Source: Paramoeba atlantica (lineage: Eukaryota > Protista > Discosea). From it: a stretch of DNA of 64,000 nt. The notes beneath the pieces were generated by a model. It was not told the origin of the DNA. It ran no database searches and saw only the letters and a list, made by a program, of their open reading frames with translations. Position numbers and translations under genes: made by a program. The stretch covers positions 120,469-184,468 of the forward strand of contig CDRNVI010000158.1 of NCBI GenBank assembly GCA_977017575.1, read 5' to 3'. Below are positions 1 to 64,000 of the stretch, in pieces; the stretch's first letter is position 1; each line of letters starts with the position of its first letter.

Positions 1-590
1 GAAGAAGAAGAAGATCTGATGGATGATGTGGACACCCAAGAAAAGGGTGAATCTCAAGATGAAGAGACAGATATCTCAAGGATATCAAACGATTTTATGC
101 GTTTAATGGTACCCCTTTTTTCTCTTTGAATTTGTATTTTGTTGGTTTTCTAATTTTTTTTTTCGAAAAAGGTGGTTCCAGATGATCGGGCAACCAAAAT
201 TGCAAATGATGAACAAAAAGAACTTGTTCAAGGAAATTTCAAAATTTCAGAAGAAATGGAAGAATTTTATCGAAAACTGGTGTGAAAAGAGAGGAAAACA
301 TCGAAACCCATAAGGGGGCATTTCAACGGAATGCACAGCGCCGGTTATCTGTTGCCCTTATTGCAAGCATGGCCAGGAAATATGATCTCAATCTGCCAAG
401 GACTCTCCCTGTGATCCTCCCAGCATTGTGGTCTCGGCCTCTCTTTCAACTCCTCCAGCTTTTTCTTTCAGTCTCTCTCCACTTCGCTCGATAAACCAGC
501 CACGGCAGGCTCTTCGCTCTAGGATGTCGAGTCTCTGAGTGCGCCCCTCAACCAAACTGTGCCCATCTCTTTCGACTCAGTCCCAGTTAA
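1..590 (+). CDS. 3' part of an unidentified gene entering from the left edge (acidic stretch, then helical region)
   Basis: Frame 1 is open from 1-108 (EEEEDLMDD...). A T-rich GT-AG intron 109-171 leads to exon VVPDDRATKIANDEQ...FYRKL. Continuing into ORF 282-494 (GAFQRNAQRRLSVALIA...) needs a 35-nt atypical intron (280-314) or an indel. The 3' end is unresolved. Confidence 0.35.
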
Positions 591-789
591 CAAAATTCAA
601 GAAATAAAAAAAGAAATAAAAAAATCGAGAACCTGACAGAAAAAGGGAGTTCGATTCTCTGAGGAGTTTCTTTTTTTCATTTTTTAAGAGACTTTTTTAG
701 CAACTTTTTGCTCTTTTTTTTTGGTGACGACGCTTTTTTTTGTGTTGTTTGCCTTCTTTTGTTTGTGTTTTGTGGTTCACATCAAAAGT

Positions 790-1986
790 ATGACAAGCCA
801 TCTCCCACCTGGACTTTTGGCCTTGTTCGTGGCCCGGCCTCCAATTGATTATGTTGAACCTCTCAAGAAAAGAAAAATGCCTCCTGTGGATGGGATTGCC
901 AAGTATCTCGAGAGGTGTGGTGAAGGAGAACAACGCGAGTACGAGTACACAGGTGGGTATGAAAGCCGACTTGTGAAAAGACGGAAGAAAACGGAGGAGT
1001 TAAAACAAAAGAATGAAGAGAAAGCTCAACAAGGAATCAAAGAACATGATCCAAATTCAGATCCGAACGTTGATGGGGATGGGTACAAAACAATCTTTGT
1101 TGGGAGGTTGCCTTACGAGATCACAGAACCTGCTCTTCGTCGTGAGTTCGAAGTTTATGGTCCTGTTCGAAAGGTTACTTTGATCTATGATCGTGAAGGA
1201 AAACCAAGAGGCTATGGCTTTATTGAGTTTGAGAGAGAAAGAGACATGAAAGCTGCTTATGAGACTGCAGATGGTCGCCGTCTTCTTGGTCGCCGAATTT
1301 TGGTCGATGTTGAACGTGGACGAACAGTTAAAAATTGGGTTCCTCGTCGTTATGCAGGAGGTCTCGGAAACCCTCGTCCTGAACTTCTCCCAAAAGTTGG
1401 TAAGAAAAGGTATTTCTTTTTTTTTTCTTTCTTTTCAGTTTTCCCCTTCCTCTTCCCCTCCTCTCTTCCCCTTTCTTCTCTTTTTCCTTCTTTCCCCCAT
1501 TCCCTTCCCTTTTTTTCTTGAGATTGCAGTTCCTTGAACATTTATCTTTTTTTTTTTATATAAAAAAGTGGATCATCGAGTCAACAACCTGCAAAAACTC
1601 GTCCATCCCAAGAACCAAGACATGTACCGGAGCAGCCATATCGAGATGATAGAGGAGGAAGAGATCGGTATGGTGGTGGTGGTGGTGGTGGTGGCCAAGG
1701 TGGTGGCCATGGTGGTGGCCATGGTGGCGGCAGTTATGGTGGGGATCGTCGTGGGAATGATCGTCGTGGAGATGATCGCCGAGGCGGATATGGTGGTGGT
1801 GGAGATCGTGGGTATGGGGGTGGTGGTGATCGAAGTTATGGTGGTGGCGGTGGTGGTGATCGAAATCGATACAATTCTGGAGGTGGAGGAGGTGGAGGTG
1901 GTGGAGGTGGAGGAGGTGATCGAAGAAGAAACCAAGGGGCTGACGAAGGTTACGAAAACTTCCGTGATCGACGACGAAAGTATTAG
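790..1986 (+). CDS. SNRNP70: U1 snRNP 70 kDa protein
   Basis: N-terminus MTSHLPPGLLALFVARPP, RRM with KTIFVGRL and RGYGFIEF, and ILVDVERGRTVKNWVPRR..GGLG. Intron 1410-1568 restores the frame into an RGG/RD-rich tail ending TAG at 1984-1986. Confidence 0.95.
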
Positions 1987-2334
1987 ATTTTCAAGTGGTG
2001 GTGTTTTTTTTTTGAGGTATGTTATTTGTGATAGGTGTATTTTGGTAGGTGTGTTGTTTGTTTTTCTTTTTCCTTTTTTTTTTTGGTTTTTTCTTTGAGA
2101 GAAAATAGATTTTTCACTTTTTCTTTTGGGGTACTTCTGAAAATTTCTGGTAGGTAGCTGTTAAGGTGAGGTTTTCTTTCTTTTGATGAGAGATGAAGAA
2201 AGACAAAGTGAATCTAAGGTTGGATTGAACCCAATAAAAAAACTTTTTAAAAAAGAGAAAGTGTGTCTTGGAAATTTTGGGGTTTTTTTTTCTTTGTCAA
2301 AGAAGAGAGTTTTGTCTTTTTGCTGTGTTCTGAA

Positions 2335-2456
2335 CCCGCTGATCGTCCACTCTCACCATCTACTTTGTTCACCATCTACTTTTTTCACCATCTACTACTT
2401 GAATAACGAAACAAGAGAGTGATGAGAAGAGAGGGTGAGAGTGGACGATCAGCGGG
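2335..2456. repeat. Perfect 23-bp inverted repeat (2335-2357 / 2434-2456) with a loop holding three CACCATCTACT copies
   Basis: cccgctgatcgtccactctcacc at 2335 is the exact reverse complement of ggtgagagtggacgatcagcggg at 2434. Confidence 0.92.
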
Positions 2457-2823
2457 CTTTCCGCCGCGCTGTTGCCGTCATTCCTGCAGCTTCGTCGTCT
2501 TCTCCAGCATTGAGAACTTCTGATCCAGACCCACTCGCTCCTGTTGTAAGAGGAGTAGAAGTAGCGATTGCCAATAAGGGTGATGTTGTGGTTTGAAAAG
2601 AAGAATAAGAGGGAGCGGAAGTGGTAAACTTTTGTGAGAATGTTGTACTGGTGGAAAGGCTTTGGCTGGTGATGGATGAGGAGGTTTTTGATTGGAAAGT
2701 AATTCCTCCGACCGTCATGGATGATTGAAGAGCTCGAAGTTGAGACCCATGAACTAAATTTGGGCGAAATGAAGAGGTGACGATTCCTCTTCGCATCCCG
2801 TTCAAAGCCAAACGACAAGCCAT
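2449..2823 (-). CDS. 124-aa Ser/Thr-rich protein with a mitochondrial-presequence-like N-terminus
   Basis: ATG-initiated intronless ORF. The N-terminus MACRLALNGMRRGIVTSSFRPNL is Arg/Ser/Leu-rich with no acidic residues. No recognisable domain. Confidence 0.5.
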   Translation of the reverse strand: MACRLALNGMRRGIVTSSFRPNLVHGSQLRALQSSMTVGGITFQSKTSSSITSQSLSTSTTFSQKFTTSAPSYSSFQTTTSPLLAIATSTPLTTGASGSGSEVLNAGEDDEAAGMTATARRKAR

Positions 2824-2855
2824 GATTTGTTTCTCTCAGGTTTTTTTGAAACCGA

Positions 2856-2887
<32 letters not shown>

Positions 2888-3073
2888 ACGAGAGAACTTT
2901 TTTCAAAACCGAGAAAAGATCTTTTTGATTTTTCGATTGTAGATAAATTCTTCCAAGAAAAAAATGGAAAGATAATTACTGAATTGGCTTGAATCATCTC
3001 GACCAAAAGGAATGACGATTGACTTGGGTTTGGGGGAGAAGGAATCATCCAAAATGGTATGGTAATTTTTTCT

Positions 3074-3463
3074 TTATGTCCTCTTTGCAGGTTTTAAAGG
3101 AAAACTAGAAAGAGAGAGGATCATGGCATCGAACCATTCATCTCTCTCTCCTTTGTTTCGAGCGCGAAAATAATAACTGTGGTCTGTTTTGGATTTCACA
3201 GAAATATATTTTGGGTTCTTTCTTGCCTCAACCTTTTCCACCTCATTTGGAGGTTTGTTCAAGAAGGAGCGAGGAAAAAAAAAAGAAGAAAAAAAGAATC
3301 AAACTGCAATATCAACCATGATTTCCCCGCCCCTCTCTCCATAGCAATAAATGTGACCATTTGCGACAACCACCCACGATGGCATCCTGTTCGCCAGGAA
3401 TGACGAACTGGGGAGCATTACCAATGTTCCCTCTTTTTCACCAACCTCTCCAGGATCATCCAT
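3074..3463 (-). CDS. Small PH-domain protein
   Basis: Exon 1 is MDDPGEVGEKEGTLVML...SWVVVANGHIYCYGERGGEIMVDIA. After an intron (~3244-3304), exon 2 is VEKVEARKNPKYISVK...YYFRARNKGERDEWFDAM...LKPAKRT*, with the typical PH C-terminal helix Trp. Confidence 0.8.
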
Positions 3464-3765
3464 CTATCCCGCGGTTTCTCTTTTTCACTTTGTCAGTGAA
3501 AAATTCTTTTTTATGAACTTTATCAACTTCTTAATGACTGAAACCAAATCATTAAGAATCAAGGATCAAGAAAATCTTTTGTTCGTGGCCAAAGAGACCA
3601 AACAAAAACAACAAAACCCTCGAAAATAGTTGGATGTTTTTAAACGATCGTATGACCTAAAATTATTGATTTTTGCACAAAAAATAATTTAGAAAATAAA
3701 TTAAAAATACCCAACCACCATAAGTATCAAGTCGTATTGCACTTTTTTTGTGTTTGGGGACAAAG

Positions 3766-6700
3766 ATGAAAAAATCGATTGGTTTACGTTCTAAACTCAA
3801 AACGAGATTTTCTTCTTCCAAAAAATTAGAGAAAGCATATCAGAATTTACAACCTGATTCTGTGGAGGAGATTCGGCAATTGTTTCAGAAGTATGATCGA
3901 GATAACTCAGGTTCTTTTTTGAGAAGAAAAACACTTTTCCCCTCCCTCATTTTTTTTGCTGACATTTTGCTCCCTTTTCTTTCCCTCTTTCTCAAAAATG
4001 TAGGGACAATTGATGCAAAAGAATTAGCAAAGGCGGTTGGTGTTCTCTTGGGTTGTCCTCTCTCAAAACAGAATGCGGAACTGATGTTGGAAAGGGTCGA
4101 CACAGACAAGTCTGGATCGGTGAGTTTTGACGAATTCAAACATTTGACAGCTCTTGTAATTACGCTGAAAAAACAATTTGATGAAGCGGACAAAGACAAA
4201 TCGAAGACCTTAACCGCTTCTGAAATGGTTCCGTTGCTGAATCAACCGCCAAATAGTTACAAGTTTTCTCTCAAAACAGCGGAAGGATTTATCAAAATGT
4301 TTGACGATGATGAGAGTGGAACCATTTCATATCAAGAATATTTCAACTTGTCGTTCTATCTCCGAGAGTTGGAACACATTCATGACGAAAGATTAAGCGA
4401 CGTGGAAGAAGGGAGACAAGTTCAAGAATGGTCTCATTATTTGAAAGGGGTGTTGGGGAAACGGTTGGCGAGTGATAAAAAAGCTCTGGAACAATTTCAA
4501 AAGTTAGATAAGAACAAAAATTTCGAGCCTTTTGCGGAAACAGTGATTCGAGTTTGGGTTTCTTCCTTGTCAGGAAAACAAAAGAAGGGCGATCGAGATG
4601 TTTTGAAGGTTTGTGTGTTTGCTCTTCTTTTTCTCTCTTACTTACTCTTAAAAAAATAAGAGTTTTTTTTTCGAAAGTTTTCTCACTTAAATCAATTAAA
4701 AAAAGGTCAGAAAAAACATACGAGAAAGGAGGAAAAGAAAAATGGTTCGTAAATCTCCATCTTTTGCAAAGTCAGAGAAAGCTTCCCAAAATTTACAACC
4801 TGATTCCCTTTCATCAATTCGAACATTATTTGATCGATATGATCGAGACCATTCGGGTAATCTCTTTTTTCTTTTTTCTTTTCTGTTTTAATCTCTCTCT
4901 CTTTTTTACTACATCTTGTGTTTCTTAAATTTAATCTTTTTCTTTTCACAGGAAAGATCGACTCTTCAGAACTTGCTTCTGCAATGGGGGCACTTTTAGG
5001 GTGTACACTCAACAAACAGAATGCTGAATTAATGTTGGATCGCGTCGATACTGATCGATCAGGAACAATCAATTTCGATGAATTCAAAAGCCTGACTGGG
5101 ATTGTGATTTCTTTCAAGAAACAGTTTGATGAAGCGGACAAGGATAACTCGAAAACGTTGTCAGCTGAAGAAATGTTACCATTGTTGAATCAACCACCAA
5201 ATAACTACAAATTTACACAAAAAACAGCCGTGAATTTCATCCAAACTTTTGATGATGATAAAACAAAGTGGGCAATCTCGTATGTTGAGTTCATCAACCT
5301 CGCCTTTTACCTCCACGAATTGGAACATCTTCATGACGAAAGAGTCAATGATTTAGGAGAAGGAGGGGGACCAAAAGAATGGTCTTATTATTTGGTTGGA
5401 GTGTTGGGCGAAAAGTTAGCGAATGACCCAAAAATTTTGGAACAATTTCGTCCTTTGGATAAAAATACTGCTTTTGAGCCTTTTGCTGAGAAGATTATTG
5501 CGATTTGGCGATCTTCTGCTGGAAAAGGGGCTTCTCGAGAGGCTCTGAAGGTTTTCAATTTATCTTTTTTGTTAAAAAAAAGTGTTTGGAGGGTTTTGAT
5601 TGAGATATTCTTTTCCAATTTGATATTAATGTTAAAAAAAGACTCTTTGGGTTTGTTCAAAGGAAGGAAATTAATTTTTTTTTGAAGGTTCGAAAAAATT
5701 TGCGGGAAAGGCAACCACGACGGAGGATCCACAGTTCACCATCTTTTCGAAAAGATGAGACGGCAATGGAGAAGTTACAGCCTGGGATGATGGATGATGT
5801 TCGTAAATTATTTAACCAATTTGATAAAGACCGTTCTGGTATATATTTTTTTATGTTCGTTTTTTCTTTTATTTCTTTTTTTTTTGGAACTCAAAAAGAT
5901 GTCCCTTCTTCTGTTTAGGACAAATTGATGCCAAAGAGCTTGCGTCTGCTGTTGGAGTTCTTATCTCTTGTTCGCTCAACAAACAAAATGCGGAATTGAT
6001 GTTAGATCGGGTCGATACTGATCAATCAGGAACGGTGAGCTTTGAAGAGTTTAAACATCTGACCGGTCTTGTAATTACTCTGAAGGAACAGTTTGATGCA
6101 GCTGACAAAGACAAATCTAAAACGTTGACCGCTTCTGAGATGATTCCATTATTGAATCAACCGCCAAATAGCTACAAATTTTCTCTTGATACAGTGAAAG
6201 AGTTTATTAAAATGTTTGACGATGATGCAAGTGGGACAATTTCGTATCAAGAATACTTTAACTTGGCGTTCTATCTTCGAGAGCTCGAGCATATTCATGA
6301 TGAAAGAGTAAATGATATGGAAGAAGGGGGAGGAGTGAAAGAATGGCCTCATTATTTGAGTGGAGTATTGGGGAAGGGGTTAGCAAAAGAAGAGAAAGTT
6401 TTGGAAATGTTTTCTCCTTTGGAGAAGAATACAATTTTTGAACCCTTTGCTGCAATTGTTATTGGGATCTGGGGTTCTCCGATTGGACGATCTGCAAATC
6501 GAGATGAAGCTCTGAAGGTTAGTGCGAACACATATTCTTTTTTTTTATTTTCTTTTCTGATTTTTTTTCTTTGACTATTGTAATCTGCAGTTGAAAATCG
6601 AAAGATATATTTTTTCAAAAAATTAATTTTTTTTTTTTAAAGGTGCGAACGTCAATGAGAGAAAGGCGACCACCAAAGCGGTCACGACCAGCAGGAGCTC

Positions 6701-9081
6701 GAGTGGCAGTGAAACATCAATTAACAATGCAAAAAGAAAAAGCATTCAAAGAATTTGAAGTTCGACAGAAAACGTTTGTGGCGGAAAAGAAAAAGAAAAA
6801 GAAGTCGGACTCAGATCTCTGGTGTGACCCAGACTTTCCTGCAAACGATTCGATTTTACCCCCGAAGGGTCGCCTCGGAGGTTGGAAACAATGTGTGTGG
6901 TTAAGGCCACAAGAAATCATTGCTCCAACAGGGAAAGAAGCAAAGTTGTTTGTTGATGGGTCGGAAGAAGGGGATGTTATGCAAGGTATTTTGGGTGACT
7001 GTTGGTTCCTTTCTGCCATCTCTGTTCTTGCAACGACAGAAGATTTAATTCAAGAGATGTTTGTTGCAGTAGCTCCGGAGAAGGGGATGTATAGAGTAAG
7101 ATTTTGGAAGGATGGGGAATGGAAATATGTTGATATTGATGATCGATTGCCTTGTTCTCCTGATACTCGATTTCTCTTGTTTGCTTCTTGTCGGGAACAA
7201 TCCGAATTTTGGGTACCTTTGCTCGAAAAGGCTTATGCAAAGCTCCATGGATCTTACTATTCTTTGGAGGGTGGGTCAACGACTCATGGTTTGAAAGATA
7301 TGACTGGAGAAGCTACCGAGTTAATTGATCTTGAAGACCAAACGAATCCAATGGCAAAAGATCCAAATTTGCTCTGGGGAATGTTGTTAAAATGTATGGA
7401 AGAGAGTTTTCTCCTTGGATGTTCAATTTCGATGAGTGGAGTTGCGGCGGAGAGTGTTTCTGCGGAAGGTTTGTTGTACAAGCACGCATATGGTATTCTT
7501 GATGTCCAAGAAATCCAAGGCCATAAGTTAATTCGAATTCGGAACCCTTGGGGAAAACAAGAGTGGACAGGACGATGGTCTGATGAGAGTCGAGAATGGA
7601 CACCTGCTTTAATGAGACACTTTGATTATGATTTTGGTGATGATGGAACATTTTTTATGTGTTTGGAAGATTTCCACCGTAATTTCAATAAGATTCACGT
7701 TCTCCGAATGCTGACAGATGATGTTGGCGAGAAGTGGGAGAAGAAATCTTTTCGATCTGCTTGGACCAAGAAACCAGAGCGTGCTGGTGGATGTTTGAAC
7801 CACCCAGAATTGTTCTTAAAGAACCCTCAATTTGCACTTTGTGCTCGTCAAAATTCCAGAATATTTGTCTCTCTTTCTCAGCCATGCCTGCGTTATAGTT
7901 GCCGGAAGAAACCAGGGAGTCACAATTCGAAGAAATACTCAGCCATTGGGATTAATGTCCTCAAACATTCTTCGACAACTGAGAGGATGATTGCGCTTAG
8001 TGGTCAGCCAATTGCAAAGTCTCGTTATTCTCCAACCAGAGACCAAACTCTCGAATTTGCGATCGAGGCGAATCAAAACTATATCATCATTCCTACAACT
8101 TTTGAGCCAGGTGTTTTGGGGGAGTTTGAGTTGCTTGTTTATGTTCAAAATGGTGCGGAGGTAGTTACTGAACTTGTGAAAGAACCCGAAGGAATGTTAA
8201 TGCAGACTGGGGAGTGGAAAGGTTTGTCAGCTGGTGGGTGTACGAACCACGGATCTTGGATTCACAATCCCCAATTTTCTGTTGTTCTTTCTCAGGAATC
8301 TTCTTCTTCTTCTTCTCTCGCAGGAAAAATGACAATCTCTTTGGAACAGTTGGGAGATTCGGCACCTCTTCCTGTTGGGTTTTATTTGTTTAACAAAAGG
8401 GATTCCAATCCACCAGGAGTCCCTCCAACTGCTGCTCTTCGTCAAATTTCACAAAACAAGACGAGAGTGAAAACTGATTTCTCAAGAAATAAGAAGATTT
8501 CGATGGAGGCTCCAATCGCAAATCTCGCAGCTGAACTTCCCCTAACTATCGTTCCATCCACTTTTGATCCTGGAATGGAGAGAAAGTTTAAAGTTGAGGT
8601 GGTTTTTACTCCAAAAAGAGGATCACCTCCAAAAGGATTATCTCTTTGTCCTGTCCAAGAATTTCAAGCAACAGAGGTAGTTAATGGAAAATGGCAACTC
8701 CCTGATCTGGCTGGAGGATGTGCGAACCATTCTACTTGGTTACAAAACCCCCTTTATCTTCTCAAGTTCAAAAATGGAGCTTTTCCCAAAGGTCATATTA
8801 TCATGACTTTGGCTCATAAGAAAGGACCTGGCGGAGGAAAGAGAGAGCCTTCTGGGATTGATCTTTTTGAAAAAGTTCCAAGTGGTGGGAAAGGGAAAGG
8901 AGGAATTTTGGGAACGAAGATTGTTTCATCTCAATTTAGTCCAAATCCTGTGGTGGAAGCTGATGTTGATGGATCGAAGGAATATGTGTTGTTGTTGGCC
9001 ACATTTAATCCTGGAATTCAGGGAGATTTTTTGTTGTCAGTATTTTCGACATCTCATTCGATGAGTTTGAGTCCTGTTTGA
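3766..9081 (+). CDS. Calpain-family Cys protease with three N-terminal four-EF-hand modules, CysPc and three calpain domain-III (CBSW) repeats
   Basis: Catalytic motifs QGILGDCWFLSA, KHAYGI and RNPWG are intact, and there are three AGGCxNH...NPQF/NPLY repeats. Three paralogous EF-hand modules join in frame to each other and to the protease through phase-0 introns at 4609-4710, 5551-5687 and 6518-6642. Confidence 0.85.
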
Positions 9082-9295
9082 GGAGTTCAAAGGGAATAAG
9101 AAGAAAGAAAAATAAAGATGATTTTTTTTTGGACAAGCCAACAAACCAGAAAAAGTTCCAAACGCTAAATTCAAGCCAAAAAACCTAAATTTTTTGTTTG
9201 CAGTTCAAACTTTTGCAGAGAAAAGGCGTTTGAAGAGAAAAAGTGAGACATGAGAAGGGGGAAGAAAAGAAACGATTCGATAAAGATATTTTGGG

Positions 9296-10171
9296 ATGGG
9301 GAAAAGTCAATCACGACAACTAAGTCAATATGAACCGGTTGAAGAAGATAACAAAGAGAAAAAAAGACCAAAAGGAATCAAAGTTGCTCTGTTAGGGAGA
9401 AGGAAAGTTGGAAAAAGTGCTTTGGTTGTCCGGTTTGTTTCGAGAGAGTTTCTTGTCGACTATGATCCTACGATTGTAGAATGGTTTTTTGTTTTTGTTT
9501 TGTTTGTTTCATTGTTATTTTTGTTGACGAAATGGTTTTTTTTTAGTGATCGAAGAGTCGTTCGTTTGGAGGATGATGGAGAGGACCTTCTCTTCGACCT
9601 CCTTGGTTTGTTCTTTTCTTCTTGGAAGAGAAACACAGAAATGAATGACTCAATTCTCCTCTCTATAGATACAGCAGGACAAGAAGAATTCACGGTACTG
9701 AGAGACAGTTACATGAATTACAACCAATCGTTTATCTTCGTGTATTCTGTTACTTCAAAATCCTCTTTCGAAGAAATTCGAACTTTTTATGAACAAGTTC
9801 AAAGGGTGAAGAGAGAAAATCCAGTTGGGATTTTGATTGGAAACAAAATCGATCTTGAATCAGAAAGAGAAGTTTCAACTGAAGAAGGTGAAAACTTGGG
9901 GATTGAACTTAATCTTCCATTCCTTGAAACAAGTGCATTGAACAATACGAATGTGGAAGAAATGTTCCAATTGATTGGTTCTCACACTATTTATGGAGAA
10001 CGTACAAATTGTGCCAAAATCTCCAAGAAGATCAAACCTGCAAGACAAATATCTCCTAAAACTTTGTTTGAGTATGAAAAAGACAGAAAGAGACTCATCT
10101 TTTCGGCAGGGATCCAATTTGCATTGCGATCCCCTTCTCCAAAAACCTTCCACAAGAACCGTTTGAACTGA
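9296..10171 (+). CDS. Ras-family small GTPase, copy 1
   Basis: Motifs GRRKVGKS, YDPTI, DTAGQEEF, GNKID and ETSAL. MGKSQS N-terminus, no CAAX, intron-containing. Confidence 0.92.
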   Translation: MGKSQSRQLSQYEPVEEDNKEKKRPKGIKVALLGRRKVGKSALVVRFVSREFLVDYDPTIVEWFFVFVLFVSLLFLLTKWFFFSDRRVVRLEDDGEDLLFDLLGLFFSSWKRNTEMNDSILLSIDTAGQEEFTVLRDSYMNYNQSFIFVYSVTSKSSFEEIRTFYEQVQRVKRENPVGILIGNKIDLESEREVSTEEGENLGIELNLPFLETSALNNTNVEEMFQLIGSHTIYGERTNCAKISKKIKPARQISPKTLFEYEKDRKRLIFSAGIQFALRSPSPKTFHKNRLN

Positions 10172-10438
10172 AATGTTCTCCCAAATAAAATTATCTATTA
10201 ACCTAATATTTTATGTTTTGATTTGTGGAAGAGGAAGGGAGAAGAGAACCAAATAAAAGAGTTAAGTGCAAATCCATTGAACAAAAAGAATGTGGATTCA
10301 AAAATGGATGGATGGATTCCAAAGTTCAAATCAAGAGACCTAAATTTTGTGTGTTTTTTGAGGTTCAAACTCTTTTTTTGCAGAGAAAAGGAGAGAGATG
10401 AGACGACAAAGAAGAAGAAACGATAAGAATTCTTGGCG

Positions 10439-11297
10439 ATGGGGAAAAGCCATTCACGACAACAGAATCAACATGAACCACTACTCCAAAAAGAAAACAG
10501 AGATAAAAGATCACCACCACCAAAAGTGATCAATGTTGCTCTGATTGGGGGAGGGGATGTTGGAAAAAGTGCTTTGGTTGTCCAATTTGTTTCGAATCAG
10601 TTTCTTGTGGATTATGATCCTACAATTGAAGAACAGTTTTGTTTTTGTTTTGTTTGTTTTGTTTATTTTCTTGTTTTGTTTTGTTGACGAAATGGATTTT
10701 TAGTTATCGAAAAGTCATTCGGTTTGATGGAGAGGAGTTTCTCTTGGACCTCCTTGGTTTGTTCTTTTCTTCTCGATTCAGAGACACAAAATTGAATGAC
10801 TCATTCCCCTTTCTGTAGATACAGCAGGACAAGAAAAATTCGCGGTAATGAGAGACTGTTACTTGAAGTACAACCAATCGTTTATCTTCGTGTATTCTGT
10901 TACTTCAAAATCCTCTTTCGAAGAAATTCGAACTATTTATCAACAAGTTCAAAGGGTGAGGGATGAAGAAGTTCCAGTTGGGATTTTGATTGGAAACAAA
11001 ATCGATCTTAAATCAGAAAGAGAAGTTTCAACTGAAGAAGGAGAAAAATTGGGGATTGAACTTAATCTTCCATTCCTTGAAACGAGCGCATTGAACAGAA
11101 CGAATGTGGAAGGTATGTTCCAACTGATTGGTTCTCACACTCTTTCTGGAGAACGTACAAATTGTGCCAAAATCTCCAAGAAGATCAAACCTGCAAGACA
11201 GATCTCACTTAAAACTTTGTCAAGTGTGAAAAGAGAAAAAGGCAACCGTTTTCACCATTGTGAAATCTCTCGACCATTTGTGAAAAATGAAAAATGA
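10439..11297 (+). CDS. Ras-family small GTPase, copy 2
   Basis: Motifs [28 protein letters not shown] and ETSAL. MGKSHS N-terminus, no CAAX. Confidence 0.92.
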
Positions 11298-11506
11298 AAC
11301 AAGAAAATAAATTAAGAAACCTAAATTTTTTTGTTGTTGTTTGGTTTGCGGAAGAGAGAAAGAAGAGAGAAGAACCACGAGAGAGGAAGAGAGGAAGAAA
11401 GAGAAGGAGAAACAGAGAGAGAAGCTCTGAGAGTCGATAAAGAGAAGAGAGGAAGGGAGAGAAAAGGAGAGACAGAGAGAAGAGCGAGGTAGATTTTTTT
11501 TTGGGG

Positions 11507-12226
11507 ATGGGAAAAAACCATTCACGACAAAGAGGTGAAAGACCAAATGAAATCAGAGTTGCTCTTTTTGGGGGAGGGAATGTTGGAAAAAGTGCTTTGG
11601 TTATCCAATTTGTTTCGAATGAGTTTGTTGAGGAGTATGATCCTACAATTGAAGATAGGTTTTTGGTTTAGTTTTGTGTTCTGTTTTTTGCTTTTCTTTT
11701 TTTTGTTTTTGAAGAAATGGGTTTTTTCAGTTATCGAAAAGTAATTCGGTTGCTGGCTGATGGAAAGGATCTTCTCTTGGACCTCCTTGGTTTGTTCCCT
11801 TTTCTTTCTGTGAGATCGAAAGAAAACAAATGATTCATTTTCTTTTCTGCAGATACAGCAGGTCAAAAAGAATATGCAGTAATGAGAGAGGATTACATGA
11901 AAGCATACCAATCATTTATCTTCGTGTATTCTGTCACTTCAAAATCCTCTTTTGAAGAAATTCGAACTATTTATCAACAAGTTCAAAGGGTAAAGAGTGA
12001 AGAAGAACCAGTTGGGATTCTTATTGGAAACAAAATCGATCTTGAATCAGAAAGAGAAGTTTCAACTGAAGAAGGAGAAAACTTGGGATTTGAACTTAAT
12101 CTTCCATTCCTTGAAACAAGTGCATTAAGCAATACGAATGTGGAAGAAATGTTTCGGTTGATTGGTTCTCACACTATTTATGGAGAACGTGCAAGTTGTG
12201 CCAAAAACATCAAAGCTGCAAGATAA
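11507..12226 (+). CDS. Ras-family small GTPase, copy 3
   Basis: ATG at 11507 (MGKNHSRQ). Motifs GGGNVGKS, EYDPTIED, DTAGQKEY, GNKID and ETSAL. Ends NIKAAR*. Confidence 0.92.
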
Positions 12227-12534
12227 AATAACCAAAACAGTTGTGAGTGAATTATTGAGTGAAAACAGAAAAAAGAGGAATTTTTTATGGGAATGTACAA
12301 TTGAAGTCGAAACTTGAATTGAGTTTCCTTCCTTTGAGATTCTTCCTCGATCAATTTGTGAAAAATGAAAAGAAATGAAAAATGGTTTGCTAAAATGAAA
12401 ATCAAGAAACCTAAATTTTTTGTTTTGTTGTTTGGTTTTTCGGAAGAGAGAAGAAAGAAGAAAGAAAGAAAGAGAGTGAAGAGGAAGAAACAGAAGGAGA
12501 GACAAGAGGAGAGAGAGAGAAAAGGTTTTTGGGG

Positions 12535-13243
12535 ATGGGAAAAAACCAATCACGACAACAAGACGAAAAGGAAAAAGATGAAAGACCAAACGAAATCAAA
12601 GTAGCTGTGATCGGGGGAGGGAAAGTTGGAAAAAGTGCTTTGGTCATTCAATTAGTTCAGAACTATTTTATTTCTGATTATGATGCTACAATTGAAGATA
12701 GGTTTTTTTTTTTTTGGTGGAGTCTTGAAAAGAGTGTGATGAGTGATTTTGTTTTTTTAGTTATCGAAAGAAGATTCAGTTGGAGGATGATGGAAAGGAT
12801 CTTCTCTTGGACCTCCTTGGTTTGTCCCCTTTTCTTTTTCGAAGAGAGATACAAAAATAACCTTTTCTGTAGATACTGCAGGACAAGGAGAATATTCAGC
12901 AATGAGAGACTGTTACATGAAAGGATGCCAATCATTTATCTTTGTGTATTCTGTCACTTCAAAATCCTCTTTTGAAGAAATTCGAATTTTTTATCAACAA
13001 GTTCAGAGGGTAAAGAGTGAAGAAGTGCCAGTTGGGATTTTGATTGGAAACAAAATTGATTTTGAATCAGAAAGAGAAGTTTCAACTGAAGAAGGTGAAA
13101 AACTGGGATCTGAACTTCATCTTCCATTCCTCGAAACAAGTGCATTGGACAGAACGAATGTGGAAGAAATGTTCCAATTGATTGGTTCTCACACTATTTA
13201 TGGGCCTCCAACCAAAAACATCAAAGCTGCAAGACAAAAATAA
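12535..13243 (+). CDS. Ras-family small GTPase, copy 4
   Basis: MGKNQS N-terminus. Motifs [28 protein letters not shown] and ETSAL. Ends NIKAARQK*. Confidence 0.92.
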
Positions 13244-13693
13244 CTGAAATTTTGGAAGAAGAGGAGGGAAGGATTTTCCTTTTTCAATTTTTTGTTTTTG
13301 GTGTTTACAAAGGTTGTTTTTTTCTCTCTCTCTCCTCTCTTCTCCCTTCTTCGAAAAAGATCAGAATTCAAAGAAATAGTCTATTTTATTATTTCATCTT
13401 CGTATTTGAAAAGAGCCATGGAATGTGTGTTCTGGTCTCACAAAACGGGAAGAACAGGTTCTCGCTTGAGAAAGACGAAAACCAAAAATCAAAACTTCCC
13501 AAATTACCAACTCAATCGTCCATGTCTACCCACACCAAAGCGAATTCTTTGGTCAAAACGTATCTCCAGGCGCACATTTGTCGAGAGAAACTCCCTCTTC
13601 GAGATATTTCTTCCAGTTGCAGATGTCGGAGATTTTTTGTTTTTTTTGAAATCAATCTTCCTCTTTGTGCAAAGAACCGAGTCCCCCCGTTTT

Positions 13694-14196
13694 TTATCTC
13701 CTGGACCTATCCAAACGGAACGAAGAAACATAGTCAGAATTGTGGATGGTCATGACAGTGACCACAACACCAGACTTCTTGTCGTACGCTTCCACGATCC
13801 CTTTGCCATTAGACCCGCGAGGAACATTTCCTTCAAATCTCCCTGGCTCGTTGGGTTCAGAATCATAACTTCACCTTCCTCGTTATCAACAATGGAGGAA
13901 ATAACATAGTCCTTCTTCTTAAACTCCAACACATCAACCATATGGTGGGCGGGGTGGATGTCCTCAATTTTCTTTCCATTACTCAGATCAATCGCCACAA
14001 AGTGAATCTTTGCAGCCCCGTGCTTTCCAGGTGCGGAGGTATTCATTTCCAACACTTTGGTGGGTTTTCCTCGAATCCGGAGAATATTACCTTTACGGAT
14101 GGCAGAGGCCTTTGTTGGGATAACTTGTTCTTCATCATCCGAGTCACACTCGAATTCCTTCTCACGTTCAAGCCTTCTCAATTGTTTTTTCGACAT
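13694..14196 (-). CDS. eIF5A: Divergent eIF5A (hypusine-factor family) with an apparent 1-nt frameshift near 13828
   Basis: ASAIRKG...KVLEMNTSAPGKHGAAKIHFVAIDL..GKKIEDIHPAHHMVDV matches eIF5A. The expected C-terminus (NVPRGSNGKGIVEAYDKKSGVVVTVMTIHNSDYVSSFR) is in a shifted frame ending TAA at 13694-13696. Confidence 0.85.
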
Positions 14197-14748
14197 TGTT
14201 GCTCAAGAAATTGACTTCTGAAAAAAATTGAGAGAAAGGCGCAATTCGCTTTTTCACTGAGGGAAAATCACTGAAATAAAAAAAATTCGCTGAAAAAAAT
14301 ATCAAAAAAAATCAAATTCAGCCGCATCTTCATGATTTGAGCCCTAAAAGGGGCTAATTTGATTTTCTGATTTGAAATCAACAACTTCTCAAAACACCAA
14401 AAAAAGCTTTGAATTCTTGAGATTTCTTGTTAGAGAAGCCGATAACATTTGAACAACACATTTGGAGTGTTGTTCCACACACCGGGATCGAGTCGGAGCT
14501 GTTTTCCATTCTAGACAGAAGGAATGGAAAGTTTTCTTTCAAAGATTGAGGGAAAAAGTCGTGAGATTGCTGCCGTTGTGATGTTGTGGTTATCGCCTCT
14601 AATGAGAATCTTTCTTTTTTCTTCCTTTTTTTCTTTGTTTTTTCTCTTAAAATTGTGAGGAGACGAAAGGTTCATTGAGAGGAAAAAGATGAATAATTAT
14701 GCTTTGGAATTCAAGAAACTCTCTTTTCCTCTCTTTTTCAGTTTCATT

Positions 14749-15340
14749 TTAATCTCTTTTTGCTGGTTTAATGTTCAAAGTTCCCACCTCAATTTCCAAA
14801 TCCATTCCTCCATTACTTGTTGACATAAAAACAGCAGGATACAATGACTCTCCTTCTTCCCATTCCAAAAGAGACGGGAAAGTTCCCATCTCTTTCCCAT
14901 TCAAAATAAAAGACAACTCTCCCAAATCACTTAAATAAACTTCAAATAAATCTCCAGATTTAGGAGCATGAACTGGCATTTCTTTCCCATCGACTTGATT
15001 TGAACGATGCGCAAAGACGCTCTTTCCCCAACCATGATAACAAGAGAGAACCCATCCTTCATTTACTCCCCAACCAGCCCAATAATCGTCTCGATGTTGT
15101 TTCTGAACAACACCCACTGAGAGAGTTGGGTTTCCCCCATCTGAATCACCGTTAGAGGTCAAAAAAAGGAAGAAAAAAAAAGAGAGAAACCAACTCAATG
15201 CAACAAGGCGAACATTCCAGCAAAAAGGGACTCCTTTCTCCAAAGGGAAATTCCTTGCAATTAGCCCTCCTTGCTCAAGAACCTTCTTCTTAATTCCCCC
15301 GTCCATTATCAGAAAATTCACTTGACCTTTCTTGAAAACA
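14749..15340 (-). CDS. SPRY/B30.2-like beta-sandwich protein (5' end uncertain)
   Basis: Segments LSVGVV, GWVLSCY.G, GDLFEVYL...GELSFILNGKEMG and LYPAVFM follow the SPRY pattern. Ends NIKPAKRD*. Confidence 0.55.
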
Positions 15341-15746
15341 AGAGAAGGAGAGAGTTAAACTCGAAGTCTTTCCTTTCACAAACCAACAGTGAGTTTCCAA
15401 TCAAAAGGAAAGAGAAAGGAAAGAGAAAGGAAAGAGAGAGAGAAAGAAAACAAGGAAAAAACGAAAACAAAAAATAATTCGCCCAAATAACCCCCAAAAA
15501 AGGAAAAGAAAAAACCAGATTCCATGAATCCTTCTTGCAAGATTTTTCAAGATTTTTATTTTTTTCGTTTGGAGCAAATCACGGTTTTGTTGACTTCAAC
15601 AATTATTCGACTCATTTTGAAAATTGTCGAAAAATGAAAAAAATTCCAAATCAGATAAAATACACAGTTTATTTTAAGAGAAAATACATTTTTCTTATTT
15701 ACATTTTCTTATTTACCTTTCTCTCTTTTCTCTTTCTCTCTCTGTT

Positions 15747-18700
15747 TTAATAAAAATCTTCTTCTTCATCTCCATCTTCATCTTCGTCATACTCATCATC
15801 TGACGAATCTTCTTCTTTTTCTTTTTCTTTTTCTTCTTCTTCTTCATCATCTTCATCTTCATCGTATTCATCATCCGATGACTCTTCTTCATTTTTCTCC
15901 TCTTCTTCTCCTTTCTCCTCATCTCCCTTCTCTTCATCACCTTCTTTCCGCAAAAAGAAATCGTCCAAAGCTCCATGGGAGAGAAGAAGAGCAATTCTTT
16001 TGTTTGGGATTTCTTTTGGTTCAGCTATTTTGAAAAGAAATTAGCAACAAAACCAACACAACTTCTTTTGTTAATTGAAAGGAAAAAATCCAAAGTATGA
16101 AAAGAAATATCGTCAAAGAAAAAGAAAAGAAAGAAAAAAAGAAATGTTTCAATTTTTAAAAAAAGAAAAATCAAAAATCGAACCTGAAGAAGAAGAATCA
16201 GAAGCTTCAACTTCAGACATCTTTTCAAAATAAAGTTTCACTCTTTTCTCATTTTCTTCAATAAAAGGATTCAAATCCATCATAAATTGTTCTTTTTGTC
16301 CAAATTTTAAACCATTTGATACATTTTGAAGAATCTTTGAGAAAAAAGAAATAAATAAAAGAAATAAATAAATAAAAGGGTGAACTCATTTCTTTCTCTC
16401 TTTTCTCCCCCTCTATTCCTTCTCTTCTCATTCCTCTCTCTCTCTCTTCTTTCTTTTCTTCATTACCTTTGCAATTAAAATCAATCCTCTTCTACTCAGA
16501 GGAGGTGGATTTTCGTCGAGAATTTTAGAGGGTTTTGGTGTTAAAAGAGCAGGACAAAAGAATCTCAGGAAAAGAAATCCTCCAACTATTGTTTTCTTTT
16601 GATTAGGGAAAAGGTGAAGAGGAAAAGGAAGAAACATTTTTCTCTTTCTCTCTCTTTTCAATAAAAAAGAAATATCAACCCATCAATATAAACAACTCCA
16701 AATATTAAAATTAATAAAACAAACAAAAGAAAAGAAGGAAAGAAAAGAAGAAAACCTGCAGAATGGCGACTTTCCAAAAAACGATTCCCAACTTCTCGAA
16801 AAATAAATCCACAAAATTCTTTCACTTCAGGTGGTGCCTTGTCCACACTAAATAATAATTAAATGACAATACAATTGTTTCTTTTCTCTTCTTTTTTTCT
16901 CTCTCTCTGTCCCTCTTTCATCTCTCACTCTTTCACCTCTCGCTCTCATTTCTTTTTCTCTACTCCAATTGCAAAAAACAATCCCACAATCCCCCCCACA
17001 AAAAGAAAAGCAACAAACCTCTCCACAATCACATCCAAAACATCTCCACAATTCTTCTCCAAATTTGCCAAATTCTCTTCTCTCTTCTTCTCTTCCTCTT
17101 CTAACTTTCGAGGATCCACCTCCATTTCCTCTCCTTTCTCTACAATTTGTGAGAGAGGAGGGCGAAGTGTGGTGATGAGATAATCTTTTCCTATTGTACG
17201 GAGAAATGATGCGATTTTTTTGGCAGCTGGACTGTTCTCTCGAAAAAGAGTTCCTGGAGAAAGAAGAGGGAAGAAAGAGAAGAGTAAAGGAGAAGAGATA
17301 GAGAAAAGAATGAGGGAAGAGAAAGAGGGCCATAGATCTCTTATTCAAGAAGAAAGGGGAGAAAAGGAACCTTGGTCATAAGCTCCAGCGATTTCTTCTT
17401 TGATAGTCACTTTTATCTCCTCAAAAGTGGGTTCATGTTTTTCCTCGGCCCCCTTTTTGTCTTCCACTTTTTCTTTCTCTTCTCTCTTCTTCTTTCCCTT
17501 TTCTTCCCTTCTCTTTGGAGACATTACTCCAGCCACTTTCCTTCTTGACTTTGGAGGAGAGAGAACTCTGTTTGGTGGAGAAAGAATCTCTTTTGAAGAA
17601 GCTCCAGACCAAGATTGGATTGCATCCTCGATTGCATCAATTGCGTTGGTTCCTTGTGGAAGAGCTTTTCCTCCTCCAACTAAAACACCTGTTATGTTTG
17701 AATTAAGGAATGAGAGAAGGGTAGAAGAGAGAAAGGAGAAAAAAGGGAAAAGAATAGACCGCCATCAAAGTTCGGCTTCACAGCAGTTTTGGGGAGAGGA
17801 ACTTTCTTTGGAGGAACAGCAGTGGAAGTTGAAGAAGGAGCACCCGTCCCCCCAACAGTTCTTTTGGCAGAGTCTTTACTTGTTTTGAGTCCTGAACGAT
17901 CTTTCCAAATGTGAGAAAAAAGAAAAGAAGAGCAGACAGAAAGAGAAAGCTTTGAGAGGAGAGAAAAATGATGAGAATGAAAAGAAAAACCTTGTGAGTG
18001 ATTCAAACGTGTGACATATTGTTCAATTGGCTGATCACCAATTTCACCTGAGATCTGCTCTTCTCCCTCTTCTTCTCCATGCGCCTCTTCTTCTCCAACT
18101 TCGCACACCACAGAAATTTCCGACAAATGCAAACTCTTCAATAAAGGATCAACCCTCTCTCTCACCCCTCCCATCGCTCCCAAATACGACAACAATTCAA
18201 TTTGATTCTTCACAATAAACTCATTCATATCCATCAAATATCTTTCTTTTTTACCAAACGAGAGACCATTAGACAAGTTGGTCAAAACTTTTGCGACGAG
18301 CATGAGCCCTCTTTGAGATTGGGGAGAGGGTTTTATGTCAATTAGATGGCATTGTTGGGGGGAAATCAAAGCGGGGCAAAAAAATCGGTGGAAGAGAAAA
18401 ACTCCCACTAAAAAAGCAGAGCAAGGGAGGGGAATGTTAGAGAGAGAAAAAAGAGAGGGAAACAAGATTGGTTGAAATAAGAGGAGAGAGTGTGAAAAAT
18501 GAAAAACCTGCAGAAAAACGACTATTAAAGAAATGGGTTTTAACTTCGCTAAAAACATGAGAACAAAATTCCTTCACTTCAAGAGGGGCTTTCCCAGTAC
18601 TGTAAATAAGAGTAAAATAAAAACAAAATCCAAAGGAAAAGAGGAAGGAAATCTCTTTTTTTGATCCAAGAAAATTTCAAAACCTGTGAAGAATTGCACT

Positions 18701-20951
18701 TAAAATAAGAGAACAATCTTCTTTCAAACTTCTTAGATTTGTTTCATGACAATCATCACTCCCCATTCTCCGAGGGTCAACTTCTGTCTTCTTTTCTTGC
18801 ACAACAATTAAACGAATATCCTCTTGGAGAGTGAGAAGGAGGTACTCGGATCCAATTTTTCGAAAATATGATGTTATTGCTTTCATTAGAGGTCCATTTT
18901 CTCGAAACAAAGTCCCTTAAAAAATCGTTATTGTAAGTTTCAGAAAATGTGTTTTTCAAAAGTTGTGAGGAGCACAAAATAAAAAATTGAAAGAGAGGAA
19001 ATACCCTCATCTGGGCTCTCCTGAATCAATTGAGAAATCATTTCTTTCACCTCATTCCAACTCAACTCTTGTTCCTCTTTGGCGGTTTGTTCATTTTCCC
19101 CCATTTCTCCCTCTCTCCCTCTGTAAGGAACAGGGCTCGTCCAACCTTCCAGAAACAAAATCAAAACAACATTTTTCATGAATTAACCCCCAAAAAGAAA
19201 AAAAAAATACCTTCAAGAACTCTTGTACTTGTCTCATGAGACACTAATCCATCTTTTGCTAATTGGCTGACTCGAATCATTGGTCCTGTTTCAGGAGAGA
19301 TATGATCTCCGTTTTTCTTGGATTCAAATTCATGCATTGAGAGGGTTGGGCTCATATTTTTGGAGGGAGGAGAAGCAGAAGGAACAGCCGCAGCTCCCAA
19401 ATCAATATGTTGGAATTGGTCATCTGGTGAGTCACCTAGAACCAACAAAGCTGCTTCTTTTGGAGAACGTGGTGGAGATTTAAGAGCCATTCTGGCAGTA
19501 ACAGTACTTCCGCATCTTGTTGCTCTTCTTTTTGATGGTGGGAGGCCTTTTGGGAGAGAATTTTGAGGGTCACTTGGGAGTCCGACTGGAGGAGAAACAA
19601 CACCGGTGGGGTCTCTTCGTGGCACTGAACGAGGAGAAACAAGACCAGTTGGAATGGAGTCAGAAGGTTCTCCTTCAACAGGATCCCCTTTTGTGATTGG
19701 AGAAGAAACACCAGTTGGAATCGAGTCAGAGGGTTCTCTGCCAATCGAATCACTTTTTGGGATTGGAGAAATAACACCACGAGGAGAAATCAAGCTTGAG
19801 GGGTCCCCTTTGGGGAGTGGAGGAGAAACAACACCAGTAGGCTCTCTCCTTGAGATACGAGGAGAAATCAAACCAGAGGGTAATGGAAGAGGAGAAATCA
19901 AAGTCAAGGAATCCCCTTTAGGGACTGGAGAAACAACACCACGAGGAGAAATCAAGCTTGAGGGGTCCCCTTTGGGGAGAGAAGGAGAAGCAATCCTAGT
20001 GGGTATTGATAGAGGAGATATCAAACCAGGGGGATCTCTTTTTGGGATTGGAGAAACGGCACCAACATGCTCTTTCTTTGGCGCTTGGTGAGGAGAAAGT
20101 GATCCAAGAGAAATTCCTTTTGGGACAGTTCCTGGAGAGTGGTGGTTGGAATGTTCTTCTCCAAAATGAGATTGTGTTTCGTGGTCTTGATGCATTCTTC
20201 TTTTTGAGGTTTTTTGGCCGGAAGTGAGTTTTGTTGGGTTCCTGGGAGAAAGTCCTGCCATCAGGTTTTTGTCAGGATCATTGTGACCCAATCTTTCTGA
20301 AATTTCTTCAGAACTCTTCATCATTAACGCTCGAGAGAGGTGCTCTCCCTCTGGAGACTCCTCCTCACTCATCACCCTGTCTTGAGTTGGAAAAGGTTCA
20401 GGGTTAATTTTAACTTTGTAGTGAGGGTCAGTCTCTCTGAGAATTCGAATGCTCCCTTTTCTTCGAGAGAAGGGAGCTTCTGACTCATGATCAGATCTGG
20501 GAGAACCAACATCCAGTTTCCCCTCCTCAGGAGATGAGAGAACGCCACCATCTCTTCCTGGAGAACTCACTACTTCAAGGCAAATTGAGTGAAGCTGTGG
20601 AGAAGTGAGTTTTGAAAGTGGAGCAGGAATTTGAGTCATTCTTGGAGAAACCGCTCGAGGAGTTCTTGGAGAAAGAGGCGTTCCTCTTGCCAATGTAGTT
20701 GTAAGTTTTGGTGGGTCTTCCACCCCTAAAGGCCGATCCCATTCGATTGGAGTGTCTGACGAAGGATTTGGGAGATTTCCATGTTGTTGGGGCTGGGGTT
20801 CAGCCAGTCCAGGATTCAAAGGGAGCTTTCGCCTCGGAGAGCCAGGTGGTTTTGTGCGAGGAGGAGGCAGAGTAACCTGAGATTGAGTACGAGCTGGAAG
20901 GATTCTCATTTTACCTCCTGGTCTTGGAGTAATTCCTGATGCTTGACTCAT
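15747..20951 (-). CDS. Protein with two complete RasGAP domains, a long Ser/Pro-rich N-terminus and an acidic tail
   Basis: Domain 1 has LFRENG...VDP...FLFHRFFCPALISP...GLMLVAKVLTNLSN. Domain 2 (spliced exons ~17250-16200) has GTLFRENS...VDP...VGGFLFLRFFCPALLTP...GLILIAK/ILQNVSN. ATG at 20951, stop at 15747-15749. Confidence 0.85.
19560..20100 (-). repeat. Coding imperfect repeats (PKGDxxxLISPRGVVSP / EPSDSIPTGxxSP) in the RasGAP N-terminus
   Basis: PKGDPSSLISPRGV appears twice and EPSDSIPTG appears twice, with many SP dipeptides in the ORF 19176-21122 translation. Confidence 0.75.
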
Positions 20952-21241
20952 CTTCAAAAATAAAGAGCCGCCCCGTCTGAGTGGGCGGTGAGCGAGTAAG
21001 AAGAGAAACAAAGAGCGGTTTGGTTTTAAGGTTCTGCACCCAAAAAAATTTCCAGCGGTCCATTGTTTTTTGTCACCGAGTTCAAATCTTCGAAAAAACT
21101 TTTTTATTATTTTTTTTATCATCGAAAATGAAGGAAAGTTTCACGCAAAGAGCGAATTAAATCAAAAGATTGATATTATTGTTCTTCTTGTTAACAAATA
21201 AATTTTATTTTGGGGTTTTGTTCTTTTTTGTGTTTTTAAAT

Positions 21242-24200
21242 CTACGAGTTATCACAAAGATCAACTTCATAATACTCAAACCACATATCACAAAATAGAT
21301 CCATAAAACCTTCCGTAAAGAGACCCAGATTCTTCCATCCCAATTGCAAATCCTCCGCACCTGTTCCTCCATTCTCAACTCCAAGAGGAGGACCATAATA
21401 ATCCCAAATCAAGTCACTGGCTTCATTATTGAAACCCAACAGACTTACTCCCAAATTTTCTCTTGCTTCGGTCAGATCAGAACCAGCAGACCCACCATTT
21501 TCGATTGAAAGTGGACCAGAATTCCAATAAGCATTATCAAGAGACCACAACAAACCAACGGAACCAATATAAAGATTTTCTTGAGCTTCTGATGGAGTCG
21601 AAGCACCAGTTCCTCCATTTGTCACAGATAATGGAGTCCCAATCCAGAGATCATTGGAGAGATAATCTTCGGTTGCCAGATGTCCCAGAAGAGCGGTGTA
21701 TCTTCGATCAACCGCTTTTGTAGCGTCTGTTCCACCATTGAACATGGACAGTTCATCACCACCGTAATAATAATCCATCACATAATCTAAATAAGCCAAA
21801 TCTCCGAGTTCAAGTTCATCGGTTAAATCATAATAATTGGTCACTCCAGTTCCTCCGTTATTCGTTCCCAAAGGAGGTCCAATCCAAAGATCATCTCCAA
21901 TATAATCATAAGTCGAGAGATATCCAAGATTCAAGTTGTAACGAATATCGAGAACATTGGTTGCTTGAGTTCCACCATTCACAATAGAAAGTTCATCACC
22001 ACCATAATAAAAATCCATCACATAATCTAAGTAAGCCAAATCTCCAAGTTCGAGTTCATCAGTCAAATCATAATAATTGGTTACTCCAGTTCCTCCGTTA
22101 TTCGTTCCCAAAGGAGGACCAATCCAAAGATCATCTCCAATATAATCATAAGTAGAAAGATAGCCAAGATTTAGGTTATAACGAGCATCAAGAACATTCG
22201 AAGCATCAGTTCCTCCATTATATCGGGATAAATCCTCACCAGCATAATAGAAATCCATTACATAATCCAAGTAAGCCAAATCTCCAAGTTCAAGTTCATC
22301 AGTTAAATCATAATAATTAGTTACTCCAGTTCCTCCATTATTGGTTCCCAAAGGAGGACCAATCCAAAGATCATCTCCAATGTAATCATAAGTCGAAAGA
22401 TACCCAAGATTCAAGTTGTACCGAGCATCAAGAATATTCGAAGCCTCAAATCCACCATTTACAATTGAGAGTGGATCACCACCGTAATAGAAATCCATTA
22501 CATAATCTAAGTAAGCCAAATCTCCAAGTTCAAGTTCATCAGTTAAATCATAATAATTGGTTACTCCAGTTCCTCCATTGTTGGTTCCCAAAGGAGGACC
22601 AATCCAAAGGTTATCTCCAATATAATCATACGTTGAGAGATATCCAAGATTCAGATTGTATCGAACATCAAGAACATTGGTTGCTTGAGTTCCACCATTC
22701 ACAATAGAAAGTTCATCACCACCGTAATAATAATCCATTACATAATCCATATAAGCCAAGTCTCCAAGTTCAAGTTCATCAGTCAAGTCATAATAATTGG
22801 TTACTCCAGTTCCTCCGTTATTAACTCCCAAAGGAGGACCAATCCAAAGGTTATCCCCAATGTAATCATACAATGAAAGATATCCAAGTTTTAGGTTGTA
22901 TCGAGCATCAAGAATATTAGAAGAATCAAGACCACCATTGTGGATCGAAAGGGAATCACCACCGTAATAGAAATCCATCACATAATCTAAGTAAGCCAGA
23001 TCACCGAGTTCAAGTTCATCAGTTAAATCATAATATGTAGTGACCCCAGTTCCTCCATTGTTAACACCCAATGGGGGACCAATCCAAAGGTTATCTCCAA
23101 GATAATCATACGTTGAGAGATATCCAAGATTTAGGTTGTAACGAGCATCAAGAATATTGGAAGAATCAAGACCACCATTTTCGATTGAAAGTGAATCACC
23201 ACCATAATAATAATCCATTACATAATCCATATAAGCCAACTCTCCAAGTTCAAGAGCGTCAGTCAAATCATAATAAGAAGAAACACCAGTTCCTCCATTG
23301 TTAACACCCAAAGGAGGACCAATCCAAAGGTTATCCCCAAGATAATCATGTGTCGCAAGATATCCAAGATTCAAGTTGTAACGAGCATCAAGAATATTAG
23401 AAGCCTCAAAACCACCATTTTTGATGGAAAGTGGATCACCACCGTAATAGAAATCCATCACATAATCCAAGTAAGCCAAATCTCCAAGTTCAAGAGCATC
23501 AGTTAAATCATAATAAGTGGTTACTCCAGTTCCTCCGTTGTTGACTCCCAAAGGAGGACCAATCCAAAGGTTATCTCCCAGATAATCATAAGTCGAAAGA
23601 TACCCAAGATTCAAATTGTATCGAGCATCAAGAACATTAGAAGCTTCAAAACCACCATTTTCGATTGAGAGCGGTTCACCACCGTAATAGAAATCCATCA
23701 CATAATCCATGTAAGCCAGATCACCAAGTTCGAGTTCATCAGTTAAATCATAATATGTAGTGACTCCAGTTCCTCCATTATTGACTCCCAAAGGAGGACC
23801 AATCCAAAGATTATCTCCAAGATAATCATATGTTGAAAGATATCCAAGATTCAAATTGTAACGAGCATCAAGAATATTAGAAGCTTCAAGACCACCGTTT
23901 TGGATCGAAAGTGAATCACCACCATAATAATAATCCATTACATAATCCATATAAGCCAACTCTCCAAGTTCAAGTCGATCAGTTAAATCGTAATAAGTGG
24001 TCACTCCAGTTCCTCCATTGCTGACACTCAAAGGAGGACCAATCCAAATGTTATCTCCAAGATAATCATATGTTGAGAGATATCCAAGATTTAGGTTGTA
24101 ACGAGCATCAAGAATATTAGAAGCTTCAAAACCACCATTTTCGATTGAGAGGGGATCACCACCATAATAATAATCCATCACATAATCCATGTAAGCCAAC

Positions 24201-27200
24201 TCTCCAAGTTCAAGTCGATCAGTTAAATCATAATAAGTGGTCACTCCAGTTCCTCCATTACTGACACTCAAAGGAGGTCCAATCCAAAGGTTATCTCCAA
24301 GATAATCATATGTTGAGAGATATCCAAGATTCAAATTGTAACGAGCATCAAGAACATTCGAAGCCTCAAAACCACCATTTTCGATTGAAAGGGGATCACC
24401 ACCGTAATAGAAATCCATCACATAATCCATGTAAGCCAACTCTCCAAGTTCAAGTCGATCAGTTAAATCATAATAAGTGGTCACTCCGGTTCCTCCATTG
24501 CTAACACTCAATGGGGGACCAATCCAAAGGTTATCTCCAAGATAATCATGTGTTGCAAGATACCCAAGATTCAAGTTGTAACGAGCATCAAGAATATTAG
24601 AAGCTTCAAAACCACCATTTTCGATTGAGAGTGGATCACCACCGTAATAGAAATCCATTACGTAATCTAAGTAAGCCAAATCTCCAAGTTCAAGTCGATC
24701 GGTAAGATCAAAATAAGTGCTCACACCAGTCCCACCATTGCTAACACTCAATGGGGGACCAATCCAAAGGTTATCTCCAAGATAATCATGTGTTGAAAGA
24801 TATCCAAGATTCAAGTTGTATCGAGCATCAATCACATTTGATGCCTCGAACCCACCATTTTCGATGCTGAGAGAGTCTCCACTCCATAAAGAATCACCAA
24901 CAACATCTAAAAAGGCAAGTTCTCCTAACTCGAAATTATCAACAACTTGTTCGAAAGTGTTGGCACCAGTACCACCGTTTTCGATTGAAAGAGGAGATCC
25001 AAGCCATTGTTCATTCCCAACGTAATCGAGAGTTGATAAAGCACCAAGAAGGAGATTGTAACGAGCATCAATCACATTTGATGCATCGAACCCACCATTT
25101 TCGATACTAAGAGAATCACCACTCCACAAAGAATCACCAACAACATCTAAAAAGGCAAGTTCTCCCAATTCAAAGTTATCAACAACTTGTTCGAAAGTAT
25201 TGGCACCAGTACCACCGTTTTCGATTGAAAGAGGAGATCCAAGCCATTGTTCATTCCCAACATAATCGAGAGTTGATAAATGACCAAGGAGAAGGTTGTA
25301 ACGAGCATCGATGATATTTGATGCCTCAAACCCACCATTCTCGACACTAAGAGAATCACCACTCCACAAAGAATCTCCAATAACATCTAAAAAGGCAAGT
25401 TCTCCTAACTCGAAATTGTCAACAACTTGTTCGAAAGTGTTGGCTCCAGTACCTCCATTTTCGATTGAAAGAGGAGCTCCAAGCCATTGTCCATTTCCAA
25501 CATAATCGAGAGTTGATAAAGCACCAAGATTCAAATTGTAACGAGCATCAATCACATTGGATGCTTCAAACCCACCATTTTCAATGCTGAGAGAATCACC
25601 ACTCCACAAAGAATCACCAACAACATCTAAAAAGGCAAGTTCTCCCAATTCAAAGTTATCAACAACTTGTTCAAAAGTATTGGCACCAGTTCCTCCATTT
25701 TCAATTGAAAGAGGAGATCCAAGCCATTGTTCATTCCCAACATAGTCAAGAGTTGATAAGGCACCAAGAAGGAGATTGTAACGAGCATCGATAATATTCG
25801 ATGCCTCAAACCCACCATTCTCGACACTAAGAGAATCGCCACCCCATAAAGAATCTCGAACAACATCTAAAAAGGCAAGTTCTCCTAACTCGAAATTGTC
25901 AACAGCCTCTTCAAAAGTGTTGGCTCCAGTTCCTCCATTTTCAATGGAAAGAGGAGCTCCAAGCCATTGGTCATTTCCAACAGCATCGAGAGTTGATAAA
26001 TAACCAAGAAGAAGATTGTAACGAGCATCAATCACATTTGATGCATCGAACCCACCATTTTCGATACTGAGAGAATCACCACTCCATAAAGAATCACCAA
26101 CAACATCTAAAAAGGCAAGTTCTCCCAATTCAAAGTTATCAACAACTTGTTCAAAAGTATTGGCACCAGTTCCTCCATTTTCAATTGAAAGAGGAGATCC
26201 AAGCCATTGTTCATTCCCAACATAATCAAGAGTTGATAAATGACCAAGAAGAAGATTGAAACGAGAATCGATCGCATTGTTTGCTTCGAGACCCCCATTG
26301 ACCATTGTGAGAGAATCACCAGACCAAAGATAGTCAGCAACTCCATCCACAAAAGCCATTTGACCAAGTTCGAAATTATCAACAGCTTGTTCGAGAGTGT
26401 TCGCACCAGTTCCTCCATTTTCAATGGAAAGAGGAGGTCCTAACCATTGTTCATTTCCAACATAATCAAAAGTCGCAAGAGCTCCAAGAAGTAGGTTGTA
26501 ACGAGAATCGATAATATTGGTAGCCTGAACGCCACCATTCTCAATACTCAGAGGCTCCCCACCCCACACAAAATCTGTTGCATAATCGAGATAAGCTAAC
26601 TCTCCAAGCTCAAGAGTATCACCAATCTCTTCAACAGAAGAGGAACCAGTTCCTCCATTCGCAACAGAAAGAGGAGGTCCTATCCAATTATTATCTCCAA
26701 TATAATCATACAGAGCCATTTGACCAAGAAGGAGATTGTAACGAGCATCCATCGCATTACTGGCATCAAGACCACCATCAACAAGAGGGAGGTTCTCTCC
26801 ACTCCAAAGCGCAGGCCGAATGGTATCTTCAAAAGCAAGAGCACCAAGAGCATCAACAGTCACTTGAATACCACTGATTTGCTGATTGAATTCAATTTCA
26901 TAATCGATTCCTTCAACAGAAGAGAGACCAAGACCTAAATTTCGACGAGCAGTTTCTTGTTCTCGACTTCCAGTCCCACCATTTAACAAACCAAGAGCAC
27001 GACCATTCCAATTGGAATCATCGATTGTGTCAAAACGAGCTAATCGACCCAACACGAGGTTTTGGCGTGCTTCTTCAGCTGTTGTTCCTCCAGTTCCACC
27101 ATGATTCAAACCAAGAGCTTTCACACTCCAATCATCATCAGAAACATAGTCTTTGAATCCAATTGTTCCAATTTGCATTGTTTGTTTCAGACCATCGATA

Positions 27201-28756
27201 GTATTTGAACCAGTACCTCCCCATTGGATTGGAAAAGGTAAATCTTCTTCAGTAAGTGATCGATACCCAGAAATGAAGAAATCCAAACGAGGTCCATTTC
27301 GAGGACGAGGAGGCCAGATATCAGGATCACACATTGCAGATTTCTTCCTTCTTAAGTCAGGAACAAAATCACTTCCATCTTCAACAACAATATCTGATGG
27401 ATCAAGATTCGAAATACGACCATCATTATCCAAATAAAAGTATGTATAATCCATTCCATCAGGCATTGTTGTGTGAAAAGGATCTTCAGACCATACATCA
27501 TCAGAACAATAAGGTAACAAAGAACAAGGAATTTCTTTCTTCGTATCTCCATAACTATTGTAAGGATAATACTCTTCAGTTGGGAATTGAATAGGAAACT
27601 CTGGCAAACAACATTGTTTTCTTCCTGTGATGGACTCGACCACTGCTTCGTCTCTGGCCGGGTCAGTTCTGTAATCAGCTCCTTGACGAGAATAACATCC
27701 AAACTCATCGAAAAAAGAGGCTTCTTCCCACCATTGAGGTAACAATGGACACTCGTTTGAAGAACAATCCTTATTCAGAAGACAAGGAATTGGAGTATTC
27801 AGGGGACAAAGGGCTGAAGAGGTACAATCTTCGACAGGTTCGTCAAAATCATAACCCTGATCGGTTGTAACAACCCAACTGTTTCGAAGAATACCATCTT
27901 CAGTAACATAGACAGGTCCTGCTGAAATTTCATTTCCTTCATATTCTTCCCCTCCAATCGTTGCAGTTCCACTACGGTACATCATACGAAGAGATTCTAT
28001 TATTTTGTTTAAAAAAAATTAATTTAACACACCCACACACAAAAGTTTATCTTTTAAAAAAACACCTATTTTTTCAATCGAAAAAAAGTGTGAAAAAAGA
28101 AAAGAAAAGTCGTACCAATGTCGTTTTTAACACTCCTGAGATCACCAGTAAATTGGACTGTGGAAAAAATAATTGTTTAGAGAACCACCAAAGAAAATTG
28201 TCTTCTATTTACGAATAAATAAATAACTTACCATAACGCAAATAATTAATCATTTCATAAGGCGTAATAAATTCAATCGATTCGTGGTAATATTCTTGTT
28301 CAATATCGTTCCTTTCATTTCAAAAAACAAAAATCAATTTTTTTCCAAAAAAATGGAAGAAAAAAAATGTCCAATAAAAAAAAAAAACACTAACCAATTG
28401 GTAATAGAAATTTCAGTGATTGGACAAGCAGCAGGATCATCAGAAACACAAAGAGCCTCATCTTCGGTTGGAAAAGACCAACTTCCAGTTGGAAGATTGA
28501 AAATAGCTTGCGGAATTGATTCATTTGATTCAATTCGATAATAAAACACATTTGTTGGTGCAGCTTCGTCAGGACCATTATCCTGAATTGTTAAGATACC
28601 CGCTTCGAGCCGAGAAACCAACACGAGTACAACAAGAAAAAAACCCAAAAATCGGAATAAAGAAGAAGAAGAATGATCCCAACGACGAAGATCACGTCCA
28701 CCACTTCCACCACCTCCACCACCATCAAAACCCAAACCAAGAAAAGAGAAAACCAT
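21242..28756 (-). CDS. Very large, probably secreted acidic repeat protein with phage tail-fibre-like NGGTG...ARxNLxLG repeats
   Basis: One intronless 2247-codon ORF (21242-27985) lies downstream of short intron-separated 5' exons. The first exon from ATG 28756 has a hydrophobic stretch FLGFFLVVLVLVSRLEA|G. A Cys-rich N-domain precedes 21 tandem 80-aa units and degenerate flanking units. Confidence 0.85.
21638..26677 (-). repeat. Coding tandem array of 21 x 240 bp (80 aa, each made of two related ~40-aa halves)
   Basis: Counted in the translation from PPLSVANGGTG (26677) to the codon before TPLSVTNGG (21637). The length is 5040 bp = 21 x 240, with no indels. Confidence 0.93.
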
Positions 28757-28992
28757 TTCTCTTCGCCAAAAAAGAAAACCACACACACCCAAAAAATCAA
28801 ACGTGAACCACCACCAACCAAGAAACCGAAAAACAACCGCCCGCAAAACGACAAAAAGGGGGCCATTTAAATAATGCCAAATTAGAGTAATTTTCACTCA
28901 GCTAAAATAGGGTTCTTTTTTTGAAAATTTTAGGTGTTTTGGTTGTCCTTTTTTCCAAACGACACCCTTCATTTTTTTTGTTTTTTTTTTTT

Positions 28993-29020
28993 CAAAACCA
29001 AGAGTGCACTCTTGGTTTTG
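28993..29020. repeat. Perfect 28-bp palindrome
   Basis: caaaaccaagagtg|cactcttggttttg is its own reverse complement. Confidence 0.92.
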
Positions 29021-29131
29021 TGTTTTTTTTGTGATGAACTCAAAAAATCTTCATTTTTATCTTTTTTCGAAAAATTCCTTGAAAAATCAAATTCTTTTGC
29101 AAAATCATGAAAATCATCTTCAGAAAATCCA

Positions 29132-29366
29132 CACTCCGCCCAAAATGCCCAAAAGATTTTTGAAATGGTCTTTGACCCCAATTGTTTGAACACTCTTTTA
29201 GATCTGGAGGAAAACACAACTTGAAATTCCGACCAACAATTTTGGTGACGTGTTTTTTTTTTCAAGGTTGTGTTTTCTTCCAGATCAAAAAGAGTGCCCA
29301 AACAATTGGGGTCAAACGACACCAAGGACCATTTCGAAAATCTTTTGGGCATTTTGGGCGTAGTGC
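29132..29366. repeat. Long imperfect inverted repeat (fold-back, ~95-105 bp arms, ~30 nt loop); MITE-like or hairpin-RNA-like
   Basis: Left arm cgcccaaaatgcccaaaagatttttgaaatggtc...gaaaacacaacttgaaa pairs with right arm ttcaaggttgtgttttc...gaaaatcttttgggcattttgggcg, with a few mismatches and one ~11-bp indel. Confidence 0.88.
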
Positions 29367-29394
29367 CAATTGAAAAAAGAAACCGAAAGAAGAA

Positions 29395-29735
29395 AAAAAA
29401 AAATGAAAATTTTTTTTCATGATTGGAGAAAACAAGGAGTTACCGGTGCCTTTTTGTGACCCTTTGCCCTTCGACGATTCGAAAAAGGCGATTAGGAACA
29501 CAGTTCGCCTTTTGGAATCAAACACCACAATTGGTCCTATTTCTCGGCGTCCTGTGTTAAAAAAAAAATGAAATTTTTTCCATTTTTTTTTTGAAAACAA
29601 GGCGTTACAGGTGCCTTTTTGTGCCCCTTTGCCCTTCGACGATTCGAAAAAGAGGAAAAGGAACACAGTTCGCCTTTTGGAATCAAACACCACAATTGGT
29701 CCTATTTCTCTCGGCGTCCTTTGTTGAAAAAAAAC
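29395..29735. repeat. Non-coding direct repeat, 2 copies, period 165 bp
   Basis: gaaaacaagg occurs at 29428 and 29593, each followed by near-identical gtgcctttttgtg...ggaacacagttcgccttttggaatcaaacaccacaattggtcctatttctc. Confidence 0.88.
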
Positions 29736-29904
29736 CGTTACTTATCGGAATCAAATAAGTTATCAAAAGTGCCACTACTTACTTAAATAAACTGTCATAA
29801 ATCCGAGCCAGATTTTTATACGCGTGGATAAATGACGAATTTTTGGCCCATCATTTTTTGGGTTTTTTTTCGTTTGCGGTTCCTTTCTTGTTGCGTCAGA
29901 GAAA

Positions 29905-32900
29905 ATGGCTTCTGTTTCCGAAACAGCTGCTAACGGGGAAAGGATCCAAGAGCTCTTCCCTGAAGAAAATGTAGGGCATCACTTCTTACAAATCTTCTAC
30001 CAGGCAGAAACCCTTCCTCATTTACTTTTGGAACTTGTCAAACACTATCCCGAGTTTCCGTACGCTCAAATCGTCGATAAACACGGGCATGATATCGCCT
30101 CTTCAAAACGAACCATCGCTCAAATCGCACATCAGGCTGTGGCTGTAGTCGAAGAACTTCAACGACAAAAAGTGAAAAGGGGAGATCGGGTGATGTTGGT
30201 CTTCTTTCCTTCTGTTGAGTTTCTCGTTGCTCTTTGGGCTTGTTTCATCGGAGGGTTCGTGGCTGTGACTGTTCCTCCACCCATCCGCCTCACCATTGAT
30301 CTGGTGAACTTTAATTCGTATGTTTCAAAAGCAGGAGCGAAGGTTGCTTTATCTCACAACGCTTATTTCAACTTTTCCACTTTTGGGTCCATTACAGATA
30401 CGATTAGTAATTTTATCTGGTCTGGTTCGAAGGTGAAGTGGCCAGCTTTCCTGGATTGGGTTTACATCGACAAAGTGTGTCAAGCAGCTTCAATCATTCC
30501 TCCTCATGATCATCTGATCGAAAGTGTTCAACAGTATGTCCAGCAAATCTCAAGAGACAGTTTAGCATACATGCAATTAACAAGCGGGAGCACTTCTCAG
30601 CCAAAGATGGTGATGATTCCCCACGACTCTGCAATCGATAATGTGATTATGATCACAAAGAGTAACATTCCTGGATTCATCAATTCACAATTGGATTACG
30701 TCAATTACACAAAGCAGAATTGCCCTTGGGTTCCTCGTAAGTTTGATTGGGTTCCAAAGAGACCACAGATTCCAGAGTATCATCGTTCGACAGTTTTATG
30801 GCCTCCACACTTCCATGATCTTTTTATCTTTCATCTCAGTTTAGCTGTTTCGATTTGTACGACCATCCGTTTGATGTCACCAGCAGACTTTATCGCGAAA
30901 CCGATGCTCTGGATGGAAGTTTGTAAACGAACGAACGCTACGCTGACGTGTACTCCGAATTTTGGGTTTGATTATCTAATTTCAAAATCAACGGAAAAAG
31001 AAAGGAAAGAATTTCTTGATTCTTGTTCTCCATCTTGGAAACTGTGTATCGCTCAAGGTGGTGAGCCAGTGAAAGACACTACCCTGAAAAACTTTTATAA
31101 AGCGTTCCCCGTCTTCAATGATCATTCTGTTTGGAATTCTTATGGAATGGCAGAAGCTGTCGCTGGAGTATCGGTTATGAAATTGGATAAACCGTTCTCA
31201 AGGTTGCAAGTTTCACAGAAAGGGCTTACCACAACAGGACAAAAAATCGCGTATGCCCGCGAAGGTGATCCTAACTCTCGTCCTTGTTACTCGTGTGGGC
31301 TCACTCGTTCGATTGTGCGACCTGGAGTTCCAGATAGTTACATCATTATTGTTGATCCTGATACTCTTGAAGAACTCCCCTTCCAACATATCGGAGAAGT
31401 TTGGGTCACTAGTTATACCTTTGGATCCGGATATTGGGGTTGGGATGAAGCTGATTCTGCACAAGTCTTTGGAGCAGTTCCGAAGTTGTGTCGTACCGTC
31501 CAAGATCGAAAGTATTTACGAACAGGTGACAGAGGTTTTGTTGATAATGGTCATGTTTATATCATTGGGAGGTATAAGAGTACACTCATTTTGCGAGGAA
31601 AATGTTTTGAACCAAGCGATATTGAATATTCTTTATGGAATAGCCATGATAGTCTTCGACCAGGTTGTACTGTCGCGCTATCTGTTCCCAATGATGCAAC
31701 AGGAACTGATGATCTTGTTTTAGTCACTGAGGTAAAAATCTCTTTTTTTTTTTTGAATCTCTCTCTCTTCTTCTTCTTATTTCTCTTTTTCCGACTGCTT
31801 TTTTTTTTCTTTCTTTTTTTTTTTGTCTTTGTGTGTGTCAGTTTTTTCTCTTTTTCTCTACTTTTTTTTTCACACCATTTTCTCCTCCAAAGGTTCGGGA
31901 TGAATCTCTTGATGCAGAAATTTTTGAAAAGATTGCTTTTCAAATGAGAGAGTCTCTTGGTTTTTCGTTTGGTCTTCTCTGTGCAGAGATTCTCTTTTAT
32001 GGTCCGAAAAAGGGAGTCTTGAAAACAACATCAGGAAAACCACGCCGAAACTTAATCCTTCAAAATTACGTTGAAAAGGCTTCTGAACCTCTCTATACTT
32101 CAAAATCTGATGCGCTCGACCTCCTCCCAATGGCTGAACTCGAAGAACAAGATCAGAGCCTCCCAGCTGATGCAGTTGAGAAAATCAAGAAAATGATGGA
32201 ACAACTGAGGCGAGGGACTAATGAAGAAGAAGAAGGAGAAGCCCAAAACGGGTATGCTGATCTTTTAGATGAGCCTCTCTCGAACTTCTCTGTAAGTTCG
32301 CAAGATATGATTCGAATTCAATCGATGATTCACACTGAATTTAAAGTTTATATCCCATCGGGAGTTCTTTTGCAAGTTGACCCCAATATGAGTGTTCGCC
32401 ACCTCTTCCTCGCTTGTGTCTTTAATAAGCCCTCCCCTACTTCCCCTACTTCCCCTACTTCCTCTGCCACCACACCCCCAAAACGAGTTTCTCGCTCTCC
32501 TCCTTCCTTCTCCGACACTCCTAATACCCCAACCTATGCTAACCAGCCTACCTTTACTTCTTCCTTTTCTTATTCTTCTCCTAAAGTTTCACCTCGAGCT
32601 TCACCCAAAAACTCTCCCGTAGCCCGAAGCTACGTCTCACCAAAAAGGAGCGTTGGGTCGACTTCCTCTCTAAGACGGGGCACCTCCCAGACTCCAGATC
32701 CTCAGGTACCCTCTGCAGGATCTCCAACCTCTCCCCCAAGTACCCCTCCTCGACAACAAGATCGACAACCTCGAACTGTGGGTACCAGTACCGGTTTTAT
32801 TCCAACTTCACCAATTCTCGGCCGTCTGAGCCGGAGCTCCACCTCCCAGGAGTCACTTTCAAGAGTTAAGTCCCCCGGAAGAAATTCACCAGCAAAGGTA

Positions 32901-33041
32901 CCTTTATCACCCAAAACCAACGGGGACTCTCATTCTCCCTCGATGTCAAGACAAGCTAGTTTAACACCCATGAAACCTTCATCCCAAATCCGAAAGGAGA
33001 AAAAAGACGAAAAAAGGGAGAGGAAAAACACTGCCAAATAA
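29905..33041 (+). CDS. Fatty acyl-AMP ligase (FAAL)-like adenylation enzyme with an ACP-like domain and Ser/Pro-rich tail
   Basis: Motifs AYMQLTSGSTSQPK, WPPHFHD, TPNFGFDY, GGEPV, SYGMAEA, IIIVDP, GEVWV...GYWG, YLRTGDRGF, GRYK...PSDIE and KTTSGK. One intron at ~31734-31892. The segment PLSNFSVSSQDMIRIQSMIHTEFKVYIP resembles a carrier protein. Confidence 0.85.
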
Positions 33042-33297
33042 ATAACTCAAAATTGTTTGAAAAAGAAACTTTCGTGGTGGGAATTGAACTTGTTGTCTAA
33101 AATCACACATTACAATTTTTCGCCACGTCAGCAGACTTTTTTCTTTTTTTGGAACGAGAGAGAAGATTGTCATTTTTCTGACGCTTTGGCGCAATGTGAT
33201 GGAAAACGGAATACTTTTTTGTTGGCTTTGGTTGAGTGGATATTTTCGTTTGTTTTCTTCTTCAAAAGAGAGAATTTTTGGTTTGAGAGTGTAAGAG

Positions 33298-36066
33298 ATG
33301 TCTTCTTCGATCAATCCGATCTTGTTGAGCGAGTTTGGAGCCGCATCATCTGTTATTCTGTCGATGGTTCTTCCTCCATTTCGGAGTGTGGGTGAGATTC
33401 TTGGAAAGAACAATCTTTTGGGAAACAACATCTCAATTGGAATCAATGATAGAATTGATGAAACGTTAAAAGTCTGGTTTGAGAACCTTCTCCAAATCGA
33501 CATTGTTGAGTTGTGGAGTCTTCTTTCTTTGGTTGGATTTTTGTTGTTTTTGGGGTATGGGACACAGACAAAACCGTTGAAATTGATTCGTCCTTTGATC
33601 TTTTTTATTGGATTTACTCCTTATTTTGCTCTTTTGTCTCTTCTTTTGTTTGGGTGTTGGTTCTTTGGGGTCCCTCCTTCGTTATCTTTGCGTTTTGCGT
33701 TCAACTCTGGTTTGTTTTTTCTCTTTTTTGGTTCTCCTTTTCTTTTCTTTTTTTGATTTTTTTTTTGTTTTAGGGATTTCTTGTTGGGTTATTTGGGCAA
33801 CAGTAGTTTTTAAAAATTATTTGGATGAACTCTTTTGGAGTGGAGTCCCTTCTCTCCCACTCATCGGAAGTCTTCCATCCTTAATCAATGCAATTGAAAC
33901 CTTTCAGAAACACCAGTTTACGGTAAATAGTTCTCTCATTTGTGTTGTTTTGAAATTTCCTTTGACTCAATATTTTCTTTCTTTTTCTCTCCTTAGCAAC
34001 AAACTATCGAAAAGTATGGGATGTCCGTTCCAATGAGGATTGGTGATCTTAAAGAGAACATTCTTGCTGACCCAACAGATGTGGAATACATATTAAAGAC
34101 AAACCACAAAAACTTTGTGAAAGGGCCTTTGATCAAGTATGATTTTTTTGATTCTTTTTTTTTTCTTGAAGAGAGAGTGAAAGTGAACTTAACTTTTTTT
34201 TTTTCATGAAACAGAGATATTTTCATGGAACTTTTGGGTGATGGAATTTTTAATGCTGATGGTCATTTATGGTATGAACAAAGAAAAACAGCATCGAAAG
34301 AATTCAGGTTCTTTTTTTTTGTTTCCTCTCTTTTTTACAGTAAAGATTCAGAAAAAGATATTGATATTTGAATTTTTGTAGTGTTGGTAAGTTTCGAAAT
34401 TATATGGTGAGGGTGTTTGGAGATCATGCTGAATCTGTTCTTCAATGTATTGAACTTCCTGCTCAGTTCTCTTTTCTTCTTTCTTTTCAAAGAGTTTTCT
34501 TTTTCAATCTTTTCTTTTTCTAACAAGAACCAAACAGAACAAAGGAAACTATTGATATTCAAGATATCTTCTTTCGATTTACTTTTGATTCCTTTAGCGA
34601 TTTAGCTTTTGGAGCGAGTGTTCGGAGTGTTGAAGCCAAAAAGGACGCACAGCCTCCATTTGCTCATGCTTTTGATCAAGCGAATATTATTGTTGCCAAT
34701 CGGTTCATTTTCTTTTTTCCTTCTTCACTTTTAATATTTTGACTCACAAAAATGAAAAATTAGATTACCTGACCCTTTTCGAGATTTGAAGAAAATGTTA
34801 AATATTGGATCAGAGAGAGAATTAGTTGAACACATCAAAGTAATTGATGAATTTATTTACTCCATTATTGAAGAAAGAAAAAAGCTCAGTCCTGAAAAGT
34901 TGGAGTTAAAAGAAGACTTTTTATCTCGGTTCATGCGAATGAGCGACCCCACAACCACGGTACCTCCCCCCACATTTTTTATTCTTGATTCTTTTTTCCA
35001 ATTTTAATTTGTTGAAAATAGGGAAAAATGGCATCTGACAAATATTTGAGAGATCTGGTGGTTAATTTTATGATTGCTGGACGAGATACGACTGCTTCTG
35101 GTCTTTCTTGGACCATCTATGAGCTCTGCCAACATCCCCAGGTTAGATCTTTTTCTTTTTCTTTTTCTTTTTTGTTTATATCTTACCCTTCCTTATTCTT
35201 GTGTTTTAGGTTGTGAAAAAGATCCGGGACGAGATTGAATCTATTCTCGGAGAATCAGGTTTGAGCTTGTATTTTGTCTTTTGTACTTCCCTCATTTTTG
35301 ATTAAGTGTTTTTGATGAACAGAAGAGGGTAGTCAAGCGATGAAACCAACTTACGATCAATTGAAAGAAATGCACTATCTTCATGGTGTCGTTTCTGAAG
35401 CTCTCCGCTTGCATCCTCCTGTCCCTCATGATGGAAAGTTTGTTGTTGAAGATGATATCTTACCCAGTGGCCTAAAAGTTTATGTTTGTTATTTTCCAAG
35501 ATTTTTTTTGCTCCTCATCTTTGGTGTATTTTCTGAATATATTATTTACAATTCCAAATAGGCTGGAGATCTTACCTCTTTTACTCCTTACGCAATGGGG
35601 CGGCATCCTAAACTTTGGGAAGATCCTCTTACTTTTAACCCAGATCGTTGGCTTGAAAATGGTTCTTTTTTGCTTTGTTTTTTTGCAATTATCTGTTCTG
35701 ACTAAAAAAATGATTCTTTTTTAGGGAAATTCAAAAGAGTTTCACCGTACAAATTCTCAGTTTTCCAAGGTATTTGAGTTAACTATTGTTATGGATGTAT
35801 CTGTCATGTGGTGATTCTTTTGTGTTGTGAGAAAAAAAAAGAATTCTGTGTTTTTGATCTAAACAAATTTTCGATTTCTTTAAATAGCTGGACCAAGACA
35901 ATGTTTGGGAGTGGATATGTCATACTTGGAAGCAAAATTAATGTTGGTGATGCTTCTTCAAAAATATGACTTTCAACTCGCAGTTGATCCTTCAGAAGTG
36001 AAGAACTCAGTTGGGTTAACCATGTCCGCTGCCACAGGCATCCCAGTCACACTCGCCTTCCGTTAA
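33298..36066 (+). CDS. Cytochrome P450 (CYP86/94/704-clan-like) with a multi-TM N-terminal extension
   Basis: Motifs [43 protein letters not shown] and heme AGPRQCLG. Many short introns; stop TAA at 36064-36066. Confidence 0.9.
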
Positions 36067-37863
36067 CACCGGATTTTCGATGTCGATTCTCTTTGTTTGA
36101 ACGTTTAGAAGTCGAAAGACACTTTTTTTGAGTCTTGGAAGAAAGAGAAGAGGTCTCTAATGATTGGTATGTTGAAATACACTGAGAAAAAAGAATACTT
36201 GAACGAGTAAACTTCACAGGATTCCTTGTTTTTGTTCCATAGAAAGATAAATTTTTAAAAACCAATGATTTTTGGACACAATCTCTTCCTGATGGATCAA
36301 ATACTTTTTGGATGGATGGATGTTTTTTCAAATCATTCTCAGAAGAAGAAGAAGAAGGGACCATCACAATATTTACAATTTTTAATTCGTTTCGAAAACG
36401 GGCTGGGACAAAATCAAACTTCACAGGAATTGAGCCAACAATCATCCGAATGGCATCCAACAACACTTGGTTCAACAATCCCACTTTGGTTTCGTTTGAG
36501 ATTGGATATTCGAGAACAATCACTCTCTTCCAATTTTGAAACATAATTGCTCCAAATACTCCACAAAACGGAATCGCAATTTCTCCTCCTCCTCCTCCTC
36601 CATTATCTCCAACAAAATCAACAACCAACGAATCTGACAAGTCTTCATGATACAATAACTGAGGAAGAGAGAAGATATGCCGCCATTGGCGAAACAAACC
36701 TTCATTCTCAAAAAGTAATTTCTTCTCTTTTTTAATGGGGCACAATGTGTACAATTCGCTCGGAGTTAAGACATACTTTACAAGAGAATCTTCTTCGTTT
36801 GGAATGGTATACTTTTCACCATCCCAGAAAAACTGATGAACCGATGAAGGAACTCGATATTGTTGAAAAGGTTCTTTTAAAAAGAGCATTTCTTCTTTTG
36901 GGAGACAATCAAAAGCAGGAGTAAAAAGAGTTTTCACATTTCGATGGACTTGGAGAGCGTTGTTGAGAGTTGAAAAGGAAGTCAACAAGTTCTCAGCACA
37001 AAACCAATATTTCAGGTGATCTTCGTATCGAGTGGTGTGAGGGATGAAAATGGGATCAGGAAAGAAGATTTTGAGAGCGTGGAACAGATCATAAATTGGT
37101 CCACTCAATCTTTCGAATGGCTCGCGAACCGAAGTCATTACAATCAACTCTTTCCACCTTTTAAAAATAAAAAAAAAAGAAGTTGAGAGAATGAATGAAA
37201 AAGATTTCTCTTTTTTGAGAGAAAATCAAATTCTAAAAGAAAAAGAAACCTTCGAACATAAATAGGTCCTAACAATGCTGAAAATTGAGGTTGAAGATAT
37301 GGAGAATCCTTTCTTAAAAAGATATCGCCATTTCGAATATGAATCAAGAGCTTGTTTTCCATATCGCCAGGAGGACATTCAAGGTAATTCAAATTGATTA
37401 ATTCCCCCATACATTGCCATAAGATCTTTGTTTGATTTGGGGAAAGATTTGAATTGTTTTGAAAGTAAAAGTTTTCGCAATTGTCTTCGTGGGAAGAGAG
37501 ACAATTCTTCCCAATAGATTGAGAAGCTCCTTTGAAGTCGAAAAGCAAAGAAGAAGGAGAACTCCTCGTTAAAACTTGAAAATTCGGAATCTTGAGAAGA
37601 GAATTGCATAAGATTGCTTCTTCCATCGCTTTCTTTGCACACACAACATGATTTCCAACTGAACCATATTCCCACGACTGCAATGTCACTCCCGAAGAGA
37701 GTTGTTTTCTTGTGTGAATTCCGCCTTTATAGAAACGGCAGGGAGAAGGTTCAACAACAGAGAAACACGAAAAAGAAAAAAGAAAAAAGAAAGAGACAAG
37801 ACAAGAAAACAAAAACATCAAAAAAAACCCACCACAACCAAACACATCACAACAAAGAAACAA
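36047..37863 (-). CDS. Membrane-anchored or secreted protein with a GT11 (alpha-1,2-fucosyltransferase)-like HIRNGDIF motif; 5' end uncertain
   Basis: Hydrophobic N-terminus, then LLIHIRNGDIFLRKDSPYLQP and (R)WKELIVMTS. A second related segment FQNWKRVIVLE follows. The HIRxGD motif is recalled from GT11-like families. Confidence 0.5.
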
Positions 37864-38062
37864 AACTCATGTCCAAAAAAAAAACAGAAAAACAAAAAAA
37901 AAGAAAAAACGCCGGAAACAAAACCAATTTTATCCATTTATGGAATAATAAGGTCCAAATGAAAAGTTGCCCCTGATTTTTTGGCTCTGATTTCTTCCAA
38001 AATGAATTGCTTTGTTTTGTATTTTTTGTAATTTTGTTTTTTTGATTTAAAAAATGATAAAT

Positions 38063-40745
38063 TTAATGAACCGAGAGGGTGACTGGAATGCCTGTTGCAG
38101 CACACATTGTTAATCCAATTGATTCTTTCACTTCAGAAGGATCAATTGCAAGTTGAAGATTAAACTTTTGAAGCAACATCACAATCATAAGTTTTGCTTC
38201 CAAATACGCAAAATCCATTCCAAGACATTGTCTTGGTCCCGCTAACATTCAAAATATCAAAGAGAGAAAGAGAAAGAGAAAGAAAGAGTTAATGTTGGAG
38301 GAGAAAAAAAGGGGTTTAAAGTTGGTTTTTTAACTCTTGAAAAAGAAAAGAAATGAACCTTGGAAGACTGAAAATTTGAATGCTGATACTCTTTTGAATT
38401 TTCCTTTTTTTTGAGAAATAATGTGAGATGAGTTAAATGTGTGTTTGTGAGAAAAGAAAAGAAAAAATAAACCATTTTCAATCCATCGATTAGGATCAAA
38501 TTGAAGAGGATTATCCCAGACTCGAGAAGATCGTCCCATTGTGTAAGGAACAAAAGTTGCAAGATCTCCTCCCTAATTCAAAACTCCAAATTAGAAATTT
38601 CTTGTTTCTTTTTTGAAAAGAAAAAGATTTCATTTTCCAAACATAAACTTTGAGTCCACTTGGAAAAATATCATCTTCAACAATGAACTTTCCATCAACT
38701 GGAACAGGAGGATGTAATCGAAGTGTTTCAGAAAATACAGCATGAATATAATGCATATCTTTCAACTGATCATAAATTGGTTTCATAATTTCTCCTGGTT
38801 CTGTGGAAATGAAAAAAAGAAGGTAAGACTGATGATAACGTTTGGTGAAAAAAAAAGGAAAAAGGAAACCTCTTTGAATCAGAATTGAATCAATCTCTTC
38901 TCGACATTTTTCAACCACCTTTTGAATCATTTTTTAGAATATCAACATGATAGATCCACGAATATTTGGTTGAATTGGAGAGAAGAAGAAAGAAAAGAAA
39001 TATGAAGATTAATAACCTCAGGATGTTGGCAAAGTTCATAGACTGTCCAAGAGAGACCAGAAGCGGTTGTATCACGTCCAGCAATCATAAAATTAATCAC
39101 CAAATCTCTTAAATATTTGTCTGAATCCTTTTGAAATCATCTTTTTAATAAAAGAAAAAACAATGAGAAAGAAAAAGAAGGAAAAAGAGAAATAACCTTT
39201 TGGTCAGTGTCGCTCATTCTCATAAATCGAGACAAAAAGTCTTCTTTTTGTTCCAACTCTTTTGGAGACAATTTCTTTCTTTCTTCGATAATAGCATAAA
39301 CGAAATCATCAATAGTTTTGACATGTTCTCTTAATTCCCTTTCTGATCCAATATTTAACATTTGTTTAAACTCTCGAAGTGCATCTGTGAACCGTTTCAT
39401 CGTTAAAATGTTGGCTTGATCGAAAGCATGTGCAAAAGGAGGTTGAACTCCTTCAGCAGCAACACAACCAACTCTTGTCCCAAAGGCCAAATCCCCAAAA
39501 GAATCAAGAGTGTATCGAAAAAACATGTCTTGGATGTCGAGTGTTTCTCCTTTCCTGTTTTGGAAGAGTGAATGGCAAATCATCCAACAAAAAGAAGAAG
39601 AAGGAGAGTACTGGGCAGCAATATCTAGACGCTGCAAAACTCCTTCAGCATAATCACCAAAAACTTTCAACATGTAAGTTCGAAATTTCCCAACGCTGTC
39701 TTTGTGATCAATAACAGTTTCTAATAAGAGAGAAATTCATTGAAAAAGAAAAGACCTGAATTCTTTTGAAGCAGATTTGCGTTGTGTGAACCATAAATGG
39801 CCATCAGCATTAAAGATTCCATTTCCTAAAAGGTTCGAAAAGATTTCTCTGTCGAGTTTAAAGGTTAGTAAAAAAAAAACTCATTCAATTAGGCTCTGGG
39901 AGGCTGAATAAAAAAAAATAAAAAACAAAACTTCATGAATGGACCCTTGATGAAATTCTTGTGATTGGTTTTCAACATATACTCAACATCTTTTGGATCA
40001 ATAATCAAATTCTCTCGAAAATCACCGATTCGAGTTGGGATTGACATATCACGTTTTTCAAATTGTTCCAGCTGTTGAAGGAAAGAGTGTTCAGATATGA
40101 GCAGGGTCATTTTTTGGGGAGGAGAGAGTGAAAAAAAATGATACCACAAACTGATGCTTTTTGTATTCTTCAAGGGATTTGAGATAAGAAGGGAGATAAC
40201 CGATAAGAGGAAGAGAAGGAAACCCATTCCAATTTCTTTCATTCATGTAATTCCAAAACACAACAGTTACCCACACAACCCAACATAAGAGCCCTGTTTT
40301 TTGGAATCAGCAAGGTGGAAAACAATAAAAAGAAAGAAGAGAAAGAAAAGAGACCTGAAGAGAAAGCAAAACGCAAAGAAAGACTTGGAGAAACCCCAAA
40401 GACCCAACAAAGAATAAGAAGAGAACACAAAAAACAAAAAAATGGGGTGTAAGCAATGAAGAACATAAATGGCCGAACAAATTTGAGCGGTTTGGTTTGT
40501 GTTCCATAAGCTAAAAAGATCAAGAAGCTGACTAAATAAAAAAGAAAGAAGATCTCAACGACATCCAAGGACAAAACTTGTTGAACGATGGAGTTATTCT
40601 CTTTTCCAAAGAGATCAGGATTGATCGTTTTTCCCCCAAAACTTTTCAGTGTTTCATGAACAGTTTGAAAACGAGGAAGACTCATCGAAAGAATCACAGC
40701 AGATCCCGCTCCAAGCTCCCCCAATAACATTGGAAGGATCGACAT
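38063..40745 (-). CDS. Cytochrome P450 paralog (CYP86/94/704-clan-like) with the same multi-TM N-terminal extension
   Basis: Motifs [41 protein letters not shown] and AGPRQCLG. It is a clear paralog of 33298-36066 in inverted orientation. Confidence 0.9.
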
Positions 40746-40962
40746 TTTGGATAAAGGTTTCTTGTCCAAAAACGCAAGAAGAAAGCACAAAAAAGAAAAA
40801 GCGATGCGTCATTTTATTACATTGTTTTTTCGAACCGCTAAAAAAACAAAAACTCACACTTTTCACATTTCTTTTTCTTTTTGGCGTTTGGCTTCTGTTG
40901 TTGGCTTCTTGTTGTTGGCTTCTTGTTGTTGGTTTGGGTGGTTTCCTCTCTCGTCTCGAGAG

Positions 40963-41526
40963 ATGACGGAATTCCCAGAACTGGGTCAAACTTGTGGCAG
41001 GAACGATTGTGGTGCTCTTGATTTTCTCCCCTTTGAGTGTAACGCATGTAAGCTTGTTTATTGTTTGGAACACAGAAGCTACAAGGAACACGATTGCGAA
41101 ATTGGGCTTCGTCTTGAAAATGTGGCTTTTTTCTGCCCTGAGTGTAACGCTTCCATTAATGTTGGGTATGGAGGAGATGTTGATGAAAAATTCAGTTTAC
41201 ACCTCGCCAAAGAATGCCCTGCTGCTGGCTTGGATCCTTCCAAAAAACCACAACAACCCCGACAGAATCAGAATCATCCTCGTTGCATTGTCCCAAAATG
41301 TAAACAGAAAAGGACTCAAGAGATTTTCTGCAAATTATGTGGAAAGCCAGTGTGTTTAACTCATCGTTTTGAGTCTGATCACGATTGTGAAAGTCGGAAG
41401 AAACAGCAGGAACTCAAAAAATTTCGGTGTCCAGTTTGTGACCAACCTTTACCTGTCCATCTTCACGAAGATCTTGATGGTCACCTCAGTCAACACTTAG
41501 CAAAAGATTGCCCAAAATTTAAATGA
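40963..41526 (+). CDS. AN1-type zinc-finger protein (ZFAND2/Cuz1-like) with two AN1 fingers and two short C2HC fingers
   Basis: MTEFPELGQTC...C..LDFLPFECNACKLVYCLEHRSYKEHDC, a second AN1 finger (CKLCGKPVCLTHRFESDHDC), and CPxC...HL..C motifs. Confidence 0.9.
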   Translation: MTEFPELGQTCGRNDCGALDFLPFECNACKLVYCLEHRSYKEHDCEIGLRLENVAFFCPECNASINVGYGGDVDEKFSLHLAKECPAAGLDPSKKPQQPRQNQNHPRCIVPKCKQKRTQEIFCKLCGKPVCLTHRFESDHDCESRKKQQELKKFRCPVCDQPLPVHLHEDLDGHLSQHLAKDCPKFK

Positions 41527-41570
41527 CCACAACAAGAACTCTTTTTTCTCGAGAGAGTGAGAGAGGTTGT

Positions 41571-41600
41571 TTTGGTTTGGTTTGGTTTGGTTTGGTTTGG
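41571..41600. repeat. (TTTGG)6 microsatellite
   Basis: Six perfect TTTGG units just downstream of the AN1 gene. Confidence 0.9.
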
Positions 41601-41900
41601 TTTTGTGGGAAACTGGCGTACACACACGAAAAAAAGATTCCGAGAGATCCCCATTTTGAAATTCCGAAGAAGAATTTAGGTGTTTTCTTTTTGATGTTTT
41701 CTTTTCTTGGGTTTTGTGATCCAGAGGGGAGCAATTCCCAGAATTCATTGTGGTGGTTGATCCGCCAAGAACCGAATGGTTGCGGTTTTGACTTTATCAC
41801 TTGGAGGATTTGAAACTGGAAAAATAAATAAAAAAACCTTCACTCCCTCTCTTTTCGTTTTCTTTTTTCTTTTGTTTTTTGTTTTTCGGTTTTTGTGGTG

Positions 41901-42501
41901 ATGGGAGACAAACCAGAATTTGTTGTTGTTGCGGAGAAATTCTTCGAAGCTTGTGAGACTGGAAAGGGGTCTGCTGCTACGAGTGATTACACGAGTGAGG
42001 GAGCAACTTTCTCTGGTCAAGTTGTTGCTGATGCGTTCAAAGGAATTGAGACCTTGTCAGCTTACGCAGATTGGATGAATGGATTAGCAAATGGGATTAT
42101 GCCAGGCTGCTCTTATACTCTCCACTCTCTCACATGGAACAGCTCGAAGCAAGTTGTGGTAACAATTTTCTTTTTCATCTCAAGAAAAAAGATCTCTCCT
42201 TCGTGGGAACAAGATCGTTCGATTTTAATCCTTTTTTTTTTGTCAAAAACAGTTCTTCGCCACTTTCCATGGAAAACACACAGGAGACAAGGGACCTTGC
42301 CCCGCAACTCAAAAAGAGACGAACTCTCATTACGTTTATGTCTTACAACTCAATGATGCCAACAAAATCACTTCGATGACCAAGGTTTGGAGAAAAATTG
42401 GCCATCTTTTAATATTTTTTTTTCTTACAACTCAAAACCCCATCCCTCCACAATAGGTTTGGAACAACGCTTATGCTTTTGGTCAACTTGGATGGTGTTA
42501 A
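41901..42501 (+). CDS. SnoaL/NTF2-like (ester/polyketide cyclase family) protein of bacterial type
   Basis: Spliced translation AEKFFEACETGKG...ATFSGQ...AYADWM.GL / FATFHGKHTG..GP.PAT.K....YVYV...KI.SMTK / VWN.AYAFGQLGWC*, with two introns. Confidence 0.8.
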
Positions 42502-42799
42502 ATCACTTTACTTTTTTTGCTCTGAGGAAAAAAAAAAAGGGGCCAAGATAAAAATTTTAAGAAAATAATTTTTATTACATAATTTTTTTTTTGATTTTTT
42601 GCTGTGGGCGAAAGAAAAAAACCTCCACGCTGCTAGCGCCATCCCAACGACGAAAGTAGAGAAAGAAATCTTCTTCTCTCTGAAAATGAAATTCGTGTAT
42701 TTGGCCAAAGAGTCAAGAAATGAACCGAACCTTAAAGCATTTTCCAAACCTCGACCTCTCGAAAAATCCACGAATGAAAGAAGAAAAAAAGAGAGAATA

Positions 42800-44457
42800 T
42801 TAATCATACCGTCTTCTGCGAGATTCGCGCTCTTCATCGCTGTCTCCAGAACGTCCCCGTTTCCGATCAGAGCCTCGATCCCGATCGCGTCGATCATAAT
42901 CACGACCACCTCGATCTCGATCTCGGCGATCTCTGTCTCTGCTATCTCTACTGTCTCTGCTGTCTCTGCTGTAACGATCTCTGTTTCTGTCTCGGTCTCT
43001 GTCTCTGCTGGAACGATCCCGATCTCTGTCTCGGTCTCTGTAACGATCTCTGTCTCGATCTCTATCTCGATCTCCACTTCTTCTATAATCTGATCCACCT
43101 CTTCTCTTTTTTGGATCCACACCTTCTTCTTTCCATCGCTCCTGTAAAAAATTCGAATCTAAAGGTTAGGGAAGAAAAAAAGCAAACACAAAACTGTTAT
43201 TTTGAAAAGAAAATGAAACAATATAAAGTGAGGAAGAAGAGATCCTTCACAAAAGAGAGATCTGACGATTCAATCAAAGCAAATGTGGAGGACACCAAAA
43301 GAAATTAAAAGTAACAACACAAACAAGACACACACACGAAAAAAACAGAGAAAACCTGATAATGAAAAAAAAAAAGAAAAGAAAAAAGAGAAAGAACCTT
43401 GAATTCCTTAATAGTTTCACGAATCCGAACAAAACCAAGATGCTGTTTTCCGTGAAGGTGACTTTTAATTCGATCTTCTGTGTCATTTTTAACCAGCATT
43501 GCCCCACATAACTCACAAACTTCCATTTCTCGATCATCTGTTGAAGTTCTGGCAGTCTGTGGTAAAGAAAGATTCAATTTTTTTTTCTTTTTTTTTTTGA
43601 AAAGAGAAAAAAAAGAAAAAAAAGAAAAAAAAGAAGAAAAAGAAAAAAAAGAAAAACAAAACTCGAATAATTCGTTCTTTTTGTTGCTTTAAATCCTCAA
43701 TCACTGGAAGGAGTGCCTGAGACTTCTCAACATGGCCCTTTTCCGCCAAATCTTCCATCTGTAGTCCCCCAAAAAAAAGTGAGTGAGAAGGAAGGAGAGG
43801 AACTTTGAAGTGAATGTAAAAAAATTGAGACAAAAAAAACAAACCAATTTTAGTTGATCTTGAATCTTCTGTTCAACAGTTTCCACTTTTGATTTCTCTG
43901 TTTCAGGTAAGGGAAGAGAAGCCTTTTTTTGTCACCAAGTGAGTGGTTACAAACGAGAGTGTTTAGTTTTTTTGATCATTTTTGTTTAAAAAAGAGATAC
44001 CAAGAAAAAAAAAACTTACCTTGTATTCACGGTCAATGGCGATTCTCTCTTTGTTTCGATTGACCCTTTGATCAAGTGCTTCAATAAGATCATCAAGTTC
44101 CTGAATGAAATCAAACTCATAACCGTATTTGTTGGGTTTTCCCTGTGTGAGCAACCCTTGATACTCTTTTTGGAGAAGTTCATCATGTTTTTTTAAACAA
44201 GGATCTAAAATGAAAAAAAAAGGTTCAGTCACAAAAAAAATCAGTTCGAAAAATGGAAAGAACGAAAAAGACAAAAAAGAGAAGGAAGACAAACTGACTG
44301 CGCTCTTCGTATTGGAAAAAATTTCCGAAGGGCAAAATCCACACAAATAGTTTCTACAAACACCAGGATCATCAATTTTGAGAAGATTACTCTCATCAAC
44401 GTCACCATTTCTGTTGATTCCCATCAACTCGTCCAACAACTTCCGACTCTCGTCCAT
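42800..44457 (-). CDS. LUC7: LUC7-family U1 snRNP-associated protein
   Basis: MDESRKLLDELMG.NRNGD, VCRNYLCGFCP (ZnF1), MEVCELCGAML...HLHGKQHLGF..IR (ZnF2), and an RD/RS-rich tail. Confidence 0.95.
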
Positions 44458-44616
44458 GATGATGGAATAAGCGAAACAAACCAAAAGGAAAAAGATGGAA
44501 AAAAGAAAAGACAAAAAAAAACACGCTAAAATAAGAACTCTAAAAAAAAGCGGCGTTTGCTTTTTTTTCCGTTTTTTGATTTTGCCAATTTTTCGTTTTC
44601 GTTGATTCACACCAAA

Positions 44617-45429
44617 ATGCCACCAAAGAAGAAAAAGAGACAATCAGAGAAGGAAACTTCTTCAAAACGAAGGAAGAAGGAGAAGGAGAAAGAAAAAGAA
44701 GAAGATAAGGGAAAAGAAGAAGAAGAAGAGGAGGTTGAAGAAGAAGAGGAAAACAAAGGCAAGGAAGAGAAAGAGGAAACAGAAGCAGCGGATGATGAAG
44801 AAAATAAGAGTCCTGGAGAAAAATACTTCAGTCTTCTTGATAAAAAATCGAAAGAACTCGATGCTGTGGGATCGATGTTAGTCTGTGGAATTCAAAAAGA
44901 AGAGGAAGATGATGATGAGGAAGAGGGGGCTGGGAAAGAAGAAGATGCTATCAAACATCTGACTGAGGCAGAAGCTTCTAAACTTCGTCATCTCATTGTA
45001 ACCAAGAATCGAGAAAAAGAAATCGAGAAAGGCTTGAAGTTTGCAAGTAATGGACAACATGGAGGTTTTTTCTGTATGTTTAACACTTCTGATGGAAATG
45101 CTGTGATTTCTGGGATTGCTGGGCAACTTCGTCGGGTTCAACGAATCAAAACACTTCCTCAACAATTCGATGCTCTTCTTGGTTTGACTGTTGGGTTGAA
45201 GGAATATGAGTGTTGGGCAAATGATAATGAATATTGGGGGGAGGGCGATTTACTTGAGAAAAGTGTCAAATCCCTTGGGAATGCTTGGAAAAAGTTATTG
45301 CAAAACGACAGCGAGGCTATGGGGATTGATGAACAATTTACTCGACCTGCCTTGGAATCTTTTCTGGAACAATTTCGAGAGATGTTGGCGAATTCTGAAC
45401 CTGTTGAAACTCCTTTTCAATGGAAGTAA
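44617..45429 (+). CDS. Hypothetical protein with a basic NLS-like/acidic N-terminus and a globular C-domain
   Basis: Intronless ORF MPPKKKKR...MFNTS...QFDALLGLT..LKEYECW...LGNAWKKLL...TRPALESFLEQF. Coding-like composition; function unknown. Confidence 0.8.
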   Translation: MPPKKKKRQSEKETSSKRRKKEKEKEKEEDKGKEEEEEEVEEEEENKGKEEKEETEAADDEENKSPGEKYFSLLDKKSKELDAVGSMLVCGIQKEEEDDDEEEGAGKEEDAIKHLTEAEASKLRHLIVTKNREKEIEKGLKFASNGQHGGFFCMFNTSDGNAVISGIAGQLRRVQRIKTLPQQFDALLGLTVGLKEYECWANDNEYWGEGDLLEKSVKSLGNAWKKLLQNDSEAMGIDEQFTRPALESFLEQFREMLANSEPVETPFQWK

Positions 45430-45647
45430 AGAAAAATAATTTTTGATTTCTTGAAAAAAAGTTTTCATTTGAGAAATCAACATTTTTTTTTTTTTGGATC
45501 ATTTTGTGAGGAAAAAGCACACAAAAAAATTATTTATTATTTGGAAATAAATTATGCTTTTGCGGTGCTTTTTTTTCTTTGTTTTTCTTGGTTGTTTTTG
45601 TTTTTTGTTTTTTTTGTTTTTTGTTTTTTTTTTGGGTGTGTGTTGAG

Positions 45648-48600
45648 ATGGGGAAAGGGGAGAAGGGGGAAGAGAGAAGAGAGGGGAGATTGTGGGGAGA
45701 GGATTTGGATGAGGTGATTGAAGAGTGGAATCGACAAATTGTCAAGAATGGGGATCCTCAAGAGATGGATCTTGAGGCAGATGGGGAAGGGGTTGAAGAT
45801 GAAGATGAGAAGAGACCTCCTGGTGCTCCACTCTATACACCTTGGTTGTGGCGAACTGGGATCTTTGCTGGTATTTTTCTTTCCTTTTTTTTTATTGAAA
45901 GAAACAAAAAATAAAAGAGTCTTTAATCGACAATCTCACTCGTTCGTCAGGTGAATTTGGTGATGCTTTCATTAATAATACCAACTTGGAAGGAGGAGAT
46001 GTTCCTTCTGCTTTGGAGCTTTTTATTCGAAATTGCAGTCCTCTTCTTGATCCAGAGAGCTCTCTGATTCCTTCTCTGTATTTACCTCTTTTTTCCCCCG
46101 AAGATCTCGCTTGTTTAAGGTTTAGTTTTTCTTTTTTTTCTTCGATCAGTGAGTCAACTGTGGATTCTCTCTTTGTTCTTCTGTAACAACCCCTCGATTC
46201 AATAGAGAAATTTATCGTGATTTGGAACAATGTATTGAACTTGGAAGAAGAATGAACAAGTTTCGATATAAAGCTGGTCTCTTTGTATCTTTTTTGAGTG
46301 ATTGGCTCAAGATGGTTCGAAATTTACCAGTTGGCCGAAGGATCATTATCAATGGTGGTTGGCTTGTCGCATATGCACATCGCCCACGTTTGAATTTCTT
46401 TGTTAAATTTCTTTCTTGATATCTTTTTTTCTCTCCTCGTGCTTCTTTCTCTCCCGCAATAAAAAGAATTTTATAGCAAGAGGACATGCGGTTATGTACA
46501 TTGTCGAGCGAGATTCAGAAGATGAGTATGGGTTTACAGCTATCAATACAGGTCTTTTTTCGATAAACCTCAAGAAATAACGAAAGTGTGAATTCTTATT
46601 CTTTTTATGCAGGAGAGGGAAATGACTTTCATCCAGTTTATCGAGGTTCATATCCCAAGGAAAAGAGACGAGCTGCAATCAGAATTGGCAAAATTCCTCC
46701 TGAATATATCCTCCAAGTTCCCAAATTGCTTTTTGTTTTTCTATAATATTATATCGATTTTGAACTCATTTTTGTTCAAATAGGAAGCTTTTTGGTATCT
46801 TTTGTTCGAGATGAGATATCAACCGAGCTCGATCCATGGGCCAGAACAATTGTATGAAGTTCTTCTTCCCTTCTTAGCAAACCATGGACCCCTTCCTGAT
46901 CCAAAGATCGGAGAAGATGGAGAGAAGATTGAAATTCGTGATATTACAATGTCCACGAATTTGAATGAACAAATTGAATTGGGAAATTGTGGCGATTTTG
47001 AGAGTATTCAGAGGAGTGGAACTTGTTTTTTCCGAATTATTTTGAGTACTTTACGTTATTGTTGTAAAAGAATTGGGTTTTCGATCAAGAAGGTTTTTTT
47101 TTTTTTAAATAGAAGTTCTTTGTTTTCTTCTTTTTGTCATTTTATCTTGATATTTTTCTCCTTCCATACAGAGAAAACAACTTATGTACGCAATAAGAAT
47201 GTCTCTTCTTTTTCGAGTCCAATATGACTTGACACAACTTAAACAAAAAGTTATTTCTGAAATTGCACATATGCCTTCTTTTATGGATTGTGCGGGTGAG
47301 GTTCAGAAAGGGCTTCCTGTTGCGCGAGATTACACTGAAAAGACTGAGGTTTTTTTTGATTTTTTCTCTCCTTGTTTTTGTTCTTTTCTATTTTTCTGAA
47401 AAAAAATGAGGCGAAATCTGACCCAGTATTTACAGACAGCAATTCGATTAGCATCAAGCAAATTGAGAGGGCTTGCGGGTGGTTGGCAATATTCTGATCA
47501 TAAAATTATTGATATGGCATGCGATGTCACAGCCCTTGCTGCTGTAAAAGAGGGGGAGAGACAATCTCTTGGCAAAGAAGGATTGTATCATGTTCGAACA
47601 TTAACAAATGTGATTCGAGAAGAGTGTCGGCAATTGGGGAAGGGGGTTGGGGCTCCACAATCTTTAGGGTTGTCGAAAGAGGAATCTCCTACTCATTGTT
47701 CAGTTTCTTCTTCTCCTTCTGGTTCGAATTCAGGGAGTTCTGTGTCAACTACGACGTTTAGACCACTTGATGGATGGGATCACCTTGCCGAAGGAGTTGA
47801 CGAAGAAGAAATTCAAAGCCTCATTGGAGATGTCACAGAAGCTCCTCCCCCTGTCTTTATTGATTTGCTTGAGACTCCTGGAGAAAAGGAACAGAATTGC
47901 GAAGAAAGGAGAAAACTGAAAGAGAAAGATTTGTGGTCATTTGAGGAGCTGGTAGAAGCCTTCGAGTTAACACAAAAGAGGGGAGAAACTTTGTATGCTC
48001 GAGGAGAAGCGACTGGAACTTCAACTCCGATTCACCAGGTCTCTTTTTATTTTTAGGAATGAAGAAAGTTTTTTTTTCTTATTTGGTGGATAGGTTTGTG
48101 TCTTGATCGAGCATTTTTTCTCGTGTGTTGTTCCACTTCCAACTGCAGCAGCAATTATTTCACTTAAAGGGGAGGGATGGTGTTGTGGGTCATTGACTTT
48201 AACTATTCAGAGGTCAATTTTTTCTTATTTAATCAACTATTTCAGATTCTCATTTTTTTTTTCAACAGGAGAGGTCTAAAAGCTTTGCATCGAATTGGAT
48301 TGCTCTATGTGTGTTCTTCCTTTTCTTTAGATACTCAAGATCGAGCTTTATCAAGTGCTCGGGTAGCAGTATTATTTTCGATTTTACAATGTTTTGATGG
48401 GCTCCTTCGTATTATTCCTGAAAGTCCTGAGATTTCTCCTCTTGCTTCCGTGCTTATAGAGCAACTCGTAACCGCTGATCGGCCTTATCGTGTGTCCATT
48501 GGCAGTTTTCAGTCAGACCTCACCTTTTTGAAGTTGTTTCCAAGAATGATTTTTCACAGACCCGAACAGTTGCATCTTGCTGAACAAGCTTTATCTTACT

Positions 48601-51600
48601 TTACTGATGGGGTTGATGTTATTGATTCCCTGAAGCTGCCTCCTTTTATTTCTCTTTTTGAATGGGTTTCTGATAGTGATCGGCAACTCACTCAATTTAG
48701 GGTGGAGGCTTCGGATATTATGATGACTTTCACTTCAAGAGTGTATGAATTCCAGAACAAAAGTATTTCCAAGTCTCTTCAAACACGAGCAATATCACTT
48801 AGCCGATTCGCTCAACGCAAGAAAGGGGGTGTCAGCGAAGGAGAAACAAATGTAAAAAAAGAAAAAAAGGAAGAAGAAGAACAACCTTCATCTGTTCCAG
48901 CTCCACCTACTCGACACCATCTCCCCACTTCCAATACTGTTACCCCATCTCCTCATGTTATTCTTGATGGATCACGTGGTGGTGGTGGTGGGCCTCCTCC
49001 TGCTCCTGCTCCCCCATCTTCAGGAGGAGGTGTTCCTCCTCCCCCACCCCCACCAAGTGGACCATCACAAAAAGGTCCTCCTCCCCCACCTGCAGCGCCA
49101 CCATCAGGACCATCACGGAGTGGAAAGATTCCTCCTCCACCAAAAGGGTCCCCAACCCCACCACCGCCAGGATCTGGATCAGAGATGAATCGAAGAGGGA
49201 TTATGCAAGCGATTAAGAGAGCGAAAGGAGACCCAACAAGGCTCCCACAGTCAATGAAAGCAAAGCCACCTACCGAAGCGCCAAAATTATCCAAAGAGGA
49301 AGAGAAGAAAGTGACCGTATTTCGAGACAAGTTGGATTTGTATTGTGCGAATGAAGCAAAGTGGGAAAGATACAATTGCCCGGAGTTTGCGTATTTGCGA
49401 GACTTAACATTTTTAACAAAACTGTCAATGGAACCAATGGACCAATTGCTGGAAAAGAATCCTTATTTATCATCTAAAAAATTGAAACCTTCAAATTTCG
49501 TGGCTGTTTGGCATCATCAAGACGCAAACTTGAATGTAGCGAAGGTGGGGGTCCATATTGCAGATCAAAGAAAATTGGGGATTTCATCAGAACATCCAAA
49601 ATCTCCTGTTGAACCTGATCGATTTGTTCCACCAACAATCTCTGAGATGCCACAAAAACCTCATATTTTAGCTTTGATGATGTTTGGATTTGATCCTGCA
49701 AAGGCAGAAGAGTATTCGACACAAAAAGATCCAAAAACTGCGGCTGTGTCAGAAGAAGATATCCAACATATGTCAACTATCCCGACATTTAATGGTTCTT
49801 TGAGTCCGCATGAAGTGATTGAGTTGGCTTCTCTTCTGACTGTCCCTTTTACCAATGTTCCATTGGTTCTTTCTTTCTTTACGAATGCGATTGGTTCGTT
49901 ATTGAATCGAGATCTTCAACATATATTAGAGAGTGTTCTTTTTGAGCCAAGACATTTCAATCCTCAACCAAGTGGGTTAGAGAGTGTTCCTGTTCCTCTC
50001 ACTCAGAGAGAAAGACAGTTTGGAACTAGAAAAGGGGTTCTTGTCCAGGAGTTGAGTCTTTCTCCTTCAACTACTCTCTCTCCTTTGAGGGAATTGCTTG
50101 TTTCTGGTACAAGGTTGTGCATTGGAGATCATCGTTCTTCTTTTGCGATTTTGTTGTTGTTTTTGACGAGGACAGCGATTCGTGTTGCCCTTTTTTGGGT
50201 TTGGATTCTTTCTCATCCTGAGGATTCTTCTTTTTCTCTTCTCTCTGATCCCCTTACTTCCGAACTCCTTTCATCATGGTTTGAGACGGTCTCTTCATCA
50301 CTTACACCAAAACTCGAGTTATTATTATCCTATGCTGTAAAAGCAGATGACACAGGAAGCCAAGTTTTAATTCGTTCTCATTTGATTATGTGCGGTGACC
50401 TTTTAATGGAGATGGAGAAGATTTTTGTGTTGCTTGAAAGAGAGAGAGAAGGGAGAAAGGAGGGAAGGGAAGAAGAGGTTGGGAGGGTGTTGGATAGTCA
50501 TATTCGACATACTGCATATGTAATTTCTTGGCATAGTAAGGGGAATGATGAAGCTCAAAAGTTGACTGAGATTGAAGTTGCTCCTCAAGGAAAGGTCTCT
50601 TTTTTTTTGAGTTTGATCTAATTTTATTTATTTAATCAATTCAGTGTATTTGACCTTTTTTTTTTTTTTAAATTCTTTTATATCTTTTATTTCTTTCAGG
50701 GAATCGAAAAGAAATCAAGTAAAAAAAAGCAAGTTGTAGAATTTAAATTTCATGCTCCTCTTGGTGGAGTTCCGATCTCTTCTGCCTTTCTATTTACTCA
50801 AAAATGGCGAAAAGATATTTTGTGCTATGTGTTTCACACGAATTTACAATGCAAGATGGCATCACCCTCTTTTTCTTCTGTCTTATTTTCTCTTTCTCTT
50901 TCTTCTCCTTCTCGCCGAAACGGATTGGGGAAGTTGTTGTCTGATATTTCTTCTCTTTCTTTGCACATTACGATCGAAGAGAAGAATAAAAGAGAGAGTG
51001 ACGGAGAGGGAGATTTGGGGGATTGGATGCGAGTTGAACATGAAGGTATCCTCTCTTTTTTCTCTCTCTCTTTTTTCTCAGTTTCAAAAAATCTTTTTTT
51101 TTACAGTGGGGGTTTTTCAACACAAAACGGAGGGAATTGAAGTCAATTTTCAGACCCTAGAAGTTCATTTTAATCGCCGTTCGTTTGTTCCTACTCCACC
51201 TGATGTTTTGTCTCACCCTGATTTCTCTTCTCTTATTCCTGCTTCTTCTCAGGTGCCCACCCTCTTTTTCATTCTTTTTCTTTTTCTATGGCTCTCAACT
51301 TAACATTTTTTTTCTTCTCCCAGCCATATTGCGTCATCAAAAGCCGTCACGCAAATCGACTCTCTCTCCGCGTACTTCACAAAAATGTGCCATATGAAGT
51401 GGAAGCATGGAAACCTTTGAAGAAATGGACAGAAGAAATGAAATCTGTTCTGGGTGTTCCTCTTGTCGTTCCCCCCTCTCCTTCTCCCTCTCCCTCTCCT
51501 TCTCCCTCCCCTTCTTCCTCTTCTTCCTTAAGGGAAATATCCACATCCCCAATTTCATTCACAAAGATACCCATCGCGACTTCTATCACTCCCTCTCCCT

Positions 51601-54600
51601 CCCCCTTCTCTCCCTCCCCTTTCTCTTCTTCTCCGATCTCTTCTTTCTCCACTTCCCCTCTCTCATCTTTCTTTTCTTCCCCTCCTTCACTTTCTCTCTT
51701 CTCTTCCTCTCCCCCACCTCCCCCTCCCCCCTCCACCTCCCCTCCTCCCTCTTCTCTTCTTCGTCCTTCCTCTCCTTCCTCTCCTTTAAATCCCTCTTTC
51801 CTTCGCCCGACATCTCCCTCATTTGCCCTCTCTCCTCTCTCTCTTTTACAATATTGGGGAAACAAAATGGTAAAATATAAACCCAAAAGTTGTGGATGGC
51901 TCTCTCAATTCTTTGATCCTATTCTAGAAGACTCTTCAACAAAATTGTCCCTTTCTTTGGACAATGTGACGATTTGGATGACGGAAGGTTACGAAGATGA
52001 GTGGAATTCTCCCTCTCCTCTCGCTCTTTCTTCCTTTCGTCTTCTTATGTTAGTCTCTCCTCCTCCCTCATTCCGTTCTACTTCTCTCCCCGCCCAATCC
52101 CATTTATATTACGAAATTGTTCCAGTTCCTGAACATCGATCTTTTCTCTCTTTTGCAATTCGAGAGAGTGGGAGGAGAGTAAGAAGAGAGATGGTCTTTT
52201 GTTCAGATTATATGTATTCTCTCTGTGATTTTGCGCCAAGTGGAGAGAAAAGATTGTTACCTTGGCCAATTGGGACTGAAAATGCAGCAGGAAATTTATT
52301 TGGTTTGTTTAAAATTTTTTTTTTGGTTGAGAAATAGATTTTTCGGTCCAATAATATTTTTTTTTTCCTTTCCAATTTTGTTCTTGTATTTTTTCTCACT
52401 TTGATCCTCTTTTTTTTTAGGTTGTTTATTAGATGAAGAAGGAAAATTGATAACTAACAGAGAAGATCGAGAAAGTGTTGAGAGTGTGGTTATTCGAAGA
52501 CCAGTCGCGAAATGGGTTTTGGAATATCTTGAGGAGAGAGAGAGAAAAGAGAAGAGAGGAAAAGAGATGAGAGAAGAGAGACATGGGAAAAGTAGGGGAG
52601 AAAAGAAAAAAAAGAGAACAAGAGAGGGAGAAGAGGAATTTATTTCGAGAGAGTTTATGAGTGGAATTTTGCCCGATCCTCTTCTTGATGCATTTCACTT
52701 TTGGAAAATAGAGAGAAAAAGAAGGAGAAAAGAGAAAAGTGGAGAGAGAAAAAGAAAAAAGAGACAATATATTATTGGGTATGGAAAGAGACAAGAAGAG
52801 TGTCTTTCAGGAAGTGGGAGAGTCATTTTGGATTGGTGGGGAAATCATTCATTTTTATTGATTGAGTTAGAAGAAGAGAAAGAAGAGAGAGAGGGGAACA
52901 GGTGGAAAGGGATTGTACATCGGGTTCCGTTGAAAAGGATCTTGGATTCGAATCAGAGAGAAAAAGAAGGGAAAGGAGGAGAGAGAGGAGGAGAGGAGAG
53001 AGAGATGGTTTTGTTGGATGTGTTGTTTGAAGAGAGAGAGAGTACTCTTGGTGAGATTGCTCAGAGGATGGGGCAACTTGATAATTTTTCTCATATCTTG
53101 GTAATTGTTTCTTTTCTTTTCTTCTTTCTGTTTAGAAATATTCTGAACTTATTTTAAATAATTTCTTTCTCTCTTTCCTCTCGTCTCAGGTCTGGTCAGA
53201 AAGTAATGCACGTCCAGGAGAATGTGCTCAAATTAGTATTGCTGAACTCCCTCGCCTTCGTCTCCGTTTTGCAATGAAGGAAATTAATTCTTTTCCAAAA
53301 AGAAAAAAATTGTTTTCTTTGGATCATAGTGATTTGTTTGTTTGCGATGATGAAGGGGGATTGATGTTTGCAGACAGGTTTTTTGTTTTTTATTCTTCTA
53401 TTTTGAGAAATAGAGAAAGAGAAGAGAGTTATAAACTAATGTGAATGAGGATAGGTATACATCTTGTTTATTGCATGGGATTGTGATGCAGAATCGGTTT
53501 GGACAACATTTTTTGCTTGTTCCAAATTATAAACTTTGTCGTGTTGAGGTTCTATTTTTTCTTTCATTCCTTTCTGATCTGTAATTCGAAATATCTCATT
53601 TGTCCAAATCAGGTGAGAAGTTGTCCTTTTTCTTCTCCTTTAATCTCTTTCAGGAGTGACAAGGATTGGTTGTCACACGTTAGGACGGGTTATTATCTTT
53701 ATCCAATTCATCCTTCTGGGTCATTTATGGTGATGGGATCTTTTGCGGGGGCTTTGTATATGGTTTTGTTGAGGTTATTGAGGCGAGATTATGAAGGTTT
53801 AATTTCCTTTCTTCTTTTTCTCCTTTTCTATCACTCATATTTTTTTCATTTTACAGAAGCGAGTACTCTACTGAGCACCTGTTCCTCAGATGGACCATTC
53901 ACCAAGGAAGAGCAATGGATAATATCCCAATTCAAAGCCACAGAAACAGATGCTCACCCCAATGCACACGCCCTCCGACTCAGAATTGCAGTTCTTTGTC
54001 TCGAACATTCACCAGAATTGATACAATGGGATCAAGTTGAAGAAGATCTTTTTGATTATTTGCAAAAATATCCGCATGTTGCAGCGTTGTGTAGACTAAC
54101 TGGGGAAGAAGAACGCCTTTTGCTTGAGTTTTTAGTTCAGATGCAAGATGGGAGGTTGATTCAGTTCCCAACTACCTTGCGATTGAGGTATTTACAAGCC
54201 TTGAGTGATGCGAAAGAGACTGATGAGTCAAAGACTTTAGCTTTGCCACGACAAACTCGATATGGTGGGGCGAGATTGAGGGCATTGTATGTGCATTCTT
54301 TTCGGTATTGTAAATCAACTTTTGAAAAGAGAACGGGGCATTTGTATTATAATTATAGACGACCTGGAAATTCCGATACAGTTCCTGTAACGGGTGTGGC
54401 GGCATTTAAATTAATGCAAAAATTAATAGATGATAATATGTATGGTCAGACACATCACACCGGTTTTTTTTTATTGTATGAGATGATGTTGGGGAGAACA
54501 CACGTTCGAATTTGTCCTGAGAATGAACCGATTGAGTTGAAGCAGAGAGAGATCGGCGTCTCTCCGAACGAAAAAGAGGATCGGGGTCACTTGAAGAGGG

Positions 54601-57600
54601 TAATGGCAATTGAGAAGAATGAGGGACCAAGATACCGTTCTACCTGTCTTGTTTTGGCCAAGTTAATGCTGTATACTCTTTACTTTCGTTATGAAACACC
54701 TCGTGGTCTCCCCCCAGACACAGGATGCAGTTTTGCTTTCCTTCCTCTCATTCTCTCCTCTCTTGAGAGTGACCCCACCTACAAAGAACATTCATGGCGT
54801 TTCCCTTCTCTTCCTTATTCAAAGTATCTCCCTCTTATGTCTTCTTCGCACACTGGGCCAGCTCGAGCACAACAAGCTGGATTTTGGGGAGACAGGAGCC
54901 CAAATGGTATTGCAATAGATTTTGAAAGATTGATGACGCGTGCGGCCGTTGTGTATAGTCACGGATCATCTTGGGGGAGGAACGGAGCTTTTCAGTATGC
55001 GAAATTGAAGTTTCCAAATTATTATTGTGAGTTAGGGGATCCTGCTTTGATTGTCATCAGCCCTCAGATGAGTTTGAATTGTCGTCCTGAAGTTACCAGA
55101 TTTGATTGTGAAGAGGTTTATTTTATTTTATTATTATTTTTTTGGAATTTGGTGGAGAAAAAAATCTTTTTCTTGATTTTCCTTCTTTTCTAACCTTTTC
55201 TCTTTTCCTAGATCAAACTTAAACCATTCCATTACAAAGATATCAACCATCTTCCCGAAACTGAATTAGACTTTTCTGTTTTAAATTTTTCAAAAAAAGA
55301 GATTGAGGCGATGGGGACACAGCCTTTAGGAGTGATTGGTCTTGATCGATTTGTTTTGACTCAGAAAATGAAAGATGTTGAGAGTGAAGGAGACGGGGAA
55401 AGTGAAAGAGAGAAGACACAAATGAAAGGAATTGAAGAATTGTTTGGGTCATTAGAAACGTTGAAAACCGCTCAATGTTTCGTCGCTCAAAATATTCTCA
55501 ATCGAATGAAGAACGATATTTCTCTTTCTGAAGAAAAGAACCTCTCTCGCGAGATTTCTTCACTCTCTTTTCTCTCTCAAAGACAGCTCAAAGTGATAAG
55601 AGGAGGATTATTACAAGAGGGTTCTCTTTCTCGATCAATGACAGATCATACAGCTTATTTATTGCGTGACGCACTTGAAAAATTGTCTGAGTTTCAGAAA
55701 GAGTTGTTTGAGAGACAAAAGAGAGATACGAAATGTGTTTTGTGTGGGGTGAGAGGGGTTGAATTGTTGGCAAATCAGTTTCCTGTTGAGGTTTCGAGTG
55801 AAGATGTTCATGATGATGCAGCTACAAATGTGGTAATTTTTTCTTTTACTTTTTAGAATCTGTTTTATTTCAAATGAGCTTAGAATTTTTTGCTGGTTGT
55901 TGTGAGTTTGATAAAAATTGAATAATTTTTGGTAATTTTTTATATTTAGGTGGTGAAAAAATTATCTTTTCTGTTACAACGTCAAGCTGGAGCGAAGAGT
56001 TGGCTGACATTTCATTTGTTGTGTCGTGCGTTGATGTGCCAAGATTCGTGGGAAGCTTTAGAAACTTATAATCCATTTTTAACAAAAGTGGTTTGTTTTT
56101 CTTTTTTTTAATTTTGGATTTTTGATGTTATTTTTTTTTTAATTGTTTTGTTTTTCTAGCGGTGTGGAAAAATGCTTCAAGCTCTTTGTGGTGTTCTTTT
56201 CCGTTCCATTCGGGTCAGTCAAGTCAACTCGACCATTGCAGGAGTATCACAATTAATTTCATTAATTCGAAATGTTTTACAAGCTGAGGTGGATCTCACA
56301 GCTGTTCCTCTTTGTCTTTCTTATTTGTGGGGGAAGAGAGGAAAAGAGAAAGGAGAAGGGGAATTAGAATGGATTTTTTCATCGAAAATGAAGTTGAGAG
56401 CGATGGAAAAGTGTGGACATGATATTGAAGATGCTGCGATTGTATTAAAAATGTATTTGGAGAATTTGGATGGAATTAAAGATAAAATTGGAGAGTTGGA
56501 CACGCATAATCGGTTTGATGAAAGAGAGAGAATTCAATTGTCGTATATGGTTTTTCATATGTGTGAATTTGATGTGGCGGAATCTGTTGATTTGTTGGAG
56601 AAAGTGAAAGCAAAAGTTTTATTGGATTTGGCAAGAAGGAGATGTTGTTATGAGGGGTTGGAGTTGAGATTGTTAGGAGGAGAGGGCCAAACAGAGACAA
56701 ATCTCCTCAAAGGGGGAGGGAGAGATCATATTTCAAAGTTATCTGCAACAATTCATTTGTTGCAACATACTGGAGAGAGCGTTGCGGGGCTGGTGTCGTC
56801 ACAGAGATATTATGTGGATGTGTCAGGGAGTGGGGAGTGTCAATTTGATCCTCGATTTTTAGTTTTTGAGTTTGTTTCTTCCTTTTTGTTGAGGAAGAGA
56901 CAGATTGCTTTGGTGAAGGATTTTATTTCTTCTGCTCGAGAAGGGAAGAGTAGTGTCCAACAGGTTATTTTTCTAATTACTTCCTTTCTTTTTGACTTTT
57001 ATTTCTGTTTTCTTTGATTAAAAATTCAAAAATCTCAATCAAAAAAAAACAGATGATCATGGGAGCAGGTAAAACCACAGTTATCTGCCCTCTCTTGGCT
57101 CTTCTTTTGGCGGATGGGAAATCTCTTGTGACGCTGGTTGTTCCTTCGGCTCTTTTGGAGATGTCTCGTTCTGTTTTGAGGGCTTGTTTTTCAAATGTCA
57201 TTACCAAACGAGTTTCTCATTTCTTTCTCTTTTTTCCTCTTCTTCTCTCTTTTCTAATTTCCTTTGGACCAGGTTTATTCTTTCCATTTCGATAGGTATT
57301 CAAGTAGTGAGAGTTCGAATCAACATATGGATATGAGGAGACTCAGAGTTATGCTCGAGGTTTTCATTTCTTTCTTTTCTGTAATATTGATTTCTTTCAT
57401 CAGTTCTTTTTACGAAATTTTATTTTTTGTTTCGTTTTCTAGGTGGCACGTTCACAAAGAGGGGTGGTTTGTACAACACCCGAAGCAGTGAAAAGTCTCA
57501 TGTTAATGAATGTTGATATTCTCTCCATTATTGAACAATATGAAAGGGATGTTGTTGCTCCTCTCCTTTTGTCAAAAGAAAGAGAGAGAGAAGAGAGAGA

Positions 57601-60600
57601 GAGGTTGAATCAGAAGGGAGGAGAGAGGGTGGTCGTTGGGTTGGGGAAAAATAAGAAAACAGAAGAAGAGATTACAGAGGATGATATTCGCCCTGTTTCG
57701 CTGAGATTGAAACAGTTGAATCAAATTGCAACAGAGATTTCTTCTATTATTGAAATTTGGGGTGAAGGGGATAAAGAAGAGGAGAGGGAAGAAGAAGAAG
57801 AGAAGAAAGAAGAAGAGGAAAGGGTGAAGGAAGAGATTGAAGAAAAGAAATTAGAAGAGAAAGAAAAAGAGAAAGAAGAGGAAAAACAGCAAAAAGAAAC
57901 GACACAACCAATCCGAAAAAGAAGAGATATTGTCCTCCTTGAATCAAACACGTCCTCAACAAAAAAAAAGAGACAAATCAGAGACAAAACAAGAGCAGGA
58001 AAAGGAATTGTTCTTTTGGATGAAGTTGACGTCATTCTCCATCCTCTTTTCAGTGAACTGAATTTTCCAATCGGGAAAAAAGAGTCTCTTCCTCTCTCTC
58101 CTGAGAGATGGGAATTTCCTGTCTTTCTTTTTGAGAGGATTTTGAGGGTTGTGAAGGAGGAGAGGGAGAGGAGAAAGAAGGGAGGAAAAGAGAAAATAGA
58201 GAAGGAAAAGGAAGGAGAAGTTGAAAGAAAAGAAGAAGCGATCTTGAGAGGATTAAGAGAAAAGATGAGAGAGGGAAGAGAGAGAAGAGGGATACAACTA
58301 TCTCCTCATTTTGTTCTTCTTGATCGTTCTTTTTATGAAAAGGAATTGAGTTTTTTTATGGCAAATATTTCTGTTTTGTGGGTTTTAGAACAGAGTTCTA
58401 TTCAGGTTTGTTTCTCTCTCTTCTCTTCTCTCTTCTTCTCTTATCTGATTTCTTTCTCTTTTCCAGGAGGATTTGATGCATCACGATCAATCAATTGATT
58501 ACAAAGAAGTGATGGTCTCCTACGTTCTTGCCAAAAAAGAAATCTCTTTCCCTTCTCTCTCATCTCCCCCCTCTTCACCCCCTCTCTCTTCTTCTTCTTC
58601 TCCCTCTTCCCCCTCTCGGACATACGAGATAAACACTCTAATTTCGGAACAATTCAGTGGATATTCTGTCTCACTCTTGAATCTTGTGAGAGATTGGGTG
58701 ACATCTTTATTGCCACATTGTTTGTCGAAGATTGACCGGGTTCATTATGGGATTATGCAACCGCGAGATATGGATCGGTTCTTTCTTTGCTCTCTCTTTC
58801 TTTCTTTCTCTCTCTTTCTCTCTCTTTCTCTCCACCTTCTTATCCTTTCATCTTTTTCTCTCTCTCACCTGACGAATATTTTTGAAGATGGAAGGCTGTT
58901 TATGGATCAGATGGTGGTGCGGAGGTGTCTCTTTCTTCTCTACCTGTTCTCTCTCCCCGGCAGCTTCTTGCGATTCCTTTTGTTGGAAAAGATGTTCCTT
59001 CTCAAGCGAGCGAGTTTGCTCATCCTGATGTTTTGATTGGTTTTTTCTCTCGATTTTTCTCCTCTCTTTCTCTTTTAATTTTTTTTTTTAGGCTTGAGTA
59101 TTCTTGCATATCGATATGAGGGAATGAGAGCGAGAGATATCAAATTACTCATCAGGTGTGTGAATTAATTTCCATTTTCAATCTCTTTTTTCATTTGTGT
59201 TGACTAAAAATTATTTTTAGGGAGATGAAACATTCTTTATTAATGGAGGCTGGAGCGTTTGTTGATCGACCATCTTCAATATTGTTTGAGAAATGGATCT
59301 GTAGAGAAGGAGATGGAGAAGGATTGGATAAGGAAAGAGAAGAGAAAGAAAAAGAAAAGGAAAGAGCTCCTGTTTTGCCACTAGAAATCATCCAAACAGA
59401 AGATGAACAACAAATGGAATTATTACTCGATGTATTAAAGAATCGGGGTGATGTTGTGAGGTATTATTTATTGAGAGTTGTTTTCCCTTCGACAACGCAA
59501 CAACAGCGTGTCAAGGTAATCTTTTTTCTTCTTCTTCCTCTCCCCTTTCCCTCTTCTTTCTTTGGCTTTGTTGCTCACTTTGATTATATTAGCTTCAAGC
59601 AAGTGGGCAAGATTTAGGATCAGACATGTTATTTGGTTTACGCCTTGGTTTCTCTGGAACTCCCTCTGGTTTTGTTTTCTTTTTCTTTTTCATTTCACAT
59701 CCTATTTTTCCCAAATTTCAAAGCAATTGACAAATAAACCCAGATGTCCTCCCTCGTCAAATCCGTCCTTGTCGATACGAACCAGGCTCAGAAGCCCAAG
59801 TTCTTCACACTCTCACAGATCCAAACACAATCTCTGTTCAAATTCTCCCAAACGAAGATTGGAGAGTGACAACACTCATTAAAAATGTGACGTCCTCAGG
59901 TGCCAATTGCTTGATTGATGCAGGGGCGTTGATTACTGGGATGAGCAATGAGGAAGTTGCGAGAGCTTTGTTGGCTTGTGCTGGCAAGAGGTATCGGGGT
60001 TGTGTGTTTTTGGATCACTTGGATCGGAAGATGATTGTTGATCGGAGTGGATCCCCTGCTTTGCCTTTGGGAAGATCTGGTTTTTTTTCTTCTTTTGTTT
60101 GTTTATTTTCCTTTTTTTGAGTCTAACTCTTTTGAAGGAATCCCATTGGAAAGTCGAATGACATTCTTTGACCAAGTCCACACAACTGGAATGGATATCT
60201 CCCAACCAATTGACGCCCAGGCAACAGTTCTATTAGGAAAAGATATGACCTTTCGAGATTATGCACAGGCTTGTTGGAGGATGAGAGGATTGGGGAGAGG
60301 ACAATCTGTTCGGGTTGTTGTGGTGAGGGAACTCGAAACTTTGGTTTTTGGAGTGTCAAATAGTGGGGATTTGAGGTCTGATATTGTGCAATGGTTGTTG
60401 TTGAACTCGATCAAAAGCGAGCATTTGCAACAGATGCAACTTTGCCATCAAGATATTGCTTATACTTGGAGGAAATTTGCTTTTAATCAACTCCAGAATC
60501 TCTCAAAATTGAATTTGGAGTTGAATATTCATACGTTGAAAGAGGCTCAAGAGTCTTTTGATTTGGTGGTTCCTCGTCCTAAGTTTCATGAAATGGACCC

Positions 60601-62038
60601 GGGTTTGGACCAAAAGATTGTTGTGGAAGAGAAGAAAGGAGAAGAAGATGGAGAGAGAGGAGAAGGAGAGAAAGAACTTTTGGATCTGAAGAAGAACCTC
60701 TCTTGTCTTTCAATTTTTAAAGAGAGTATTGATAACAGCTTGCCTGATCACCCACCATTGCAAATTGGTGTCACGAAAAGGATGGCAATGATGTTGGAAG
60801 AGTTCAAAGAGTTTGTGCCAATTCATCAAAATATTCCTGAAATATTAAGTGAGTTGGAAAAGTTCGAACAAGAAGCGAGTATAATGAGCCAGCAGATGTC
60901 TGAATATGATGCAGAAATTGTCCAAGAACAAGAACAACAACAGCAACAAGAGCAACAAGTTGCAGGAGCGGAAGATATTGAGTATAGTACAGAGAAGACT
61001 GCCATCTCTCATTGGTCAATTCAATCCCTTTACAACTCTCCTCCTCCCTCTCTCTCGAATCCTCTCTCCTCTTCCATTTCTTCTTTTAAACCTCTCTCAA
61101 AGATTTTTCTCTGGAATATGCACCGTCCTCTCGAAAAATATTCTCTTTCTTTCCCTAACAATCTCTTCATTTCTCAGAACCACACTCCAAACCACCGATC
61201 TCCACTCCAACGTCTCTTAAAAGGTGCTTATGTCGTCATGGTAGTCGTCACATCATCCAATCCTTCTTCTCCTGTCTCGACGGTTCTTCTTTCTCTCTCT
61301 GAAGCTGAGGCGGTGAGGGTATTTTTGATGAGAGAAAAAATGAAAAATCCTTTCGTTTTTGCAAAGAAAGAAAAGAAGATCTTTTTGTACATGGTTTCAA
61401 TCCAACCAGGAAAAGAACTTATTCAAGGAGAACTCCTTCTCTCTCCTTCCTCTCCTCTTGACTCTTCTCCCTCTTCTCTCTTCTCTCTTTTCGATATTCA
61501 TCTTCAATGCATAAGATTTTACAATTGTGATTTCAAATTCACACAAAGAGATGCCACAGCACTCATCCAAGGATTACAAAATTCTCGCCCGTTTTTGCGT
61601 CACAAGTTTTTTCAAACATTGTTGGTGTGTCACGACAAACAAGAGGAGGCTTGGGGCGGAACGCGGATCACACAAGTTTTTAATCATCCAAGTGAAAAGC
61701 AAATAGAGAGGATTTGTTATGTTCGGGAGAGAGTGAGAGAAGTTTTGTTGGGAAGGTTTAAGAATTTGAAAGAATGTTTTGAGAGTTTGGCGAAAGATGG
61801 AGAGATTGGTCCTGTTCAAGTTTTGGGGGTTTTGAGAGAGGAGAGAGAGAAGGAGAGAGAGAAGGAGAAGGAGATAGAAGAGAAGGAGAAGGAGAAGGAG
61901 AAGGAGGGTGAAGAAAAGGGAGAAAGAGAGAGGGAGATTGTGAAGGAGGATGTGGATGAGTTGTTCTTGACGAGGAGTTTGGTGTTTGGTGAAAAAGGGA
62001 GGGTTGGTTTGCGTGATTTTGTTCATTTGTTTGAGTGA
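45648..62038 (+). CDS. Giant multi-exon DUF3638/DUF3645-family protein (P-loop helicase-like module) with a putative N-terminal Cys-protease domain
   Basis: Motifs QMIMGAGKTTVICPLLALLLADG, LLDEVDVILHP..SELNFPIG, LAIPFVGKDVPS.ASEFAHPDV, LIDAGALITG and FFDQVHTTGMDI...RDYAQACWRMR. Same-strand exons run from MGKGEKG (45648) to the stop at 62038. The single-gene join is inferred. Confidence 0.75.
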
Positions 62039-62177
62039 ACTGAGAGAAGAAAAGAAAAAGAAAACAAAAATCAAAGATAAATAAAGAAGAACAAAGTTAA
62101 TTTGTTTTGTTTTCGAGATTTGAATTTTATTGAAGTTCCGTACAAAAAGATTCGCAATCTGTGTCTGGATGTTGAGA

Positions 62178-63570
62178 CTATTTGAAGACAGAGTTGTTAA
62201 AACATAATTGATAGTCGACTTTTCACTTTCTTCTCTTCTTCCCTTTCTTCTCTTTCTCTCTTTCTCAAATTTAAATAAAAAAAAACCACAAAAGCAGCAA
62301 CTAAAGTCATCGCACGAATCTGAGGACAATCAGCCATCTTGGTATGCATGCAATGGCGCTCCAAATCCTCTTGTTCATACCAACAACAATTATAAAATGG
62401 GAGAGGGGTCGGTGTTGGTGTTGGAGTTGGTGATGGAGATGGAGATGGTGTTGGGGTTGGTGTTGGAGTTGGTGTTGGAGTTGGTGTTGGTGTTGGTGTT
62501 GGGGATGGGGATGGGGATGGGGATGGAGATGGAGTTGGTGTTGGTGTTGGTGTTGGAGTTGGTGTTGGTGTTGGGGTTGGAGAGGGAGAGGGGGATGGGG
62601 TTGGAGAGGGAGAGGGGGATGGGCTTGGTGTTGGAGTTGGTGTTGGAGTTGGTGTTGGGGTTGGTGTTGGGGATGGAAATGGTGTTGGGGTTGGTGTTGG
62701 TGTTGGGGTTGGGGATGGAAATGGTGTTGGTGTTGGGGTTGGTGTTGGGGTTGGAGATGGTGTTGGGGTTGGTGTTGGTGTTGGAGTTGGGGTTGGGGAG
62801 GGAGATGGGGCTGGGGAAGGGGATGGAGATGGGGTTGGGGAAGGGGATGGGAATGGGGTTGGAGATGGGATTGGAGTTGGAGATGGGGATTGGGATGGGA
62901 ATGGCGATGGGAATGGCGATGAGGATGGGAATGGAGAAGGAGATGGGGATGGAGTTGGTGTTGGGGTTGGAGTTGGAGATGGGGATGGGGAGGGTGAGGG
63001 GGATGGAGGGCGGATGTGGTAGACTTGGGGAGTGAGTTCCCATGACTGAAAAAGGATGTGAGAAAATAATTGGATAAAAGAAAAAAAAAGAAGATATGAA
63101 AAAAAACTCCATTTTGGATTAAAATTGAAAAAGGAGAAAGAAAAAAAATTACCTCTAAAGTTCCCTCATTTCCTCCAACTTCATCACTCACAACCAATTT
63201 CCATTCCCCTTTTCAAAATTGTTTTCAACAAGAGAGGAGAGAAGGAAAGAGAAAGAAGAAAGAAGAAAGAAAAAAGAAAAAGAGAAAGAAGAGAAAATAG
63301 AAGAGAGGAAAGAAAACCTCGGATATCTTCATTCCAAAACCAAGTACAAACAAAATCAAATCCGGAAGAATACGCATTTCCCTACAAGAAAGAGAGAAAG
63401 AAGAAAGAGAGGAATTGGAAGAGAGAAGATTGAAGAAGAAAAAAAGGATATTCAGAACAAAAAGAAGAAAGAGAAAGAGAGAAAGGGAGATACAGAAGGA
63501 AGGGAAACTCCTGTGACGCTTATTGTGACGTCGAGAGGAATTGGAGGAAGTTCAATCAATTCTCTGTAAG
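62178..63570 (-). CDS. 3' part of a gene with a proprotein-convertase P-domain-like segment, a (PT/PS)n stalk and a Cys-rich C-terminal module; probably continues past the window edge
   Basis: Spliced reading gives ...[30 protein letters not shown] (P-domain consensus GxWxLxVxD...GxLxSWxL). It continues PSPSPTPTP... to FYNCCWYEQ...HC...DCPQ...FV/VDYQLCF...K*, with the stop at 62178-62180. Confidence 0.7.
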
Positions 63571-64000
63571 AGAGGTGAGAAAGAGAGAAAGAGAAAAAAA
63601 GAGAAAAGAGAGAAGTAAAGAGAAGAAGAAGATAAAAAGAGAAAAGAGAGAGAAAAGAGAGAGAAAAGAGAGAGAGAAAGACCTGATTTGGTCTACAGGA
63701 AGAAACCAGTGTGGTTTTTTGATAATTGGAATCTTTTTAAATTTTGGATCTATTTTTTATTGATTAATCAATTGATTCTTTAAACACTTTTTAATTATTT
63801 ATTTTAATTGATTCATTTTTTTTTCTTTTTTTGAGTTATTATTTTAATTCAAAAGTTCTGTTTTAAAGATTTTATATTTTGAAATCAGAATTAAGTTTTA
63901 TGATTTACACAAATAATTTATTCTTTATTCCAAAAAAAAAAGAAAAAGAAGAAAAAAAACCAATAATAAAAGCGTCAGGTTGAAAACTTTTCTTTCCCAC

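Follow-up and report, generated by a model that had tools for sequence, protein, structure and literature searches.

A spliced amoeba gene encoding a giant protein built from a repeat homologous to phage tail-fibre units

How does an amoeba gene come to encode dozens of copies of a repeat that looks like a piece of phage tail fibre, and what might its product be? The question arose from an earlier note on a 64,000-nucleotide stretch of Paramoeba atlantica DNA (the window, to which all positions refer), which proposed that a gene on the minus strand, between positions 28756 and 21242, specifies a secreted giant protein made of such repeats.

A spliced gene with a regular repeat array

The gene (28756-21242, minus strand) has four exons and three introns. 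Its exons (28756-28395, 28311-28232, 28157-28116 and 27996-21242) total 7,239 nt, are in frame with one stop codon and give a spliced product of 2,412 aa; the minus-strand ORF at 21242-27985 stays open without a break for 2,247 codons. Exon 1 (28395-28756), defined from the sequence, its translation and hydropathy, contigs of a public sequencing run (X1) and an ortholog, includes the start codon and encodes an N-region of 32 aa that is rich in Gly and Arg, then a hydrophobic stretch of 16 aa (LFRFLGFFLVVLVLVS) with RLEA|G after it, and also the opening of a Cys-containing N-domain. Intron 1 (28312-28394, 83 nt), whose boundaries were taken from the sequence, separates it from exon 2 (28232-28311, 80 nt), which is followed by intron 2 (28158-28231, 74 nt), exon 3 (28116-28157, 42 nt) and intron 3 (27997-28115, 119 nt), exons 2 and 3 being defined from the X1 contig and translation. 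Exon 4 (21242-27996) is 6,755 nt long and intron-free; it completes the N-domain, encodes the entire repeat array and the C-terminal tail, and ends with the stop codon at 21242-21244. An AATAAA (21204-21209, minus strand), which begins 34 nt past the stop codon, is a candidate poly(A) signal.

A single 1,669-nt contig from run X1, whose library we guess to be RNA, aligns to the gene with 0 mismatches and skips 27997-28115, 28158-28231 and 28312-28394 exactly. All three skipped segments read GT..AG on the minus strand. Because the contig omits all three introns, it links the 5' exons directly to the 6.7-kb exon, as the earlier note had supposed, and the gene is expressed if X1 is RNA as presumed. 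The comparison with reads took in the 5' 2.8 kb of the gene, and transcript coverage was checked for 26600-28709; X1 contigs start 47 nt past the ATG, so that 28394-28709 is the part of exon 1 covered.

Contamination with DNA of a phage or bacterium, or an error of assembly, would be another way to account for such a locus, and nothing favours it except the phage-like repeat itself. Against it stand the three spliceosomal introns removed in an independent run, the eukaryotic genes on either side (calpain, RasGAP, AMP-binding), a host-like composition (the gene has a GC3 of 0.24 and does not look foreign) and an ortholog, L002, that shares its exon structure. This explanation is effectively refuted, and the gene is a real spliced nuclear gene of the amoeba. 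Unlike phage tail fibre genes, it does not sit in a phage or prophage structural module.

The exon 4 ORF encodes 48 units centred on [N/D/H]GG, although this exact assembled copy number could be affected by mis-assembly, and 45 of the 47 spacings between them are exactly 40 aa. The array opens at 26804-27127 with two canonical units (NHGGTGGTTAEEARQNLVLG and LNGGTGSREQETARRNLGLG), which are among the best stretches for PHROG matches, and a 68-aa irregular spacer. It continues at 21404-26803 with 45 consecutive units of exactly 40 aa (NGG at ORF residues 403 to 2163) in perfect register, without any indel. Tandem Repeats Finder reported a period of 240 nt over 21755-26575 with 82-87% matches. 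The array alternates A units (NGGFEASN..DARYNLNLG) with B units (NGGTG.....LELGELAY), in which the AR.NL part is lost, so forming 80-aa super-units. Six of these make up a type I sub-array (24884-26323; mutual nucleotide identity 83-93%) and thirteen a Tyr-rich type II sub-array (21764-24883; 74-95%); the two types are about 62% identical in nucleotides, and type II units contain about 15% Tyr. Among units of the sub-arrays dN/dS is 0.16, so the array is under purifying selection. The more than 40 half-repeats first counted in one intron-free exon were thus confirmed, and so was their expansion, since phage and bacterial relatives typically have 3-8 consecutive units.

Relatives of the repeat unit in phages, bacteria and metagenomes

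To place the unit we compared it with profile, structure and metagenome collections. PHROG tail-fibre families gave strong matches (phrog_5481, 1.6e-59; phrog_21510, 2.2e-50; phrog_1591, 8.8e-33; also 12321 and 10316). When the complete protein was scanned, neither Pfam nor NCBIfam yielded a meaningful match, and neither collection has a model for the unit. Amoeba and phage units align without a gap across 40 aa and share the conserved positions L..NGG(T)G ... (A)R.NL.LG.L ... W.G. An exhaustive search returned 787 representatives at E<=1e-3, in which the commonest GGTG spacing is 40 aa (225 counts); all ten of the representatives tested match PHROG tail-fibre families. These relatives are overwhelmingly phage or bacterial. 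One of them, P0011, belongs to a structural gene cluster that is phage-like, where it lies just downstream of the portal and adaptor genes of SU10 type. Look-alikes of the repeat in the ESM Atlas, with scores below 0.9 that make them leads only, were mostly tailed-phage clusters. A search of the PDB with a single sequence found nothing; with profiles, all matches at E <=0.03 were phage or pyocin fibres, namely SU10 gp12 (6e-17), the T5 L-shaped fibre (5e-4), the R1 (1e-3) and R2 pyocin fibres and the gp92 and gp47 fibres. Judged by these alignments, the repeat unit is homologous to a phage tail-fibre unit that is already known, though uncurated, as a building block of such fibres. The likeness to phage tail fibres noticed at the outset is therefore borne out, and a profile search finds the unit in both phage and bacterial proteins.

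Among the closest known systems is gp12, the long tail fibre proximal protein of Escherichia phage SU10. It matches the amoeba repeat with profile E-values of 1.4e-15 and 6e-17 and a tblastn identity of 30-38%. Tandem LSI.GGTGA..A..AR.NLGLG units are common to the amoeba protein and to the SU10 gp12 and Kuravirus tail fibres (PDB 7Z47; phages XT32, Bas86, Bas89 and Bas94). A phage protein of the gp12 type has 2-8 units, docks to the virion by its N-terminus and has a distal partner that binds the receptor, whereas the amoeba protein has 48 units, introns in its gene and a predicted export signal, and is without phage-type terminal domains. The SU10 map leaves the unit region unresolved (PMC9509320). 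The sole solved view of the unit is the Shaft domain of the R1/R2 pyocin receptor-binding fibres (PDB 6CL5, 6CL6 and 6CT8), which holds one copy (LPLARGGLGANTAAGARNNIGAG...W) at its distal end, at the junction to the tip domain, approximately at residues 573-608 by chain arithmetic. In the R-pyocin Shaft the helix-plus-turn motifs of a trimer interdigitate, and 70 residues cover a length of about 93 A (PMC6116203). The pyocin unit is flanked by knob and lectin-like domains, and an iron-binding HxH site lies just upstream of it; a His motif, knobs and a lectin tip are all missing from the amoeba array.

The unit also occurs in giant secreted proteins of bacteria, including P0002 (YD/RHS), P0005 (T9SS-sorted), P0006 and P0028 (Peptidase_S74) and P0010 (adjoining FG-GAP giants). 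These have only 3-20 units among other domains, are intron-free and lie on contigs of prokaryotic character. P0002, a YD/RHS-shell protein, is the closest relative of the expanded units: it is 54-57% identical to them and shares both their A-B-A alternation and a W.GPPLS.ENGGTG signature, and its units pair by type (A with A 0.52 vs 0.46; B with B 0.58 vs 0.40). Its contig, at 61% GC and a GC3 of 0.76, is probably bacterial. Two further relatives from metagenome data, P0001 (2,120 aa) and P0008 (795 aa), look eukaryote-like and, as here, have an N-terminal signal sequence followed by many units of about 40 aa; P0008 shares the NWIG.PL signature with the amoeba protein. Their units are less regular than those of the amoeba, and at their C-termini they share a globular domain, with a weak, sub-threshold match (E 0.0024) to the Peptidase_G2 intramolecular-chaperone domain, and then a coiled coil, neither of which the amoeba protein has. 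The gene next to P0001 and the ORF that lies downstream of the amoeba gene are not related to each other. The existence of P0001 and P0008 speaks against a restriction of such proteins to this lineage.

Terminal regions, predicted export and assembly

The protein begins with the long N-region and one hydrophobic stretch; a domain containing 13 Cys, the 48 repeat units and a short tail with two Cys follow. Hydropathy of the spliced product has its sole peak at residues 30-57, with the hydrophobic segment itself at residues 33-48 and no other membrane segment. The ortholog L002 keeps this stretch in kind together with ILTIQDN, the start of the mature part. The stretch is thus predicted to act as a signal peptide or a type-II signal anchor and the protein is probably exported, in line with the signal-peptide-like first exon of the earlier note; the 32 aa that precede it are unusually long for an export signal and count against this. 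The acidic Cys-rich N-terminal domain, of which exon 4 encodes the part at 27128-27996, is conserved in L002 with a dN/dS of about 0.13, and Pfam and ESM Atlas searches found no relative of it besides this ortholog. The last degenerate unit (spacing 42 aa) and the acidic C-terminal tail of about 40 aa are encoded at 21245-21403, as read from the ORF translation. As the C-terminus is not hydrophobic, it offers no GPI or transmembrane signal. Outside the repeats neither PHROG nor Pfam gave a match: no phage-type N-terminal virion-attachment domain was found, nor a C-terminal receptor-binding or intramolecular-chaperone-like domain of the kind present in phage fibres. All 15 Cys of the product lie outside the array (13 at residues 103-384, the other two at residues 2397 and 2409), which agrees with the Cys-containing caps first described. 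So does the composition with the reported richness in D, E, Y, W and G (G 13.2, D 9.7, Y 7.6, E 6.1 and W 1.9% of the spliced product); the protein is very acidic, with a net charge of about -300.

AlphaFold2 monomer models were not usable, either for ORF residues 281-600 with 34 homolog pieces (pLDDT 59) or for three type-II super-units modelled from their self-alignment plus homologs (pLDDT 37). In both runs each unit came out as just three short helices, without a fold for the monomer, and Foldseek with the first model returned pyocin-fibre rows only, which were non-significant (E 7-9). This failure of the monomer models fits an intertwined trimer without proving one, and thin alignments could also explain the low confidence. 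With monomer models of low confidence, it is homology that carries the reading of the array as a trimeric rigid filament: a long stiff filament outside the cell is most likely, and by analogy with the known fibres it is probably trimeric. We also considered an RTX-like calcium beta-roll, suggested by the GG.G motifs and the acidity, and rejected it because the period is 40 aa and not 9 and homology leads to fibre shafts.

The array might instead be a monomeric or otherwise assembled, extended, acidic and Tyr-rich matrix protein, which could for instance be held in a scale or wall by tyrosine cross-links or cation bridges. The lack of a chaperone or trimerisation domain, the Tyr content of the type II units, the net charge and the failure of AlphaFold to yield a confident fold all speak for such an assembly. 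Yet every structurally known homolog of the unit belongs to a trimeric fibre, and the strict 40-aa register with a dN/dS of 0.16 indicates a defined fold, so that we regard a phage-unlike assembly as rather unlikely.

Origin and possible role of the protein

The module probably reached the amoeba by horizontal transfer, either from a bacterium or from a phage. As the nearest match is a probably bacterial YD/RHS protein, the donor could be a bacterium instead of a phage. It is quite possible, if short of an even chance, that the source was a bacterial cell-surface or polymorphic-toxin protein of YD/RHS type and no virus, the protein being otherwise as described, and in that case the label of a domesticated viral fibre would be wrong. 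The identity and the A-B-A alternation shared with P0002 favour such a donor, as does the presence of the unit in T9SS-sorted and Peptidase_S74 proteins and in the giant protein adjoining FG-GAP giants. On the other side, most relatives are tail-fibre-sized with PHROG tail-fibre matches or phage contexts, P0002 is only presumed to be bacterial, and the bacterial copies may themselves stem from prophages. A giant-virus intermediate was set aside: the only large viral contig that has a relative, L010 of 286 kb, bears a phage-type tail fibre and so gives no sign of this route. Much less probable is an old, vertically inherited eukaryotic family whose phage likeness would reflect reverse transfer or deep common ancestry. 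P0001, with its signal peptide, Myb-domain neighbour and AT-rich flanks, and P0008, whose contig holds a single gene and has an A-rich 3' end, would fit it, but the phage and bacterial members (787 representatives) are far more numerous and diverse and the unit matches no curated eukaryotic family. Within the earlier proposal of a viral fibre module acquired, expanded and routed to secretion, expansion and predicted export hold; a viral donor is a possibility only, given that the unit is common in bacterial giant secreted proteins and that P0002 is the nearest relative of the expanded units. Coat, scale, extrusome and the capture of bacteria, as put forward there, are candidate roles.

On the grounds of the gene structure and its splicing, and of the homology, expansion and selection of the units, we propose a model that we consider rather more probable than not as a whole: an exported amoeba protein, built from an acquired and amplified fibre unit, that would form a probable trimeric rod and serve as a coat filament or adhesin. 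A signal peptide or type-II signal anchor at the N-terminus would direct the protein into the secretory pathway. The body of the protein consists of 48 copies of a unit homologous to the GGTGA...AR.NLGLG...W.G of phage and pyocin shafts and of bacterial giant surface proteins. This unit would have been acquired from a bacterium or phage already as an 80-aa A-B pair; unequal crossing-over inside the amoeba would then have amplified it into two sub-arrays, which have been kept under purifying selection, their unit length unchanged. Compared with L002, exon 4 is 95% identical, and identity of the 5' exons and the introns is 83-86% (dN 0.020, dS 0.153). If the R-pyocin Shaft is a guide, three intertwined chains with short helix-plus-turn elements probably make up a thin rod, and a rise of about 1.3 A per residue would give this rod a length of roughly 0.25 um. 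The Cys-rich N-domain would lie on the membrane or close to it, and the small tail with its two Cys at the opposite end.

Our literature searches turned up no description of eukaryotic proteins that are giant, spliced and exported and have this unit as their body. If the products are trimeric rods, a eukaryote has co-opted a viral or bacterial fibre module and amplified it about six-fold or more beyond its use in phages. The perfectly regular array would also be a good template for solving the structure of a widespread tail-fibre unit. The protein is a concrete candidate for the surface coat proteins of amoebozoans, and we suggest tentatively, as a possibility that is still doubtful, that giant proteins of an amplified phage- or bacterium-derived fibre-shaft unit form the extracellular coat of the amoeba as glycocalyx filaments or microscales. 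If true, an amoebozoan cell coat would for the first time have a molecular identity, and a trimeric fibre module of prokaryotes or viruses would have become a structural material of a eukaryote, with copy number setting its length.

Gene model, genomic setting and predicted export signal of the giant gene

The giant repeat array is encoded by an uninterrupted ORF of 2,247 codons (21242-27985, minus strand), upstream of which a start codon (ATG, 28756), a hydrophobic N-terminus and three short introns with GT..AG ends can be read from the sequence. Four public sequencing runs were compared with 26600-29400, the 5' part of the gene. In X1 (2015, 17 Mb of contigs; the library type is not recorded and RNA is our guess) a contig of 1,669 nt with no mismatches skips 27997-28115, 28158-28231 and 28312-28394, and X1 covers neither the introns nor the DNA beyond about 28762 on the upstream side. 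X2, X3 and X5 (2023-24) span the introns and intergenic DNA, as expected of genomic data. The exon joins proposed in an earlier note on this DNA were correct: the presumed RNA contig skips all three introns, and the four joined exons (7,239 nt) are in frame and encode 2,412 aa. The 5' limit of the X1 contigs is 28709, 47 nt short of the ATG, and the other end of the 1,669-nt contig is the start of the high-identity array. An AATAAA begins 34 nt past the stop codon. At 27602-27999, X3 and X5 contain window-identical contigs plus variants that differ by about 10% (42/398 nt).

The giant gene belongs to the eukaryote. Its neighbours encode a calpain, a RasGAP-domain protein and an AMP-binding enzyme, GC is uniform over the window, and its GC3 of 0.24 is close to the 0.30-0.40 of the neighbours. 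An orthologous locus on a metagenome-assembled contig (L002) shares 95% identity with it across exon 4 and 83-86% across the 5' exons and introns; over 476 codons, dN is 0.020 and dS 0.153. The variant contigs of X3 and X5 match sequence of the L002 type, suggesting that these samples also contained a second strain or allele, or a close species. At L002:8520-8540 (about window 26555) a 1-nt deletion relative to the window cuts the ORF short behind the first units (P0007, 499 aa); either the assembly is wrong in a G-run, or the strain may have a real frameshift here. The AMP-binding (FAAL-like) gene at 29905-31947 (+) is divergent from the giant gene and 1.15 kb away; the two may share a promoter region (28757-29904). 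On the other side, only about 120 nt beyond the giant-gene stop codon, starts an ORF of 648 aa (19176-21122, minus strand) that is rich in Pro and Ser and repeats SP..G(V)VSPP-like motifs; it has no Pfam match and no relationship to the gene next to P0001, a eukaryote-like relative of the repeat protein.

The protein begins with a Gly/Arg-rich region (residues 1-32), followed by its sole hydrophobic segment (residues 33-48, LFRFLGFFLVVLVLVS, then RLEA|G) and an acidic domain with 13 Cys at residues 103-384. The 48 repeat units follow, and the protein ends in an acidic tail of roughly 40 aa with 2 Cys and no hydrophobic end, in agreement with the Cys-containing N- and C-domains of the earlier note. 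D+E amount to 15.8% and K+R to 3.1% (net charge about -300), G to 13.2% and Y to 7.6%, with a single N-x-S/T sequon. The L002 ortholog retains a hydrophobic stretch of 16 residues, then a cleavage-like site of small residues and the same ILTIQDN; it also keeps the N-region motif GF.FDGGGG, the flanking residues of which differ. A GGT/GGA-rich tract at 28680-28740 (minus strand) encodes the N-region (GGGGGGSGG), which could be a cytosolic tail. As judged from sequence, the N-terminus would serve as a type-II signal anchor or as a signal peptide whose N-region is unusually long; in either case the array is predicted to lie outside the cytoplasm.

A fixed 40-residue unit related to phage tail fibres

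Where over 40 half-repeats had been claimed, a motif scan found 48 units centred on [N/D/H]GG, and no copies elsewhere in the 64-kb window. The spacing is exactly 40 aa in 45 of 47 steps, the two exceptions being a 68-aa spacer following unit 2 and a 42-aa step ahead of the last unit; from the NGG at ORF residue 403 to that at 2163, 45 consecutive units keep perfect register without indels. Tandem Repeats Finder reports a 240-nt period across 21755-26575. Two unit types alternate, A (..LSIENGGFEASN.LDARYNLNLGYLST.DY.GD..W.G) and B (PPLS..NGGTG.......D..ELGELAY.DYV.D...GG), and thus form 80-aa super-units in two sub-arrays. Type I has six super-units with mutual nucleotide identity of 83-93%, and type II has thirteen Tyr-rich super-units, whose nucleotide identity is 74-95% within the type and falls to about 62% against type I. 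Mean dN/dS among units is 0.16 at a dS of about 0.4-0.5, indicating that the copies are not very young and are held by purifying selection.

No model in Pfam or NCBIfam matches the unit. The proposed similarity to phage fibre units is real, with strong PHROG matches to phrog_5481 (tail fiber, 1.6e-59), phrog_21510 (2.2e-50), phrog_1591 (tail fiber, 8.8e-33) and eleven more families. An exhaustive HMMER search with ORF residues 281-600 against 1.84 billion representatives gave 787 relatives at E<=1e-3, 159 at E<=1e-10 and 13 at E<=1e-30, mostly of 300-600 aa. Ten of the top relatives were tested and every one matches PHROG tail-fibre families; some of them have T7-like adaptors at the N-terminus. 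The gene of one relative, P0011, belongs to a phage-like cluster of structural genes, directly downstream of portal and adaptor genes of the SU10 type. By tblastn, tail fibre genes were recovered from E. coli phages whose genomes measure about 70-77 kb, and IMG/VR contains 22 related loci, one of them a jumbo-phage tail fibre. The unit is common, too, in giant proteins secreted by bacteria (RHS/YD, T9SS-sorted and Peptidase_S74-ended), including a 2,923-aa protein that adjoins FG-GAP giants. Among the top 150 relatives the GGTG-to-GGTG distance has its mode at exactly 40 aa (225 counts), followed by 88 aa (27 counts), and amoeba units align without gaps to phage and bacterial units over their entire length (alignment A3), so the unit is an old module of fixed length. 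Relatives carry 3-8 consecutive units, whereas the amoeba gene carries 48. In the literature searched, no eukaryotic protein made of this unit was described.

Structural models

Profile searches of PDB sequences matched fibres only: the SU10 long tail fibre gp12 (1.4e-15 and 6e-17), the T5 L-shaped fibre (8HQZ, 5e-4), the R1 and R2 pyocin fibres (1e-3 to 0.03), the short tail fibre gp92 (9ZD7) and gp47 (8VBX). In SU10 gp12 a model was built for the first 90 residues only (PMC9509320), so the unit is not resolved in that structure. In the R pyocin fibre the unit falls at about residues 573-608 (construct numbering), the distal Shaft end and the junction to the tip. In this Shaft three chains interdigitate extensively, and each of their very short helices leads into a sharp turn; a length of 93 A takes up about 70 residues, and the trimer resists SDS (PMC6116203). 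Of the amoeba protein, two monomer models by AlphaFold2 had low confidence (pLDDT 59 and 37); each contains three short helices per 40-aa unit and no monomeric solenoid. Foldseek with the pLDDT-59 model returned only three pyocin fibre entries, with non-significant E-values. Low-confidence monomers with pyocin-only matches are the pattern expected of an obligate intertwined trimer, and do not prove one. By analogy the protein may be a trimeric filament; if the pyocin rise per residue holds, its 1,920 repeat residues would form a rod about 0.25 um long.

Origin and possible role

The expanded units have their closest relatives outside phage proteins. P0002, an RHS/YD-shell protein of 1,741 aa encoded on a contig of 5.6 kb (61% GC, GC3 0.76, no poly(A)-like end), has an A-B-A block 54-57% identical to type II units, and its units pair like with like (A-A 0.52 vs 0.46; B-B 0.58 vs 0.40), which implies that the 80-aa A-B pair predates amplification of the amoeba array. 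The block (P0002 residues about 760-917, gene at L028:22-5247) sits between YD repeats, an unusual insertion for Rhs. Given this similarity, the donor of the fibre module may have been a bacterium. Of the viral fibre module that the earlier note took to be horizontally acquired, the phage-fibre homology stands, and a viral donor is inferred.

Two relatives are eukaryote-like. P0001 has a signal peptide and about 40 units; its GC3 is 0.87, its flanks are AT-rich and the gene next to it encodes a Myb domain. P0008, the single gene of a 2.5-kb contig with an A-rich 3' end, has an N-terminal signal and shares the signature NWIG.PL with the amoeba protein. P0001 (1760-2120) and P0008 (560-795) have a common C-terminal domain, then a coiled coil. 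This domain (..DFAEWLP...GEVVGV...GKVPVKVRGAV..GD.L.PSG...EVIGTAWE..), which is missing from the amoeba protein, shows a weak, sub-threshold resemblance (E 0.0024) to the intramolecular-chaperone domain Peptidase_G2 and may be a trimerisation or self-cleaving module. As far as sequence comparison goes, horizontal acquisition would be the most economical reading, since eukaryote-like sequences are very few beside the huge diversity in prokaryotes and phages.

The predicted export signal, extreme acidity, high Tyr content, confinement of Cys to both ends, strict unit length and lack of a C-terminal anchor would fit a surface structural filament or a long-reach adhesin. We know of no description of coat protein composition in scaled Paramoeba species or in related amoebae with filamentous glycocalyces, and the protein may serve in such a coat or as an adhesin. 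What is new in it is the host, the scale and the architecture; the fibre module itself is known.
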